Positions 1 through 64,000 of a stretch of DNA of 64,000 bases are shown here, in pieces. The DNA lies in assembly GCA_948787875.1 (NCBI GenBank), contig CAQFKO010000001.1:31545-95544 (forward strand). Reading direction: 5' to 3'. Made by a program: the position numbers and the translations under genes. Origin of the DNA: an uncultured Eubacteriales bacterium (GTDB lineage Bacteria > Bacillota > Clostridia > Christensenellales > UBA1242). Positions within the stretch are counted from its first letter, which is position 1, and each line of letters starts with the position of its first letter. The notes beneath the pieces were generated by a model. The model was not told the DNA's origin. It did not search any database and saw only the letters and a list, made by a program, of their open reading frames with translations.

Positions 1-179
1 CCCGAAGTGGATACTGTTAAAATCAAACAATATAAAGGAAAGGCCAATTGGTATTCACCCATGCCCACACCGCCCACTATTCCTGCAAGCGGTATGCGGT
101 AAATCGCACCCAAGACCTTTCCTATCAAATTGCAAATTATTAAAATTGCCGCACCATGAATAAATGTTTTATTCTTCAT
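1..179 (-). CDS. MOP-superfamily flippase (SpoVB/MurJ-like), N-terminal fragment running off the window start
   Basis: Own translation of the minus strand from ATG at 179 gives MKNKTFIHGAAILIICNLIGKVLGAIYRIPLAGIVGGVGMGEYQLAFPLYCLILTVSTSG. This resembles the conserved N-terminus of polysaccharide/lipid-II flippases (LGxxYRIPL ... GxYQxAxPxY). Not in the ORF track because it is truncated. Confidence 0.6.
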   Translation of the reverse strand, partial: MKNKTFIHGAAILIICNLIGKVLGAIYRIPLAGIVGGVGMGEYQLAFPLYCLILTVSTS

Positions 180-212
180 GTGCTTATTATGTGCAAAGCC
201 GTTTAAATCATA

Positions 213-806
213 CTAAATTGCCACAAATTCAAGCGTGAAACTGATTTTTGAACCTTCTAGCTCTTCTCCCGAAAGCGACCCCAGCCAGATTAAAAATGTA
301 AGCTTTTGCGTAGCGGAAACATTTTCAAATTTTGCAAGCTCTATTTGGTCTTCTTTTAGCGATTTGGTAGAATTTGCAACATCTTTTATTGCAATAAAAA
401 TATTCTTTCTTTCTTCATTGGCAGCTATTTGGTCAAGCTTTGTTTCTATCTTTATGTTCTTAACAATAATTTTGTAATTTGTTGATGTCTTTACAAAAAC
501 ATCTGCATAATAGCCCTCACTTGTGCCTTCGTTTGTTATTGTTGAAGGAATCTGAGTTTCACTGTCAAGCTCACCCGTTGAAGGTTTTAACCCAAGTTGC
601 ATATCAGACAGCTTTAACTGTTCTGCTTTCTTTTGCAATTTTTCGTCTTCATAAAGTTCTATATTTGCGGGAGCAACAAGTGCAACCGTTGTAATTTCTA
701 TTTTTGTTTCTTGATATTTGTAAACCGAAAAACAAACACCTATTACCGCAAAGACCAATGTTATATAAAAAACCAAAATGGTTGCTGCAACTGACTTTTT
801 TTCCAT
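213..806 (-). CDS. hypothetical membrane-anchored protein
   Basis: 197-aa ORF with an AGAGG SD upstream. One N-terminal TM helix (ATILVFYITLVFAVIGVCF) is followed by a soluble domain. No family recognised. Confidence 0.5.
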   Translation of the reverse strand: MEKKSVAATILVFYITLVFAVIGVCFSVYKYQETKIEITTVALVAPANIELYEDEKLQKKAEQLKLSDMQLGLKPSTGELDSETQIPSTITNEGTSEGYYADVFVKTSTNYKIIVKNIKIETKLDQIAANEERKNIFIAIKDVANSTKSLKEDQIELAKFENVSATQKLTFLIWLGSLSGEELEGSKISFTLEFVAI

Positions 807-850
807 AATAATACCTCTAATTAATGCTTGACCAAATTATTAATATTATT

Positions 851-887
851 CAAAAAAAAATAAAAAACCTCAAACTTATGTTTGAGG
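851..887 (-). terminator. rho-independent terminator
   Basis: CCTCAAAC (868-875) / GTTTGAGG (880-887) form an 8-bp stem with a 4-nt loop, followed on the minus strand by a T-run. Confidence 0.7.
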
Positions 888-912
888 AATTTTTAACTTT
901 GTTTTGCAATTA

Positions 913-1107
913 TTATTCCGGCTTATTTGCAGACTTTGCAAAATGCCAAACCATTACAGATGAAACTAAAATCAAAACTGAAACGGCAAGGAAGATGCCA
1001 AGTGCAACTATGCTGAAATCAAGCACAACTGTGCATACGACTCCAACTATAACAAGCAACAAGTCAATTATAAATGTGGCAATAAGTGCCTTTTTAGAAA
1101 TTTCCAT
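913..1107 (-). CDS. small two-TM membrane protein
   Basis: 64-aa ORF with a GGAAGGG SD about 5 nt upstream and its own terminator at 851-887. Two hydrophobic helices. The overlapping + strand ORF 824..1129 has no signals. Confidence 0.5.
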   Translation of the reverse strand: MEISKKALIATFIIDLLLVIVGVVCTVVLDFSIVALGIFLAVSVLILVSSVMVWHFAKSANKPE

Positions 1108-1178
1108 AGTTCCCTTCCTTTTTATTTAGTAATGATATTATAACACACTATTTATTAAATTTCCATAGTTTTTTGAAA

Positions 1179-1448
1179 TTAATTTAATTTTTTTAACAAA
1201 AATATTGTTCTTGCGGCATCTAAAACCACTTTATCTTTGACAAGGCTATGCTTAAACTCTTTTCTAACCAAATTTTTTAGAACATTGCCCCCATGAAACC
1301 CATGAATTATTACCACACAATCAATATTTGCATCAACTAAGCCAAGCTCATAAATAAGTGTGGCTTTGGCGTCTTCTTTTGTTAAACCATGCAGGTCGAT
1401 TGTTTTATATGTTCCGTAATAATATTCAATAAAACTGTCCGGCGTCAT
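1179..1448 (-). CDS. stand-alone Smr (small MutS-related) domain protein
   Basis: IDLHGLT ... VVIIHGFHGG matches the Smr pattern DLHG...IIHGxGxG. The ATG lies 4 nt after the stop of the upstream gene, with a GAGGG SD inside that gene. Confidence 0.7.
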   Translation of the reverse strand: MTPDSFIEYYYGTYKTIDLHGLTKEDAKATLIYELGLVDANIDCVVIIHGFHGGNVLKNLVRKEFKHSLVKDKVVLDAARTIFLLKKLN

Positions 1449-1451
1449 ATT

Positions 1452-2870
1452 TTAACCCTCAACGTTTTCAAAAGATGATGTATCAATGCCCACAAAACCG
1501 ATTATGTTTCCTTCACTGTCAAAAATTTCATTAGCAAAATGAGTTCTTTCGTCCCAATATTTATAAGTGAAAACTCCGTCTTTATAGTCATAAAGTTTTG
1601 TTATACTTTCTTTATCAAACTTTACATATTCAAACTTAAATGTATGTTGAAGATAATTTTCGCTATTTAGCTTTAAATCTATATCGAATGTTCCCGAAGC
1701 AAAGTCTGACTCTGACAATGTAAGAATATAATAATTGCTGTTTGAAGAAAGTTTTAAGTTGCTTGAATTTGCAGTCAAAATATATGGATTTTCGACATCA
1801 TTTGGAGTAAGAACAACAACCTCACCATTGGTATAGACTTTTCTTAATCTTAAATAAAGTTTATTCACCTTTTGAGAAAAATATGTGTTATAAACCGCCT
1901 TTTCGCCCGCATTAGCCAAGTTTTGTTCTGTTTTTTTGTAGTCTAAATATGATTCAAGGTGATTTTTGATTTGATCCTCGTCAAAATCCGAGGCATCAAC
2001 TTTTATTGTGTCTACAAAAACACATTTATCTTCAAAATCAGGAGTTGTTGAAAGCTCTAATTGCAAAAATTCAGGAGTATGCGCAACAATATGAATACTG
2101 ATATTTTGACTGCCCAAAACTTTGATTTTTCCGCTTTCCGAAATTGTGTAAGACTGAACAGTTATGGTGGTGTCTATATCTTTTGTGAAGCCCGATTTAC
2201 ACTTGATTAAAAGTTTTTGATTTTTTGGATTTATAGTAGCACTTTCGATTATGCTTTCATCAACATTGACAACTCTCAGCATATCATTATTAACCGCATA
2301 AGAATTTAATTCTTGTGATGACTTTGCCTCATAATTATAAGAATATTGCAAGCCGTCTGAATATGCTATTAATTTGTTTGGATAATATGAAGAAAATTCT
2401 CCGTAATAATTGTCATCAAAGACAGTAAAGCTGTCGGCAACTATATCATAAACCGTTAGTTCAAAACTGTCGGTAACCGTTCCGATTGAAACGGAAATAG
2501 TGGCCTTTCCCGCTTTTTGATACTGAACATAGCACGAGTTGTTGCTATAAACTATTTTTGCAACATTTTCATTTGATGAGGTTGGATAAACATTTGTCAT
2601 TCCATTGGAGGTATTTGCATAAACGCCGATTTCAAATCTATTTTGACTGTTGCTTCTGAGATAGACGCTTCTGTTTTTTATTGACTTATATTCTTGTTCG
2701 CTATTGGTATAAACAAAATCATATTGTCCGCTTACCGGTTCAACAATTCTAAGGTCATAGATATAAAAGGTTTTATTATTTTGCGCAACAAAATAAATTG
2801 ACAAACCGCCAACTATAACCACCACTAGCACAGAAATTAAGATTGCAACTAGTTTTAGAGTTTTCTTCAT
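1452..2870 (-). CDS. membrane-anchored protein with Ig-like (Big_2-like) beta-rich ectodomain
   Basis: 472 aa with an N-terminal TM (LVAILISVLVVVIVGGLSIYF). A segment such as GKATISVSIGTVTDSFELTVYD resembles bacterial Ig-like domains. GGGGAAACA SD. Confidence 0.5.
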   Translation of the reverse strand: MKKTLKLVAILISVLVVVIVGGLSIYFVAQNNKTFYIYDLRIVEPVSGQYDFVYTNSEQEYKSIKNRSVYLRSNSQNRFEIGVYANTSNGMTNVYPTSSNENVAKIVYSNNSCYVQYQKAGKATISVSIGTVTDSFELTVYDIVADSFTVFDDNYYGEFSSYYPNKLIAYSDGLQYSYNYEAKSSQELNSYAVNNDMLRVVNVDESIIESATINPKNQKLLIKCKSGFTKDIDTTITVQSYTISESGKIKVLGSQNISIHIVAHTPEFLQLELSTTPDFEDKCVFVDTIKVDASDFDEDQIKNHLESYLDYKKTEQNLANAGEKAVYNTYFSQKVNKLYLRLRKVYTNGEVVVLTPNDVENPYILTANSSNLKLSSNSNYYILTLSESDFASGTFDIDLKLNSENYLQHTFKFEYVKFDKESITKLYDYKDGVFTYKYWDERTHFANEIFDSEGNIIGFVGIDTSSFENVEG

Positions 2871-3032
2871 TGTTTCCCCACTAAATATTATTACAATTTA
2901 AATAATATATTATTTAATATTTTATGTCAAACAAAACTTGACAAAGTGCCAAACCAAAAAAGAAATATAATTATTTATTAAAAAAATCTGCAACAAAAAA
3001 GAAGCAACGATGTGCTTCTTTTCTTTATCTGA

Positions 3033-4586
3033 TTAATCAACTACGGTTACTGTGTAGAATCTTACCATTTCGCCAAGTTCAACTTTTCCGTAGATAGAGT
3101 TAGAAATAACAACTCTTACTGTGTTATAACCACCAACTACATCAAAGTATTTTGCACCTGTGTCAAGGTCAATGATGTTTGTTACAAACATTGATGAAAC
3201 AGTTGTGTCGTCATTGTTGTTTAACAAAACTTTTCCTGTAAGTCTGATGTTGTAAGCACATTGGTTTGCAACATCAAGTGCAAATTTGTTAAGGTCAACA
3301 GTTGCTGCTACAAGTTTTTTTGCAAAACCGAATGCTTTTAAAACATTAACATTTGAATCTACAATTACATCTTTGATTGTGATATATCTTTCTGTTGTGA
3401 TTTTTCCAGCTGAATATTCTGCATTTCTAACTTCGTATACAGCACCTGCATAGATAACATCAGCGTTAACATTTGCTGTTACAGAAATTGTGTCGATTGT
3501 TGTTTTTTGGTCTGCGTTATCTGCTCTGATAACATTTACGATACCAGCGATTTTTGTGAAAGCTGATTCTTCAATAGTTTTAACACCATTTGTGTTGAAG
3601 CTTGAACCGATTTGGTTTGCTGTGATGTTAATAACATCTTTTTCAATATTTGAACCAAGAACATAACCTGCAACACCACCTACATAAAGTACTTGGTCAT
3701 ATTCTGATACAAGATAAAGGTTAACTGTGTTGTTTGAAATTGTTGAGTTATAAGCATATCCTGCAACACCGCCTACAAAGTAGTGGTCACCGGCATTTAC
3801 ATTAACTTCAACAGTTGTTTTTGTGTTGTCGATTGTTGTTCTGTTAGCTACACCTACTACACCACCTACTGCGTTATAGCCTTGAACATAGTTTTCTGCA
3901 TAAACTGAATATGCATCAGCGTTGATAGTTGCTTTTACTTCTGCATTGATTGTTGAATTGTTTGCAATAGCTGCAACAGTTCCAATTGTAAGTTGTTTGA
4001 AAGCTGCTTCATGGTCTGCAACGAATGCTCCACCACGAATATAATCATATACTTCGTTTGCAATTTCTACTTTAACATTGTTATAAACAATATCTGAAAT
4101 TTCTGCGTTATTGATTTTTCCGAATACTGCAACATTTGAAACATATTTTTCGTCTGCGTCTTTAACAATATAGTTATTAAGATTTGAGGTTGTTACATCA
4201 ATTGAAATGTTTTTAAGTTCAAAACCGTTACCATTGATGTGTCCGTTGAATTCTTTGTCTTGGAAAAGTGTTACAAAGTTGTTTTCAGCAAAGTCAATAT
4301 CTCTGTCTAATTCAAAATATTTTTCTTCTGTTCCGAATTCTCCAAGAAGATTTAAAAAGCTTTCTGCGTTATAGATAATGTATGGCTTTTCTTCTGAACC
4401 ATCGTTCTCTTCATTGCTTGGATATGGTTTTTCTGGATCAGGACGATCAGTGATGTTTGATCCGTTATTACCGTTATCGGTGTTGGTTTTGCCAGGTGCA
4501 AATACGCTGGCAACTGTGACAGCTACAAGTGCCACTGTTAAAATAATGCTACAAACTAAAGATAAAAATAAATTTCTTTTTTTCAT
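3033..4586 (-). CDS. GLUG-motif repeat surface protein
   Basis: The ORF-track start 4595 directly abuts the SD. AGGGAG lies 9 nt before the ATG at 4586 (MKKRNLFLSL...). N-terminal TM/signal. Repeated GG[VL][AV]G motifs are present (GGVVGVANRTTIDN, VGGVAGYAYNSTISNN, VGGVAGYVLGSNIEKD). Confidence 0.55.
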   Translation of the reverse strand: MKKRNLFLSLVCSIILTVALVAVTVASVFAPGKTNTDNGNNGSNITDRPDPEKPYPSNEENDGSEEKPYIIYNAESFLNLLGEFGTEEKYFELDRDIDFAENNFVTLFQDKEFNGHINGNGFELKNISIDVTTSNLNNYIVKDADEKYVSNVAVFGKINNAEISDIVYNNVKVEIANEVYDYIRGGAFVADHEAAFKQLTIGTVAAIANNSTINAEVKATINADAYSVYAENYVQGYNAVGGVVGVANRTTIDNTKTTVEVNVNAGDHYFVGGVAGYAYNSTISNNTVNLYLVSEYDQVLYVGGVAGYVLGSNIEKDVINITANQIGSSFNTNGVKTIEESAFTKIAGIVNVIRADNADQKTTIDTISVTANVNADVIYAGAVYEVRNAEYSAGKITTERYITIKDVIVDSNVNVLKAFGFAKKLVAATVDLNKFALDVANQCAYNIRLTGKVLLNNNDDTTVSSMFVTNIIDLDTGAKYFDVVGGYNTVRVVISNSIYGKVELGEMVRFYTVTVVD

Positions 4587-4617
4587 TTCTATCATCTCCC
4601 TTTTTTTAGTTTAGACT

Positions 4618-4646
4618 ATTATAATACTTTTGCAATTAAATGTCAA
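4618..4646 (-). promoter_or_regulatory. sigma-A promoter P1 of the GLUG gene (TTGACA-17-TATAAT)
   Basis: Minus strand reads TTGACA (4646-4641), a 17-nt spacer, then TATAAT (4623-4618). Both hexamers are perfect consensus. Confidence 0.75.
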
Positions 4647-4682
4647 TACCTTTCGTAAAAAATATTATAATTTTTTTGTAAA

Positions 4683-4804
4683 AGCCCAAATTTTCGGCAT
4701 TCAGATTACAAAAAAGTTTTGTTTTTGTAACCTGTTATATATATTATATCATAACTAAAAAGCAAAATCAAGACCATAAGCCGAAAAAGTGATGTTTTTG
4801 GGCT
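4683..4804. repeat. split inverted repeat (8+8 bp) enclosing 81 bp
   Basis: AGCCCAAATTTTCGGC (4683-4698) is the exact reverse complement of GCCGAAAA (4780-4787) plus TTTGGGCT (4797-4804). The right arm is interrupted by 9 nt. An inner 9-bp hairpin TTACAAAAA/TTTTTGTAA lies at 4706-4730. Confidence 0.7.
4743..4771 (-). promoter_or_regulatory. second upstream promoter P2 (TTGATT-17-TATAAT) inside the inverted-repeat-bounded segment
   Basis: Minus strand reads TTGATT (4771-4766), a 17-nt spacer, then TATAAT (4748-4743). Confidence 0.55.
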
Positions 4805-4883
4805 AAAAAATGCATATTTTTTATGCTTTTTTGTCGAAAATTCGTGTTTTTTACAGTCACATTCTATATATAATATTAATTGC

Positions 4884-4910
4884 ATAAAAAAATGACCCAT
4901 TTTTGGGTCA
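4884..4910 (-). terminator. rho-independent terminator after the lipoprotein gene
   Basis: TGACCCA (4893-4899) / TGGGTCA (4904-4910) form the stem, followed on the minus strand by TTTTTTT. Confidence 0.75.
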
Positions 4911-4942
4911 AATTTAAATTTTTTTTGAAAATATTGATACTT

Positions 4943-5986
4943 TTAAGCCAAAATTTCTATTTTAAAGCTCAATTTCAGCGGTTTACCACTGCTATCCGTT
5001 AAATTCGTAACAAGTGACACATTAAAGCTGTAATCGTTTTTTGTTATATCATTTATTTGAATCAAAATCTTGTTTTCGGAATAATCAGCAGAAACTATGC
5101 TGCTATCACTGAACGAAAACAGAGTTTCGATATTGTTTTCAAGCAAAATGTTTGTATCACTGAAAAACAGTACATTATAGCTAATAACATAAGCGCCACT
5201 TTGTGTTTCCAAACTTGACGATTGCAAAGTTATGGTTTCGCCTTCTTTTATAAATTTATCGACTCCGCCAAGCTTTAAAACTGCCTTTCCCGCACTTTGA
5301 ATAACATTTATTTTAACAACAAACTTGGTTTTTTCTTTTCCGCTTTGGTCAAGTAGCGAAACCGTTACATTTGCCGTTGCCTCATTGGTGCAAACCGCAT
5401 AAATGGTTAGCCTGTCGCTGTTTGGAACTTGAACCTTTGTTTCGTCACTGCTGACAACCTTAAACTTATAATCGCTTTCTAAAATCTGTCTTACGTTGTT
5501 TTCACCCTCAAATTCCGCCAAAACATCAATGGTATACATTCCTTGCGCTGCAAGTTGAACCTCTGTGAATTTTGGATAAACTTTTGTCGGATATTTTTTT
5601 AGCGTAACAAGGCAGTGATCGCTGTGTCCGTTTACATTTATTTCTACATCAAGGTCTTCAAAATCGGCTCTTGTTACGGTGATTACTCCATCACCTTCAA
5701 GCACAAAACGCTGTCTGTTTCGCTCGGTTGCATCATTGTTATAAGTTACTGCATAACCCGACCAAGTGGAAGGATTGACTTTGTAATTTAATTTTGTCGG
5801 AACTCCAAGGTCAACTTCAAAAATCGCCCTGCCCTTGCTGTCATATTTTTCGCTTACAAAGTTAACCGCGTTTGCTCCGTTAGTCGCAGTTGCACCACAA
5901 CCGCTAAAAAGCATGGTTAAAGGCAATGTTATACAAAATAACACCGCCAGCATTATTGACCTTAAATTCTTCTTTAAACTCTTCAA
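4943..5986 (-). CDS. lipoprotein with Ig-like beta-rich body
   Basis: TTG start with a GGAG SD. Lys-rich n-region plus lipobox LFSG|C. The gene begins only 20 nt after the pyk stop, so it is probably co-transcribed. Confidence 0.6.
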   Translation of the reverse strand: MKSLKKNLRSIMLAVLFCITLPLTMLFSGCGATATNGANAVNFVSEKYDSKGRAIFEVDLGVPTKLNYKVNPSTWSGYAVTYNNDATERNRQRFVLEGDGVITVTRADFEDLDVEINVNGHSDHCLVTLKKYPTKVYPKFTEVQLAAQGMYTIDVLAEFEGENNVRQILESDYKFKVVSSDETKVQVPNSDRLTIYAVCTNEATANVTVSLLDQSGKEKTKFVVKINVIQSAGKAVLKLGGVDKFIKEGETITLQSSSLETQSGAYVISYNVLFFSDTNILLENNIETLFSFSDSSIVSADYSENKILIQINDITKNDYSFNVSLVTNLTDSSGKPLKLSFKIEILA

Positions 5987-6006
5987 AATTCTTCTCCAAA
6001 AGTATT

Positions 6007-7416
6007 TTAGTCTATATTAGAAACAACAAGCATATTCGAGCCCTGACCGCCCGTTAACACTCCTGCCGTTTGAATAACTATATCGCCACTCTCCACAAAC
6101 TCACTCTTTTTTGCAAGTTCTCTTGCCGAAGCCAAAAGCTCATCTGTGCTATAATAAATTTTATCGAGAATAGGATAAACCCCCCACATTAATCCAAGTT
6201 TGTAATAAACTCTTGAATTTGGGGTAAGCGCAATAATTTTGCAACCCGGCTTAAATCTGCAAATACTTTGAGCAGACATTCCTGTGTTTGTTGTTACCAA
6301 AATAGCATTTGCGTTTAAACTTGTGGCAAGCGCACACGCTGCATAGCCTATTCCGCAAGTAATATTGTTTGTTGGAACAAAGCGTGACAATGAGTTATTA
6401 AAGTCTATGCTTCCCTCTGCTTCTTCCGCAATTTTTTGCATGGTTGCAACAGCTTCAACAGGGTGCTTTCCCGCACTTGTTTCTCCCGAAAGCATTATTG
6501 CCGAAGTACCGTCGTAAATTGCGTTTGCAACATCGGAAATCTCCGCTCTTGTTGGTCTGATATTGTTTATCATTGATTCAAGCATTTGAGTTGCCGTTAT
6601 GCTGAGTTTTCCGAGCTTATTTGCAACTGATATCATATCTTTTTGAATATGAGGCAATTTTTCAAAGGCAATTTCTACACCAAGGTCACCTCTTGCCACC
6701 ATTACGCCTTCTGATGCGGAAATAATTTCTTTCATGTTTTCAACGCCTTTTTCAGATTCTATTTTAGAAATTATAAAGGCATTGTCTTCACCAAGGTCGG
6801 CAAGAAATTTTCTTACATCTTCAACATCTCTTGCACGGTTTACAAAAGAAATGGAATAAACATCAACATGTTCTTCCACACCAAACTTTAAATCGGATTT
6901 GTCAATATCACTGAGATATTCCATATTAAGATCCACACTTGGAACGCTTATGGATTTGTTGTTTGAAAGCTCTCCGCCAACCACAACTTCGGTATAAATA
7001 ACATTTGATGTTTTGCTAAGAACGCAAAGTTCTATCAGTCCGTCGTTAAGCAAAATTTTTGTTCCTTTTTTTACAATTGAAGGAAGCTTTTTATAAGTTA
7101 CAGAAACAATTGAATTGTCGCCGTCTACAAGTTCTGTTGTAAGGGCAAAGTCTTGACCTTTTTTTAGTGTAACCTTTCCGTTTTTAAACTGACGAATTCT
7201 GATTTCGGGACCTTTGGTATCAAGCATAATTGCAACAGGCAAATTGAGTTCAAATCTTGCTTGCTTAACAAGATTCATAAGTTCTCTGTGAGTTTCGTGA
7301 GTGCCGTGGCTCATATTGAATCTTGCGACATTCATTCCCGCAAGCATCATATTTTTTAAGGTTTCGAGGTCTGAACAAGCCGGACCGATTGTGCACACAA
7401 TTTTTGTTTTATTCAT
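6007..7416 (-). CDS. pyk: pyruvate kinase
   Basis: 469 aa with KIVCTIGPA...MNVARFNMSHG...MLDTKGPEIR and MVARGDLGVE, the canonical PK motifs. AGGAG SD. Confidence 0.95.
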   Translation of the reverse strand: MNKTKIVCTIGPACSDLETLKNMMLAGMNVARFNMSHGTHETHRELMNLVKQARFELNLPVAIMLDTKGPEIRIRQFKNGKVTLKKGQDFALTTELVDGDNSIVSVTYKKLPSIVKKGTKILLNDGLIELCVLSKTSNVIYTEVVVGGELSNNKSISVPSVDLNMEYLSDIDKSDLKFGVEEHVDVYSISFVNRARDVEDVRKFLADLGEDNAFIISKIESEKGVENMKEIISASEGVMVARGDLGVEIAFEKLPHIQKDMISVANKLGKLSITATQMLESMINNIRPTRAEISDVANAIYDGTSAIMLSGETSAGKHPVEAVATMQKIAEEAEGSIDFNNSLSRFVPTNNITCGIGYAACALATSLNANAILVTTNTGMSAQSICRFKPGCKIIALTPNSRVYYKLGLMWGVYPILDKIYYSTDELLASARELAKKSEFVESGDIVIQTAGVLTGGQGSNMLVVSNID

Positions 7417-7502
7417 TCTATTCTCCTAATAATACTTATACACTATTATTATATTAATAAATAAAATAAAATGCAAATAAAAATAAAAGGTAAAATTACC
7501 TT

Positions 7503-8147
7503 TTATTTATTAAATGAAAAATAATCTGTTGGGTCTATTAAAGTTTCGCCTTTGAGCATTTCAAAGTGCAAATGAACACCGTCTTTCTTTTCTGTTAAAA
7601 AGCCTGTGATTTTGCCAAGTTCTGCACCTTTTTTGACTACATCGCCTTCTTTTACCTTAACATCACTTGAAAGACCTTTGTAAACCACCGTCAAATTTTC
7701 AGAAACCTTTAAATAAACGGTTGAGCCGTCCATCATTGAACTTATAACTTTGGTGACTGTTCCGTCATAAACCGCTTTTGCAACAGTTCCTTCGGCACAG
7801 GCAAAGTCAAGCGCTTGGTGTGTGAACCAATAATTTGATGTGGCGTCATAAATAAGTTTTGTATCGCTGTATTCTTTTGAAATTTCGGCGTTTTCAAAAG
7901 GAAGGTCAAAAATTATTGTGTCATCTGAGGTTGTAGGATTTGAAGGATCGCCTTCGTCGTCTTTGTCACCCGTGTTGTCTACTTGTTCGTTTTGGTTGCC
8001 CGTGTTTATAACATCGTCATTTCCCTTTAATGCCGAATATGCCGAAATTGTTATTATTGCAAGCACCAAAACCGTACACATGGTTACTGTTATCGGATAA
8101 ATATTTCTCTTAAAAAAATGCTTTGCTTTTAGTAAAAAAGTTCTCAT
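7503..8147 (-). CDS. M23 (LytM-type) peptidase, membrane-anchored
   Basis: N-terminal TM. The C-terminus has GxxVxxGxxIG ... GVHLHFEM, typical of the M23 family. GGGGGA SD. Confidence 0.8.
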   Translation of the reverse strand: MRTFLLKAKHFFKRNIYPITVTMCTVLVLAIITISAYSALKGNDDVINTGNQNEQVDNTGDKDDEGDPSNPTTSDDTIIFDLPFENAEISKEYSDTKLIYDATSNYWFTHQALDFACAEGTVAKAVYDGTVTKVISSMMDGSTVYLKVSENLTVVYKGLSSDVKVKEGDVVKKGAELGKITGFLTEKKDGVHLHFEMLKGETLIDPTDYFSFNK

Positions 8148-8236
8148 AAATCTTCCCCCTTAATATACTCAAAATATTTACCAAAAACATTTTTTTATAC
8201 ACAAAAAAAAGAAAATCTTTGCGACTTTCTTTTTTA

Positions 8237-9769
8237 TTATTCATTTGACTCTTTAAGTGCCTGCTGTTTTTTCTTTTTTCCGTTTTTTGAAATATTGATA
8301 AATATTTGCGTAAGCTCGTTAATAAAACCATGAATAAGAATAAAGTAATAAGATAAAAATCTCCAAATAAGCAGTGCCCAAACAATGTTATTCCCTACAT
8401 CTTGCCAGAACAAAATGATAAACGAAATTTCCATCAAACCCGTTCCGCCCGGAAGCGGAATATAACAACTTGCCATTGCACACAAATAATATTTTGTTAA
8501 GCAGATAAGCAAAAACATAAATGGCTCAGTTCCACTAAGAGCCTCGGGAGTTGCGAACGCCATAACAACAAAATATGCCAAACTTGCATATATTATTGAT
8601 TCCACAAAACTCATAACTATCATTTTAAACAGCACTTTTTTGTGAGTCTTTAAAAATGACATTGAACTTTTGTATTCAGCAACTTGATTTAAAAACTTTT
8701 TAAAGCTTTTTCTATAATTCTTTACGATTTTTAGCTTATAGCCAAGTCTGCATATTCCGCTGATAAATGATCTTGTAAACAAACTTCCGCTGGAAACCAA
8801 AAACATAAACACAACAACCAAAACGGTTACGATAAGCCCAATTACACCCAAAATTTCCACTATCAATAATAAGATATTATTAAGCGGTGAAGACAGCGGA
8901 ATTCTTGGAAGTCCGAAAATGAAAAATGCAAGGGTCATAAGCATATTCATTGTGTTGGTTGTTACCATTTTTATAAGAGGAATGCTGGTTGCAACACCGG
9001 GAGATATTCCTTTTTTTGCAAGTCTGACAATTTGCATAGGCTGTCCGCCGACCGCAAAAGGTGTTACATTATCATAATACTTTCCCACAACACCAACATC
9101 ATAAGAAAGCGCCCAATGATTTTTGCCCGTAATTCCCTTAATCAAAACTTTGTACATCAAAGTTTGAAGCAATATAAACACTATATAAGCAAACACTCCG
9201 CCAACAAGCCACCAAAGCCTTTTGCCTTGTGCTTGAATAAGTTGGCTTATATCTAATGTTTCAACCTCGCCCAAAAAGTTTTTTATAATAAAAACCATGA
9301 ACACAATGTTTACTAGCAATAAACACAGGTTAATTATTATGCTCTTTTTTTTCTTTTTCGGAGTTTGCGTTTCCATCGCAAGCTTCATTTTTTCTTCAAC
9401 AATTTCTTCGGAAAGCTCAACTTCAATTTTTGCCTCGCTGTCACTGCCATCGCCACTCTTTTCATCGGGCTTTAATTCAACCTCTTGCTCACTGTTTAAA
9501 TTTTGTTGCTCCGCCAAATTTTCTTCAACAATTTCTTCGGTTTTTATTTCGGCATCTGCCTTTATTATAAGTTCCGGATTTTGTTGTGATTCTATTATTT
9601 TTATCTCTTCCGCTTCGTTATTTTTAATCTGTTTTGTTGCGGGTTTGGATTTTTTTTTGTTTGAAATCTTTTTGTTTTGTTTTGAAGCAGAATTTGTTTT
9701 TGCATCAGAAAAATTGGCAGTGTCTGCCTTTTTTACATTCTTATTCTTACTCTGCCCCACACTTTCCAT
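8237..9769 (-). CDS. UPF0104 / lysyl-phosphatidylglycerol-synthase-TM-like (flippase-like) membrane protein with disordered N-terminus
   Basis: 510 aa. About 150 aa of Lys/Glu-rich N-terminus precede roughly 8 TM helices, with a GGQPMQI motif as in the LPG_synthase_TM family. Confidence 0.6.
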   Translation of the reverse strand: MESVGQSKNKNVKKADTANFSDAKTNSASKQNKKISNKKKSKPATKQIKNNEAEEIKIIESQQNPELIIKADAEIKTEEIVEENLAEQQNLNSEQEVELKPDEKSGDGSDSEAKIEVELSEEIVEEKMKLAMETQTPKKKKKSIIINLCLLLVNIVFMVFIIKNFLGEVETLDISQLIQAQGKRLWWLVGGVFAYIVFILLQTLMYKVLIKGITGKNHWALSYDVGVVGKYYDNVTPFAVGGQPMQIVRLAKKGISPGVATSIPLIKMVTTNTMNMLMTLAFFIFGLPRIPLSSPLNNILLLIVEILGVIGLIVTVLVVVFMFLVSSGSLFTRSFISGICRLGYKLKIVKNYRKSFKKFLNQVAEYKSSMSFLKTHKKVLFKMIVMSFVESIIYASLAYFVVMAFATPEALSGTEPFMFLLICLTKYYLCAMASCYIPLPGGTGLMEISFIILFWQDVGNNIVWALLIWRFLSYYFILIHGFINELTQIFINISKNGKKKKQQALKESNE

Positions 9770-9775
9770 GTTGTC

Positions 9776-9804
9776 ATTATAATTTATATGAAAATATTTG
9801 ACAA
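9776..9804 (-). promoter_or_regulatory. promoter TTGTCA-17-TATAAT placed 6 nt before the ATG (leaderless geometry)
   Basis: Minus strand reads TTGTCA (9804-9799), 17 nt, TATAAT (9781-9776), gacaac, then ATG at 9769. No SD. Confidence 0.6.
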
Positions 9805-9842
9805 TTAATTTCTTATTATTTTTTTATTTTTATTTAATTTAA

Positions 9843-9895
9843 CATAATAAAAAAATCTATATGCCCCATTTAAAAACCAAGTTACATATAGATTT
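9843..9895 (-). terminator. terminator with 11-bp stem and 21-nt loop
   Basis: AAATCTATATG (9853-9863) / CATATAGATTT (9885-9895), followed on the minus strand by TTTTATTATG. Confidence 0.6.
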
Positions 9896-9901
9896 TATTT
9901 T

Positions 9902-12187
9902 TTAAGATATTGAGTCCATCAACTGCTCATAAGTCAGTTTTTCTTCATAAATAATTTTGCCCTCTTCATAATATTTGTTTAACCATTCATATTCAAGTTT
10001 TAAGAAGTAGGTGCCGTTGCTTGAAGAATTGCCTGCAAGAGCAGAATATAGACTGTCATAAAAATAGTCATAAACTGTTTGATTTGAAGCACTGCAAACA
10101 TAAGTTTTTTTCATAAGTTTTACAATTTCTTCAACATCGTCGTAAGAAAGATTTTGAACATCAACAAGGCTTTCACCTTGAACATAAACATCTTCAACTT
10201 TTATAAAGTGATAGCCATAATCAGATATAATAACATTGGTCAAAGACTCAACATCACCTGATTCAAGTTTGTTTTTGATTGCAACATTAACATCATTTCC
10301 GTTTTTTGAAGAGCCGACAAGATTTGATATTATATCTCTTGCGCCTCTTGCAAAGTCAACCACCCAAGAACCGTTTTCGTCAGGATAGTTAGACATTACA
10401 TAACCAATTTTGCTTGAAAGTTCATTTTTTAAGCCATCGGCAGAAAATATAAACTCTAATTCAACAAAGGCAAAAGAAGCTACTTTTCTGTTTATTAACG
10501 CTTTTGCACCGGCAGTGTCGTCTGCATAAGTTTCTTTTATATTTTCAACTGTTTCAAGAATATAAGACATATTCTCATATTTTTCTTTAAGAGCGTTTAT
10601 TTCGGTTTCATTATTAGCAACAAGTGCGTCATAATATTTGATAAAGTCTGCCGATAAAGTCGAATATGCGGTTTTATAAATGCTTTCTATATCGGATTCG
10701 GAAGCGAGCCATTTGATTTCTGATGAATCAACAACTTGTTTTTCACCATCTTTAATATAATAATATTCTATATTTTCATAATCAAAAATATTTGAAGGAG
10801 TTGCATTATCGGATTTTAGCTCAATATAGCCCTTTCCTGTTTTGTCATTGATTGTTTCGTCAAAATAATATGGCTTTACCACTCCGCTAACAAATCCGGC
10901 AATAATGCTTTGTTCAAGATAGTTGTCTTTTTTTACCTCAGCAAGCATTTTGTAGCCCAAAGTAAGCTTTTCTCTTTCTGCTCTGTAATAGTCTGCAATA
11001 ACTTTGTCATAGTCTGTTCCGCTGCCCGAAGCATAACCTTCGAGTTGCTTGATTTGACCTTCCAAATATTCGTCAAACTTAATCAAAATATGCTGAACTG
11101 TGAAGAAAAAGTTTTGACCGTTATAGTTGTAAAGCACAAGGCTTGCACCATCTGATGATGTGATTGTAGAAATAAAACTGCTTTCAACTTGGTTTGTTTG
11201 CATATCTTGATAATATTTATCCAAAAATGCTTTGACAAGCGCTTTGTCGCTAAGAGTTTCTGTGTCGCCGAGCTTTCCGTCGTCTTCACTTCCGATTTCA
11301 ATGCCGTAATAGTTTGTTAAATATTCTTGCAAATAAAAGTTTTGGAAAAGTGTTGTGATTTTTGATTCGTAATAAGAATTATAAACTCTTAAAATTTCAT
11401 TTTCAAGCACAACTTTTGCATCTGTGTTTGTGCCACTTGATTTTGCGGAAGAAATAAGCCATTCAACATATCTTGTGTATGCTTGATTTCTTGAATTTTC
11501 GATATAACCATCATAAACGATTTTTTCACGGATTTCGTTGCCTTCGTCGTCTGTTTCGGTAACATATTCAAACAAATATTCTTGAACATGCCCCAACTCT
11601 TTTTTTACATTTTCTTCCGAAAGTTTTTCTGTTTTTGTTTCAAGTTTTTCTGTTCTGCTTTTAATTTCCGGCTTTACGGTTTTGTATGCTTCAAACTTAA
11701 CATTATCATCACTCGCCTTGTCATCTTTAAGCCAAACAGGATATCCGTCTTCTTCATAGCCCTTTAAGCTATAAAGTGCCTTTTCATAAACACTTACCTG
11801 AGAATAAAAATATTCTTTTACCGATTTCCAAACATCTTCTTCGTCTTCTTCTGTGTAAACGATATAGCCGTTTGGATTTTTGGTTTCGTCATAAAGCATG
11901 GCAGAAGAATTTTGACTTACTATTTGCCTCATTGCAACCCAAGTATAAAATGAGTTAACAACGGTTTCGTGGTCATAATAAGCAAAATAATTGCTGTTGT
12001 TTTGATAATAAGTGTAGAACTGATTTATTATATCATTTTTTGTTAAAACGGTTTCACCGACCTGCATAGCGTTACCCGTATTTTTTTTGCTGTTATCGGG
12101 TTTTACAAGTCCGCAACTGCATAGCGAAAACACTGAAAACACCGCTACAAAAACACCAAGTAAAATTGCTTTTAGTTTGTTTTTCAA
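9902..12187 (-). CDS. large PrsA/SurA-like lipoprotein with PpiC-type (parvulin) PPIase region
   Basis: GGAGGA SD 7 nt before TTG at 12187 gives MKNKLKAILLGVFVAVFSVFSLCS|C (lipobox). The ORF-track N-terminus (to 12253) covers the promoter. FTVQHILIKF and SDYGYHFIKVEDV resemble parvulin motifs. Confidence 0.6.
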   Translation of the reverse strand: MKNKLKAILLGVFVAVFSVFSLCSCGLVKPDNSKKNTGNAMQVGETVLTKNDIINQFYTYYQNNSNYFAYYDHETVVNSFYTWVAMRQIVSQNSSAMLYDETKNPNGYIVYTEEDEEDVWKSVKEYFYSQVSVYEKALYSLKGYEEDGYPVWLKDDKASDDNVKFEAYKTVKPEIKSRTEKLETKTEKLSEENVKKELGHVQEYLFEYVTETDDEGNEIREKIVYDGYIENSRNQAYTRYVEWLISSAKSSGTNTDAKVVLENEILRVYNSYYESKITTLFQNFYLQEYLTNYYGIEIGSEDDGKLGDTETLSDKALVKAFLDKYYQDMQTNQVESSFISTITSSDGASLVLYNYNGQNFFFTVQHILIKFDEYLEGQIKQLEGYASGSGTDYDKVIADYYRAEREKLTLGYKMLAEVKKDNYLEQSIIAGFVSGVVKPYYFDETINDKTGKGYIELKSDNATPSNIFDYENIEYYYIKDGEKQVVDSSEIKWLASESDIESIYKTAYSTLSADFIKYYDALVANNETEINALKEKYENMSYILETVENIKETYADDTAGAKALINRKVASFAFVELEFIFSADGLKNELSSKIGYVMSNYPDENGSWVVDFARGARDIISNLVGSSKNGNDVNVAIKNKLESGDVESLTNVIISDYGYHFIKVEDVYVQGESLVDVQNLSYDDVEEIVKLMKKTYVCSASNQTVYDYFYDSLYSALAGNSSSNGTYFLKLEYEWLNKYYEEGKIIYEEKLTYEQLMDSIS

Positions 12188-12221
12188 AATATAATCCTCC
12201 AATTTAACTAATACACTGAAA

Positions 12222-12250
12222 ATTATAACCAAATAAACATAAAAAATCAA
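12222..12250 (-). promoter_or_regulatory. promoter TTGATT-17-TATAAT of the PrsA-like gene
   Basis: Minus strand reads TTGATT (12250-12245), 17 nt, TATAAT (12227-12222). It overlaps an AT-rich hairpin after mfd. Confidence 0.6.
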
Positions 12251-12303
12251 CACTTTTTAATAATAAAAAAGTGTCAGATTTTATAATTTTTGATATTTGA
12301 CGA

Positions 12304-15300
12304 TTAATTTTTGTTTTTTAGTTCCACTAAGTGTATCAAAAACATTTTCAATAGCTCAAAATTTTCTTTTACACTGTTAAACTTATTAAAGCAAATAAGC
12401 GGTTTTTTTGACAAGTTTATTGTGCAACTGTTTCTGAGTTTATAAACCGCCTCCGCAATATCAGGGTCGCCCGTGATTTGCTTAATATCCGAAAAAATAA
12501 GCATTACGCCTTGTCCATCACTTATAACTTCCTGAGCCATTGCCTTGCCCGCCAATTGCCTTACCAGCGAAATCGAAATCAAATTCAAAACCACTTCGGG
12601 AACTTTTCCGTAAATAGAGGTAAGTTCCAATTTAAGTTTTTCGGCAGATTCATTTGAATTTACACCAGAAATTCTTTTATAGGCAATCATTCTGTCTTCG
12701 CTTGTGGAAATATAACTTTCGGGAACAAACGCATCAAGCGCAACCTTTATCAAAACATCTGCCTCTTTTTCTACCTTTTCGCCCCTTAATTCTTTTACCG
12801 CATCACTCAAAAGTTTTGTGTATAAATCATAGCCTATTTTTTGAAGATGTCCGCTCTGCTCTGCACCCAAAATGTTTCCGCCACCTCTGATTTCCAAATC
12901 ACGCATTGCAAGCTTAAACCCGCTTCCGAATTCGCAAAACTCACTGATTGCGTCCAGCCTTTTATATGCCTCTTCCGTCAAAATTTTGCTTTTGTTATAG
13001 GTTAAATATGCATAAGCCATTTTTGAGCCTCTGCCCACTCTTCCTCTTATTTGATAAAGCTGAGAAAGCCCAAGTTTGTCGGCGTCAACAATAATTATTG
13101 TATTTGCATTATCTATATCTATGCCGTTTTCAATGATTGTTGTGCAAACCAAAACATCGCTTTGCTTGTTATAAAAATTAAATACTACCTCTTCAAGCAG
13201 CTTTGCGGGCATCTGCCCATGAGCCACAGATATTTTTGCTTCCGGGACAATCTTTCTCAATTTCTCTGCAAAAGTATAAATATGTTCAACACTGTTAAAC
13301 AAAACAAACACTTGACCGTCTCTTGATATTTCTCTTAAAATTGCATCTTTTACAAGCCCTTCCGAATATTCGGTAACATAGGTTTGAATTGGCTGTCTTT
13401 CGCTTGGAGGGGTTGATATTACCGAAATATCACGAATTCCCGACAGCGACATTGACAAAGTTCTTGGAATTGGAGTTGCCGAAAGAGTAAGCACATCTAC
13501 ATTAGGATATTTCAGTTTAAGTTTTTCTTTGTCGCCAACGCCGAACTTTTGCTCTTCGTCAAGAATAATAAGCCCCAAATTTTTGAACTCAACATCTTTG
13601 CTAAGAATTCGGTGAGTTCCGCAAACAATATCAATATTGCCCGTTAACAAACCATCTAAAATTTTTGATGTTTCCTTGGCGGATTTAAACCTGTTTAAAA
13701 CTGCAATTTGCACGCCGTAATTGTACATTCTGCTCTTTGCGGTATTATAGTGCTGTTCGGACAAAATGGTTGTTGGCGCAACAAACGCCACTTGCTTGCC
13801 GTCCATAATTGCCTTAAATGCTGCACGAAGCGCAACCTCGGTTTTTCCAAAGCCAACATCTCCGCAAAGAAGCCTGTCCATGACCTTTGTTTCTTCCATA
13901 TCTTTTTTTATTTCGTCGGCAGAAATAAGTTGGTCTTCCGTTTCGGTATAAGGAAACGCATTTTCAAATTCTCGTTGAAGGTCGGTATCTTCCGAAAATG
14001 CAAAGCCTTTTATTTTTTCTCTTTGTGCATAAAGTTCAACCAAGTTGAACGCTAATTTTTTTACGGACTGCCTTGCCTTTTCTTTTACCGCCGAAAAGTC
14101 TTGACCGCCGATTTTGCTGAGCTTTGCAGGCGCTTCTGCTCCCGAAAATCTGTCTAGCATATCGAGTTGTTCTATTGGAACATAGAGCTTGTCGCCATCT
14201 CTGTATCTTATTATAACATAGTCTTTTGTTCCGAGGTTTCCTGAAAGTTTTGTGACACCCTCGCAAACACCGATACCATGATAATGGTGAACAACATAAT
14301 CGCCGACTTTTGGAACGGAAAAGGCGTTTTCTCTTCCCGAGCCAAGTTTTGAGCTGGTGCGTTTTTTTGCAAAAATATCATAAGTTCCAACCACCATAAC
14401 TTTTTCTTCTTCCAAAACAAAACCAGAAGAATATCCGCTCGTGAAAATCGCGGAAGAATTGTCGGAGATTTTTGCATTGTTATTTATTTTTATATCTATT
14501 CCGTGAGAGGAAAGCGTTGAGCTTAAACTTTGTGCATTACTTTCGCTTCCCGCAAAAATATAAATTTTTGTGCCTTTATTAAGCCTTAATTTTAACTCTA
14601 AATAAAAGTCTTTCATGCTGTGAGTATATCTTGATATCGGAAGTGTTTTGAAATTAAAAACCGCTTTGCTCTCAAAAAAATTGTTTGAATTTGTTATTTT
14701 TAAAAACGCAATTGCGGTTTTGTTTGAAAACATTGACAACACTTCTTCGACCGAAAAAAAGCAAGGCAACTTTTTTGCAATAAGCATATTATCTGCCCTT
14801 AACTGTTTTAACCTTGAATTTGTTTCCTTTGAAAAATTCAAAAAGCTGTCATATATTTGTTTGCATTCGTCAAAAGCAACAATATAGTCAATTTTTGAAG
14901 CGTTAAGATAATCAAAAATATTTGACCTGAAATCTTTTATAAAGCTTGAAAGAAGGTCTAGATTATGGCTTTGAACATTGGCGTCAAGTCTTGAAATAAT
15001 TTCGTCTGTTTGACTGTTAAATATTATTGCGGAATCGGAGTTTTGCAACAGCTTTTGTTTTTCCAAAGTGCTTTTTAAATTTTGCCTTTCCTCTTGTTCT
15101 AGCATTAAATCGCTGTTTGGGCAAATTGATAACTTTGTAACAAGTTTTGTTCCTTTTTGTGTGGCAATATCAAAAACCTTTATACTCTCTATTTCCGTAT
15201 CAAAAAAGTCTATTCTGTATGGCTTGTCGCAATTAGCGGGAAAAATATCAAAAACCTCGCCACGCCTTGAAAACTGACCTGCATCATATATCAATTCTTG

Positions 15301-15789
15301 TCTTGTGTAACCCGCTTCCGTTAATCTTAGCTCTAATTCGCTTAAATCAATGTGTTTTTGCATTTCAAGAGTTATTATGTTTTTTTGAAATCTTTTTTCG
15401 CTTGGAAGAAAGCTAAACAGAGAGGCTATGGGAACAATAATCACATCAAAATTTTTATTTAAAATATCAAACAAAACCTTTGTTTTTTTTGTGGCAAGTT
15501 CGTTTGATCCCGCTCTTTTATACAAAAAACTATCTGACGGAGACTCAAAAACAACTGTGTTTAGACCCATAATTTTGAAGTCTTCCGAAATTGCATTCGC
15601 TTTTATGCTGTCTGCCGTTATATAAACAACTTTTTTGTTAAAGCTTGAAACAATAGCGGGTCTTATTGAATTTTGCACACCAAAAACAGAGCAGGAATTT
15701 CCTGCCCTCACTTCTTCTTCAAATCTGCTGAAATTTTTGTTCAGCCCCGCAAAATCAAAAGCTTTAATATTTGCCACCGTTATCCCCAT
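12304..15789 (-). CDS. mfd: transcription-repair coupling factor
   Basis: 1161 aa. SF2 helicase motifs GDVGFGKTEVA and DEEQKFGV, plus a CarD-like region (VGDYVVHHYHGIG). Overlaps the pth 3' end by 26 nt. Confidence 0.95.
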   Translation of the reverse strand: MGITVANIKAFDFAGLNKNFSRFEEEVRAGNSCSVFGVQNSIRPAIVSSFNKKVVYITADSIKANAISEDFKIMGLNTVVFESPSDSFLYKRAGSNELATKKTKVLFDILNKNFDVIIVPIASLFSFLPSEKRFQKNIITLEMQKHIDLSELELRLTEAGYTRQELIYDAGQFSRRGEVFDIFPANCDKPYRIDFFDTEIESIKVFDIATQKGTKLVTKLSICPNSDLMLEQEERQNLKSTLEKQKLLQNSDSAIIFNSQTDEIISRLDANVQSHNLDLLSSFIKDFRSNIFDYLNASKIDYIVAFDECKQIYDSFLNFSKETNSRLKQLRADNMLIAKKLPCFFSVEEVLSMFSNKTAIAFLKITNSNNFFESKAVFNFKTLPISRYTHSMKDFYLELKLRLNKGTKIYIFAGSESNAQSLSSTLSSHGIDIKINNNAKISDNSSAIFTSGYSSGFVLEEEKVMVVGTYDIFAKKRTSSKLGSGRENAFSVPKVGDYVVHHYHGIGVCEGVTKLSGNLGTKDYVIIRYRDGDKLYVPIEQLDMLDRFSGAEAPAKLSKIGGQDFSAVKEKARQSVKKLAFNLVELYAQREKIKGFAFSEDTDLQREFENAFPYTETEDQLISADEIKKDMEETKVMDRLLCGDVGFGKTEVALRAAFKAIMDGKQVAFVAPTTILSEQHYNTAKSRMYNYGVQIAVLNRFKSAKETSKILDGLLTGNIDIVCGTHRILSKDVEFKNLGLIILDEEQKFGVGDKEKLKLKYPNVDVLTLSATPIPRTLSMSLSGIRDISVISTPPSERQPIQTYVTEYSEGLVKDAILREISRDGQVFVLFNSVEHIYTFAEKLRKIVPEAKISVAHGQMPAKLLEEVVFNFYNKQSDVLVCTTIIENGIDIDNANTIIIVDADKLGLSQLYQIRGRVGRGSKMAYAYLTYNKSKILTEEAYKRLDAISEFCEFGSGFKLAMRDLEIRGGGNILGAEQSGHLQKIGYDLYTKLLSDAVKELRGEKVEKEADVLIKVALDAFVPESYISTSEDRMIAYKRISGVNSNESAEKLKLELTSIYGKVPEVVLNLISISLVRQLAGKAMAQEVISDGQGVMLIFSDIKQITGDPDIAEAVYKLRNSCTINLSKKPLICFNKFNSVKENFELLKMFLIHLVELKNKN

Positions 15790-16339
15790 TAAATTTTGTC
15801 ATAACACTGTCAATAGTTTCTCCGTTTGCGTATGCCAAAATGGCATTGAATGCTTTGTTTAGCCCAAGCTCTTGCTCATTTGTCATTTTCATTTTAGACA
15901 AAACAAAATTTGCAAGGTCTTGGTTTTGAGCTTGTTTGCCTATGCCCACTCTTACTCTTAAAAAGTTATCTGCACCAAGCTCTTTTATTATGCTTTTAAG
16001 CCCATTGTGAGTGCCCGCAGAACCTGCTTTTCTTATTCTGACTGCCCCTTGTGGCAAATCAATGTCGTCACTGATTACAAGCACATCACTGATTTCTATA
16101 TTATATTTTTTTACAAAACTTTTAACTGACCTTCCGCTTTCATTCATATAAGTTCTTGGCTTTGCAAAAATAAAGTGTTCGCCACATATATTTTTTTCCG
16201 CATAATCGGCATCACAACCAAGTTTGTTAAATTTTAAGCCAAGGTTTTCTGCAAGTTTGTCAAGAACCATAAAACCCGCATTATGATTGGTGCTTTCATA
16301 TTCTTTGCCGATATTGCCCAGCCCAACAATAAGTTTCAT
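15764..16339 (-). CDS. pth: peptidyl-tRNA hydrolase
   Basis: MKLIVGLGNIGKEYESTNHNAGF is the canonical Pth N-terminus. The start overlaps the stop of the upstream gene (TAATG). Confidence 0.95.
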   Translation of the reverse strand: MKLIVGLGNIGKEYESTNHNAGFMVLDKLAENLGLKFNKLGCDADYAEKNICGEHFIFAKPRTYMNESGRSVKSFVKKYNIEISDVLVISDDIDLPQGAVRIRKAGSAGTHNGLKSIIKELGADNFLRVRVGIGKQAQNQDLANFVLSKMKMTNEQELGLNKAFNAILAYANGETIDSVMTKFNGDNGGKY

Positions 16340-17433
16340 TACTTTTTTTCCTCATAATTTTTTGTGAATTTTGCAAAAGGTTTAACAATTGCGTTTTCAG
16401 AAACAATAGTATCACAAACCATTGCACCCTCACCGACTACCGCATTTGCAAGAACTGCCACCATTTCGTTTGCCATAACAACTTTTGCGGCTGCTTTTAT
16501 TTGAACATTTTCCGCAACTCTTGCACCGATTAATGTTGCACCCGTTCCTACAAAAACATTTTGCTTTAAGCCGGAACAAGAAACAACTGTTGCGGACTCA
16601 ACGTTTGACCTTTCGCCTATAACGGATTTTTTTATAACCGCGCCAGCACCGATAAACGCTCCGTCTTTTATTACACTGTCTTCAATAACAGCACCATTTT
16701 CAACAACAACATCGTCTCCGAGTTTTGACCCGCAGATTACCGCATTTGCTCCGATTTTTGAATCTGCGCCGATTTTGGTTTTGCTTATTATTGCAGAACC
16801 GCCACCGATTTCTGTGTGATAACCGATTTCAACAGAGGCATCAATGGTTAAATTTCTGCCGTCTAAAATAACTTGATTTTTGTTATGAAAATCTAAAACC
16901 CTTCTTTTTAAAATAAGCTGGGCATATTCCAAATCACGAATATCTTTTACTTCAAAAAAGTCGTCTGACGCAAAATCATAGGTATCAATAGAAAAAAGTC
17001 TGTCTACCCTTGAAATATAGTCATTTTTAAAAACATAGCCTTTTTTTAGTTTGCAAGCAGAAAGGTGCTTTCTTGAAACAAAACCAAGAAGGTCTAACAA
17101 ATGCCCTTTTCTTACAAACGGAGTGCTTGCATAAAGCACAACCGAATACTCAATGCCCGAAATATAAGGTTTAATTAACCTTAAAACATCTTCACCCTCA
17201 TTTGCTCTTAAAACAACAGGCTCGCTTGGGCAAGCACGCACAACCCACTCGGCAAGAGTAAGTCCGCAAACACTGCACTCAAAAACATTTTTCGGCAAAG
17301 AATCATTATTGTTATTTTCACAAATAACAAAATATCTTGCATTTATTTTTTCATTAAAATTTTCAATAAATTCGGGCTGTTCGTTTAAAACCAAAACATT
17401 TTCAGCCGAAACAACTTCTTCTAATATTTCCAT
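16339..17433 (-). CDS. GlmU-derived protein (degenerate nucleotidyltransferase-like N-domain plus left-handed beta-helix)
   Basis: 364 aa. The linker and LbH region align by eye to GlmU (VKDIRDLEYAQLILKRRVLDFHNKNQVILDGRNLTID...). However LAAGxGTRM is replaced by ICENNNND, GDTPL by ASTPF, and no NYDG motif is present. Confidence 0.5.
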   Translation of the reverse strand: MEILEEVVSAENVLVLNEQPEFIENFNEKINARYFVICENNNNDSLPKNVFECSVCGLTLAEWVVRACPSEPVVLRANEGEDVLRLIKPYISGIEYSVVLYASTPFVRKGHLLDLLGFVSRKHLSACKLKKGYVFKNDYISRVDRLFSIDTYDFASDDFFEVKDIRDLEYAQLILKRRVLDFHNKNQVILDGRNLTIDASVEIGYHTEIGGGSAIISKTKIGADSKIGANAVICGSKLGDDVVVENGAVIEDSVIKDGAFIGAGAVIKKSVIGERSNVESATVVSCSGLKQNVFVGTGATLIGARVAENVQIKAAAKVVMANEMVAVLANAVVGEGAMVCDTIVSENAIVKPFAKFTKNYEEKK

Positions 17434-17439
17434 ACTTAA

Positions 17440-17468
17440 AGTTTATTAATTATGACCTATTTTGTCAA
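17440..17468 (-). promoter_or_regulatory. promoter TTGACA-17-TAAACT, 6 nt before the ATG (leaderless geometry)
   Basis: Minus strand reads TTGACA (17468-17463), 17 nt, TAAACT (17445-17440), ttaagt, then ATG at 17433. No SD. Confidence 0.55.
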
Positions 17469-17487
17469 GCGTGAAAAATAGTTATTT

Positions 17488-17515
17488 AAAAAAAACAAGC
17501 ACAAATTATTGTGCT
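17488..17515 (-). terminator. rho-independent terminator after tadA
   Basis: AGCACAA (17498-17504) / TTGTGCT (17509-17515), followed on the minus strand by a T8 run. Confidence 0.7.
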
Positions 17516-17519
17516 AAGT

Positions 17520-17969
17520 TTATTTTTTCCTTTTTTGTTTAAAATATTCGGAAAGCATAGCTGAGCACTCTTTTTCAAAAAAGCCACCCTCCACATTTGC
17601 TTTGTGATTAAGTTCTGCCCTATTTGAAATTTCGCCGGCAGAAATTGACCCGTTTGTGATATATGCCCCAAAATAAACATTGCTTATTCTGCTGTTTAAT
17701 ATTGCCCCCATACACATTACACAAGGTTCAAGCGAAACATAAATATCTGCCCCGACAAGTCTGAAATCATTTAGCTTTTTGCAGGCTTTTTTTATTGCAA
17801 GAACTTCTGCATGAGCGGTTGCATCATTGCTTTTTTCTCTTATATTATATGCACTTGAAATTACCTTTCCGTTTAAAACAACAACCGCGCCCACCGGAAC
17901 TTCGTCTGCATCAAACGCAACTTTTGCAAGCTTTATCGCCTTTTTCATAAACTTTTCTTGGTATGCCAT
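17520..17969 (-). CDS. tadA: tRNA adenosine(34) deaminase
   Basis: HAEVLAI and PCVMCMGA are the CDA-fold zinc motifs. 149 aa. Confidence 0.9.
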   Translation of the reverse strand: MAYQEKFMKKAIKLAKVAFDADEVPVGAVVVLNGKVISSAYNIREKSNDATAHAEVLAIKKACKKLNDFRLVGADIYVSLEPCVMCMGAILNSRISNVYFGAYITNGSISAGEISNRAELNHKANVEGGFFEKECSAMLSEYFKQKRKK

Positions 17970-17977
17970 AAATCACC

Positions 17978-18832
17978 TTACTTAAAATCTTTAAATATAT
18001 TATAAGCAAAGTTTGTGTCCTTAGCAACACTTTTGTGCTTTTCAAAAATTTCCGCCAAAAATTCTTTTTTTATCGGGTGCGACAAACTGTCGCTTCCGAC
18101 TTCTATTGTCAGAGACGGGATTTTCAGTTTTGAAACACAATAATCTTTTAATCCGCCCGAACTGTAACTCTCCACATTTTTTATGCTATAACCCGTGCTT
18201 AAAGCAAAGCGCTCAGCAATAAGTCTGTCACGCTCCAAAAGTTTTTTTTCTTGAAAAAAATTGTAATAAATTTCTTCGCCTTTGCTGTGATAAGTTACAA
18301 CAAAAAAAGTATTGCTGTTTTTTATTTCTTTTATAATAAGTTTTGTTTCAAGTTCGCTTTCGGGAGCCTCTCCCACATAGCCCGAAGGCGCGGGCACAAG
18401 CGAATGTATATTTTGACCGAAGTTTGCATCAAAATTATTATTTATATCTACCCCTCTGCCGTTGGCCTTCCACATGGAAAAGTCGCTATTATTCAAATTT
18501 ATTTTAACAAGGTTTTCATGCAAAAAAATAGGTGCTGACTTTAACCCATTGCAAGAAAGTTCTACGCCGTCGGGATTTGCCATAACAATTGCCTTTATAT
18601 TAAAATCTTTGCACTCGTCAAACAAATGCTCTTCTAGCATTTTTATCAATAAATCGGTTGTTATATGCTCCCTTCCATGAGTTGAGGCAACAAAAATTGC
18701 AGTCGAAAAAGATTTATCACAAATCTTTTCAACTGCAAAAATTTTTCTTTTAAAATAAGTTTCGCCAAGTTCTTTGACCAAGTAATCGTTTCTTAGTGTT
18801 TCTAGTTTATTCAAAAGTGAAATATAATCCAT
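17978..18832 (-). CDS. M14-family zinc carboxypeptidase (gamma-D-glutamyl-meso-DAP peptidase-like)
   Basis: STHGREHITT and VVTYHSKGEEIYYNF resemble the M14 HxxE and YHS motifs. Confidence 0.65.
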   Translation of the reverse strand: MDYISLLNKLETLRNDYLVKELGETYFKRKIFAVEKICDKSFSTAIFVASTHGREHITTDLLIKMLEEHLFDECKDFNIKAIVMANPDGVELSCNGLKSAPIFLHENLVKINLNNSDFSMWKANGRGVDINNNFDANFGQNIHSLVPAPSGYVGEAPESELETKLIIKEIKNSNTFFVVTYHSKGEEIYYNFFQEKKLLERDRLIAERFALSTGYSIKNVESYSSGGLKDYCVSKLKIPSLTIEVGSDSLSHPIKKEFLAEIFEKHKSVAKDTNFAYNIFKDFK

Positions 18833-18838
18833 AACACT

Positions 18839-20128
18839 TTATAATATGCCAAGACCCATCAAAAGTGAAGTTATCCAATCAAACAGCAAATATGCGCCAG
18901 ATAGTGCAAACATAATAATTGTTGCAACCGACATCTGCGGTTTTTCGTCTAAACCGAAAGAGCTTTTTCCGCCAGCGGTTTCAATTTTTTCTCCTTCGTT
19001 TAATTCTTCTCCGTCAACACTCACAGAAACACCTGTTTCTTTTCCATCAACAATAATAGTTGCATTGATGCTTTCTTCTTTTTTGTTGTTAAGATTATCG
19101 TTTTCGCTTTTAATTTGCTTAAAACACCATTTAACTAAAACAAAACCAATACCTGCAAATAAGAGTGCAATAAACAAGCTAATTAAAAGTGACAGCCATG
19201 GATTTATCAGTGTTGCGGAGTCAACAATGCCACCTACGGCATCATCAACTTCCGGCATTGAACTGAGCAGTGATGAGAAAATATAAACTTGTGTTACCGA
19301 GATAAAATTGTTGAAGAAATGTATAAGCACTCCCACCCAAAGATTGCCTGTTTCAATAAATATATAACCTATTACAAGCCCGATAATAAATTGGTGAACC
19401 GTTTGCTCTGCGTTTCCGTGCATAAGCATAAAAATCAAAGCAGAAACAACAATTGCAATCTTTTTTCCGTATTTTTTGAAGCCCGAAAGAACCACGCCTC
19501 TAAACAAAAGCTCTTCGCATACAGCAGGAGTGATACAAGTGGTTACAATATAGATAAGGTATCTCCAAAATGTGTTAATTTGCATTCCCGACAAAATGGA
19601 CTGATAACCGCAAAGTGATAAAAATTCAATAAAAACAGATGTTAAATTTGAAAAACAAAATAAGCAGATAATTGCAACCAAAAACGAATAGCCCACAAGT
19701 TTTGCATTAACTTTTTTATTAAGCCCCGCAGCTTCTTGAATTCTTATTTTTCTTGTTTTTGCAACAGTATAAGCCACCACGCCAAACAAAAATTCAATGA
19801 TAAAAGACGCCACATAATAAACCGCTTCGTTTGCTCTTATATTGATTGGAAGAAGTCTGTATAAAAACAAAAATGCCACATTAAAAATAATAAACAACAA
19901 GGTTCCGAGAGCTGCTTCATAAACATCAAAAGATTTTCTGTAACCGTTTTGAAGCTCTCCGAAATTTATGTTATTGTTGATTTTTATTTCGATATTATCT
20001 TTTTTTTCAGAGTTTGAGGTTTCGGATATTTTTTGTTTTGTTCCGCAATATTCGCAAACATAAGCATCTTCTCCGTCTGCCTTTTTAAGCTTTCCCCCGC
20101 ATTCTCTGCACTTAAAACTCATTTTCAT
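18839..20128 (-). CDS. CPBP (CAAX/Abi) intramembrane glutamic protease with N-terminal zinc ribbon
   Basis: CRECGG...CEYCG at the N-terminus. EELLFRG, MLMHG and HFFNN motifs lie in a polytopic core. Confidence 0.75.
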   Translation of the reverse strand: MKMSFKCRECGGKLKKADGEDAYVCEYCGTKQKISETSNSEKKDNIEIKINNNINFGELQNGYRKSFDVYEAALGTLLFIIFNVAFLFLYRLLPINIRANEAVYYVASFIIEFLFGVVAYTVAKTRKIRIQEAAGLNKKVNAKLVGYSFLVAIICLFCFSNLTSVFIEFLSLCGYQSILSGMQINTFWRYLIYIVTTCITPAVCEELLFRGVVLSGFKKYGKKIAIVVSALIFMLMHGNAEQTVHQFIIGLVIGYIFIETGNLWVGVLIHFFNNFISVTQVYIFSSLLSSMPEVDDAVGGIVDSATLINPWLSLLISLFIALLFAGIGFVLVKWCFKQIKSENDNLNNKKEESINATIIVDGKETGVSVSVDGEELNEGEKIETAGGKSSFGLDEKPQMSVATIIMFALSGAYLLFDWITSLLMGLGIL

Positions 20129-20171
20129 ATACTTTCTCCAACAATAATAAATATTAATTTATGTGTTATGT

Positions 20172-20972
20172 TTATTCTTTTTTTAAGCTGAAATTGTTTC
20201 CGTGTTTGTCTTGAAATGATAAACGAATAAACACATCTTTGTCAAGCACAAGCCCCTGCGATTCAAAGAAATTTGCAAATTCGCCGTAAGCAATTCTGGG
20301 CGAATTATTATTTTCGGACAAATGTGACAAAATAAAACATTTTGTTCCTCTTTTATAAAGCCAATCCGCAAGTTCAAGGGCTTGGGCGTTTGATAAATGC
20401 CCGTACTTTCCCGCTATTCTTGCTTTAAGCCTTGGCGGATAGTTTCCACTAAGAAGCATTTGTTTGTCATGATTGGATTCAATAAAAACTATTTTTGAAC
20501 CCGAAAGTGCATTTTTTACGGTTTCGGTCACAATTCCAAGGTCGGTAACAAAACCGGCTTTTGATTTGCTTTTAAATTCACTTACCACAAAGCCTACGGG
20601 ACAAACAGCATCATGCGAAATATTAAAAGGTTCAATTAGCAAATCGCCCACTTTTGCCGTATTATTTGAAAAACACAAAAGTTTTTGTTCTTTGAAATTT
20701 ATATTTTGCAATAATCCGCTTTTTGCAAGTTCTTCATGAACAAAAAATTGCATATCGTATTTTTTTGCAAGCGTTGGCAAAGCCTTAATATGATCGCTGT
20801 GCTCATGAGTAACAAAAACCGCATTTATTTGACTTAAACTTGTTCCGACTTCATTCAAACGCCTTTCAAGCTCTTTTTCTCTAAGCCCTGCATCAATCAA
20901 AATTTTGGTTTTTTCGGTTTCAATCAGCGTTGAATTTGCCTTACTTCCAGACGCCAAATTAACTATGTGCAT
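20172..20972 (-). CDS. MBL-fold metallo-hydrolase (YycJ/WalJ-like)
   Basis: VFVTHEHSDHIKAL (HxHxDH motif). 266 aa. Confidence 0.8.
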   Translation of the reverse strand: MHIVNLASGSKANSTLIETEKTKILIDAGLREKELERRLNEVGTSLSQINAVFVTHEHSDHIKALPTLAKKYDMQFFVHEELAKSGLLQNINFKEQKLLCFSNNTAKVGDLLIEPFNISHDAVCPVGFVVSEFKSKSKAGFVTDLGIVTETVKNALSGSKIVFIESNHDKQMLLSGNYPPRLKARIAGKYGHLSNAQALELADWLYKRGTKCFILSHLSENNNSPRIAYGEFANFFESQGLVLDKDVFIRLSFQDKHGNNFSLKKE

Positions 20973-21042
20973 AAACTTTCTCCTAGAAGCATTAGTTTAG
21001 CACAATTATAAAAATTTAAAAAGCATTTTTTATGTTAAATTT

Positions 21043-22539
21043 TTAACTAAGTTTTGTGATTATTGTTGTTCCGTTTAAATAGCCGTCAAAAAATCCGTCC
21101 AAATCTTTGTGACAAGCCGACTTAAAGGCGGCAAAAAAATCATCTTTTGTGGCATTTTTAAACTTGTTTTGCTGATAATATTTTTTGAAGCCACTAATGA
21201 GTTTGTCTTCTCCCACAACATTTCGCAGTGCGTCAAACATAATAACGCCTTTAACATAAACCATATATGAATATTCATAGTCGTTTTGATATTCGTTTAC
21301 AGCAAGGTTCATTTTTGTGTTTACATCACCTTTTATGGCTGAAATTACATCAACATAAAGCAAATAACTTGAAAGTGCGGTATCAACCAAATCTTTGTAA
21401 GATATTCCATAGCCCGTGTTGTTTGCAAAAAACAGCGCAGCCGAATATTCGGTTAAAGATTCGTCAAGCCAAGCCTCACGCGCCTCATTATTTCCCACCA
21501 CGCCATACCACCATTGGTGAGCGATTTCATGAACAACAACTTTTAAATATTCGTCTTCGTCATCAATGGCGTCTGAAATAAACACAATATTCGGATATTC
21601 CATTCCACCGTAAATAAATGGAGTTTTTACAACCGACAATGTGGAATATGGATATGCTCCGAAAACCTTTCCGAAATACTCCACTGCTGCCTTAGATAGC
21701 GAAAGCTGTTTGTTTAGGTCTTGGTCGTCTTTGTAGCCCATATAATAAATGGTTGTGTTTCCCGCTTTGGTGCTAACCAGCCCAGCATTATCAGACAAAC
21801 ACATTGCAAAATCTCTTACGGCTTTTGCATTTATTGTTGCAACTTTTTTGTTATTACTTTCTCCAACCGTTATACTTCCCGTTGAGCAAAGTGTATACTT
21901 TGACGGATAAGTAAAACTTACATTAAAATTTGCTATGTCTGAATAGAACGGGTCACCCGTTGAATAATATGGCGTAAGGTCAAACTTTCCGCCCTCAAAC
22001 TTGCAAGCCACAGGATAAAAGTTTCCTAAGTTTATGTTTGTTTGATAATAGCCCAAACGGTGTGTGCTGTTTGGCAATGAAAGATTAAAATCAATATCAA
22101 TCTTTACTCTTTTGCCATTTGCCAAACCAAAATTAAAGTTTACTTTTAAAATATCCTCATCTTCACCAATGTGTTCAAATGCAGAATTTTCGCCATTTAC
22201 CCTTACAGCCGAAATTTGAATATCACCATAGCTTATGCCGTTTGGAAAGCAAGTTGCGGCCGTTAAAATGGTATAAGGCTTTAACATTGCACCTTCACGA
22301 AAAGCACGCGGATAAAGGTGAAAACACAAATAACTAAGTTCTGTGCCCGTTTCATTAAAATAGTCCACACTTTGAGACCCTGAAACCGTCATATTTTCGG
22401 CATTAAGTTCGGCAGAAATGGAATAGACTGTTAAGTTTTTGGAAATCTTGTCAACTTCGTTTTTTGAACAGCCCGAAAACGCAAAGACAGAAATAGCGCA
22501 AAATATTATTGTTAAAGAAAAACAAAAAAACTTCTTCAT
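21043..22539 (-). CDS. M1-family metallopeptidase lipoprotein
   Basis: HEIAHQWWYG...WLDESLTEY (HExxH-x18-E gluzincin motif). Signal peptide with lipobox AFSG|C. Confidence 0.8.
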   Translation of the reverse strand: MKKFFCFSLTIIFCAISVFAFSGCSKNEVDKISKNLTVYSISAELNAENMTVSGSQSVDYFNETGTELSYLCFHLYPRAFREGAMLKPYTILTAATCFPNGISYGDIQISAVRVNGENSAFEHIGEDEDILKVNFNFGLANGKRVKIDIDFNLSLPNSTHRLGYYQTNINLGNFYPVACKFEGGKFDLTPYYSTGDPFYSDIANFNVSFTYPSKYTLCSTGSITVGESNNKKVATINAKAVRDFAMCLSDNAGLVSTKAGNTTIYYMGYKDDQDLNKQLSLSKAAVEYFGKVFGAYPYSTLSVVKTPFIYGGMEYPNIVFISDAIDDEDEYLKVVVHEIAHQWWYGVVGNNEAREAWLDESLTEYSAALFFANNTGYGISYKDLVDTALSSYLLYVDVISAIKGDVNTKMNLAVNEYQNDYEYSYMVYVKGVIMFDALRNVVGEDKLISGFKKYYQQNKFKNATKDDFFAAFKSACHKDLDGFFDGYLNGTTIITKLS

Positions 22540-22607
22540 AATAACCTCTAATCAAGTTTTATGCTAAATATCAAGGCATTATGAAAAAGTTTTTATTAAT
22601 AATATTA

Positions 22608-23537
22608 TTAGTCAAAATTAATCTTATCTTTTATAATATAAATTGGGCGCTTTTGCACTTCTTTATAAATTCTGGCAATATAAATATTTTGCAAGCCCAT
22701 AACAATAAGAATTATTGATGCAAACAACGCTATTGAAGGAAAAAGCCAAGCAGTTAGCGGAAGCACGATTTTTAAGCAAGCAAGAACAATAAATGTTATA
22801 AAACATAAAATTGAACTTATTCCAAAAAAGATTCCGAATTTGGTTGCAAAAGAAAGTGGATAAGAACTGTTTGATACAATTCCGTTTGTTGCGAGCTTTA
22901 AAAGTTTTTTAAAGTTATATTTTGTTTCACCCGCAAGACGTTTTTGCCTGTCAAACTCAATTGAAGTTTGCTTAAACCCAACCCAAGCGGTTATTCCTCT
23001 CAAAAACCTGTCGCGCTCGGGCATACTTATAATAGTGTCAATAACCTTTCGGTCAAAAAGCTTAAAATCACCACAAGCCTTTGGAAGTTCTAAGCCCGTT
23101 ATGTTTTTGTAAAACTTTGTGTATATGCTTGCCGTAGATTTCTTTAAAAAAGTTTCGCCCTTTCTGACCTTTCGCTTTCCGTGAACAATGTCATAACCTT
23201 CTTTCCACTTTTCTATCATTAAAGGAATGGCTTCAACAGGGTCTTGAAGGTCAACATCTATATCAATTACCGCATCGCCCTCAGCAAGCTCAAAACCTGC
23301 AAGAATTGCGGGTTGTTGACCAAAGTTTCTTGCAAAGTTTATTACCTTAACCTTTTTGTCAACAGCTGCCAATTCTGCCAAAATCTGTTCGGTTTTGTCA
23401 CGACTGCCGTCATTTACAAAAATAATTTCATACTTTTCTTTTAAGCCGTCCATAACCGGAATAATGGCATCATAAAATGCTTTTACGGTTTGTTCTTCAT
23501 TAAAACATGGAACAACTATTGAATATTTTGCACTCAT
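22608..23537 (-). CDS. GT2 polyprenyl-phosphate glycosyltransferase (GtrB/CsbB-like)
   Basis: YSIVVPCFNEE...FVNDGSRD...DVDLQDP. Two C-terminal TM helices. Confidence 0.8.
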   Translation of the reverse strand: MSAKYSIVVPCFNEEQTVKAFYDAIIPVMDGLKEKYEIIFVNDGSRDKTEQILAELAAVDKKVKVINFARNFGQQPAILAGFELAEGDAVIDIDVDLQDPVEAIPLMIEKWKEGYDIVHGKRKVRKGETFLKKSTASIYTKFYKNITGLELPKACGDFKLFDRKVIDTIISMPERDRFLRGITAWVGFKQTSIEFDRQKRLAGETKYNFKKLLKLATNGIVSNSSYPLSFATKFGIFFGISSILCFITFIVLACLKIVLPLTAWLFPSIALFASIILIVMGLQNIYIARIYKEVQKRPIYIIKDKINFD

Positions 23538-23751
23538 AAAATTTTCCTTTCTTTTGTGTATTTATAATTAAATTATCTTATTTTAAATATGTTTTGTCAA
23601 CAAAATATTTGCAATGCAAATGGCTTATTTGAAAAAGCCGTGTAATTTTAAATAATTTGCCAAAAAACAAAAAACTTTTTGCTTAAAAACTTTTTATAAA
23701 AGTTCAAAAAAATATAACTTTTTGTTTTAAAAAATAATGTTTATTATGCAA

Positions 23752-23780
23752 TTGACAAATAATAAAGAAATATTTAAAAT
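23752..23780 (+). promoter_or_regulatory. promoter TTGACA-17-TAAAAT of tRNA-Gly
   Basis: TTGACA at 23752-23757, a 17-nt spacer, TAAAAT at 23775-23780. The tRNA starts 16 nt downstream. Confidence 0.65.
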
Positions 23781-23796
23781 AAAAATTGTAAAAAAT

Positions 23797-23870
23797 GCGA
23801 ATGTAGTTTAGTGGTAAAATGTGGGCTTCCCAAGCCTGAGTTGTGAGTTCGATTCTCATCATTCGCTCCA
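23797..23870 (+). tRNA. tRNA-Gly (anticodon CCC)
   Basis: Hand-folded cloverleaf. Acceptor stem GCGAATG/CATTCGC, anticodon stem TGGGC/GCCTG with loop TTCCCAA, T-arm GTGAG-TTCGATT-CTCAT, discriminator T and encoded CCA. 74 nt. Confidence 0.9.
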
Positions 23871-23976
23871 AATTATTTATAAAAATATTTTTAAGTTTTT
23901 GCTTAAAACTTAATTATAAATTATTAACCATACATTTTTAAATAAGATTGTGGCATAAATATAAACGGAGAAAATT

Positions 23977-24759
23977 ATGAAAGAATTTTATCTTGAAAAC
24001 TCGCCTATCGCCTATTATATTGACGATTCCGCAAACAAAGATTGGGTTGTTTTTATTCATGCGGCATTCGTTGACCACAGAATGTTTGAAAAACAATTTG
24101 AGTATTTTGAAAAAAAATATAATTTGCTTGCAATAGATATTTTGGGGCACGGAAATTCAATCAAAACAAAAAAAGGCGATACTGTTTTAATGATGTCTGA
24201 TTGGATAAACCAAATTTTTGAAAAGCACAATATTAGTTCGGCGCATTTTGTAGGCGTTTCTTTGGGGGCGGTTTTTGCTCAGGATTTTGCCAATAAATTT
24301 GAAAGCAAAGTTTTGTCACTTGCCTGCTTTGGCGGTTATGATATTAATGATTTTGATATCAAAAAACAAAAAAGCAATTCAAAAGAGCAAATGAAAATGA
24401 TGTTAAAAGCCATTTTTTCTATTAAATGGTTTGCAAAGGCAAATAAAAAGATTTCGGCTTATACAAAAGAGGCTCAACAAGAATTTTATAATCTTAATAT
24501 AAATTTCAAGAAAAAATCGTTTATGTATTTGGCAAAATTGCAAAACCTTGTAAACAAGTTTCCCAAAAAGCAAAGACAATACAATCTGTTAATCGGTTGT
24601 GGAGAGCACGATATTACTGCGGAAATAGAAATTGTTGAAGATTGGGCAAAAAAAGAAAATTGCGAAAAAGTAATTTTGCAAGGTGCGGGGCACTGTGCAA
24701 ATATGGACAATCCAAAAGCATTTAATGCCTGTTTGGAAAGTTTTTGGAGAAAGGTTTAA
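23977..24759 (+). CDS. alpha/beta hydrolase
   Basis: GHGNS, nucleophile elbow GVSLGA and a C-terminal GAGHCAN. 260 aa. Confidence 0.75.
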   Translation: MKEFYLENSPIAYYIDDSANKDWVVFIHAAFVDHRMFEKQFEYFEKKYNLLAIDILGHGNSIKTKKGDTVLMMSDWINQIFEKHNISSAHFVGVSLGAVFAQDFANKFESKVLSLACFGGYDINDFDIKKQKSNSKEQMKMMLKAIFSIKWFAKANKKISAYTKEAQQEFYNLNINFKKKSFMYLAKLQNLVNKFPKKQRQYNLLIGCGEHDITAEIEIVEDWAKKENCEKVILQGAGHCANMDNPKAFNACLESFWRKV

Positions 24760-24788
24760 CAGCTTTGTTATTTGATTTATTATATATT

Positions 24789-24817
24789 AACCGCAAAGTT
24801 TTGCGGTTATTTTTTTT
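24789..24817 (+). terminator. rho-independent terminator
   Basis: AACCGCAAA/TTTGCGGTT followed by T8. Confidence 0.7.
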
Positions 24818-24887
24818 CACAAAAATTTTCAAAACAACTTTTGATTATAAAAAAATTTACAAAGAAAAAAAGAGAATAATTCTCTTT

Positions 24888-25316
24888 TTAGTTGGTTGGT
24901 TGAGTTATTATATTCGGGTCTGCTTGCAACTTTTTTTCAACCTTTTGAATTACCGCAAACTCGCCCGAAAATTTTGGATCCAATAGATAGAACAATTTTT
25001 CTGATGCAACTCCAAGTGCAACTAATTTTTCAACATCGCTAAGTCCGCCCCAACGAATTCCCTTTCTGTTTAATGTTAAATTAATTGCATATTTTGGATT
25101 TGACAAATTCGGAAGTTCTTCCAAAAGTGTTTCTATTGCAAGCTTGTTAAAATTCAGTCTTTTTAAATTAAAAGCAAAATCGTCTTTTAATCCGATGCCG
25201 ATAACATAGTCGCACAGTGGCTTAAAGTCTAACGAAACCTCCGATGGCTTTATCAAACAATTATTAAAAACAGTGTCTAAAATATCTGCCATGTTGTTGT
25301 AATTAATTTTATTCAT
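24888..25316 (-). CDS. hypothetical protein (142 aa)
   Basis: GAGGT SD and its own TTGACA-16-TAAAAT promoter in the 84-nt gap upstream. No family recognised. Confidence 0.5.
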   Translation of the reverse strand: MNKINYNNMADILDTVFNNCLIKPSEVSLDFKPLCDYVIGIGLKDDFAFNLKRLNFNKLAIETLLEELPNLSNPKYAINLTLNRKGIRWGGLSDVEKLVALGVASEKLFYLLDPKFSGEFAVIQKVEKKLQADPNIITQPTN

Positions 25317-25400
25317 ATTACCTCACACAAGGCAATATTTTATCACAAACATTTTTTTTGTCAAGATAAAAAGTTTTTGTTTGGCAAATTTTAAAATAAT

Positions 25401-25610
25401 TTAATTTTCTTTTTTATCCACCCTTCCCAGCAAATAATCGGTGGAAACCATAAATAATTCCGCTAATTTTATAAGTTTTTCAAAACTTGTTTCTGACTTT
25501 CCATTTTCCCAATCACTTACATTTTGATTTGTTACACCAATTGCAGTTGCAAGCTGAGATTGCGACAACTTATTATGAATTCTCAATTCTTTTAATCTTT
25601 CCGCAAACAT
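25401..25610 (-). CDS. XRE-family helix-turn-helix regulator
   Basis: LRIHNKLSQSQLATAIGVTNQNVSDWENGKS is the classic Cro/C1-type HTH. 69 aa. AGGAG SD. Confidence 0.85.
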   Translation of the reverse strand: MFAERLKELRIHNKLSQSQLATAIGVTNQNVSDWENGKSETSFEKLIKLAELFMVSTDYLLGRVDKKEN

Positions 25611-25619
25611 AATGACTCC

Positions 25620-25634
25620 TTTTTTTTTTTTTTT
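25620..25634. repeat. T15 (A15 on the minus strand) homopolymer
   Basis: Uninterrupted run of 15 T, immediately upstream (minus strand) of the XRE SD. Confidence 0.9.
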
Positions 25635-25643
25635 AACAAAATA

Positions 25644-25676
25644 TAAGAAAATACTTTACATTAAGAAAATTTCTTA
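25644..25676. promoter_or_regulatory. putative XRE operators: TAAGAAA half-site plus palindrome TAAGAAA-a-TTTCTTA
   Basis: TAAGAAA at 25644-25650. A perfect 7-bp-arm palindrome lies at 25662-25676, filling the spacer between TTTACA (25655-25660) and TATATA (25677-25682). Confidence 0.55.
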
Positions 25677-25691
25677 TATATAGGAATCATT

Positions 25692-25979
25692 ATGGAAATT
25701 ATGGAAAGCTACACTTGCAAAAATTGCAAATTTTATAAGGAGCTTTATATGATATTTTACGTAAAGTTTGTTAAGACACAATTTGGTCATTGTGGAAATT
25801 TTGAATTGACTAAAAGAATTAGAAGCAAATTAAAATCTTGTGAAAGTTTTGTGTTTTTATCAAAAATAGAGCTAGAAAACAAAACCAATCAAACTTTAAT
25901 TAATAAAATCAACTATATTTTTGACACAATTTGGGGCTATGTAGATTATTTAAATAAAAATAATAAAAGAGAGAAATAA
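25692..25979 (+). CDS. hypothetical Cys-rich small protein (CxxC...HC...C)
   Basis: 95 aa, divergent from the XRE gene. Possible zinc-binding arrangement CKNCKFY...GHCGN...C. No family recognised. Confidence 0.5.
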   Translation: MEIMESYTCKNCKFYKELYMIFYVKFVKTQFGHCGNFELTKRIRSKLKSCESFVFLSKIELENKTNQTLINKINYIFDTIWGYVDYLNKNNKREK

Positions 25980-25989
25980 CTTCCCTCTT

Positions 25990-28578
25990 TTATTTTACAT
26001 CTACATTTAATTCGTCGTTTTTGGCATCAACAACAAGGGTTGATTTTGGCTTGATATCAGAGCCAAGAATGGTTTTTGCCAAAAGCGTTTCTACATTCGC
26101 CTGTATAAATCTTTTGAGCGGCCTTGCACCGAAAGTAACATCATAACCACTTTCTATAATAAGATTTTTTGCCTTTTCGGAAACTTCCAATTTTAAGCCC
26201 TTTGCTTCTATTCTTGACCTTACGCTGTTAATTAAAAGATCCACTATATTTGAAATTTGGTCTTTTGAAAGTGGCTTGAACATTATTATTTCGTCTAGTC
26301 TGTTTAACAATTCTGGTCTGAATGTTGAACGAAGAAGTGCTTTTACCTCTGATTGTGCCTCGTTTGAAATTGAACCATCAACGCTTATTCCTTCCAAAAT
26401 AGAATTTGCTCCAAGGTTTGATGTTAAAATTATTATTGTGTTTTTAAAATCTACAACTCTGCCTTGACTGTCGGTAATTCTGCCGTCATCAAGCATTTGA
26501 AGCAAAATATTAAAAACATCTGGGTGTGCCTTTTCTATCTCGTCAAAAAGCACAACGCTGTATGGTCTTCTGCGAACCGCCTCAGTAAGTTCCCCTCCCT
26601 CGTCATAACCAACATAGCCCGGAGGAGCACCGATTAACCTTGAAACAGAAAACTTTTCCATATATTCGCTCATATCGATTCTGACAATATTTTTTTCGTC
26701 ATCAAACAAGCTTTCTGCAAGAGCCTTAGACAGTTCGGTTTTTCCCACACCCGTAGGTCCAAGAAACAAGAACGACCCGATTGGTCTGTTTGGGTCTGCA
26801 ATTCCCGCGCGCGACCTTAAAATTGCATCTGCCACTTTTTTAACCGCTTCGTCTTGACCAATAACTCTTTTATGCAAAATATCTGCCAAATGAACAAGTT
26901 TGTCTTTTTCACTTTCATTTAATTTTGAAACAGGAACTCCCGTCCACCTAGACACTATTTTTGCAATTTCCTCATCGGTAACCTTGTTTCTTAACAAATT
27001 ATTTGTCTTTGATTTTTCAAATGTTTTTTCTGCTTCTTCCAAATTTCTTACAAGTTCGGGAAGCGTGCCATATTGAAGTTCTGCCGCTTTGCTTAAATTA
27101 TACTCTTTTTTTGCGCGCTCAATATCAGCTTTTGTTTGCTCTAATTGTTCTTTTATCTTGCTTATGCTTTCTATTGATTTTTTTTCAGCAAGCCATTTTG
27201 CAGTCATGGCATCATACTTTTCTTTTAAACCCGAAAGTTCTGTTTGAATTTTGTTTAGCCTTGCTTTTGAAATCTCGTCATTCTCTTTTTTTAAACCGGC
27301 CTCTTCAATTTGAAGTTGAATTATTTTTCTGTTAATCTCGTCCATTTCGGTAGGCATACTGTCTAGCTCGGTTTTTATACTAGCACACGCTTCGTCCACA
27401 AGATCAATAGCTTTGTCAGGCAAAAACCTATCGGTTATGTATCTATTTGAAAGCATTGCCGCAGAAACCAAAGCACTGTCGGAAATTTTTACACCATGAA
27501 AAACTTCGTATCTTTCTTTTATTCCGCGAAGAATTGCTATTGTGTCTTCCACTGTTGGTTCGCTAACCATAACAGGCTGAAATCTTCGTTCAAGAGCAGG
27601 GTCTTTTTCAATATATTTTCTGTATTCGTCAAGAGTTGTTGCACCAATGCAATGAAGTTCTCCACGGGCAAGAAGTGGCTTTAAAATATTTCCTGCGTCC
27701 ATTGCCCCGTCGGTCTTTCCCGCACCCACAATTAAGTGAAGTTCATCAATAAAAAGAATAATTTTGCCTTCGCTCTTTTTTACCTCTGTTAAAACAGCCT
27801 TTAATCTTTCTTCAAATTCGCCCCTGTATTTTGCACCTGCAACAAGGCTTCCCATATCAAGCGAAAAAATCTCTCTGTCTTTCAGCGCAGAAGGAACATC
27901 TCCTTTATTTATTCGAATCGCAAGCCCTTCGGCAATGGCAGTCTTTCCAACACCCGCCTCACCAATCAAAACAGGATTGTTTTTGGTTTTTCGCGATAAA
28001 ATTCTGATAACATTTCTGATTTCGTCATCACGTCCAATAACGGGGTCTAGTTTGTTTGCCCTTGCCAACGCAACAAGGCTTGAACCATATTTTTTTAACA
28101 CATTGTAAGTATCTTCGGGATTTTCACTCGTTACTCTTTGGCTTCCACGAATATTTTTAAGCGCTTTTAAAACCTCCGCTCTGCCAATTTTGTATTTTGA
28201 CAAAATTGATTGCATCTCTCTGTTTGCCCTGGAAATCAAGCCAAGTAGCAAATGCTCAACGGAAACAAATTCGTCACCCATTTCTTTTGACTGCTTCTCT
28301 GCCTCTGACAGTGCATTATTAAGGGCGTTAGACATATAAACTTGCGACTGCCCCGAAACCCTTGCCAATCTGTTAACCGAATTTTCCGCTTCTTTTTTTA
28401 AGTCAGAAACATTGATTCCCATAGAAGCAAGCATTTCATATATAAGCCCATCTTGCTTGTTTAGCATAGACAAAAGCATATGCTCTTGTTCAAGTTCGCT
28501 ATTTGCACGCTCTTTTGCCAAGCTTTGTGCTTCTTCTATTATTGCAAGAGAGTTTTTTGTAAATTTTTGAAAGTCCAT
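25990..28578 (-). CDS. clpB: ATP-dependent chaperone ClpB
   Basis: Two AAA+ modules (GEAGVGKT, GPTGVGKT), a long coiled-coil M-domain and an N-terminus MDFQKFTKNS. GGAGGA SD before ATG 28578. The ORF-track start 28620 lies directly downstream of the -10 box, so it was rejected. Confidence 0.95.
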   Translation of the reverse strand: MDFQKFTKNSLAIIEEAQSLAKERANSELEQEHMLLSMLNKQDGLIYEMLASMGINVSDLKKEAENSVNRLARVSGQSQVYMSNALNNALSEAEKQSKEMGDEFVSVEHLLLGLISRANREMQSILSKYKIGRAEVLKALKNIRGSQRVTSENPEDTYNVLKKYGSSLVALARANKLDPVIGRDDEIRNVIRILSRKTKNNPVLIGEAGVGKTAIAEGLAIRINKGDVPSALKDREIFSLDMGSLVAGAKYRGEFEERLKAVLTEVKKSEGKIILFIDELHLIVGAGKTDGAMDAGNILKPLLARGELHCIGATTLDEYRKYIEKDPALERRFQPVMVSEPTVEDTIAILRGIKERYEVFHGVKISDSALVSAAMLSNRYITDRFLPDKAIDLVDEACASIKTELDSMPTEMDEINRKIIQLQIEEAGLKKENDEISKARLNKIQTELSGLKEKYDAMTAKWLAEKKSIESISKIKEQLEQTKADIERAKKEYNLSKAAELQYGTLPELVRNLEEAEKTFEKSKTNNLLRNKVTDEEIAKIVSRWTGVPVSKLNESEKDKLVHLADILHKRVIGQDEAVKKVADAILRSRAGIADPNRPIGSFLFLGPTGVGKTELSKALAESLFDDEKNIVRIDMSEYMEKFSVSRLIGAPPGYVGYDEGGELTEAVRRRPYSVVLFDEIEKAHPDVFNILLQMLDDGRITDSQGRVVDFKNTIIILTSNLGANSILEGISVDGSISNEAQSEVKALLRSTFRPELLNRLDEIIMFKPLSKDQISNIVDLLINSVRSRIEAKGLKLEVSEKAKNLIIESGYDVTFGARPLKRFIQANVETLLAKTILGSDIKPKSTLVVDAKNDELNVDVK

Positions 28579-28631
28579 AAATCTTCCTCCAAAACAAAAA
28601 TACTTTTTAATTATTCTCAAAAAGTAAGTTT

Positions 28632-28660
28632 ATTATACCACCTCAATTTAGCACTGTCAA
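28632..28660 (-). promoter_or_regulatory. clpB promoter, perfect TTGACA-17-TATAAT
   Basis: Minus strand reads TTGACA (28660-28655), 17 nt, TATAAT (28637-28632). Confidence 0.75.
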
Positions 28661-28674
28661 GCAAAGAGTGCTAA
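28648..28674. promoter_or_regulatory. CIRCE element (HrcA operator)
   Basis: On the clpB sense strand: TTAGCACTC-N9-CAGTGCTAA. This is 17/18 matches to the consensus TTAGCACTC-N9-GAGTGCTAA. It overlaps the -35 box. Confidence 0.8.
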
Positions 28675-28682
28675 ATATTTTC

Positions 28683-28712
28683 AAAAATAAAAAACCGACA
28701 CTTTGTCGGCTT
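28683..28712 (-). terminator. rho-independent terminator after the COG0523 gene
   Basis: Minus strand GCCGACA-aag-TGTCGGT followed by TTTTTTATTTTT. Confidence 0.7.
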
Positions 28713-28725
28713 TTATATATTTATA

Positions 28726-29991
28726 TTAATTATCCAAACACTTATCAAGTTCTTCGATAATTTGTTGTTTGTTCATATCCTTTCCGATAAACACAAGTTT
28801 AACCATGCGGTCACCCACTTTTTCGTCCCAATCTTTTTTGATATCTGGGTTTTCTGCAATAAACTGCTTTTTTTCCTCTTCCGGAATAGCATCTATCCAA
28901 TAGTCTGCTCTAAACGAACTTTTTTGAGGACCTGCTTGTTCAAAAATATACATATTTTCATTGTCGTTAGAATACCAAACAATTCCCTTTGAACGAATAA
29001 TGCTCTTTGGCATAGCATCAACAAATCTTTTGAACTTACTTTTCACAAGTGGCTTTCTTCTGAAATATACAAAAGAGCCAATGCCGTATTCTTCGGTTTC
29101 CGGTCCATGATGGTGGTGATGGTGATGCCCATGGTGTTCATGCTCTTCGTGCTCATGTTCTTCATGGTCGTGGTGATGGTCATGTTCCTCATGGTCGTGC
29201 TCTTCATGGTTGTGGTGATGGTCATGTTCCTCATGGTCGTGTTCTTCATGCTCTTCTTCATGACTTGCTTCAAGTTCTTTTAACCAGCCCGCAGACATAC
29301 AAGCCTTATCAAAATCAAAGCTGTTTGTTCCGATAATCTTTTCTACTTCGACCTTTCCAAACTCAGCCTCAATAATTTCTGCCTCGGGTTGAAGCTTTTT
29401 TATTACCGCCTTTACTCTCGCAAGTTCGTCAGCGGAAACTTGGTCAACTTTGTTCATAATAATTTTGTTGCAAAACTCTATTTGTTGAATTATTAAATTT
29501 TCGATATCTTCGTCTTCAATATGTTCTTCAAGAAGATTATCTCCGCAACCAAACTCTTTTGCCAAACGCAAAGTATCTACCACAGAAACAACATTATCGA
29601 GCCTGCAAATGCTTGGAAGGTTGTATTCACGGCTTGCATCAGAAACAACGGTAATTGACTGAACAATAGGAATAGGTTCACATATTCCCGAAGCTTCGAT
29701 TAAAATATAATCGAATTTGTTTGAAGCAACAAGTTCGGCAATTTGAGCCATAAGATCTTCTTTTAAAGTGCAACAAATGCAACCGTTTTGAAGTGGAACA
29801 AGACTATCGTCTTTTTGCGAAACAATATTTTCTGCGCCAATTAAACTTGCATCAATATTTACCTCACCGATATCGTTAACAATTACCGCAACTTTATAAT
29901 TTTGTTTGTTGTTTAAAACATGATTAAGCAGTGTTGTTTTTCCTGCCCCAAGATAGCCCGTTAAAAGCGTAATTGGAATAATTTTTTTCAT
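28726..29991 (-). CDS. COG0523 (CobW/ZigA/YciC-type) G3E GTPase metallochaperone with His-rich insert
   Basis: GYLGAGKTTLLNHVL (P-loop), the GCICCTL metal motif and a ~50-aa His/Glu/Asp stretch. ATG at 29991 preceded by GGGGGA. The track's TTG start at 30003 lies within that SD. Confidence 0.85.
   Translation of the reverse strand: MKKIIPITLLTGYLGAGKTTLLNHVLNNKQNYKVAVIVNDIGEVNIDASLIGAENIVSQKDDSLVPLQNGCICCTLKEDLMAQIAELVASNKFDYILIEASGICEPIPIVQSITVVSDASREYNLPSICRLDNVVSVVDTLRLAKEFGCGDNLLEEHIEDEDIENLIIQQIEFCNKIIMNKVDQVSADELARVKAVIKKLQPEAEIIEAEFGKVEVEKIIGTNSFDFDKACMSAGWLKELEASHEEEHEEHDHEEHDHHHNHEEHDHEEHDHHHDHEEHEHEEHEHHGHHHHHHHGPETEEYGIGSFVYFRRKPLVKSKFKRFVDAMPKSIIRSKGIVWYSNDNENMYIFEQAGPQKSSFRADYWIDAIPEEEKKQFIAENPDIKKDWDEKVGDRMVKLVFIGKDMNKQQIIEELDKCLDN
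29161..29244. repeat. 42-bp tandem duplication (2 copies, 40/42 identical) in His-rich coding region
   Basis: 29161-29202 versus 29203-29244 differ at 2 positions. Each copy encodes a 14-residue His/Glu/Asp-rich block. Confidence 0.85.
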
Positions 29992-30097
29992 AATTTCCCC
30001 CAAAAATATAATTTGAATTTTCTTTTATATTATAGTCCAAAATTTTTAAAAACCAAATCTTTTTAATCAAATTTAAACAAAATAAAAATTTTGATTA

Positions 30098-30126
30098 TTG
30101 ACAAACAAAAATTTTAATTATATAAT
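30098..30126 (+). promoter_or_regulatory. promoter, perfect TTGACA-17-TATAAT
   Basis: TTGACA at 30098-30103, 17 nt, TATAAT at 30121-30126, upstream of the 83-aa gene. Confidence 0.7.
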
Positions 30127-30152
30127 TCAAACAACAAATTGAGGAAAAGTTT

Positions 30153-30404
30153 ATGCAAATTAAAGATAAAAAAAGAGCCATAAAAATGGTTTTAAAAGAC
30201 GGAATAAAAATCAAATATTTGTCTGACGAACTTAAAAATGATTTAGAAATTGCTATACTTGCAATATCTCAAAATCCGAATGCTTTTTATTATTTGGGAG
30301 CAAAAATAAAAAAAGACCCCGCAGTTGCAGACTACCATTTAAATGCAAAAAATATGCTCAAATCTTGCGAAACAAATAATGGCTGTGAACCTTGCAATAA
30401 TTGA
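30153..30404 (+). CDS. small DUF4116-like repeat protein
   Basis: KDGIKIKYLSDELKNDLEIAILAISQNPNAFYYL resembles the DUF4116 repeat (...L.y.s.eLknD.e...~Av.qn..al.y). GAGGA SD. Confidence 0.45.
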   Translation: MQIKDKKRAIKMVLKDGIKIKYLSDELKNDLEIAILAISQNPNAFYYLGAKIKKDPAVADYHLNAKNMLKSCETNNGCEPCNN

Positions 30405-30469
30405 AAACTTTTTGTAATTTTGGTTATAAATGCCCAAAAAATAAGGTGTTATGTTAAACATAACACCTT

Positions 30470-30931
30470 TTATTTTGCATTGGTCTTTCTGCGTTTTCCG
30501 CTTAAAACTTTGTTTTCAAGTTTTTTGAGTTCTTCAACCGCACGAGCAAGAATTGTTGTTACCTTTTTTGTGTCTGTATCACAAACGGTATCAATATTAT
30601 CAAGCTTTTCTTGAAGCATTGTTTCACCCGCTTCGGTTATATTATAGAAAATCTCTCGCTTGTTGAGTTTGTCTTTGTGGCTTTCAATCAAACCGTCATT
30701 AATCATTTTTTTTGCAAGAATAGCAAGGTTGCTTTTTGCGATATTAAGCTCAGCAATCAGTTCTTTTGGTGTAACCTTCTCCTTTCTGGTTAAAATATAA
30801 AGAATCTGATATGTGTTGCTGAAAATACCCGCTTTTTCTCCTTTGCCCTCTGCAATTCTGTCTGAAATAAGCTTTAATTCAATAATGTTTTTTGAAAATA
30901 CATTGTTTTCATTTAAATTTGTCTGTTTCAT
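30470..30931 (-). CDS. MarR-family winged-helix regulator
   Basis: YQILYILTRKEKVTPKELIAELNIAKSNLAILAKKMINDGLIESHKDKLNKREIFYNITEAGE fits the MarR wHTH pattern. Confidence 0.65.
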   Translation of the reverse strand: MKQTNLNENNVFSKNIIELKLISDRIAEGKGEKAGIFSNTYQILYILTRKEKVTPKELIAELNIAKSNLAILAKKMINDGLIESHKDKLNKREIFYNITEAGETMLQEKLDNIDTVCDTDTKKVTTILARAVEELKKLENKVLSGKRRKTNAK

Positions 30932-30938
30932 AGCATTA

Positions 30939-30966
30939 ATTATAAATATATAACACTTTTTGTCAA
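30939..30966 (-). promoter_or_regulatory. promoter TTGACA-16-TATAAT, 7 nt before the ATG (leaderless geometry)
   Basis: Minus strand reads TTGACA (30966-30961), 16 nt, TATAAT (30944-30939), taatgct, then ATG at 30931. Confidence 0.55.
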
Positions 30967-30997
30967 CCCTATTTTAAAAAAAAATTATGATTTCATA

Positions 30998-31804
30998 TCA
31001 AAAATTTCTTTTCTTTTGTGATTTTGCCCAAATCTTGCCCACTCTTTTAGCCAAAAACGATTTTGAAAAAGGTTTGCTGACAAAAATCAAAAACTTATTA
31101 AATGCTCCGGGAATAACCACCTTTTTGTGCTTCTTTAAACCCTTTAACGCCACCCTTGCAACCTTGTCGGCAGAAGTTGCAGAAAGTTTTCCGCCAAGCC
31201 CCATTGACTTGATTGATTCTTTCATTGCCTCGGTTGTTGCAATGCCTCCCGGACAAACTGTTGAAAAGATAACATTTTTGCCTTTTAGCTCAAACGATAA
31301 TGCCGTCATCATGCTTACCAAAAAAGCTTTGGTTGCCGCATATACCGCCATGTGAGGCATTGGATAACTTGAAGCCGCACTAGAAACCGTTAAAATCTCA
31401 AACAATTTGTTTTCTTCTCTGATTTTTAACAGTTTTTTTGTAATATCAACAGTTCCCACGCAGTTCACTTCAATTGCATTTATTATTTCGTCATCGGAAA
31501 AGCGAAGCATATCACCCTCAATAATAACGCCTGCATTGTTAATCAATTTTGAAACTTTTATATTATTGCTTTCTATAAACGAAATTAACTCTTCTCTGTT
31601 GTTTTTGTCTGCAAGATTTAAAACAAAAGTTTCAATTTGTATGTCGGCAAATTCGTTTTTTAATTTTTGCTTTAAATTCTCTAATCTGGCACTGTTTGTT
31701 CCCGTTAATAACAAATTCTCTTTATTCTTTGCACACTCATATGTAAAAGCATTGCCTAAACCTCCGCAGGCTCCTGTAATCAGTGTATAATATTTATTTT
31801 CCAT
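30998..31804 (-). CDS. SDR-family oxidoreductase
   Basis: TGACGGLG cofactor motif, NNAG and YAATKAF catalytic motif. Confidence 0.85.
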   Translation of the reverse strand: MENKYYTLITGACGGLGNAFTYECAKNKENLLLTGTNSARLENLKQKLKNEFADIQIETFVLNLADKNNREELISFIESNNIKVSKLINNAGVIIEGDMLRFSDDEIINAIEVNCVGTVDITKKLLKIREENKLFEILTVSSAASSYPMPHMAVYAATKAFLVSMMTALSFELKGKNVIFSTVCPGGIATTEAMKESIKSMGLGGKLSATSADKVARVALKGLKKHKKVVIPGAFNKFLIFVSKPFSKSFLAKRVGKIWAKSQKKRNF

Positions 31805-31813
31805 TCATTTCTC

Positions 31814-33235
31814 CTAAATTCTAAGTGCTTTTGGTAACAAATTTTTAAGTTTTCCATCAGCAAGTTTTGCTCCGCCAAGCGGATAATTATTGAAAGTGAT
31901 AGCAACATAGCCCTTTTGCTTCAAGTCGCAAGCAAGTTGCTCGCCATGCATAAATTTGTTTGCTTCTTCTTCACTTATGTTTACGGCAAGCAAAAACTCG
32001 TTATACAAAGCCATAAAAATTGCATGGTCGGGCTCAAATCTTCCCTTTTCAAAATGCCCAAGTTTTGTGCCAAGCGATTCAAATTTCAGTTCGTCGAGGG
32101 CAGTAATTTCTTTTGCACCAAGCCCGCTTGGTGAAAGATATAACACATTTCCCACTTTAAGCAAGTTGGATTTTAAAATTTTGTCAGCGGATTCGGGCTT
32201 TAAGTTTTGTTTTGCCCAAGTGGCAAAAATTTGTTTTTCACTTCTTCCTATTTCAAAAATGGTTTTTGTGTGCTTAACAGAATATAACTTGCTTTCCCTT
32301 TCAAACTCACTATCAAAATTTTTAAAAACCGCCACAAATTGCCCCTCACCTTTGCCTGTAAACGGCAAAAACTTTCTGGCTTTTTCGGACAACTTTTCAC
32401 TGAGCCTTGCCGAAATGGTACAATTTTTTATATTCTGATTTACATTTTGAAGTTCAAAATTGAAATTGTTTGCAAAATATTCAACAATTTGTTCGTCTTC
32501 TTCTTCGGAAAAAGTACAAGTGGAATATATAAGTTTGCCTCCTGCCTTAACAAGCCTTTGCGCAACCTCCAAAATTTGCATTTGTCTTTTTTTGCATAAT
32601 TCCACATTTAAGCTTGACCACTCTTTAATGGTGTCGGGATTTTTGCGAAACATTCCCTCTCCCGAACACGGAGCGTCAACAAAAACATAATCAAAATAAT
32701 TTTCAAATTTAAGCAATCTTTCGGGCTTTTCATTTAATATAATAACATTTTTAAAGCCCTGCCTTTCTATATTAGAATACAGTGCTTTTACTCTTGTACC
32801 ATCAATTTCATTAGAATAAATAAGTGCATTATTAAGATAATTTGCAATCTGTCCCGTTTTTCCTCCGGGAGCGGCACAAAGATCCAAAACTTTAACACAA
32901 TCATTATTTTCTTTTTCAATTTCGGAAGCACAAACTGCCAACATACTAGATGGCTCTTGCAAATAACACAGCCCTGAAAGGTGATAAAAACAATTGCCTA
33001 TTTTTTTATCGGAATTTAGCACATAGCCGTTTTTGCAATAATCTATTTTTTCTAACGGAAGTTGAGTTAGGTTTATAAAATCGTGTTCGCTGATTTTGTT
33101 TGTGTTTATTCTTATTCCGCGAACAGCCTCATTTTTTAATTCATTTAAAAAATTGCCAAAGTTTTCGCCAAGCTGAATTTTCATTCTTTCCAAAAATTCA
33201 TTCGGCAACATTATATTTTTAATTTCCATAGCCAA
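31814..33235 (-). CDS. RsmB/RsmF-family rRNA m5C methyltransferase
   Basis: DLCAAPGGKT, DAPCSGEG and YSTCT motifs. The likely true start is ATG at 33229 (leaderless geometry) rather than TTG at 33235. Confidence 0.8.
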   Translation of the reverse strand: MAMEIKNIMLPNEFLERMKIQLGENFGNFLNELKNEAVRGIRINTNKISEHDFINLTQLPLEKIDYCKNGYVLNSDKKIGNCFYHLSGLCYLQEPSSMLAVCASEIEKENNDCVKVLDLCAAPGGKTGQIANYLNNALIYSNEIDGTRVKALYSNIERQGFKNVIILNEKPERLLKFENYFDYVFVDAPCSGEGMFRKNPDTIKEWSSLNVELCKKRQMQILEVAQRLVKAGGKLIYSTCTFSEEEDEQIVEYFANNFNFELQNVNQNIKNCTISARLSEKLSEKARKFLPFTGKGEGQFVAVFKNFDSEFERESKLYSVKHTKTIFEIGRSEKQIFATWAKQNLKPESADKILKSNLLKVGNVLYLSPSGLGAKEITALDELKFESLGTKLGHFEKGRFEPDHAIFMALYNEFLLAVNISEEEANKFMHGEQLACDLKQKGYVAITFNNYPLGGAKLADGKLKNLLPKALRI

Positions 33236-33265
33236 AGTTTACACCATTTTAATATAATTTTTCAA
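33236..33265 (-). promoter_or_regulatory. promoter TTGAAA-18-TAAACT, 6 nt before ATG 33229
   Basis: Minus strand reads TTGAAA (33265-33260), 18 nt, TAAACT (33241-33236), ttggct, then ATG. Confidence 0.45.
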
Positions 33266-33409
33266 CCAAATTATTTAACAGTTAATAAATTATTTAAAAT
33301 ATAAAAAAATTTTTTATACATTGTAGACAAAATTTGATTAAAGTGATATACTTACCTAGTTACAAGGCTTATGTAATTTTTTTTTGCATAACTTTTTAGG
33401 AGTATATTT

Positions 33410-35248
33410 ATGGAAGAAAATAAAATTAGAAATATTGCAATTATTGCCCATGTTGACCATGGCAAAACCACTCTTGTTAATGCACTTTTAAAAGAAGGCG
33501 GTGTTTTCAGAGAAAATCAAGCCGTTCAAGACAGAGTTATGGACTCTAATGCCCTTGAACGCGAACGCGGAATAACCATTTTCAGTAAAAATGCCTCATT
33601 GTTTTATAATGATGTTAAAATCAATGTTGTAGACACCCCGGGTCACGCAGACTTTGGCGGCGAGGTAGAAAGAATTCTTAAAATGGTAGACGGCGTTTTG
33701 CTTGTTGTTGATGCTTATGAAGGAACAATGCCTCAAACAAGATTTGTTCTTGAAAAGGCTTTGGCACTTAATCACAAGGTTATTGTTGTTGTTAATAAAA
33801 TCGACCGCAAAGACGCAAGAGTAAAAGAAGTTATCGACGAAGTTTTAGACTTGCTTTTAGACCTTGACGCCAGCGAAGAGCAACTTGATTCACCATTTGT
33901 TTTCTGCTCAGCAAGACAAGGCATTTGCTCGCTTGATATGGATACTGTTGGAGTCGACATGAAACCGCTTTTAAACACAATTCTCAGTCATATTCCTGCA
34001 CCAACCGGCGATAAAGACAAACCTTTTAAAATGCTTGTATCTTCTTGCGAAGCCAATGACTATCTCGGAAAACTTGCCGTAGGAAAAATCGAACAAGGAA
34101 CTATCAAACTTAACGAATCCCTAAATATTGTTAACTTTCATGACGAAACAAGAAACAAAACTTTTAAAGTAACCAACCTTTTTGAGTTTCAAGGGCTAAA
34201 AAAAGCGCCTCTTGCTGAGGCAACCGCAGGCGACATTGTTTGTATTTCAGGTTCTGACGAAGTTACTATCGGCGACACAATAACAAATAATGCAGACCTT
34301 TCACCTATTCCGTTTGTTAAAATCAGCGAACCTTCAATTGAAATGGAGTTTTCTGTTAACGACTCACCTTTTGCAGGAACGGAAGGCAAGTTCTTTACTT
34401 CAAGACACCTTAGAGACAGACTTATGAAAGAAGCCGTTCGCGACCTTTCGCTCAAAGTGTTTGAAACCGAATCCGCAGACAGATTCAGAGTGCTTGGCCG
34501 TGGTGAAATGCACATTTCTATTTTGGTTGAAAATATGAGGCGTGAAGGCTATGAATTTCAAGTTTCAATGCCAAAAGTTATTTTAAGAGAAGAAAACGGC
34601 ATAACCTTGGAACCTTTTGATAATCTTACTATTGATGTTCCCGAAAATAGCGTTAGCACAATTATGGGTGCAATGGGCATAAGAAAGGGCGAACTTCAAA
34701 ATATGTCACCAAAAGGAAGCCGAATCAGGCTTGAATTCAAAATTCCTTCTCGTGGACTTTTTGGTTATAAATCTGAATTTTTGACTGCTACCAACGGTGA
34801 AGGCATTATGAGTTCGGTTTTTGCAGAGTATGCACCATATAAAGGCGCAATTATCACCAGAAACTTTGGTGCGCTTATTGCCTATGAAACAGGCGAATCC
34901 ATCGTTTACGGACTTTATAACACCCAAGAACGTGGCAGGCTTTTAATTGGTCCGGGTGTAAAGGTCTATGGCGGAATGGTTGTGGGCGTTAACCCAAAAG
35001 CCGAGGACATTGTTGTTAATGTTTGCAAAAAGAAGCAGCTTACCAACATTCGTTCAAGTTCATCAGACGAAGCTTTAAGACTTACACCTATAAAACCGCT
35101 TACCCTTGAAGAAAGCCTTGAATTTTTGGGTGAAGACGAACTTTTGGAAGTTACACCTGAAAACCTTAGAATAAGAAAGAAAACCCTTGACCACACTATT
35201 CGCGGAAGAGAAAGTTTCAAAAAAAAACAAGAGCTTAACAACAAATAG
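33410..35248 (+). CDS. typA: translational GTPase TypA/BipA
   Basis: IRNIAIIAHVDHGKTTL, DTPGHADFGGEVER and NKIDR motifs. 612 aa. Confidence 0.95.
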   Translation: MEENKIRNIAIIAHVDHGKTTLVNALLKEGGVFRENQAVQDRVMDSNALERERGITIFSKNASLFYNDVKINVVDTPGHADFGGEVERILKMVDGVLLVVDAYEGTMPQTRFVLEKALALNHKVIVVVNKIDRKDARVKEVIDEVLDLLLDLDASEEQLDSPFVFCSARQGICSLDMDTVGVDMKPLLNTILSHIPAPTGDKDKPFKMLVSSCEANDYLGKLAVGKIEQGTIKLNESLNIVNFHDETRNKTFKVTNLFEFQGLKKAPLAEATAGDIVCISGSDEVTIGDTITNNADLSPIPFVKISEPSIEMEFSVNDSPFAGTEGKFFTSRHLRDRLMKEAVRDLSLKVFETESADRFRVLGRGEMHISILVENMRREGYEFQVSMPKVILREENGITLEPFDNLTIDVPENSVSTIMGAMGIRKGELQNMSPKGSRIRLEFKIPSRGLFGYKSEFLTATNGEGIMSSVFAEYAPYKGAIITRNFGALIAYETGESIVYGLYNTQERGRLLIGPGVKVYGGMVVGVNPKAEDIVVNVCKKKQLTNIRSSSSDEALRLTPIKPLTLEESLEFLGEDELLEVTPENLRIRKKTLDHTIRGRESFKKKQELNNK

Positions 35249-35266
35249 TTTTTTGGAGGATTTTTA

Positions 35267-35530
35267 ATGAGCGGACTATCAGCACAATGTATAAACCCAC
35301 ATGGATTGAGAGCAAACGTCATAAAATCTTGGGGAAATAATTTTCCAGACGAATTTGACATAAAAATTGCTGACTGCAAAAAAGAACGAGACAGGCTTTT
35401 GGCAAAAACCACTGATTTTAATGAAAAAGAAAGATTAATAAAAATTTACAATAAGCGTATAGAATTATTTAAGCAAAAGCAAAGTAAAAAATATGGCAAA
35501 GACTCTAATGAGTCACAGCCAAGCTTATAA
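35267..35530 (+). CDS. hypothetical protein (87 aa)
   Basis: GGAGGA SD. Basic helical C-terminus. No family recognised. Confidence 0.5.
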   Translation: MSGLSAQCINPHGLRANVIKSWGNNFPDEFDIKIADCKKERDRLLAKTTDFNEKERLIKIYNKRIELFKQKQSKKYGKDSNESQPSL

Positions 35531-35546
35531 ATACTAAGGAGAATTT

Positions 35547-36572
35547 ATGAAAGCCTTTGATAATAATAAATATAAAGAGCTTCAAAAAAAAGAATTAAAA
35601 GATCGCATGGAACGTTTTGGCAGACTTTATGTCGAAGTCGGCGGAAAACTTTTTGACGACAATCACGCAGCAAGAGTTCTTCCCGGCTTTGAGCCAAATG
35701 TTAAAATGCAAGTTTTCAGCGAACTTGCAAGCGAACTTGAAGTTATTTTTTGTATCAACGCAAATGATATAATTTATAAAAAAATGCGTGCAGATAACAA
35801 CCTTTCCTATGGTGACGAACTGCTAAGGCTTACCGACGCAATGAACGACCTTGGAATAAGTGTTTGCGGAGTTGTTATCACATTTTATGTTAATGACCCA
35901 CTTGTGTTTGAATTTGAACAAAAATGCAAGGCAAAAAATCTTTCGGTTTATCACACTTATTTTATTGACCATTATCCGCAAAATATTGATTCTATTTTAA
36001 GTAAAGATGGCTTCGGAAAAAATGACCATATCTTAGTTACAAAAAATCTTGTTTTGGTTGCAGCACCGGGCGCAAACAGCGGAAAAATGCAAACTTGCAT
36101 GAGTCAGCTTTATAACGATAAAATTAACGGAATAAAATCTTTTTATGCAAAATACGAAACCTTCCCCGTTTGGAATCTTCCGCTTGACCACCTTGTTAAC
36201 ATTGCTTATGAAATGGCAACTGCCGACCTATTGGACCAAAATGTTGTAGACAAATTTCATGAAGAGGCTTACGGTGAATTTGCGGTAAACTACAATCGTG
36301 ACGAAGCCGCTTTTCCGATAATGCGAGATATGCTTGTTGGACTTATGGGAAAAGAAATTTATAAATCACCAACAGATATGGGAATAAATAATGTGGGCTA
36401 TGCAATTGTTGACGATTTTGCGGTTCAAAAAGCGGCTTTTGAAGAAATTGCTAAGCGTCATGAAAAACATCTTGCACGCTTTGAAAACGGAACATTCTCC
36501 GAAGAAGCAATGAATCGCTCAGACGAACTTATGCAAAAGGCAATAGATATTTATGAAAATTTGATAAAATAA
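35547..36572 (+). CDS. UPF0371/DUF1846-family protein, short form
   Basis: LYVEVGGKLFDDNHAARVLPGFEPNVK, APGANSGKMQTC and YAKYETFPVWNLPLDHLVNIAYE match my recollection of UPF0371 proteins. It ends at 341 aa, directly before a strong terminator. Confidence 0.65.
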   Translation: MKAFDNNKYKELQKKELKDRMERFGRLYVEVGGKLFDDNHAARVLPGFEPNVKMQVFSELASELEVIFCINANDIIYKKMRADNNLSYGDELLRLTDAMNDLGISVCGVVITFYVNDPLVFEFEQKCKAKNLSVYHTYFIDHYPQNIDSILSKDGFGKNDHILVTKNLVLVAAPGANSGKMQTCMSQLYNDKINGIKSFYAKYETFPVWNLPLDHLVNIAYEMATADLLDQNVVDKFHEEAYGEFAVNYNRDEAAFPIMRDMLVGLMGKEIYKSPTDMGINNVGYAIVDDFAVQKAAFEEIAKRHEKHLARFENGTFSEEAMNRSDELMQKAIDIYENLIK

Positions 36573-36598
36573 AAACTACCGAATTCGGTAGTTTTTTT
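36571..36598. terminator. bidirectional terminator
   Basis: Palindrome CTACCGAATTCGGTAG flanked by A5 and T7, shared by convergent genes. Confidence 0.8.
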
Positions 36599-37337
36599 AT
36601 TCCCCTTTTTGACCAGCGATTGCAAACGCTTTTGTATCAGATTTTTTAAATCGTCCGCCTTTTGAAATAAACTGAGCAAAATCTCTGTTTAAAACATTAA
36701 TTTTTCCTCTGTTCAAAATCAAATAGTTTGGTTCTCTGTCCGATGTTTCAGATAAATCAATAGCATCATAGCCAAGTATTGTTGCAATCGCAGATGTGTT
36801 TCCGTTAAGCAAATTTACAACAACATTATATTCTTCCTTATTTGAGCTTTCTATAAAGTCAATAAAAGTTTGGGCTCTTTCGCTTAAACTTGATTTCTTT
36901 ACATTATAATCAGGGTCGTTTTTGCTGTAAATTATACTGAACATTACCAGCGACCTGCGAACTAAATCTATATAATGTATAATTTTGGGGTCTTTTAAAT
37001 AAAACTTTAAAATTCTGTCTTCACTTTCTTTGAAATTGCTGTAAGTAAAATTGAGCGCTATTTGTTTGTCTTTGCTTGAATAAATTCCTTGTCCGAAATT
37101 TCCGTTTCCCACAAAAAACTCATTAGCATCTTCAATCAAAAATTTTTCAATATATATTTTTTCAGTAAACCCTCTGTAATAAAACTCTTGGTTTTTTAAA
37201 TCTTCCAAAGTTTTCTTTTGAGGCACTTTTAAATATTCAAATTCTTTTGCTACAACCCCAAACACATTATTTTGAGGATTTTTTGAAAGTGTGTCAAAAA
37301 TATTATTAAGTCTTTTATTAAAATCTTGTTTTTCCAT
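36597..37337 (-). CDS. hypothetical protein with ADP-ribosyltransferase-like motif order
   Basis: Start moved to ATG 37337 (MEKQDFNKRL...), because the first 15 ORF-track codons are a perfect promoter. Motifs in order: FYYRGF, GQGIYSS, REPNYLILNRGKI. Confidence 0.5.
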   Translation of the reverse strand: MEKQDFNKRLNNIFDTLSKNPQNNVFGVVAKEFEYLKVPQKKTLEDLKNQEFYYRGFTEKIYIEKFLIEDANEFFVGNGNFGQGIYSSKDKQIALNFTYSNFKESEDRILKFYLKDPKIIHYIDLVRRSLVMFSIIYSKNDPDYNVKKSSLSERAQTFIDFIESSNKEEYNVVVNLLNGNTSAIATILGYDAIDLSETSDREPNYLILNRGKINVLNRDFAQFISKGGRFKKSDTKAFAIAGQKGE

Positions 37338-37343
37338 GACAAG

Positions 37344-37372
37344 ATTATAACCCATAAGCTTGATTTTGTCAA
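37344..37372 (-). promoter_or_regulatory. perfect TTGACA-17-TATAAT, 6 nt before the ATG (leaderless geometry)
   Basis: Minus strand reads TTGACA (37372-37367), 17 nt, TATAAT (37349-37344), cttgtc, then ATG at 37337. It lies directly after the hairpin AAGACGG/CCGTCTT at 37389-37408. Confidence 0.7.
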
Positions 37373-37411
37373 TATCGAGCAATTTTAAAAGACGGCAACA
37401 ACCGTCTTAAA

Positions 37412-38818
37412 TTATTTTTTTGATTGAGTTTTTACAATTTTTTTATGGCTAACAAGCAACCCTTCCAAAGGAGATTTTTCTTCCTCTTTTTTAGTTTCGG
37501 CGTTAACTATATTTTTGGTCTTTTTTGCCACCAACGGAGTCAAATCGCGCATATCTGCGTCTTCCGAAGTTGGCGACAACTTAATTTCTGCCCTCTTTGG
37601 CTTTTGATGTTCCGGCTTGACTTTTTCTACCTTCATTATTCTTGTTGTAACGGTTGGAGTGGCAGGATTTTTTGTTTCTTCGGCTGTCAACTTAGAAATA
37701 TCAATTTTGTGAAACATAGGTTCTTGAAGTTCTCTTTCGCCCTCGCTGATTACGCTGTAATCATGGCTGATTTTAGGTGTTTTGGAATTTATTAATTTTA
37801 ATTTCAAAGCCAAACTTTTTTCTTTTGGTTTCTTTATTTGTTTTTCGTCGGCAAAATCAAATATAGGCGCTTTATAAATGTTTTGATTAAGGTTATTGGT
37901 TTTCTTTGAATTTTCCTTAGTTGCAACATTTGTTTGAACCGAACCAAGCTGATATTGCTCGCCACTTAAATTAACTATTGTCGTTCCCAAAACCGAAGCC
38001 TCTTGCCCCTCGATATATTGAGCAACAAAACTGCAATCTTTTGTAAGTGTAAGATTTTCTCTGAAATTTTTCCACCCCACAAATCTAAAAACCTTTCCAT
38101 TTTGATTTTGCTTTACAGGCGGAGCAGGCGGAATAATAGGCGTGCCGTATATTGCCGTTCCCGTTGAAACCAACTCTCCGTTGCTGTCTAAAAATTTGTA
38201 AGTAAACTTTTTTGGAATTGCTTTATAAACCGCATAAACATTTTCATTTTTATAAAATGCGGTAATATCTTTGTCCCACCCTGCAAACACAAAGGAAAAC
38301 TCTTTTGAATCCTCTTTCTCAGGCACTACATCACCAAGATATATGCCCGAACCGAAATCTATTTCAAAACTTTTTAACAAAGTTTCTTTGTCGTCATTAT
38401 AAACATTAATGTAACACTTGTTTGTTCTTTGCAAAAAAATGGCTCTTACCAAAACATTGTCTTCACTGTCTTTGCCAAACTTTTCCCAGCCCAAAAACTC
38501 ATAAGAATATTTGCTGTTTGGTTCTTTGCTTGGAATAGGCAAAAATTCTGTTCCCGAATAGTTAAGGGCTTTGTTTGAATAAACCGTTTTGACCTTGTTG
38601 TTTGAAAAGAAATCGCCAACAGTTTCACAAGCCTTAAATAACCCATTTTTTATGCTTACAAAAAAACTTTTTACCGTTCTTTTTTTAACATCTACCCACC
38701 ACATAAAAAATAAAGTTATTGCCAGCGCCACAAGCACGCAAGCAGAAAAAGAGGCGGCAAAAACAACCCCGAAATTTGAACCGATTAAACTGACAAAATT
38801 ATTCATTAGTTTCACCAT
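37412..38818 (-). CDS. membrane-anchored InlB B-repeat (Listeria-Bacteroides repeat) protein with Lys-rich tail
   Basis: Three repeats end in YSYEFLGWEKF, FSFVFAGWDKD and VFRFVGWKNF. N-terminal TM. The start could instead be ATG 38806. Confidence 0.6.
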   Translation of the reverse strand: MVKLMNNFVSLIGSNFGVVFAASFSACVLVALAITLFFMWWVDVKKRTVKSFFVSIKNGLFKACETVGDFFSNNKVKTVYSNKALNYSGTEFLPIPSKEPNSKYSYEFLGWEKFGKDSEDNVLVRAIFLQRTNKCYINVYNDDKETLLKSFEIDFGSGIYLGDVVPEKEDSKEFSFVFAGWDKDITAFYKNENVYAVYKAIPKKFTYKFLDSNGELVSTGTAIYGTPIIPPAPPVKQNQNGKVFRFVGWKNFRENLTLTKDCSFVAQYIEGQEASVLGTTIVNLSGEQYQLGSVQTNVATKENSKKTNNLNQNIYKAPIFDFADEKQIKKPKEKSLALKLKLINSKTPKISHDYSVISEGERELQEPMFHKIDISKLTAEETKNPATPTVTTRIMKVEKVKPEHQKPKRAEIKLSPTSEDADMRDLTPLVAKKTKNIVNAETKKEEEKSPLEGLLVSHKKIVKTQSKK

Positions 38819-38907
38819 TTTTCTTATACTTATATTTTGCTATTTTTTGCGGTAATTGTCAAATAATAAACACACTAAATAATTTTAATTTAAAGCAGAT
38901 TTTTTAA

Positions 38908-38935
38908 ACAAAAAAGGCAAGCATTTTAGCTTGCC
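38908..38935 (-). terminator. rho-independent terminator after serS
   Basis: GGCAAGC (38916-38922) / GCTTGCC (38929-38935), followed on the minus strand by a T-run. Confidence 0.75.
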
Positions 38936-38946
38936 AAAATCATAAA

Positions 38947-40233
38947 CTATTTTTTTGTGTTAATAATGCTTGCCCCACCCATATATGGCCTAAGAGCTTC
39001 TGGAATGGTTATTGAACCATCTGCATTATAATTGTTTTCGAGAACCGCAATAAGCCCTCTTGGACTTGCAACAACGGTGTTGTTGAGCGTGTTTACCAAA
39101 TAGTTTCCGTCTTTGCCTTTTGCCCTTATATTAAGCCTTCTTGCCTGAGCATCGCCCAAGGTTGAGCAAGACCCAACTTCAAAATATTTCTTTTGTCTTG
39201 GTGACCAAGCTTCAATATCACAAGACTTAACTTTTAAGTCTGCAAGGTCGCCTGAGCAACACTCTAATGTTCTTACAGGAACATTCATATTTCTAAATAC
39301 TTCAACCGTATAGCTCCACATTTTGTTATACCAATCCATAGCTTCTTCGGCTTTGCAAAGCACAACCATTTCTTGTTTTTCAAATTGATGCACGCGATAT
39401 AAGCCTCTTTCTTCAAGCCCGTGAGCCCCGCCCTCTTTTCTAAAACAAGGAGAATAAGATGTTAAAGTTATAGGAAGTTCATCTTCTTTTATAATTTGAC
39501 CCGCAAATCTGCCAATCATTGAGTGCTCGCTTGTGCCGATTAAAAACAAATCTTCATTTTCAATTTTATACATCATGGCGTCCATTTCAGCAAAACTCAT
39601 AACGCCTGTTACAACATCACTGTGAATCATGAACGGAGGAATACAAAAAGTAAAGCCCTTGCCAATCATATAATCCCTTGCATAAGCAAGCATTGCTTCG
39701 TGAAGCCTTGCAATATCTCCCATCAAAAAATAAAATCCGTTGCCACTTGTTCTTCCCGCACTCTCTTTGTCTAAACCGCAAACAGCATCTAAAATATCTG
39801 CATGATAAGGAATTTCAAAATCATAAACCTTTGGCTCGCCGTATTTTTGATTTTCAACATTTTCACTGTCGTCTTTGCCGATTGGAACGCTTGAATCAAT
39901 GATGTTTGGAATTGTCATCATGATGGTTTTTATTTCTTCACTTATTTTTGCCTGTTTTTCTTCAAGTTCTGAAAGTTTTTCTGCGTCTGCTTTTACTTCT
40001 GCTTTAATTTTTTCTGCCTCATCAAACTTTTTTTCTCGCATAAGTTTTCCAACTTCGCCCGAAAGTTTGTTTCGATTTGCCCTAAGTTCGTCACCCTCTT
40101 GCTTATAAGCACGGTTTTGCTTGTCAAACTCAATAACCTTGTCAACAAGTTCTAACTTTTGGTCTTGAAACTTTTTCTTTATATTCTCTTTTACCAAATC
40201 AGGATTATTTCTTATTAAATTTATATCAATCAT
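38947..40233 (-). CDS. serS: serine--tRNA ligase
   Basis: MIDINLIRNNPDLVKENI N-terminus and class II motifs (FRKEGGAHG..., GSCSTLGDAQARRLNIR). AGGAG SD 7 nt before ATG 40233. The track start 40260 was rejected. Confidence 0.95.
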   Translation of the reverse strand: MIDINLIRNNPDLVKENIKKKFQDQKLELVDKVIEFDKQNRAYKQEGDELRANRNKLSGEVGKLMREKKFDEAEKIKAEVKADAEKLSELEEKQAKISEEIKTIMMTIPNIIDSSVPIGKDDSENVENQKYGEPKVYDFEIPYHADILDAVCGLDKESAGRTSGNGFYFLMGDIARLHEAMLAYARDYMIGKGFTFCIPPFMIHSDVVTGVMSFAEMDAMMYKIENEDLFLIGTSEHSMIGRFAGQIIKEDELPITLTSYSPCFRKEGGAHGLEERGLYRVHQFEKQEMVVLCKAEEAMDWYNKMWSYTVEVFRNMNVPVRTLECCSGDLADLKVKSCDIEAWSPRQKKYFEVGSCSTLGDAQARRLNIRAKGKDGNYLVNTLNNTVVASPRGLIAVLENNYNADGSITIPEALRPYMGGASIINTKK

Positions 40234-40340
40234 AAATGTTCTCCTATATAATCTAGCCATATAATAGCACTTTTATGATTGTTGTGCAATAAAAAAAACT
40301 CTAAAATAGAGTTTTTGATTGATGTTATTTATATTTTTTA

Positions 40341-40892
40341 TTAAACTTGTGTGATTTTTTTGATAACCTTGCCCGCTTCGATAACTTCGCCCGTATCTAT
40401 TTTTATATTGCCCTCAATGCACGCCCTTGCGCCCACTCTTACACCATTTCCAAGTTCGATTTTAGGCTTGTTTTTTTCGCATGGACCAGCAAGAATTGTC
40501 CCCGCACTTATTTTGCAATTTTTTCCAAGCGTTGCCCCGCAAATAACAGAGTTTGACCCAACCTCACAATGTTCTGAGATATGCGTATTTTTAAGCATTA
40601 CACCGCTTCCCATTCTTACAAAATCAGAAAGTTTTGTTCCGCCTTTTACACATGAATATGCCGAAATCGAACAACAAGAACCTATTTCCGAATTTTCTAT
40701 AAACGATGCAAAAACCTTTGTGCCCTTTCCGACTTTGCAATTACTCAAATAAGAATTAGGAAAAATTGTTACATTATCACCGATTTCACACGCCCCGTCT
40801 ATTCTTGTATTTTCATAAATAATAACATTTTCGCCAATAGTTGCCTTTGGGTCAATTACCACTCTGTTTTTATTTTTTAAAACAAAATTCAC
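40341..40892 (-). CDS. hexapeptide-repeat (left-handed beta-helix) acyltransferase-like protein
   Basis: 183 aa made almost entirely of [LIV]-G-x4 repeats. GTG start, exact start uncertain. Confidence 0.6.
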   Translation of the reverse strand: MNFVLKNKNRVVIDPKATIGENVIIYENTRIDGACEIGDNVTIFPNSYLSNCKVGKGTKVFASFIENSEIGSCCSISAYSCVKGGTKLSDFVRMGSGVMLKNTHISEHCEVGSNSVICGATLGKNCKISAGTILAGPCEKNKPKIELGNGVRVGARACIEGNIKIDTGEVIEAGKVIKKITQV

Positions 40893-41118
40893 CTTTTTTA
40901 TAATCCTTCCCTCCTTTTAGTGTATTGTATGAAAAATAATGAACTTTGTTTAAAAATTTTGTATAGTCATGAAAATATTACTTAAAAAGCTTGTAAATAC
41001 CGAAATTTTAATAAATTTAATAAAAATAACTTAAATTTGTTTGATTATTTTTTTAAATGTTGTTACACTATTTATAGTAAGTAAGCTTTAAAAAAGCAAA
41101 TTAGGAGGTATTACTTAT

Positions 41119-41397
41119 ATGAATAAAAATGAATTTTTAAGGACTATTGCAGACAAAACTGATTCGACAATCAAAGATGCAACCGCATTTTATGAAGCAT
41201 TTGTTGAAACCGTTAACGAAGCTATGAAGGCTAATGACAAAATCACATTAGTTGGCTTTGGAACATTTGTTGCAAAACTCAAAAAAGAAAGTGTTCGTCC
41301 AAATCCACAAAAACCGGGTGAAACAATCAGAGTTGCAGCTTGCAAAAATCCACAATTGAAATTCGGTCAAAGTTTTAAAGATGCAGTTAACAAATAA
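41119..41397 (+). CDS. hup: HU-family DNA-binding protein
   Basis: MNKNEF...GFGTF...NPQ..GE.I.V...K.P.FK.G..FKDAVN. AGGAGG SD. Confidence 0.9.
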   Translation: MNKNEFLRTIADKTDSTIKDATAFYEAFVETVNEAMKANDKITLVGFGTFVAKLKKESVRPNPQKPGETIRVAACKNPQLKFGQSFKDAVNK

Positions 41398-41401
41398 TAA
41401 A

Positions 41402-41428
41402 AATCCCATTAAGTTGGGATTTTTTTTG
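41402..41428 (+). terminator. rho-independent terminator after hup
   Basis: AATCCCA/TGGGATT stem followed by T8. Confidence 0.8.
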
Positions 41429-41519
41429 TGCCGAAAATTTTATAATAAAAATTGGCAATAAAAAAACGGACAATTTGCTTTTTTAGCATTGCCCGCTATT
41501 TTATTAAATTAAAATATTT

Positions 41520-41732
41520 TTATTTTGATAAAAATTCATTGATTTTTTCTACCATTAAATCAACATCAACACCGTGAACGGCAGCAGCCTCTTCCAAAGT
41601 TTCCATTTGACTCATTGGGCAACCGAAACAATGAAGACCAAAACCCATCAAAACTTCTTTTACGTTTGGGTTAAGATTTAATATTTCTCCGATTTGTGTG
41701 GTTTTATTGATTTCTACTTTTTTCTTTCTCAT
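41520..41732 (-). CDS. DUF1858 / hybrid-cluster-protein-associated redox disulfide domain protein
   Basis: TIGEILNLNPNVKEVLMGFGLHCFGCPMSQMETLEEAAAVHGVD with a CxxC motif. The ATG overlaps the upstream stop (TAATG), and a GGAGAG SD lies inside the upstream gene. Confidence 0.7.
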   Translation of the reverse strand: MRKKKVEINKTTQIGEILNLNPNVKEVLMGFGLHCFGCPMSQMETLEEAAAVHGVDVDLMVEKINEFLSK

Positions 41733-43999
41733 TATCTACTCTCCTTATATTTATTCATAGCGTCCATAAGCATCTTTAATTCTTTTTCAATTCTTTTTGA
41801 TTGACTTGCGGACAATCCCTCTTCGCTCTTTCTCATAAGTTTTTCTGCTCTTGCAAGAACTTCATTGAATTCTTTTTCCGAATTAATAGTTACCTCGTCG
41901 TCAAAAACTTGCTTTTTTGGACGACCTCTTTTTTTGCTTAAATCGTTTTCTTGTGTCATAACATCTTTTTCCTTGGTTTTATTTTGAGAAACTTTTTTTG
42001 CTCCCTCCGATTTTGACTTTGGCTCTGACCTTTGAACTTTTGGTTTTGGCTGTGAAACTTTTTGTTTTGGAGTTTCGTTTACAAATTCAAAATTTTCGGG
42101 ATCTTTGAAAGCATTGTAATTTTGTTGAGCTTGCACAAAGTTAGAAGGAACATCTAAGTTTTGAGAAAAATTATTATAGCCGTATTGTGATTGAATAAAA
42201 TCTTTTTGGTCAACGTACGCAGGTTGCCCCGACAGATAACTTGCATTGTAAGGGGTTGAATTTGCAGGATTAAAACCGTTAGCATAACTCTCGTTAGAGT
42301 CAAGCATAAATTCTTTTAGCGTGCTTGACCTGCTGTTTCTCCTTGTTATTGGAGCATTGTGTTCTATTACAACGCCACCGTTAGAAAGTTTTGATTTTTT
42401 TGATTTAAAATCACCAACAATATTTGCAAGTTTTTCTGCCTCTGATTCTTCTTGAACAATAAATTCTTTTTTATTTTGCGTTTCTGGCTCAACAGGTTTG
42501 ATTTCTTCTTTTTCTGGCAATATTTCTGTTTTGGGCTCTTCTATTTCTTCGATTTGCTCTTCTGTTTCCAAACCATTTTGAGAATCTTGAAGTTCTTCAC
42601 TTTCTTCTTGCTGAGAAATTTCTTCGTCTTTCTCTGCTTCATAATTGTCTAGTTCTTCAAAAAAATTAAATCCAGAATTTTCAATTTCTTCGTCTTCTTC
42701 ATCAAAAATATCATTTTCTTTTGGCTGTTCAAGTTGTTCAAAGTCGTCGTTTTGTTCTTGCTTATTTGATTGCTCCAAATCGCTTTCAATTGTTTCCTTT
42801 TTAACCTCTTCGGTTAAATCGGATTCATTATTTTCAGTTTTTTCCTCTAACTCTTCCTCTATGTCTTCTTGCGAGGGTTCCTCTTCTTTTTCGGTTTCTG
42901 ACTCTTGCGCTTTTTTAACGCTGTTCATGTCTTGAATAACACCAAGCACAGTGCTTCCGTTATCTGTGTCAGAAACTATTTTTGAAAGACTTGGGTCTTC
43001 GTCATCTTTTATTACATAATCACTGTCAACATTAATAAATGGCAAAATTTTTGATGTTGAAGGAACTTCGTTTAATGAACTTACATCAATATTTTTCTTT
43101 TTGAAAACATCATATTTGTCTAACACATCTTGCTCTTCTTCGGCATAAAGTTCATTGTTATCTTGCAAAGTTTGCTTACTTTCATTTTCTGCCTCAACAT
43201 CATTTTGATTGTCGATTTCGTCTTCCGAACTATTTTTGTTAAATTGATCTTCTTCAAAAGAACTTTCTTGTTTAAGATTTTCTAAGTTGTCAAAATTATT
43301 CAAACTTTTTGTGTCTTCGGTTTTTGATATTTCTTCTTTTACGGCAGAAAAAGGTTCTGCAACTTTTTGTTTTGGTTCAAATTGTTTCTTTTCAAAAATA
43401 TCGTCTAAAACATCAATTAGGTCATAGAAAATTTCTATGTCTAATTTATAAAATTGATGTCTTACAATTGTGTAAAGATAATAAAAAATTTTAAGAACGC
43501 AGAAAAACAAAATCGGAAGAACCGAACATTCAACTATAAGCGAAAAAGTAATGGCATTTTCTCCGCCATGATAAGCAAGATTTAAAACCAGCAAAATAGT
43601 TGTGAAAAGCCAAATAAATGATTTCATTAACGACTTGCCTTGATTTAAAACACCGCCACTGATTTCACTATCTAGTGCATCATACCTTGAAATATAATCC
43701 GAAGGCTTGCCACTGCTTACGGAAGAAAAGCGCTTCCAGCCCTGAGCAAATCCAACCGAAATTTTCTTAGAATATTTTTTCACTAAATCTGCTTTATCTG
43801 CTATATTTGACTTATTTTTAAGCAAACTATACAATTTTACTGAATTTGTATAAAATTTTCGCTGAAAACTGCAAATAAGCGAACAAACCACCCACAGCAA
43901 AAATATACCGATTGCAATAAGTGCAAGATACATCATTCTTTGCGGAGTTATAAGACCTACTATAACTTTTATGAGCGTTATTAAATAATCATATCCCAT
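41732..43999 (-). CDS. polytopic membrane protein with long acidic disordered region and C-terminal AT-hook-like motif
   Basis: 755 aa. About 200 aa of N-terminal TM region, about 350 aa of Glu/Asp/Gln-rich low complexity, then KKRGRPKK and a helical tail. AGAGAGG SD. Confidence 0.6.
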   Translation of the reverse strand: MGYDYLITLIKVIVGLITPQRMMYLALIAIGIFLLWVVCSLICSFQRKFYTNSVKLYSLLKNKSNIADKADLVKKYSKKISVGFAQGWKRFSSVSSGKPSDYISRYDALDSEISGGVLNQGKSLMKSFIWLFTTILLVLNLAYHGGENAITFSLIVECSVLPILFFCVLKIFYYLYTIVRHQFYKLDIEIFYDLIDVLDDIFEKKQFEPKQKVAEPFSAVKEEISKTEDTKSLNNFDNLENLKQESSFEEDQFNKNSSEDEIDNQNDVEAENESKQTLQDNNELYAEEEQDVLDKYDVFKKKNIDVSSLNEVPSTSKILPFINVDSDYVIKDDEDPSLSKIVSDTDNGSTVLGVIQDMNSVKKAQESETEKEEEPSQEDIEEELEEKTENNESDLTEEVKKETIESDLEQSNKQEQNDDFEQLEQPKENDIFDEEDEEIENSGFNFFEELDNYEAEKDEEISQQEESEELQDSQNGLETEEQIEEIEEPKTEILPEKEEIKPVEPETQNKKEFIVQEESEAEKLANIVGDFKSKKSKLSNGGVVIEHNAPITRRNSRSSTLKEFMLDSNESYANGFNPANSTPYNASYLSGQPAYVDQKDFIQSQYGYNNFSQNLDVPSNFVQAQQNYNAFKDPENFEFVNETPKQKVSQPKPKVQRSEPKSKSEGAKKVSQNKTKEKDVMTQENDLSKKRGRPKKQVFDDEVTINSEKEFNEVLARAEKLMRKSEEGLSASQSKRIEKELKMLMDAMNKYKESR

Positions 44000-44067
44000 A
44001 GTTAACCTCTCTACTATTTAAATATAACATAACGCTTAAAAAAACACTAATAAATTACGCATAAAAA

Positions 44068-47000
44068 TCAAATTTCTATAATTTTTTGATTGTCGATAAA
44101 GCAAATATATTTGCGAACAACCCTCATATCAAACGCCCTTGAAGCCGCACTAGCATACAATTCAAGTTGCATTTTATATTTTTTCAGCTTTTCGTCAGTT
44201 TGATTTCCCGTTTTGTAATCAAGCAAAATAAGCTCATTGTTTCTGACAATTATCAGGTCAATAACACCTTGCAACAAAACATTATCGCCCTCACCAAGCA
44301 TTCCGTCAAAAATGCCGGAGTTTATATTTGCACAAAATTCACGCTCTTTTATTATTATATCGTTTGCCGAAATCTCTTTGAAAAATGGAAGCTTCAAAAT
44401 ATTTTCTATTGTTTGTTTATCCACATAACTTGCCTCTGCTTGCGACAAAATTTCGGTTTTTATTGTTTGAAATTGCTTGTCGAATTCTTCTTTGTTTTTA
44501 AAATCCAATGCCTCAAAAACCTTGTGATAAGCTGTTCCCCTTTCGGCAAAAGACTTTAATTTTTCATCACCAAGAAAAGTTTCAAAAGCCTCATATTCGT
44601 CGTCAAAATCTTCGTCGGGCCCACCTAAACTATTGGAACTTATAATTTTTGAAACCGAACATTTGAGCGGAACTTTTGTGCTTGACTCAAACTTATAAAC
44701 AAATTCTTGCGGAATATTTTTTTCATTTGACCATAACAAAAGTTGAGGCTTTTTTGCCTTGCCACTGTTTAAAAGTTTTGACTGCTCAATAGTTTCAAAA
44801 TTTACAAAATCAATATGCTTGCCCGAAAGCTCATCGGAAATAATTTTTTCAAACCAGCAAGAAAAAGAATTTGGACGATCGGGAAACTCACTGAGAAGTT
44901 CGGATTTTTGTTTTGAGCAAACCACAAATAATTTTTGTTTTGCCCTAGTCAAGCCGACATATAAAACTCTTTGATTTTCTTCAACAAGCTTTCTTTGTTC
45001 GGTTAAACTTATTGAAGAAAGTGGTAACGACCTATGCTTTTCTCTGCTATCAAAATCAAAATAATTTATGCCTGCACCAAATTGTTTGCTAAGCAACAAA
45101 TCACCTCTTAATGACTGATTTGAAAATTGCTTAGAAATGTTTACCAAAAATACCGCCTTGAATTCAATTCCCTTTGATGCGTGAATACTCATAAACTTAA
45201 CGGCATCTTCTCCGCTTTCGTTTTGCATTTCTTCACTGAAATTTTCATTTTCAAAAACAAACTCATAGGCATAAACTTCGGGAAGTCGGTTTACAAAATT
45301 TTGAAGCACAGAAAGTCTTTCCGCACCATTTTCAAAAGATAAGTTAATTTGCTTTAAACAAAACTCTTCAATAATTTTTTCTGCCAAACTTTTAACACTT
45401 AAAACTTTTGACAACTCTTTGAACTTAAAAAGCTTTTCATAAAAATTACGCATTTTTTGCTTTAAATTTTGATCACTTAAATTTTCAAAAAGTTTTGTCG
45501 CCTCATAAAATCTTAACTTTAAATCAAGCCTTCTTATCATTGCAAGCTCGTTGTCGGAAAATTGAAACAAATTGCTCTTTAAAACTTTAAACAATAATAT
45601 ATCGTCGTTGCTGCAAACGCAAAGTTTAACAAAACTTAAAATTTCGTCAATGTAATTATTTTTTGCAATATCATTTTTTTCGTCACTTGAAACCGCAATT
45701 CCGAAAGACGCAAGTGTTTGCAAAAACTTGGCTGTGCTTTCGTTTCTTGATTGAACCAAAATTGCAATATCAGAAAGAGTTATTCTGTTTGGATTATCAT
45801 AGCTAATTAGTTCGGAAATCTTTCCTGCAACATAGTTTGCCTCTGCTATTGCACTTTTTTTATCCTCGTCGTCTTCTTGCTCATGATTCTTTACCGAATA
45901 AACACTGTTTGCAAACTGCTTTTCTGTTTTATCTGATTCAGTATCAATAAAACAAAGATTAACACTGTTTGGCAAATCCAAATTATTTTCACCCGCAACA
46001 AACATGCTGTCCTTTTCGTAATCTAATCCGCCAAACTCATTTGTCATTACGCCACAAAAAACCATATCAACAAATTTCAAAATCTTTTTATCACTTCTGA
46101 AATTTGCATTTAAATTTATTACCTTATCATTATTTAAACTTGCTCTGTATCTTTGATAAGTTCCAAGAAAAATATCGGGGTCGCAATATCTAAACCTGTA
46201 AATACTTTGCTTTATGTCGCCCACCATAAACCGATTGTTTTTGCCGGAAATAAGGTCGATTATTTTTTCTTGAACTTCATTAATATCTTGATATTCGTCA
46301 ACAAACACATATTTGTATCTTGCCTTAACATCACTTAAAATTGCAGGGTCAGACAAAACCAAAAGAGCACTCTTTTCAAGGTCATTAAAGTCCAAACCAT
46401 TGGCATCTTTTTTTAACTTTGAATAGATTTCATTGAATTCAAGCACAAGTTCAAGCAAACATTCAAGCATTTCTTTTCCGAATTCAAGCCCACAAACAAG
46501 CTCGTTTTCGTCTGCGGAAACATAATTATTTTTATAATTTTCCAAATGCCTTTTGATTTTTTCTTTAACAAATTTTGCCTCTTCTGACAAATACTTAAAT
46601 TCGTCTTTAACGGTTGGCGTTCTGGCAAGCTCTATATCAAAAATGTTTTTTGAGTTTGTTAAATAGCTTTTGTTTATGTTAACCGCACAAAGCATTTGGC
46701 TGATTTCTTCAAAATGCAAAGCATATTTTTCACAGCCTGCAAGCCTTGCTTTTTCCGCAAATTTTTCAAGAATTTCAATGTCTTTTTTTATTTGCCCGCA
46801 AACATAATTATTTATTACCTTAGCACAAACATTGTTTTGCAAACTTGTGTTATGGGTTTCGTTAATTTTGTTTCTAAACCAATTTTCTCCGTCTAAAATA
46901 GAATTTAAAAAATTGTTGAGTTTAAAAATCTCTTGCTTTAATCCTTCACTGCTTCGTTTCTTTTGAAAAATTTCAAAAAGCTTAAAATAACTTATATCTC

Positions 47001-47445
47001 CAAACTTTTCTTTTTCTTCAAAAAGTTTTGACGCAGCCTTTTCTTTTAACAAGTTTGCTTCAACCTCATCAATTATGTGGTAGGCAGGGTCAACTTGTGC
47101 CTTATAAAAATATACGGAAATAAGGCGCGAACAAAAGCTGTGCAAGTTTGAAATATCGCTGGTTTGCACATTTTCTATTTGACTTATAACCCACTCATCA
47201 GCTTGAAGTTTGTATAATTTTTCAATAAGCTTTCGCTTCATATCGGAAGCACTTGCCTTAGTAAAAGTAACTACCAAAAAATCAGTGATCGGAACTTTTG
47301 GCTCTCCCATCATAAGACTGATTATTCTTTCAATCATAACGGTGGTCTTTCCACTGCCCGCAGAAGCACTAACTAGCAAATTGTTTCCCCTATCGTTTAT
47401 TGCTTCTAATTGCATGGGGGTATATTTAACTTCTGAATTTTCCAT
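44068..47445 (-). CDS. addA: helicase-exonuclease AddAB subunit A
   Basis: YTPMQLEAINDRGNNLLVSASAGSGKT (UvrD motif I), VDEYQD and the C-terminal RecB nuclease motif LLDYKTG. GGGGGA SD before ATG 47445. The track's 51-codon N-terminal extension overlaps addB and was rejected. Confidence 0.9.
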   Translation of the reverse strand: MENSEVKYTPMQLEAINDRGNNLLVSASAGSGKTTVMIERIISLMMGEPKVPITDFLVVTFTKASASDMKRKLIEKLYKLQADEWVISQIENVQTSDISNLHSFCSRLISVYFYKAQVDPAYHIIDEVEANLLKEKAASKLFEEKEKFGDISYFKLFEIFQKKRSSEGLKQEIFKLNNFLNSILDGENWFRNKINETHNTSLQNNVCAKVINNYVCGQIKKDIEILEKFAEKARLAGCEKYALHFEEISQMLCAVNINKSYLTNSKNIFDIELARTPTVKDEFKYLSEEAKFVKEKIKRHLENYKNNYVSADENELVCGLEFGKEMLECLLELVLEFNEIYSKLKKDANGLDFNDLEKSALLVLSDPAILSDVKARYKYVFVDEYQDINEVQEKIIDLISGKNNRFMVGDIKQSIYRFRYCDPDIFLGTYQRYRASLNNDKVINLNANFRSDKKILKFVDMVFCGVMTNEFGGLDYEKDSMFVAGENNLDLPNSVNLCFIDTESDKTEKQFANSVYSVKNHEQEDDEDKKSAIAEANYVAGKISELISYDNPNRITLSDIAILVQSRNESTAKFLQTLASFGIAVSSDEKNDIAKNNYIDEILSFVKLCVCSNDDILLFKVLKSNLFQFSDNELAMIRRLDLKLRFYEATKLFENLSDQNLKQKMRNFYEKLFKFKELSKVLSVKSLAEKIIEEFCLKQINLSFENGAERLSVLQNFVNRLPEVYAYEFVFENENFSEEMQNESGEDAVKFMSIHASKGIEFKAVFLVNISKQFSNQSLRGDLLLSKQFGAGINYFDFDSREKHRSLPLSSISLTEQRKLVEENQRVLYVGLTRAKQKLFVVCSKQKSELLSEFPDRPNSFSCWFEKIISDELSGKHIDFVNFETIEQSKLLNSGKAKKPQLLLWSNEKNIPQEFVYKFESSTKVPLKCSVSKIISSNSLGGPDEDFDDEYEAFETFLGDEKLKSFAERGTAYHKVFEALDFKNKEEFDKQFQTIKTEILSQAEASYVDKQTIENILKLPFFKEISANDIIIKEREFCANINSGIFDGMLGEGDNVLLQGVIDLIIVRNNELILLDYKTGNQTDEKLKKYKMQLELYASAASRAFDMRVVRKYICFIDNQKIIEI

Positions 47446-47446
47446 T

Positions 47447-50400
47447 TTAAATTCCCCCTTTGTTAATACTGTCCTTATTTGACATATCAAAACTGCCTGA
47501 ATTAACTTGACTAATGCAATGTCTGCCACCTGAAAAACTTGAATGTTCAAGACCACAATATCCCGCATATTTGCAAGTTTCGCACCTCTCCAAGCCACCC
47601 GAAGCAGTCATTGAAAGCGGAGATGGCTCTATATATCCCGAAAGAATTTCTTCTGCACCGACTTTAATAAGCAACAAAACATAATCTTCAATGTTGTCAA
47701 AGTCGGTTGAGGATAAAAATCTTTCACCCACTCTGCCTTGTTTGTTGATTTGAAGTTGACCGTTTTTATCCTCTCTTACTTTTAGCGGAACAAAATTGCT
47801 ACAAGCTGTGGTTGCCGAAAGACTGCTGTCAAAATGCTTTATAACATCAATATCGTCAAGCAAAAAGCCTTGCATTTTGTAATGCGATAAATACCCGTCT
47901 TTATCTTCTTCAAAATCACTGTGAACGGGCAAATAAAACAATCCCGCAGGTTTAGTTTTTCCAAGTTTTTTTGTTGCGGACAAATAAGAAGCCAGCTGAA
48001 TTTTTTTGCCATAATAAATGCCCGAAAGATTATTTTTTACATCTCCCGTTTTATAGTCAACAATTCGTACAAACTCACCCATTTTATCTATGCGGTCAAT
48101 CTTTCCCACAAGCGAAAGCTTTTTTCCGCTGTTAAGCTCAATTTCTATCGGTGAAATTTTTCCGAAATCAAATTCGAGTTTTGAAATTTTAAATCCCGAA
48201 CCGTTTTGTTCTTCCAAAATATTTTTACAAAGTTTTTTGCATTCCAATAAAACCAAATTAATAACTGCTTTATTTTTAGAAACATTTACTTTTTGTTCTG
48301 TCAAAGCAACATTTAAAAGTTTTTCTATGCCTTTGTCAAAATTAACCTCGTCAAGTTCAAAAAAACTTTTTATATCTTTTGCAAAAAGCTCAACCACTCT
48401 GTGAACGATATTACCAATATCAAGATTAGAAATTTTTGAATCTTTGTTTTCTTTTAATCTAAGCCCATAATTTGCAAAAAATTGATAAGGACAACCAAAA
48501 TAATTTTCAAGCTGAGAAACACTTGTTGTGTTTTCATAAAAATAAAGCTTATCTGCGTTTTCTATTTCAAAATTCTTTTTGCTAAAAGAAAGATTTTCAA
48601 TAAATTGTTTATAGTTTTCGGAAAGATTAACTTCGGAATATTTTTTGTTTACATCAGTCAGATTTTGACCGTCTTTTAAAAATTTTCCAACGGACTCGGC
48701 AAATTCAAGCTCGGCATTTGTTTTTGTAACATATCCGCAAGCATCAACCTTTTTGCATAAAACTTTGCCTTGAAAAAGCTCAATTAAACTGCTTATAATT
48801 TGAGCAGGCTTGTTTGCACTGCCCGACTCTGACTTTAAACTATAACTCACAAACAGTTTTTCTTTTGGCTCTAATAACGCCTCATAAGCCCTGAAATTTT
48901 CTCTTGCATTAATAGTGCTAACGGTTGGCTCAACACTTTTTTTGATTAGATTTTTTGCCTCATCAAGTTCACTGTCAAGAATAATGCCCGTGTCGCCAAG
49001 CTTAAACGGAAACTGCCCGTCAACTGCATCAAACACAAATAAATCTTTTATATCAAAAAAGCCGTCAGTATTGTCTTGCACAATAACGCAATCTATTGAA
49101 ACCGGCGATAAGTTTAGCTTTATTTCCGAAAATCCAGATAAATATATCTGCAAAAATTCATTTGACTCAACACAAAGTTCTCCCATAAATTCACAAAGCA
49201 TAGCAGAAAAATTTGAATGTTTTTCCAAAATAGCTTGGGTCAGTTTTGCCTCAATAATTTGATTTAATTCTTCTTGCTTTTGAGACAAATAAGAAAGCTT
49301 GTTTTTTATATCAAAACTGTCAATTATAAATTCACATAAATTGGCAAAATCATTAACGGTTTTTGAACTGCTTAACCTTTGTTCAAAAGCCAAATAAAAC
49401 AGCTTTAACTTATTTAAAACTTTGCTAAAAATTTGCTCGTCTTGTTCGTTTTTAAACTCATATTTTATTTCGCTTAAAAATCCGCCATAATTTATTCCGC
49501 TAGCCTTTACAATATTATAAAATTCAGACAAATCGACTTCGCAAAAAAGCGGATTGGAAACAAAATTAAGCACATCATTAACTGATAAATGCCAAAAATA
49601 AAGAGCAAAAGCACCTTCTATGAATTTTACAAAAAAATGATTTGAAAGCTTGTGCTTTCTGTTAATAAAATAAGGAATATTATATCTTTTAAAAGTGTTT
49701 TCAATATCTTTGTAGTTTTCTTCAAGACCGCACGCAAAAACTCCGATATCTTTAAACCTTTTTCCCGACCTTATCTCTTCAATAATGTTAGTCGCAACAA
49801 ATTCAAGTTCTTGCTTTTTGTTTTGAGCTTCAAAAACTTTTACATTGCCCTTTGGTTCAAATTTTTTATTTTCCGTGCTAAACAAATAGTTTGCAATATT
49901 ATAAAAATCACCACTTTCAAAAGTTTTGTAAAATGAAGGAACATAAGCATATTTAAGGCTGTCTGCTATATGCTTAAACTTTAAATAAAGTTCGTTTTTT
50001 TGAATATAAAAATCTTTTCGTTTTGAATTAAAATACACTGAGGAAAAGGTTATGCTTTTTGAATGAGTTGCAATATCTTTAAGCACATCTTCCATTTCAA
50101 AGGTAATATTGTCAAACCCCACAACAAAAACATCGGACTCATTTATAAGCTTGTTTGATTTTGCAAACTTGGAAATAAGAGCCAGCCTGTCGCAATCGTC
50201 AAAAAGCTCACCACTAAGTCTGTTTTGATACTCTTTATAGATTAAAAGAATATCACTGAGTTTAAGCCTAAGCGCCTCACTGAAATTTGACAAAGAGTCT
50301 TCCAAATCCTGTGGCGAAACATTGCTGGATTTAAGTTGTGCAATTGTGTCATAAATTTTTTCGGCAAAACCGAGTGACTTTGCGGTTTTTTTGTAACAAA

Positions 50401-50710
50401 CAAACTTATCTATATTATCAAAAATAATTTTTCTTATCAAAACTATGCAAGTTTGTTTTGAAATTACATTTTCGCTTTTTATTCCGCCCATTCTGGAAAT
50501 AAGCCTTACAAAGCTGTAAACAAAAATATTTGCAGTTGCCCCGTTTTTGCAAAGACTTAGCATTTCTTTTTCGATTATAATTGATTTTGTTTCTGGCACA
50601 AGAACAATAACACTTGAAAACTTATCTGCCTCTGCTTTTTTGACAACAGCTTCAAGTGCTTTTGTGGTAGCCTTTTTTGTGGTATCTGACAAAATATAAT
50701 CAATTTTCAT
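47447..50710 (-). CDS. addB: helicase-exonuclease AddAB subunit B (RexB type, no Walker A)
   Basis: C-terminal nuclease motif RIVDYKTG and Fe-S cysteines (CPYQFF ... CETCKYAGYC). The N-terminus lacks GxGKT, as in RexB-type subunits. Confidence 0.85.
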   Translation of the reverse strand: MKIDYILSDTTKKATTKALEAVVKKAEADKFSSVIVLVPETKSIIIEKEMLSLCKNGATANIFVYSFVRLISRMGGIKSENVISKQTCIVLIRKIIFDNIDKFVCYKKTAKSLGFAEKIYDTIAQLKSSNVSPQDLEDSLSNFSEALRLKLSDILLIYKEYQNRLSGELFDDCDRLALISKFAKSNKLINESDVFVVGFDNITFEMEDVLKDIATHSKSITFSSVYFNSKRKDFYIQKNELYLKFKHIADSLKYAYVPSFYKTFESGDFYNIANYLFSTENKKFEPKGNVKVFEAQNKKQELEFVATNIIEEIRSGKRFKDIGVFACGLEENYKDIENTFKRYNIPYFINRKHKLSNHFFVKFIEGAFALYFWHLSVNDVLNFVSNPLFCEVDLSEFYNIVKASGINYGGFLSEIKYEFKNEQDEQIFSKVLNKLKLFYLAFEQRLSSSKTVNDFANLCEFIIDSFDIKNKLSYLSQKQEELNQIIEAKLTQAILEKHSNFSAMLCEFMGELCVESNEFLQIYLSGFSEIKLNLSPVSIDCVIVQDNTDGFFDIKDLFVFDAVDGQFPFKLGDTGIILDSELDEAKNLIKKSVEPTVSTINARENFRAYEALLEPKEKLFVSYSLKSESGSANKPAQIISSLIELFQGKVLCKKVDACGYVTKTNAELEFAESVGKFLKDGQNLTDVNKKYSEVNLSENYKQFIENLSFSKKNFEIENADKLYFYENTTSVSQLENYFGCPYQFFANYGLRLKENKDSKISNLDIGNIVHRVVELFAKDIKSFFELDEVNFDKGIEKLLNVALTEQKVNVSKNKAVINLVLLECKKLCKNILEEQNGSGFKISKLEFDFGKISPIEIELNSGKKLSLVGKIDRIDKMGEFVRIVDYKTGDVKNNLSGIYYGKKIQLASYLSATKKLGKTKPAGLFYLPVHSDFEEDKDGYLSHYKMQGFLLDDIDVIKHFDSSLSATTACSNFVPLKVREDKNGQLQINKQGRVGERFLSSTDFDNIEDYVLLLIKVGAEEILSGYIEPSPLSMTASGGLERCETCKYAGYCGLEHSSFSGGRHCISQVNSGSFDMSNKDSINKGGI

Positions 50711-50850
50711 AAATGCCTCAACTATATTTTACAATATTTAACGACAGATTTCAACAAAGTTGAAGCAAATCATTTTAAATTTATATTTGACATAATACTG
50801 CAAATTTTATACACTTAACTAAACCATTAAATAATTTTCGGAGGTAATAC

Positions 50851-51582
50851 ATGGACATTTGGGTAGCCGTTTATATTACAGTTGCGGTATTATTTTTGCC
50901 GTGCCTAATTGCCGGTTCAATTTTTCAGATAAAAGTACACTCAACATTCGAAAAATACAAAGGAGTTTTATCTGTTTGCAATATAACTGCCGATGAACTG
51001 TCGAGAGTGCTTTTGCATAAAGCGGAAATTGACGATGTCGATGTTGTTGAAATCAACGGAAAACTAACAGATTGCTATGATTCAAAACACAAAGTTTTAA
51101 AATTGTCTTCTTCAACCTTTTCATCAACCTCGGTCGCAGCACTTGCAATTTGCGCACATGAAGTCGGACATGCCGTTCAAGACAAACAAAAAATGTTTTT
51201 ATTTAGGCTGAGGCGTGCACTTGTTCCCGTTGTTAACTTTATATCATATATGTTTGTTCCGATGGTTTTGTTAGGTTCTATTCTCAGCTTTACGTTCTAT
51301 CTTCCCGTTGTTGGTCTTTACATAACTTGGACAAGCGTTATACTGTATGGCGCAAGTCTTATATTTCAACTAGTTACCCTGCCGCTTGAATATAATGCTT
51401 CAAAGCGAGCCCTAAAAATGTTGGAAGAAACAAAGATGTTTAGCCGAGACGAATTGAATATATCAAAAGATATGCTAAAAGCCGCAATAATGACTTATGT
51501 TTCCGCAACCACAATATCAATGTTATACTTTTTAAGATTTTTAAGCTATGCAATGATATTTGCAAGCAATAGAAAAGATTAA
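50851..51582 (+). CDS. YugP-like membrane zinc metallopeptidase
   Basis: CAHEVGHAVQD (HExxH) lies between TM segments. 243 aa. GGAGG SD. Confidence 0.8.
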   Translation: MDIWVAVYITVAVLFLPCLIAGSIFQIKVHSTFEKYKGVLSVCNITADELSRVLLHKAEIDDVDVVEINGKLTDCYDSKHKVLKLSSSTFSSTSVAALAICAHEVGHAVQDKQKMFLFRLRRALVPVVNFISYMFVPMVLLGSILSFTFYLPVVGLYITWTSVILYGASLIFQLVTLPLEYNASKRALKMLEETKMFSRDELNISKDMLKAAIMTYVSATTISMLYFLRFLSYAMIFASNRKD

Positions 51583-51648
51583 AAAAATTCTGGTCAATTA
51601 TGCAAACCTGCATAAGTGCCCAGAATTTTTATTTTTCCTTTTTTTAGT

Positions 51649-53376
51649 CTAATCGCGACGAAGTGCTTCAATAGGTTGCATATGGCTGGCTTTCACCGCA
51701 GGGAACATTCCGAAAATCAATCCGATTGCCGTGCAGAAGCCAAGGCTCATTGCTATTACCCAGAACGGCATAGAAATTGCTATGCCCATAACCGAAGCAA
51801 TGATTGCCGAACCGATTGCAGAAATTATTAATCCAATTCCTCCGCCGATTAACGATAACATCAATGCCTCTACCAAAAATTGAACCAAAATCGAAGAACG
51901 CTTTGCACCGATTGCTTTTCTGATTCCGATTTCCTTTGTTCTTTCGGTTACCGCAACAAGCATAATATTCATTATTCCAATGCCACCCACCACAAGCGAA
52001 ATAACCGAAATAACCGTTAACATTGTTGTTAAGATATTCATAACTGTGGAAATGATTTTTGCAACATTGCTCATTGATACTATCATAAAGTCTTGCATAT
52101 AATCATAACCGCCTCGAATTAAAGCAATAGTTATATCAGTTGTACTTTCAGACATAACATCTTCGGTTTTGTATCTTAGGTATGCATAAGTTATAACAAC
52201 ATCTTCAACCGTTTCTGCCTTTGCATCAATAGGGGCTAAGTTGCTCTCGTCAAGAAGCATATAACAAGCACCCTTTCTGCTGGACATCATAACGCTGATT
52301 AGCGAATTTTCGTCATCGGAAGATGTGCTCATTCCCGTAAACATTGCGGATTCGTCTTCCTTTAACACACCGCAAACAGTGTATGTTTTTGAATTTTTTG
52401 TTTCAAACTTATCTTCAACAATAATAGCATTTGGAGCTGTTAAATCAGCACTAGCTTTAATATCAGGAGATAGCATTAACAAAGCCTTTACAGCATCATT
52501 TTTTAAGGTTTGAAAATATGCCAAATCAAAGGTCAGCGTTTTGGATTCTTCATTATAGTTTGAGCTTAAAATCTTTAAATTAGCACTTGAATAAGTTGGA
52601 TTTCCGTCTTCTCCAACACCTGTTGGATAAACCAAATTAGTTATGTAATTGCTGATATTTTCAAGAGTTGTGTCAGACATAGTACTCATTTTTATTGAAA
52701 TTCTTGAATAATAATTTATTCCAAAAGTCACCTTTTTCCCTATTGCGTCAACAGCCGAAACATTTTGACCGATATAAGTTTTTACAAACTCTTGATCCAC
52801 CAAAATTTCGTCGTCTGCTTCCGGAAATCTTCCGTATTGATTGGTTTCATAAACCGTTGCAAGCGACTTGTCTACCGCATAGATTGAAGAACTTATTGGA
52901 AGGGCTTTTTGCTTTGCCATTCTCATATATGCAATAAGTCTTTCGTTCTCTGTCATGGCTTCCAATTCTTCTTTTGTGTAAGAATAAAGTTTTTCAAATT
53001 GTAAATAGTCTTTTACTTCACTTACCTCGCCGTCAAGTTCACCGGCAACTGCACCAGATGTTGAATATATCATTGCATAATCAAAATAATTTGCGGCATC
53101 TGTTTTTGGCTGTTCATTTTTCAAAATAGAATTCAGGTCTTTATAAGTCATTGTATTTTTGCTGCCGGCCAGCGTTGAAGAAGTGTTCATAATTATTGAT
53201 AGTGTGCTTTGTGACCTTATGGAAGAAATAACTGCATCAGACACCGAAGCTGCAACAGTTGTTAAAAGCGAAACCGTCATAACACCGATTATTATTCCAA
53301 GCATTGTTAAAAAGCTTCTGAGCTTGTTTGTCCAAAGGGATTTGCACGCCATTTTAAAAGCTTGCCATAAATGCAT
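51649..53376 (-). CDS. MacB-type ABC transporter permease (FtsX domain) with enlarged extracytoplasmic domain
   Basis: TM1, then about 400 aa of loop, then a C-terminal FtsX 3-TM bundle (GGIGIMNIMLVAVTERTKEIGIRKAIGA). Confidence 0.85.
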   Translation of the reverse strand: MHLWQAFKMACKSLWTNKLRSFLTMLGIIIGVMTVSLLTTVAASVSDAVISSIRSQSTLSIIMNTSSTLAGSKNTMTYKDLNSILKNEQPKTDAANYFDYAMIYSTSGAVAGELDGEVSEVKDYLQFEKLYSYTKEELEAMTENERLIAYMRMAKQKALPISSSIYAVDKSLATVYETNQYGRFPEADDEILVDQEFVKTYIGQNVSAVDAIGKKVTFGINYYSRISIKMSTMSDTTLENISNYITNLVYPTGVGEDGNPTYSSANLKILSSNYNEESKTLTFDLAYFQTLKNDAVKALLMLSPDIKASADLTAPNAIIVEDKFETKNSKTYTVCGVLKEDESAMFTGMSTSSDDENSLISVMMSSRKGACYMLLDESNLAPIDAKAETVEDVVITYAYLRYKTEDVMSESTTDITIALIRGGYDYMQDFMIVSMSNVAKIISTVMNILTTMLTVISVISLVVGGIGIMNIMLVAVTERTKEIGIRKAIGAKRSSILVQFLVEALMLSLIGGGIGLIISAIGSAIIASVMGIAISMPFWVIAMSLGFCTAIGLIFGMFPAVKASHMQPIEALRRD

Positions 53377-54192
53377 TTATTTACCCTCCTTTGCTTTGGA
53401 TTTTGAGGTGGCTCTTTTTGATTTATTTTCACCGACAGCTGAATCTGTGGCTGATTTTTTTGTGACTTTCTTTTTTTCTTTTAAAGCATCAGTAGTTTTT
53501 TCGTTTTCAATCAAATTGTTATTAACCACATCAGAATCAATTTTGCCATCATGAATTCTGACCACCCTTTTTGAACTTGCGGCAATTTCGTCATTATGAG
53601 TAATGATTATAACCGTTGTGCCGTTTTCATTAAGTTTTCTTAAAATTGTCATAATCTCTTCGCCGGTAACCGAATCAAGATTTCCCGTTGGCTCATCTGC
53701 CAAAATGCACATTGGTTTGGTTGCCAAAGCCCTTGCAATTGCAACTCTTTGTTGTTGTCCACCTGAAAGTTCGCTTGGTTTATGCTTCATTCTTTCTTTC
53801 ATTCCAACAATTTCAAGTGCAGAAAGCACTCTTTCTTGCCTTTCGACTTTTGAAATGCCTTGATAAATTAGCGGAAGTTCAACATTTTCATAAGCTGTCA
53901 TATTTTGAAGCAAGTTAAACCCTTGAAAAATAAAACCCATTTTTTTGTTACGCAAAAAAGCAAGTTGATTTTCCGAATATTTGGAAATCTCAACTCCGTC
54001 AACAAGATATTCGCCCTCGGTCGCAATATCAAGACAACCAACAATATTCATCATGGTTGACTTACCCGAGCCTGACGGACCAATAATGGTAACAAATTCG
54101 CCATCTTCAACAACAAGGCTTATTCCGTCTAGGGCTTTAACAACATTATCGCCCATTTTGTAATATTTTTTTATATTTTTCAGTTCAAGCAA
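53377..54192 (-). CDS. ABC transporter ATP-binding protein (MacB/LolD family) with Lys-rich tail
   Basis: GPSGSGKST, LSGGQQQRVAIARAL and ILADEPTGNLD motifs. TTG start with an AAGGAGAGAG SD. Confidence 0.9.
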   Translation of the reverse strand: MLELKNIKKYYKMGDNVVKALDGISLVVEDGEFVTIIGPSGSGKSTMMNIVGCLDIATEGEYLVDGVEISKYSENQLAFLRNKKMGFIFQGFNLLQNMTAYENVELPLIYQGISKVERQERVLSALEIVGMKERMKHKPSELSGGQQQRVAIARALATKPMCILADEPTGNLDSVTGEEIMTILRKLNENGTTVIIITHNDEIAASSKRVVRIHDGKIDSDVVNNNLIENEKTTDALKEKKKVTKKSATDSAVGENKSKRATSKSKAKEGK

Positions 54193-54453
54193 AGTTCTCT
54201 CTCCTTTTACCTATACTATATTTATTATATAAAAATTTGTTTAAAATTGCTAGCGCTTTTTTTAATATTAAAAAAATAATTGTTTATAAAATTTGCCTTT
54301 AACAAAATTTGTCAAAAATAAAAAATTGTAACACCTTGCATTTTCTCAGAATTTCGAGTAATAACGGTTGTACAAAAATTTTGATAAATGACAAAAACAC
54401 TTGCCAAAAATCAATTTATAATATAATGTGAAAGTATACAAAGGAAAAAGATT

Positions 54454-54981
54454 ATGGAAACAAAAAAAGAAAATTTGACAAGAGAATATATTATTGATGC
54501 ATTTTGCAAACTGCTTGTTACCAATGGTTTTGACAAACTTTCTGTTTGTGACATAGCAGACAAAGCCGGCGTTTCAAGAATGTCTTTTTATCGAAATTTT
54601 AAATCAAAAGAAGACCTTGTTTTTCAATTGCTGGATAACATTTCAAAAGAGTTAAAAGCAAATATTGAAATTCTTGAAATAAAAAATCAATTCACAATAA
54701 CAAAAGAATATTTTGAAATTTTCAAGAAATATAACAAGCATTTTCTTGCCCTGCTAAACAGCCAAATCTCCAAAACCTTGGGCGAAACAATTATGGAAAA
54801 ACTAAAAGCCAACACACCAAATGACTATATTAGCAAAACCTCTAAATATATTCCTATTTATTATTTTGGTGCAATGACTCATGTGCTAATAGAATGGCTT
54901 GAAGACGGCATGAACGAGTCAACCGAAGATATGGCAAGGCTTATTTGCTCACTTAACAACACTGCTTCAAAAACAAAGTAA
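54454..54981 (+). CDS. TetR-family transcriptional regulator
   Basis: GFDKLSVCDIADKAGVSRMSFYRNFKSKEDL is the TetR N-terminal HTH. Divergent from the ABC operon. Confidence 0.8.
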   Translation: METKKENLTREYIIDAFCKLLVTNGFDKLSVCDIADKAGVSRMSFYRNFKSKEDLVFQLLDNISKELKANIEILEIKNQFTITKEYFEIFKKYNKHFLALLNSQISKTLGETIMEKLKANTPNDYISKTSKYIPIYYFGAMTHVLIEWLEDGMNESTEDMARLICSLNNTASKTK

Positions 54982-55072
54982 ATTTTTGTTATTGCCCATA
55001 ATTGCTTATATTTTGGGGTGCTATGCAACGCACAACACTGCAAATTTTGCAAAATACTTTGTTTTTTATTTG

Positions 55073-55101
55073 TTGACAAATAGTTTTTTGTGATATATAA
55101 T
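55073..55101 (+). promoter_or_regulatory. glyQS promoter, perfect TTGACA-17-TATAAT
   Basis: TTGACA at 55073-55078, 17 nt, TATAAT at 55096-55101. Confidence 0.8.
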
Positions 55102-55116
55102 AAAACTATAAATTGC

Positions 55117-55348
55117 GTTGAAAAAGAAGAGTAACTTGAACAATTTTCCTAAGAGAGGTTTCGGTTGGTGCAAGAAACTGAAAACTTCAAGCGAAGGCAC
55201 TTTGGAGCAATACAAAAAATAAAGTGAGTATTTTTTAATACTAATAAGGGTGGAACCACGGGTCTAATCTCTCGCCCCTTAGCAATAGTTAAATAGATTT
55301 TATTTATCTTTTTGCTAGCGGCGCGCAAAAGATTAGGCTTTTTGTTTT
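55117..55348 (+). promoter_or_regulatory. T-box riboswitch leader, glycine (GGC) specifier
   Basis: Stem I motifs GAAGAGTA and AGAGAGG..GGTGCAAG. Specifier loop GCGAA-GGC-AC with GGC at 55196-55198. T-box core AATAAGGGTGGAACCACGGG at 55243-55262. Terminator arms at 55262-55270 and 55330-55338, followed by TTTTTGTTTT. Confidence 0.85.
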
Positions 55349-55386
55349 AGCTTAAAAACAAAATAAATTTTAGGAGAAAAATTATT

Positions 55387-56766
55387 ATGGAAGAAAACAA
55401 ACTTACTATGGACAAACTTGTGTCACACTGCAAAAACACAGGTATTGTCTACCCCGGCTCCGACATCTATGACGGACTTGCAAATACTTGGGATTATGGT
55501 CCTGTTGGTGTGGAACTTAAAAACAACATAAAAAAACTTTGGTGGAAACGCTTTGTTCAAGAATCTGAAAATTCTTTTGGTGTTGACGCCGCAATAATGA
55601 TGAACCCAAGAGTTTGGGAAGCCTCAGGGCATGTTGCTTCGTTTACCGATCCAAAAATGGATTGCAAAAATTGCAGAGCAAGAATGAGAGCCGACAACCT
55701 TATTGAACAACATTCAAAAGGCACTGTTGATGTTGATGCAATGACAAACGACGAAATGCAAGCTTATATTGACGAACACCATGTAAACTGCCCTGTTTGC
55801 GGAAACTTTAATTGGACACCTATTCGCCAATTCCATCTTATGTTTGAAACATCAAGAGGACTTGCAGGTGACGAAAAAGACATAATATATCTTAGACCCG
55901 AAACCGCCCAAGGCGAATTTGTTAACTTTTTAAATGTTCAAAGAACAACCCGTGCAAAAGTTCCTTTTGGAATCGGTCAAATAGGAAAAGCTTTCAGAAA
56001 TGAAATCACTCCGGGAAACTTTACTTTCAGAACAATTGAATTTGAACAAATGGAACATCAAATGTTTTGCAAAAACGAAGAACAAGGCTTTAAATATTAT
56101 GCAGAATACAAAGAAATGGCAATGCAATTTTTAATCGACCTTGGTTTTAACAAAGAGCACTTAGATTTTAAAGATCATGAAAAACTTGCGTTTTATGCAA
56201 AAGCTGCTTGCGATATTATTTTTAAATATCCTTTTGGCTGGAACGAACTTAATGGAATTCACTATCGCACAGACTATGACCTTGCCCGTCATCAAGAATT
56301 TTCAGGCAAAAATATGTATTATCTTGACCCTGTAACCAACGAAAAATATATTCCTCATGATGTTGAATATTCAATTGGTGCAGACAGACTTACACTTGCA
56401 ATGCTTTGTGAAGCATATAGCGAAGAAACCTTAGAAGGCGGAGACACAAGAGTTGTTATGCATTTCCACCCCGCAGTTGCTCCATATAAGGTTGCGGTTC
56501 TTCCTCTTCAAAAGAACTTGTCAGAAAAAGCTCGTGAGGTTTATAAAAAGCTTTCAAAACACTTTATGTGCACCTTTGACGAAGCCGGCTCTATTGGAAA
56601 AAGATATCGCCGTCAAGACCAAATCGGAACTCCATATTGCGTAACAATTGATTTTGACACGCTGGAAAACAACACAGTTACCCTTCGTGACCGCGACACA
56701 ATGGAACAAATAAGGCTTGATATAAACGAACTCGAAACTTATGTTAACAGCAAACTCGCATTTTAA
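55387..56766 (+). CDS. glyQS: glycine--tRNA ligase (homodimeric class II)
   Basis: MDKLVSHCKNTGIVYPGSDIYDGLANTWDYGPVG, FRNEITPGNFTFRTIEFEQME and GADRL motifs. 459 aa. Confidence 0.95.
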   Translation: MEENKLTMDKLVSHCKNTGIVYPGSDIYDGLANTWDYGPVGVELKNNIKKLWWKRFVQESENSFGVDAAIMMNPRVWEASGHVASFTDPKMDCKNCRARMRADNLIEQHSKGTVDVDAMTNDEMQAYIDEHHVNCPVCGNFNWTPIRQFHLMFETSRGLAGDEKDIIYLRPETAQGEFVNFLNVQRTTRAKVPFGIGQIGKAFRNEITPGNFTFRTIEFEQMEHQMFCKNEEQGFKYYAEYKEMAMQFLIDLGFNKEHLDFKDHEKLAFYAKAACDIIFKYPFGWNELNGIHYRTDYDLARHQEFSGKNMYYLDPVTNEKYIPHDVEYSIGADRLTLAMLCEAYSEETLEGGDTRVVMHFHPAVAPYKVAVLPLQKNLSEKAREVYKKLSKHFMCTFDEAGSIGKRYRRQDQIGTPYCVTIDFDTLENNTVTLRDRDTMEQIRLDINELETYVNSKLAF

Positions 56767-56775
56767 AAAACAAAA

Positions 56776-56795
56776 AACCGCCCTATTAGGCGGTT
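56776..56795. terminator. bidirectional terminator between convergent genes
   Basis: AACCGCC-ctatta-GGCGGTT flanked by an A-run and a T-run. Confidence 0.8.
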
Positions 56796-56798
56796 TTT

Positions 56799-58397
56799 TT
56801 ATTGTGAATATTTTGAGCGTTCAAACATTGCTTTGGAAAATGGATTGGTGGCATTTTGAGATATTTCCCAATATGCATCTGCATATATAATTGATTGTTT
56901 TAATTTTTTATTAGCGCTTTTCTTCGCTCTGTCTAATTTCATTCCCTTAGAAAGCAAAACATTGGTAACTGCCTTGCTATAAGCCTCAAAACTAGGGCAC
57001 TTAAAACAATTTTCTCTTATATATTTAAGTTTATCAAAATTGTCGTCTAAGGTTTTTTCATCAATTATTGTTGCTAAAATATGAAGTTTATTAAAATCGC
57101 TTTCTATATCCAAATTTTTCACAACACTTAAAACATTGGATTCAAAGCTTTGATACTTTTCCGAAAAATCTTTTTGCAAAACATAAATAGCACTTTCTAA
57201 ATTTTCGTAAGCAAGATCAGGATCAATGCTTCCCGAAATATCATAATCTCCACAAAAACTGTTTATCAAGCACTCTGCAACAAAGTTGTATGCTTCTGAC
57301 TTAGATTTAAATTTTGGTAAAGACTCTTCTTCAAGCAACCCGCTTTTTACTACTTGCCTAACATCTTGCCAAGTGTTTTTTAATAAATCGCAAAGCTCAA
57401 AATCAAAATCTCCGTTTGTTAAATGCTCTTTTGCAAATTTGGCAACATTCGGCTGTTCGGAAATTAAAACTTTATCATTGTTAATTCCAACACTTTGCAG
57501 AAACTTAAAGCAAGCATATTTTTCGTCTTTGTCTTCAACAAAATTAAGCTTTTTGTTTTTAACAAATATTTCTTTTAAATCAATATATGGCAACGCCGAA
57601 TGGCAAAGAGTTTTTGGTTGCTCAAAACTTTTAAAACTGTCCCAACAAGCATCTGCCATAAAAAATCCGTCAATATTATATTTTGGGTCGTTCAAATAAA
57701 CCATACAATTTTGGTGATTGCTTTCACCATATTTATAATCTTTTTCATTTCCCTTAAAGAGTGATTGAGGCTTGCAAGGAATGCCTATTCTGTTGCAAAG
57801 TTCTGACAAAAGTTGAGCATAACCAACGCAAACAATATTATTGCCCGTAAGAATTCTTGACAAATCTCTTGACTCATTTAAGTCTTCCGATTCATTATAT
57901 TTAAACTCAGAAACTATCATATATGCATAAAGATATTTTTCAAACGAACTAAGCGGATTTCCGTCAGTTCCCTTTGCGTTTAAAATTTCTTCCACCCAAG
58001 CATTTATCTTTGAACTTGCTTCTAGCGCTCTTGTAAACGGAATTTTATTTCTGTGCATTTCGCCCACTTCATAAAGATTGTCTGACAAAAACATATTGCA
58101 ACCATAAGACAAACATACCTTAAAATTCTCTTTCAAAATTGCAGTTTCATTATTATCAAAAACATCACTGTTTTTATTTAAACGCGAATTAATTTCGTCT
58201 TCTAAATATATTAAAATATCACAGCCTTCAAAGTCTTTGCAAATTTTTTCAAAAGCCGATTTGTCACTAAGCACTTGCTCTCTTAACAAAACGATTTGAG
58301 GATTTTTTATACCACTTATTTGCTTTTTTGCGAGGTTCAATTCACTTTCGGAATAGTCAAAATTTTCAATAACAACAATGTCTTGATAAGTATACAT
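56799..58397 (-). CDS. hypothetical protein with transglutaminase-like Cys-His-Asp core
   Basis: NIVCVGYAQLLSELCNRIGIPC ...(38 aa from C to H)... NHQNCMVYL ...(21 aa from H to D)... FFMADACWD matches the TGc pattern GxCxx[FY]A...GIP...HxWxxVY...D. GGAGGA SD. Confidence 0.5.
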   Translation of the reverse strand: MYTYQDIVVIENFDYSESELNLAKKQISGIKNPQIVLLREQVLSDKSAFEKICKDFEGCDILIYLEDEINSRLNKNSDVFDNNETAILKENFKVCLSYGCNMFLSDNLYEVGEMHRNKIPFTRALEASSKINAWVEEILNAKGTDGNPLSSFEKYLYAYMIVSEFKYNESEDLNESRDLSRILTGNNIVCVGYAQLLSELCNRIGIPCKPQSLFKGNEKDYKYGESNHQNCMVYLNDPKYNIDGFFMADACWDSFKSFEQPKTLCHSALPYIDLKEIFVKNKKLNFVEDKDEKYACFKFLQSVGINNDKVLISEQPNVAKFAKEHLTNGDFDFELCDLLKNTWQDVRQVVKSGLLEEESLPKFKSKSEAYNFVAECLINSFCGDYDISGSIDPDLAYENLESAIYVLQKDFSEKYQSFESNVLSVVKNLDIESDFNKLHILATIIDEKTLDDNFDKLKYIRENCFKCPSFEAYSKAVTNVLLSKGMKLDRAKKSANKKLKQSIIYADAYWEISQNATNPFSKAMFERSKYSQ

Positions 58398-58487
58398 TTT
58401 TGTTCCTCCACATATTTAATTATATCAAAACAACAATAAAATTTCAATAGTTATAAAAAATTTAAAATAACTTTTTTAAAATAAAAA

Positions 58488-58528
58488 ATCACACATAAAT
58501 CCTTAAAATTTGGGGTATTATGTGTGAT
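58488..58528 (-). terminator. terminator with 11-bp stem and 19-nt loop
   Basis: ATCACACATAA (58488-58498) / TTATGTGTGAT (58518-58528), followed on the minus strand by TTTTTATTTT. Confidence 0.6.
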
Positions 58529-58534
58529 ATAACA

Positions 58535-59371
58535 CTAAGAAATTGACTCATTGTAAATCTTTATGGCGTCTTCATAATTTTGTTTTGCATCTTTAAACTC
58601 AGCACTTTCGTTTTCATAAATATTAAGGTAAGTTAAATATAGTCCTCTGCAATTTCCGACAAGTGCATAACTATAAATTATTAAATCGTGCTTAGAAATA
58701 TTTTCAGACTTTACAATGCTTTGAAGTTTCGAAATCTTTGCTTCAACAGCATCAAAAATGTCATAGCCTTTTAGTGAATTTAATATGCTTAACTTTTTAT
58801 TATCGCTTATTTTTTTATCACCCAAAACAAGTTCAATAAAAGTAGAAAACGAATTTTCGGCAAGTTCTTTTTCTTCAACTTTTGGAAGAATAAATTTTAT
58901 TATAGCGCCACTTTCTATGCCAATATTATACATACATTTTACTTTTTGATTTATCAAATAACTGTTAACATTGCAACTGATTGCAATCAGACTTTTGTTG
59001 TTGTTTATTGCACTTAAACTTGCACTATCTGTTTTTTTGCAAAACTCATTATAGTCGTCTCTTGCAAAAAGCATGCTCAAATAAATCAGCTCGGATTCCA
59101 AATTATTTTGTTCGGATTCAAATATCACAAGGTTATATAAATTTGCAGCAGAGCTGTTTTTGTTATACTCTGTTATAAGGCAAGTTTCTTGGGCATTTTT
59201 CATATTCATTGAGCCAAAAAATTTTGCTGCGGTTTTTGGACTGATAAAAAACAATGACATTATTATAAAAAAGAATAAAACCACAAAACACAGCATTATA
59301 ATAAAAAATTTTTTAAGTGAACTCAGCCAAACATTTTTTAAGTCTAGTTCTTTTGTTTGTTTTTCTCTCAT
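58535..59371 (-). CDS. hypothetical membrane-anchored helical protein
   Basis: 278 aa with one N-terminal TM. The start overlaps the rpiB stop by 1 nt. No family recognised. Confidence 0.5.
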   Translation of the reverse strand: MREKQTKELDLKNVWLSSLKKFFIIMLCFVVLFFFIIMSLFFISPKTAAKFFGSMNMKNAQETCLITEYNKNSSAANLYNLVIFESEQNNLESELIYLSMLFARDDYNEFCKKTDSASLSAINNNKSLIAISCNVNSYLINQKVKCMYNIGIESGAIIKFILPKVEEKELAENSFSTFIELVLGDKKISDNKKLSILNSLKGYDIFDAVEAKISKLQSIVKSENISKHDLIIYSYALVGNCRGLYLTYLNIYENESAEFKDAKQNYEDAIKIYNESIS

Positions 59372-59850
59372 TAGTTTTCCTTTTCAATATCTTTTATTTG
59401 GTTAACTCTCCTTTCATGTCTTCCACCGGCAAATTCGGTTGAAAGAAAAGTTAAAACAATTCTTGCCATCTTGCGTCTGCAAAAAGGCTTTATTTCTCTT
59501 ATTCCGTCTTCAACGCCAACACCAAAACAAAGAGCATTTGCATTTTCGTGACTGCGAGCAAAATAAGCCTCTTCCTCGCTATGTGCAACCAGCCCCCTAA
59601 AACCGTCAAACTTATTTATAACCATGTTCATTCCGACTCCGGAACCGCACAAAAGTATTATGCCATCTGCCCCAACTTTTTTATATTCTTCTTTGGCTCT
59701 TTTTACCAAAAGCGGATAATCGTTTGCGACATTTTCCTCTTCACTTACAACAAAACTTTGAACAGAAGCCTCGTTTAAAACTTGTTTTATTTTTTCAATA
59801 TATTTAACATTAACACGATGGTCATAAACTATAACAATTTTATTAAACAT
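59371..59850 (-). CDS. rpiB: ribose-5-phosphate isomerase B
   Basis: ILLCGSGVGMNMVINKFDGFRG ... FAGGRHERRV (RpiB/LacAB family). AAGGAG SD. Confidence 0.9.
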   Translation of the reverse strand: MFNKIVIVYDHRVNVKYIEKIKQVLNEASVQSFVVSEEENVANDYPLLVKRAKEEYKKVGADGIILLCGSGVGMNMVINKFDGFRGLVAHSEEEAYFARSHENANALCFGVGVEDGIREIKPFCRRKMARIVLTFLSTEFAGGRHERRVNQIKDIEKEN

Positions 59851-59927
59851 AATTTTGCATACTCCTTCTTATATTTTAAGTTTATAATTAAAATCAAAAT
59901 ATGTCAACAAAACAAAAAGAAGTATTG

Positions 59928-60113
59928 CTACTTCTTTCTATGTTTAGAGCCATTTAATTGTTGTTTTAACGAAATAATTTCGCGTTTAAGAGAATCCATA
60001 TCCTTCTCTTGAAGAGAAATTATTCTGTCTTTTTCGTACATAATTTCACGAATAGACTCTTTGTTTTCTTCCCTTAATGCAGAAATAACATCATCGTCAT
60101 CAAAACCTATCAT
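59928..60113 (-). CDS. small acidic coiled-coil protein
   Basis: 61 aa with an AGGAG SD 7 nt upstream and a terminator hairpin AGAAGTA/TACTTCT at its 3' end. Heptad-like sequence. Confidence 0.45.
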   Translation of the reverse strand: MIGFDDDDVISALREENKESIREIMYEKDRIISLQEKDMDSLKREIISLKQQLNGSKHRKK

Positions 60114-60175
60114 AAATTGCTCCTACTACTATAATGTGCAGATTTCGACAATTTATTCAAAGTTTTTACAGTTTT

Positions 60176-60778
60176 TTACGATTGAGACGGTTGAGAATTA
60201 GGAATCTTAATATTAAATCCCTCCGGAGTAAGCAGAAAAATATTATTATCAACATGCCTGATATTTCCGTTTAATGCATAGACAGCACCGCTTGCGCAGT
60301 CTAAAAGTCTTTGACTGTCGCCCTCGTTCATGCTGTTAAGATTAAGCATAACGGATTCGCCTTCTTTTAAAAAGTTAATAACATATTGCACATCTTCAAA
60401 CCTTGTTGGATACAAAAACTCAACATTTTTTGTTCCGTATCCACCAACATTGGTTGAATTTGTTCCATAATTATTAACAGGTGCATCATAGGTTCTTGAT
60501 GTATTGTATTGGTCAGGATTTTCCAAATAAGAATTCATTGTGCTTTGAGGCTTTTGTGGTTTTTGTTCCACATCTTTTTCTTGTTTTAAAGAATATTTTC
60601 GGGCAATTCTGTCTGCCTTTTCTTGTGCTTTTCTTGCCTTTTGCTCGTCTTTTATGCGTTTACGCTCAAATGCAGCCTCTTGTTTTTCTTGCCTAATCTT
60701 TTCTTTTTCAATGGTGTCGTCATAAACTTGTTCGTTTTCAAAACCAACACCTTTCATAAGCCAATTCATAAATCCCAT
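60176..60778 (-). CDS. sepF: cell division protein SepF
   Basis: N-terminal amphipathic MGFMNWLMKGVGF, a Lys/Glu-rich linker and a C-terminal domain YPTRFEDVQYVINFLKEGESVMLNL...RLLDCASGAVYALNGNI. Confidence 0.85.
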   Translation of the reverse strand: MGFMNWLMKGVGFENEQVYDDTIEKEKIRQEKQEAAFERKRIKDEQKARKAQEKADRIARKYSLKQEKDVEQKPQKPQSTMNSYLENPDQYNTSRTYDAPVNNYGTNSTNVGGYGTKNVEFLYPTRFEDVQYVINFLKEGESVMLNLNSMNEGDSQRLLDCASGAVYALNGNIRHVDNNIFLLTPEGFNIKIPNSQPSQS

Positions 60779-60847
60779 AAGCTCACGCTCCTTAGTATCA
60801 TAATCATAACATATTTTACCAAAAACGACAATTATTTTAAAGGCATT

Positions 60848-61597
60848 TTATAAATTATCAATCAAATTGCACCAAGAGAGCGACAAATTTACTGTGAGCT
60901 GAGCCAAAACAGCCTGCTTTTTGTTGCTATTAAAGAACTCATCAAAGAAATTGGATAAAAATTTTTCTGCAAGGCTTAAATTGCTCAATACTTTTTTGCC
61001 AAGCTCATCACTATTTTTGCTGTTTTCTTTAATAAGTTCTGCAATTTCAAGCTTTTTTGCCATAATTTCACTGCAAAGCCCTGACTCAGACAAACTCCCC
61101 GCTATATATTTCATAGAATTAGCTTGAAGCTCAATTAAAAATTTGCTAAAAAATCTGAAACAAGCATAAACATTTTCATTGGATTTCACTGCTCTTTTTT
61201 GTGCTTTTGACAAACTTTCGGTCACTGTTATTATTCCGCAATTAGGAAAGCTTTTATTTATATTTTCTTTAATTTCTTCTGCCTCTTCACTAGAAAAATA
61301 AACATTTGCTATCAAATAATAGCGATTATCATGAAGCATCAATACTCCGCTTCCACCAAGCTTTTTTATCAACTCTTGCTCATCAGAAAGCGGGTCTTTT
61401 TTTAAGTTGAAATTTGTGTAAACAAAATAAAATTTTTTTTCACCCAAAAAACTGTCTGATTTTGGCTTAAATGCAAATGCCAAACTTACTGCAACAATAA
61501 CGGCAACAAAAACAAAAGACAACAAAAAGCCAATAGCACGCTTTCCTTGCCTCTTTCTGCTTTTTCTCAAAAAATAATATGGCACACTTTCTTGCAA
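60848..61597 (-). CDS. membrane-anchored protein with possible SPOR-like domain
   Basis: Basic N-terminus plus a TM. FYFVYTNFNLKK...YYLIANVYFSSEEAEEIKENI resembles the SPOR beta-alpha-beta pattern. TTG start, uncertain. Confidence 0.4.
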   Translation of the reverse strand: MQESVPYYFLRKSRKRQGKRAIGFLLSFVFVAVIVAVSLAFAFKPKSDSFLGEKKFYFVYTNFNLKKDPLSDEQELIKKLGGSGVLMLHDNRYYLIANVYFSSEEAEEIKENINKSFPNCGIITVTESLSKAQKRAVKSNENVYACFRFFSKFLIELQANSMKYIAGSLSESGLCSEIMAKKLEIAELIKENSKNSDELGKKVLSNLSLAEKFLSNFFDEFFNSNKKQAVLAQLTVNLSLSWCNLIDNL

Positions 61598-61734
61598 TTT
61601 AAAATATCCTACCTTATTATAAAATCATAAGCACCTACAATAATTTATGCGACAAGTTCTGCCTTAATTCAAAAAAATATTAAGGTTTAAATAATATTAT
61701 TGTTACATATAATTTAGATGCAAAGGAGTTATAT

Positions 61735-62025
61735 ATGAATTTTAAACCATTGTTCGACAGAGTTGTTTTGAAAAATTTGGAAAAAATAAACAAAACAAAA
61801 TCAGGGCTTATTATTCCCGAAAGTGTGGGAGACGAGCCACTTTATGCAAAAGTTGTTGCTATTGGCACGGGCGATAACTTTGACGGAAACAAGTCCGAAA
61901 TGGCTGTTTCTGTGGGCGACCATGTGCTTTACAACAAATACGGAGCAACTGCCTTTAAATGTGACGACGAAGAATATGTTATACTTCGTCAAAGTGACAT
62001 TTTGGGCGTTTTTGATAAAGATTAA
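61735..62025 (+). CDS. groES: co-chaperonin GroES
   Basis: FKPLFDRVVLK...SGLIIPE... 96 aa. AAGGAG SD. Confidence 0.95.
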   Translation: MNFKPLFDRVVLKNLEKINKTKSGLIIPESVGDEPLYAKVVAIGTGDNFDGNKSEMAVSVGDHVLYNKYGATAFKCDDEEYVILRQSDILGVFDKD

Positions 62026-62033
62026 CATTTTAG

Positions 62034-63655
<1,622 letters not shown>

Positions 63656-63658
<3 letters not shown>

Positions 63659-64000
63659 TTTGTCATCAACGATATTTTTAAAAGACAAAAAGTGTTTATC
63701 AAAATCCAATTTTTTTTGCATTGAAGACGAAAATGATTTGTTGTTTTGATTTTTCTGAATTTTTGGTTTAACGATAACTCCCGCTTCAAGCCTTTCAATT
63801 TCAGATAAATTATTTTTATTATTTTCTTCTTTTACCTCGGTTTTATTAACAAAGGTCAAATCGTCTTCACCCGAATCAGACATAATATCTGCCATAATAT
63901 CTTTAAGTGAAATATTTGGATTTAGCGCTTCGTTAAAGTCAAAAAGGCTGTCTTCCGTTTGAGGAATAACGCTTGCCGAATTTGAGCCGACTTCCGAAGG
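63656..64000 (-). CDS. hypothetical protein, C-terminal fragment running off the window end
   Basis: My translation of the same frame upstream of the track ORF (63656..63895) shows no stop codon up to position 64000 (PSEVGSNSASVIPQTEDSLFDFNEALNPNISLKDIMADIMSDS...). Acidic, low complexity. Confidence 0.5.

Follow-up and report, generated by a model that had tools for sequence, protein, structure and literature searches.

A split inverted repeat upstream of a GLUG-type surface-protein gene is probably a chance or accessory feature of a conserved tandem-promoter region

In the 64-kb window (the whole stretch of 64,000 nucleotides that was analysed), a split inverted repeat at positions 4683-4804 brackets one of the two predicted promoters of a gene for a GLUG-type beta-helix surface protein, and the locus had been proposed to be a candidate inverton or, alternatively, a structured leader. 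We favour, with moderate confidence, the view that the repeat is a lineage-specific coincidence or an accessory feature in the fixed tandem-promoter control region of a strongly expressed monocistronic gene, the transcripts from the distal promoter (P2) carrying a stem-loop leader. The repeat does not look like a substrate of recombination, nor does the region look like a flippable DNA switch; as far as can be judged from the sequence, a major surface-protein gene appears to have here an ordinary tandem-promoter and leader cassette, albeit one of unusually high conservation.

The genes of the neighbourhood, encoding pyruvate kinase, a lipoprotein-like protein, the GLUG-like protein, an Ig-like surface protein and an Smr-domain protein, all lie on the minus strand (Table 1). 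Both promoters and the terminator of the lipoprotein gene, as given in the preliminary description, were recovered by the promoter and terminator scan, which put the terminator at 4893-4910, and the outline given there of a structured control region with two promoters, a hairpin, a terminator and a repeat proved correct: the region is both conserved and structured. The predicted P2 matches the consensus at ten of twelve positions and has the TG of an extended -10 in addition, TAGTTATGATATAAT within it being nearly invariant across 14 species (the window and 13 relatives described below). Transcription is predicted to start at approximately 4736 from P2 and at approximately 4611 from the proximal promoter P1. 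The A/T tracts located upstream of the -35 box, for P1 and in most species for P2, we take to be UP-element-like. Some details of the earlier account needed revision. The 347 bp given for the gap between the lipoprotein terminator and P1 in fact measure the entire intergenic region (4596-4942), counted from the first ATG of the open reading frame (ORF), and the hairpin between the arms, although indeed present, has a 13-bp stem at 4702-4734 rather than a 9-bp stem at 4706-4730.

Table 1. Features of the locus and of the adjacent genes in the window.
Feature	Position	Strand	Remarks
Smr-domain gene		minus	same neighbourhood
Gene of Ig-like surface protein	1452-2870	minus	472 aa
Intrinsic terminator of the GLUG-like gene	2995-3020	minus	GAAGCA..TGCTTC then T6
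GLUG-type beta-helix surface-protein gene	3033-4586	minus	517 aa, N-terminal signal or anchor
Short P1 leader	4584-4617	minus	RBS GGGAG (4600-4596), ATG (4586-4584); 74-94% identical across relatives
Predicted promoter P1	4618-4646	minus	TTGACA-17-TATAAT, 12/12 to consensus
A-run/T-run tract upstream of the P1 -35 box	4647-4679	minus	conserved T6 at 4657-4662
Dyad element 2	4681-4701	minus	AATGCCGAAAATTTGGGCTTT; conserved; includes the proximal arm (4683-4698)
Hairpin 1	4702-4734	minus	13-bp stem, -12.5 kcal/mol; begins 2-3 nt past the predicted P2 start
Predicted promoter P2	4743-4771	minus	-35 TTGATT (4771-4766), 17-nt spacer, extended -10 TGATATAAT (4751-4743)
Distal (split) arm	4780-4804	minus	AGCCCAAAAA-CATCAC-TTTTTCGGCT; specific to the window lineage
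Third partial copy	4835-4844	minus	CGAATTTTCG; complementary to the proximal arm
Intrinsic terminator of the lipoprotein gene	4886-4910	minus	7-bp stem TGACCCA/TGGGTCA then seven T; terminator scan
Lipoprotein-like gene	4943-5953	minus	signal peptide ending LFSGC; syntenic in all relatives
Pyruvate kinase gene	6007-7416	minus

The start codon of the GLUG-like gene is the ATG at 4586 and not the first ATG of the ORF at 4595, since the spacing of the ribosome-binding site (RBS) suits the former and the records contain the 517-aa product (in 20 contigs) but no 520-aa one. The product consists of an N-terminal signal or anchor, a low-complexity linker and a part with a predicted beta-helix fold (pLDDT 75.5, pTM 0.78). 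Among solved structures, the product is best matched by the beta-helix regions of IgA1 proteases, namely a putative one from Bacteroides and those of streptococci (E = 3e-4). The match to the Pfam family Glug (PF07581) covers three stretches and is below the threshold (E = 0.67; 10.9 bits, the cut-off being 20.5); several homologues of the protein carry PF07581. The Pfam and NCBIfam searches gave no S-layer or cell-wall-binding domain in the product. Among the 37 ORFs considered, this gene ranks lowest both in effective number of codons (32.5) and in GC3 (0.22); its RBS is strong and consensus-like. As the gene has its own terminator, we consider it monocistronic, and the codon bias together with this terminator suggests a very highly expressed monocistronic gene. 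Taken together, the features of the product, the codon bias, the RBS and the terminator fit an abundant envelope protein.

Some other ORFs of the window deserve mention. A 64-aa ORF at 4706-4900, overlapping the terminator and both promoters, was rejected as spurious. Two ORFs located at 913-1107 (64 aa) and 213-806 (197 aa) have no family match, and their synteny downstream of the surface-protein genes is kept in all long relatives. Elsewhere, the minus-strand ORFs 44068-47598 (1176 aa) and 47447-50710 (1087 aa) overlap by approximately 150 nt, which is probably caused by an over-extended start.

The gene order was recovered in 13 further species-level loci (L011, L013-L020, L024-L027), yielding 14 species with the window included; partial loci were also obtained (L012, L022 and L021, the latter being a second contig of the L020 species). 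All recovered relatives come from uncultured gut Clostridia, and the protein homologues are at most 65% identical to the product of the window. A scan of genome contigs gave seven distant loci only. A metagenome scan with GGTTACAAAAAYAAAASTTTTTTG produced a single TARA scaffold (L023), which is unrelated; since covariance model R1 does not match it, we regard it as a chance match. In all 14 loci the order is pyruvate kinase, lipoprotein, a gap of approximately 360 nt, the GLUG gene and the next surface-protein gene, and the relatives carry an equivalent of the lipoprotein-gene terminator.

P2 (TTGAyT-17-TGATATAAT) is directed at the GLUG gene in 14 of 14 species, and the distance from its -10 box to the -35 box of P1 varies between 96 and 98 nt only. 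P2 is 76-90% identical to that of the window, the interval between P2 and P1 54-88%, and the stretch from P1 to the ATG 74-94%; for the coding DNA (seven relatives) the identity is 62-73%, and for the 110 nt upstream of P2, 44-61%. Thus, the proximal arm is situated in a strongly constrained block, and the distal arm in essentially unconstrained DNA. In the four closest relatives, the block of approximately 190 nt comprising P2, the hairpin, the dyad, the A/T tract, P1 and the RBS is 74-94% identical to the window, compared to 65-73% for the coding sequence.

The repeat itself is present exactly as had been reported: AGCCCAAATTTTCGGC (4683-4698) is the exact reverse complement of GCCGAAAA (4780-4787) plus TTTGGGCT (4797-4804), with 16 of 16 nt complementary and the two blocks of the right arm separated by 9 nt. 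Each arm is a quasi-palindrome of the form GCCnAAA..TTTnGGC, and the distal arm, which is able to form a local 9-bp hairpin, sits on an A5-N6-T5 UP-like tract at about -68 to -44 of P2. The internal mismatches of the arms (C-C in the distal one, G-G in the proximal one) turn into a C-G pair between the arms, hence the inter-arm duplex beats either local hairpin.

We scored this class of repeats (8+8 exact, gap at most 12, within 300 nt) against local dinucleotide shuffles. The class occurs four times in the 64-kb window, with 2.0 occurrences expected. If at least six G/C are required, the repeat at 4683-4804 is the sole survivor in the window, and the expectation decreases to 0.06 per 64-kb window and 5e-5 for the 23%-GC intergenic region. 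Thus, the repeat is locally improbable and non-random, but less improbable per window, and it is unremarkable for a scan over many windows. Locally, a perfect 16/16 match exceeds what pure chance would give, a hint that the arms are in some way related within the lineage. The conversion of mismatches into a pair may, in this lineage alone, go back to templated mutation, to selection for RNA pairing or to a second binding site; recombination is not what it suggests. Outside this locus, split inverted repeats of the 8+8 class occur at a single spot of the window, 23676-23911, where a direct repeat TTTTTGCTTAAAA(A)CTT (23676-23693 and 23895-23911) flanks tRNA-Gly(CCC) at 23797-23870.

In each species, we looked within the 80 nt upstream of P2 for the split sequence most complementary to the proximal 16-mer of that species. 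The complementarity is 16/16 in the window and 9-12/16 in the 13 relatives, where the residual matches are mostly A/T tracts. In the four best relatives in this respect (L019, L011, L016 and L020), the match is largely an A-run, 6-7 nt and a T-run, and this same pattern precedes the -35 box of P2 in most species and the -35 box of P1 as well. The locus L020 has a proximal 16-mer identical to that of the window, and its distal match is 11/16 only. A search for inverted repeats in six relatives gave no equivalent bracket around P2, just scattered lineage-specific imperfect repeats.

Two observations concern individual relatives. L013 has a repeat of its own, TATCGAAAAGCTACC / GGGAGATTTTCGATA (2897-2937), between the right half of its dyad and the bases immediately preceding the P1 -35 box; this is a different lineage-specific pairing in the same region. 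In L018, which is the closest relative, there is 87% complementarity between the equivalent of the distal arm and the left arm of the lipoprotein-gene terminator (636-650 and 755-769).

Twenty contigs from various samples encode the exact 517-aa protein, and 10 of these were listed and compared. Among these 10, six contigs other than that of the window cover both arms; all six have the orientation of the window and are nearly identical to it. Six of the listed contigs (L003-L005, L007, L009, L010) end within the intergenic region, at 4608, 4653, 4661 (twice), 4837 and 4847, in or beside A/T homopolymer runs. A mixture of orientations is expected to break the assembly graph at the arm boundaries, and none of the 10 listed contigs ends there. 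The ends likely reflect a drop of coverage or run-length heterogeneity in the 23%-GC DNA, and not inversion.

Downstream of P2, two elements with dyad symmetry follow one another. In 10 of the 14 species, the folding of hairpin 1 is superior to that of shuffled sequence; in the other four the hairpin is weak or absent. Its outer stem varies between species (CAGG/CCTG, GCAAG/CTTGC, GCGAG/CTTGT, AATGAG/CCCATT), and the linker after it is (C)TRAAT. Dyad element 2, imperfect in the window, is a perfect 21-bp palindrome in L018 (AATGCCGAAATTTTCGGCATT) and L019 (AATGCCCAAATTTTGGGCATT), with a G/C exchange at mirror positions distinguishing the two. The folding of this element surpasses that of shuffled sequence in 7 of 14 species, and across species the energy of its hairpin ranges from -1.4 to -12.8 kcal/mol. 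When the two helices are placed on the alignment, 71.8% of the cells are paired, compared to 67.4% in shuffles and 28-58% in slid controls; nine helix pairs are altered on both sides, and the covariation is modest. RNAalifold found no consensus structure for the 14-sequence alignment. The numbers of G-U and A-C mismatches are equal (22 and 19) in the strand-bias test, hence an RNA hairpin and a DNA palindrome are indistinguishable in this respect, and the dyad may be a second RNA hairpin or an operator.

In Rfam, no family came near the gathering threshold (the best score was 26.9 bits compared to 49, all E >= 0.1), and in 151 kb covariance model R1 had no matches apart from the known copy, one in each locus. 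The dyad was not flagged by the terminator scan, and it is followed by a U-run of 3-4 nt, whereas at least five U are expected for an intrinsic terminator; as the dyad is thus a poor terminator, the P2 transcripts probably continue into the gene.

These observations are brought together in the favoured reading as follows. Two tandem strong promoters of the sigma-70 type, P2 with the extended -10 box and P1 with the perfect consensus, each preceded by an A/T tract, would drive the GLUG gene. The transcripts initiated at P2 would have the 13-bp stem-loop 2-3 nt from the 5' end, followed by the second dyad or hairpin with the proximal arm, and would read through P1; the 5' stem-loop would most likely shield the mRNA from decay that depends on the 5' end. 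The distal arm would be a GC-clamped A5-N6-T5 tract upstream of P2, occurring in this species only, and its complementarity to the dyad element would have no conserved role.

Other readings assign a function to the dyad or to the repeat. It is possible, though we consider it doubtful, that the block of approximately 60 nt comprising hairpin 1, the AAAUGC linker and the dyad, which is conserved between the two predicted promoters in this clade of uncultured gut Clostridia, is an undescribed cis-regulatory leader RNA or operator for the clade's major beta-helix surface protein, to which the distal arm would add a second partner (by RNA pairing or as a second operator) that tunes P2 in the species of the window.

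A dimeric regulator could bind the dyad, whose centre is at about +46 relative to P2 and -80 relative to P1. The distal arm would then be a second site in this species, having half-sites 9 bp further apart, and would allow looping around P2. This reading, which we hold to be unlikely, is in line with the perfect 21-bp palindromes of L018 and L019 and their mirror-symmetric G/C changes, with the lack of RNA strand bias in the mismatch counts, and with the fixed position relative to both promoters. In addition, the left half of the dyad, AAATGCyGA, is kept even where the pairing is lost (L013-L015), and the extra 9 bp are close to one helical turn. However, there is no further copy of the dyad in the 64-kb window or in 147 kb of the relatives' loci, the conserved gene block yielded no regulator, the relatives lack the distal site, and a change of 9 bp in half-site spacing is tolerated by few dimeric regulators.

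Two known regulators were considered and rejected. For Spo0A, there is a perfect box TTTGTCGAAAA at 4830-4840 (plus strand), yet six boxes were found compared to nine expected, and L019 is without the CGAA core in both halves. For CodY, the matches to the box, judged by eye, are only 9-10 of 15. The sequence TTTGTCGAAAA at 4830-4840 overlaps the third partial copy CGAATTTTCG at 4835-4844.

Alternatively, P2 could produce a small RNA of approximately 58 nt, comprising hairpin 1, the linker, hairpin 2 and the U-run and ending at 4679-4682, in which case P1 alone would make the mRNA. The layout of a 5' hairpin, a single-stranded linker, a 3' hairpin and UUUU would suit such an RNA, as would the fall of conservation directly past the dyad element (alignment A3, columns 64-83). 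Nevertheless, we find it quite unlikely: the short U-run is consumed by the stem in L018 and L019, hairpin 2 is weak in the window (-5.7 kcal/mol) and absent in L013-L015, and neither the terminator scan nor Rfam supported it. A small peptide starting at the conserved ATG in AAATGCC, which in the window would read MPKIWAFTKKL, was also considered and rejected; the ATG has no RBS and is missing in 3 of the 14 species, and the substitutions, by eye, keep the palindrome and not the codons.

The preliminary description had also suggested that the arms form a 16-bp long-range RNA helix. In RNA reading through the lipoprotein terminator, the distal arm would pair with the proximal one, enclosing the P2 region and hairpin 1, and would alter processing or stability. 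Thermodynamically such a pairing is possible: in an artificial RNA from 4860 to 4640, the constrained fold with 16 pairs is within 0.5 kcal/mol of the minimum, with a pair probability of approximately 0.35, and the mismatches within the arms become a Watson-Crick pair between them. However, the minimum-free-energy fold has the distal arm folded on itself and the proximal arm paired with 4835-4844, where CGAATTTTCG rivals the distal arm for this partner in read-through RNA. The P2 and P1 transcripts do not contain the distal arm. The helix would need a start upstream of P2, and since no minus-strand promoter was predicted further upstream than the distal arm, it could form only in RNA that has run past the lipoprotein terminator. 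In the relatives the pairing is not kept either, and the conserved helices appear to be the two local hairpins and not the arm-to-arm one. Thus, we consider the long-range helix very unlikely to play a role.

According to the last reading, a recombinase encoded elsewhere would flip the segment 4699-4779 between the arms, turning P2 towards the GLUG gene or away from it. A locally non-random 16-nt inverted repeat that flanks a promoter ahead of a surface-protein gene is what such a switch would have, and the inverted repeats of known invertons, being 10-40 nt long and often imperfect, are compatible with it, as is the fact that their recombinases may be encoded elsewhere (PMC11892184, PMC5903667). 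Hence neither the length of the arms nor the absence of a site-specific recombinase from the 28 window ORFs scanned against Pfam, which agrees with what had been claimed, is decisive. The location of P1 (4618-4646) outside the segment, also correctly noted before, the 9-nt split of one arm, and the length of 81 bp, much shorter than the 266-296 bp of the fim and mad switches (PMC5903667), all speak against it. What we regard as decisive is the combination of a single orientation, the loss of the arms with the promoter fixed, and contig breaks lying off the arms. None of the 13 relatives with the same gene order keeps the arms, whereas the interval between and below them is conserved in one orientation, and the second orientation was seen neither in the assemblies of the six other same-species contigs nor in those of the 13 other species. 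The loss of arm complementarity in relatives with unchanged gene order is one of the two observations that the preliminary description itself had named as refuting an inverton. On this comparison of homologous intergenic regions, the candidate inverton proposed earlier is highly improbable.

The significance of the locus is mainly negative. An inverted repeat around a promoter beside a surface-protein gene is insufficient to call an inverton, and a comparison of syntenic relatives can settle the question without sequencing reads. The favoured reading makes the locus a well-delimited, strongly conserved promoter and leader cassette, probably for the most abundant envelope protein of a group of uncultured gut Clostridia; the cassette could serve as an expression signal, and the locus is an entry point to study the control of this surface protein.

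Several known systems resemble the locus in part. The invertons cwpV/Cdi1 and flgB/Cdi4 of Clostridioides difficile and those of Bacteroides share with it a short inverted repeat flanking a regulatory segment upstream of a surface-protein gene (PMC5903667, PMC11892184). The present locus differs in the single orientation, the unconserved arms, the 9-nt split of one arm, the 81-bp segment and the full promoter outside it.

In Lactobacillus acidophilus and Levilactobacillus brevis, the S-layer genes slpA are preceded by a tandem pair of promoters; a stem-loop of the 5' UTR stabilises the mRNA, whose half-life is approximately 15 min (PMC10221546). The likeness consists in two successive promoters, predicted in our case, ahead of a monocistronic gene for a surface protein, which here is presumably abundant, and also in a stem-loop in the 5' UTR (predicted here) and a strong RBS (PMC10221546). 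Unlike slpA, our gene encodes a GLUG-type beta-helix protein in which no S-layer or cell-wall-binding domain is recognised, the interval between its promoters contains a second dyad element, and the high expression is suggested by the codon bias, the RBS and the terminator.

In Bacillus, 5'-proximal hairpins protect mRNAs from decay, and RppH requires at least two unpaired 5' nucleotides (PMC3997798). The aprE leader of Bacillus subtilis has, similarly to the P2 leader, a hairpin about 2-3 nt from the 5' end (the predicted one in our case) and a strong RBS downstream (PMC3997798). The hairpin described here differs in being almost entirely A-U in its inner part and missing in 4 of 14 relatives, and the transcription start is a predicted one.

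Finally, the tandem promoters P1-P2 of rRNA operons are UP-element promoters. Two strong predicted promoters approximately 125 bp apart, each with an upstream A/T tract, form a similar arrangement at our locus, whereas the gene downstream encodes a protein.
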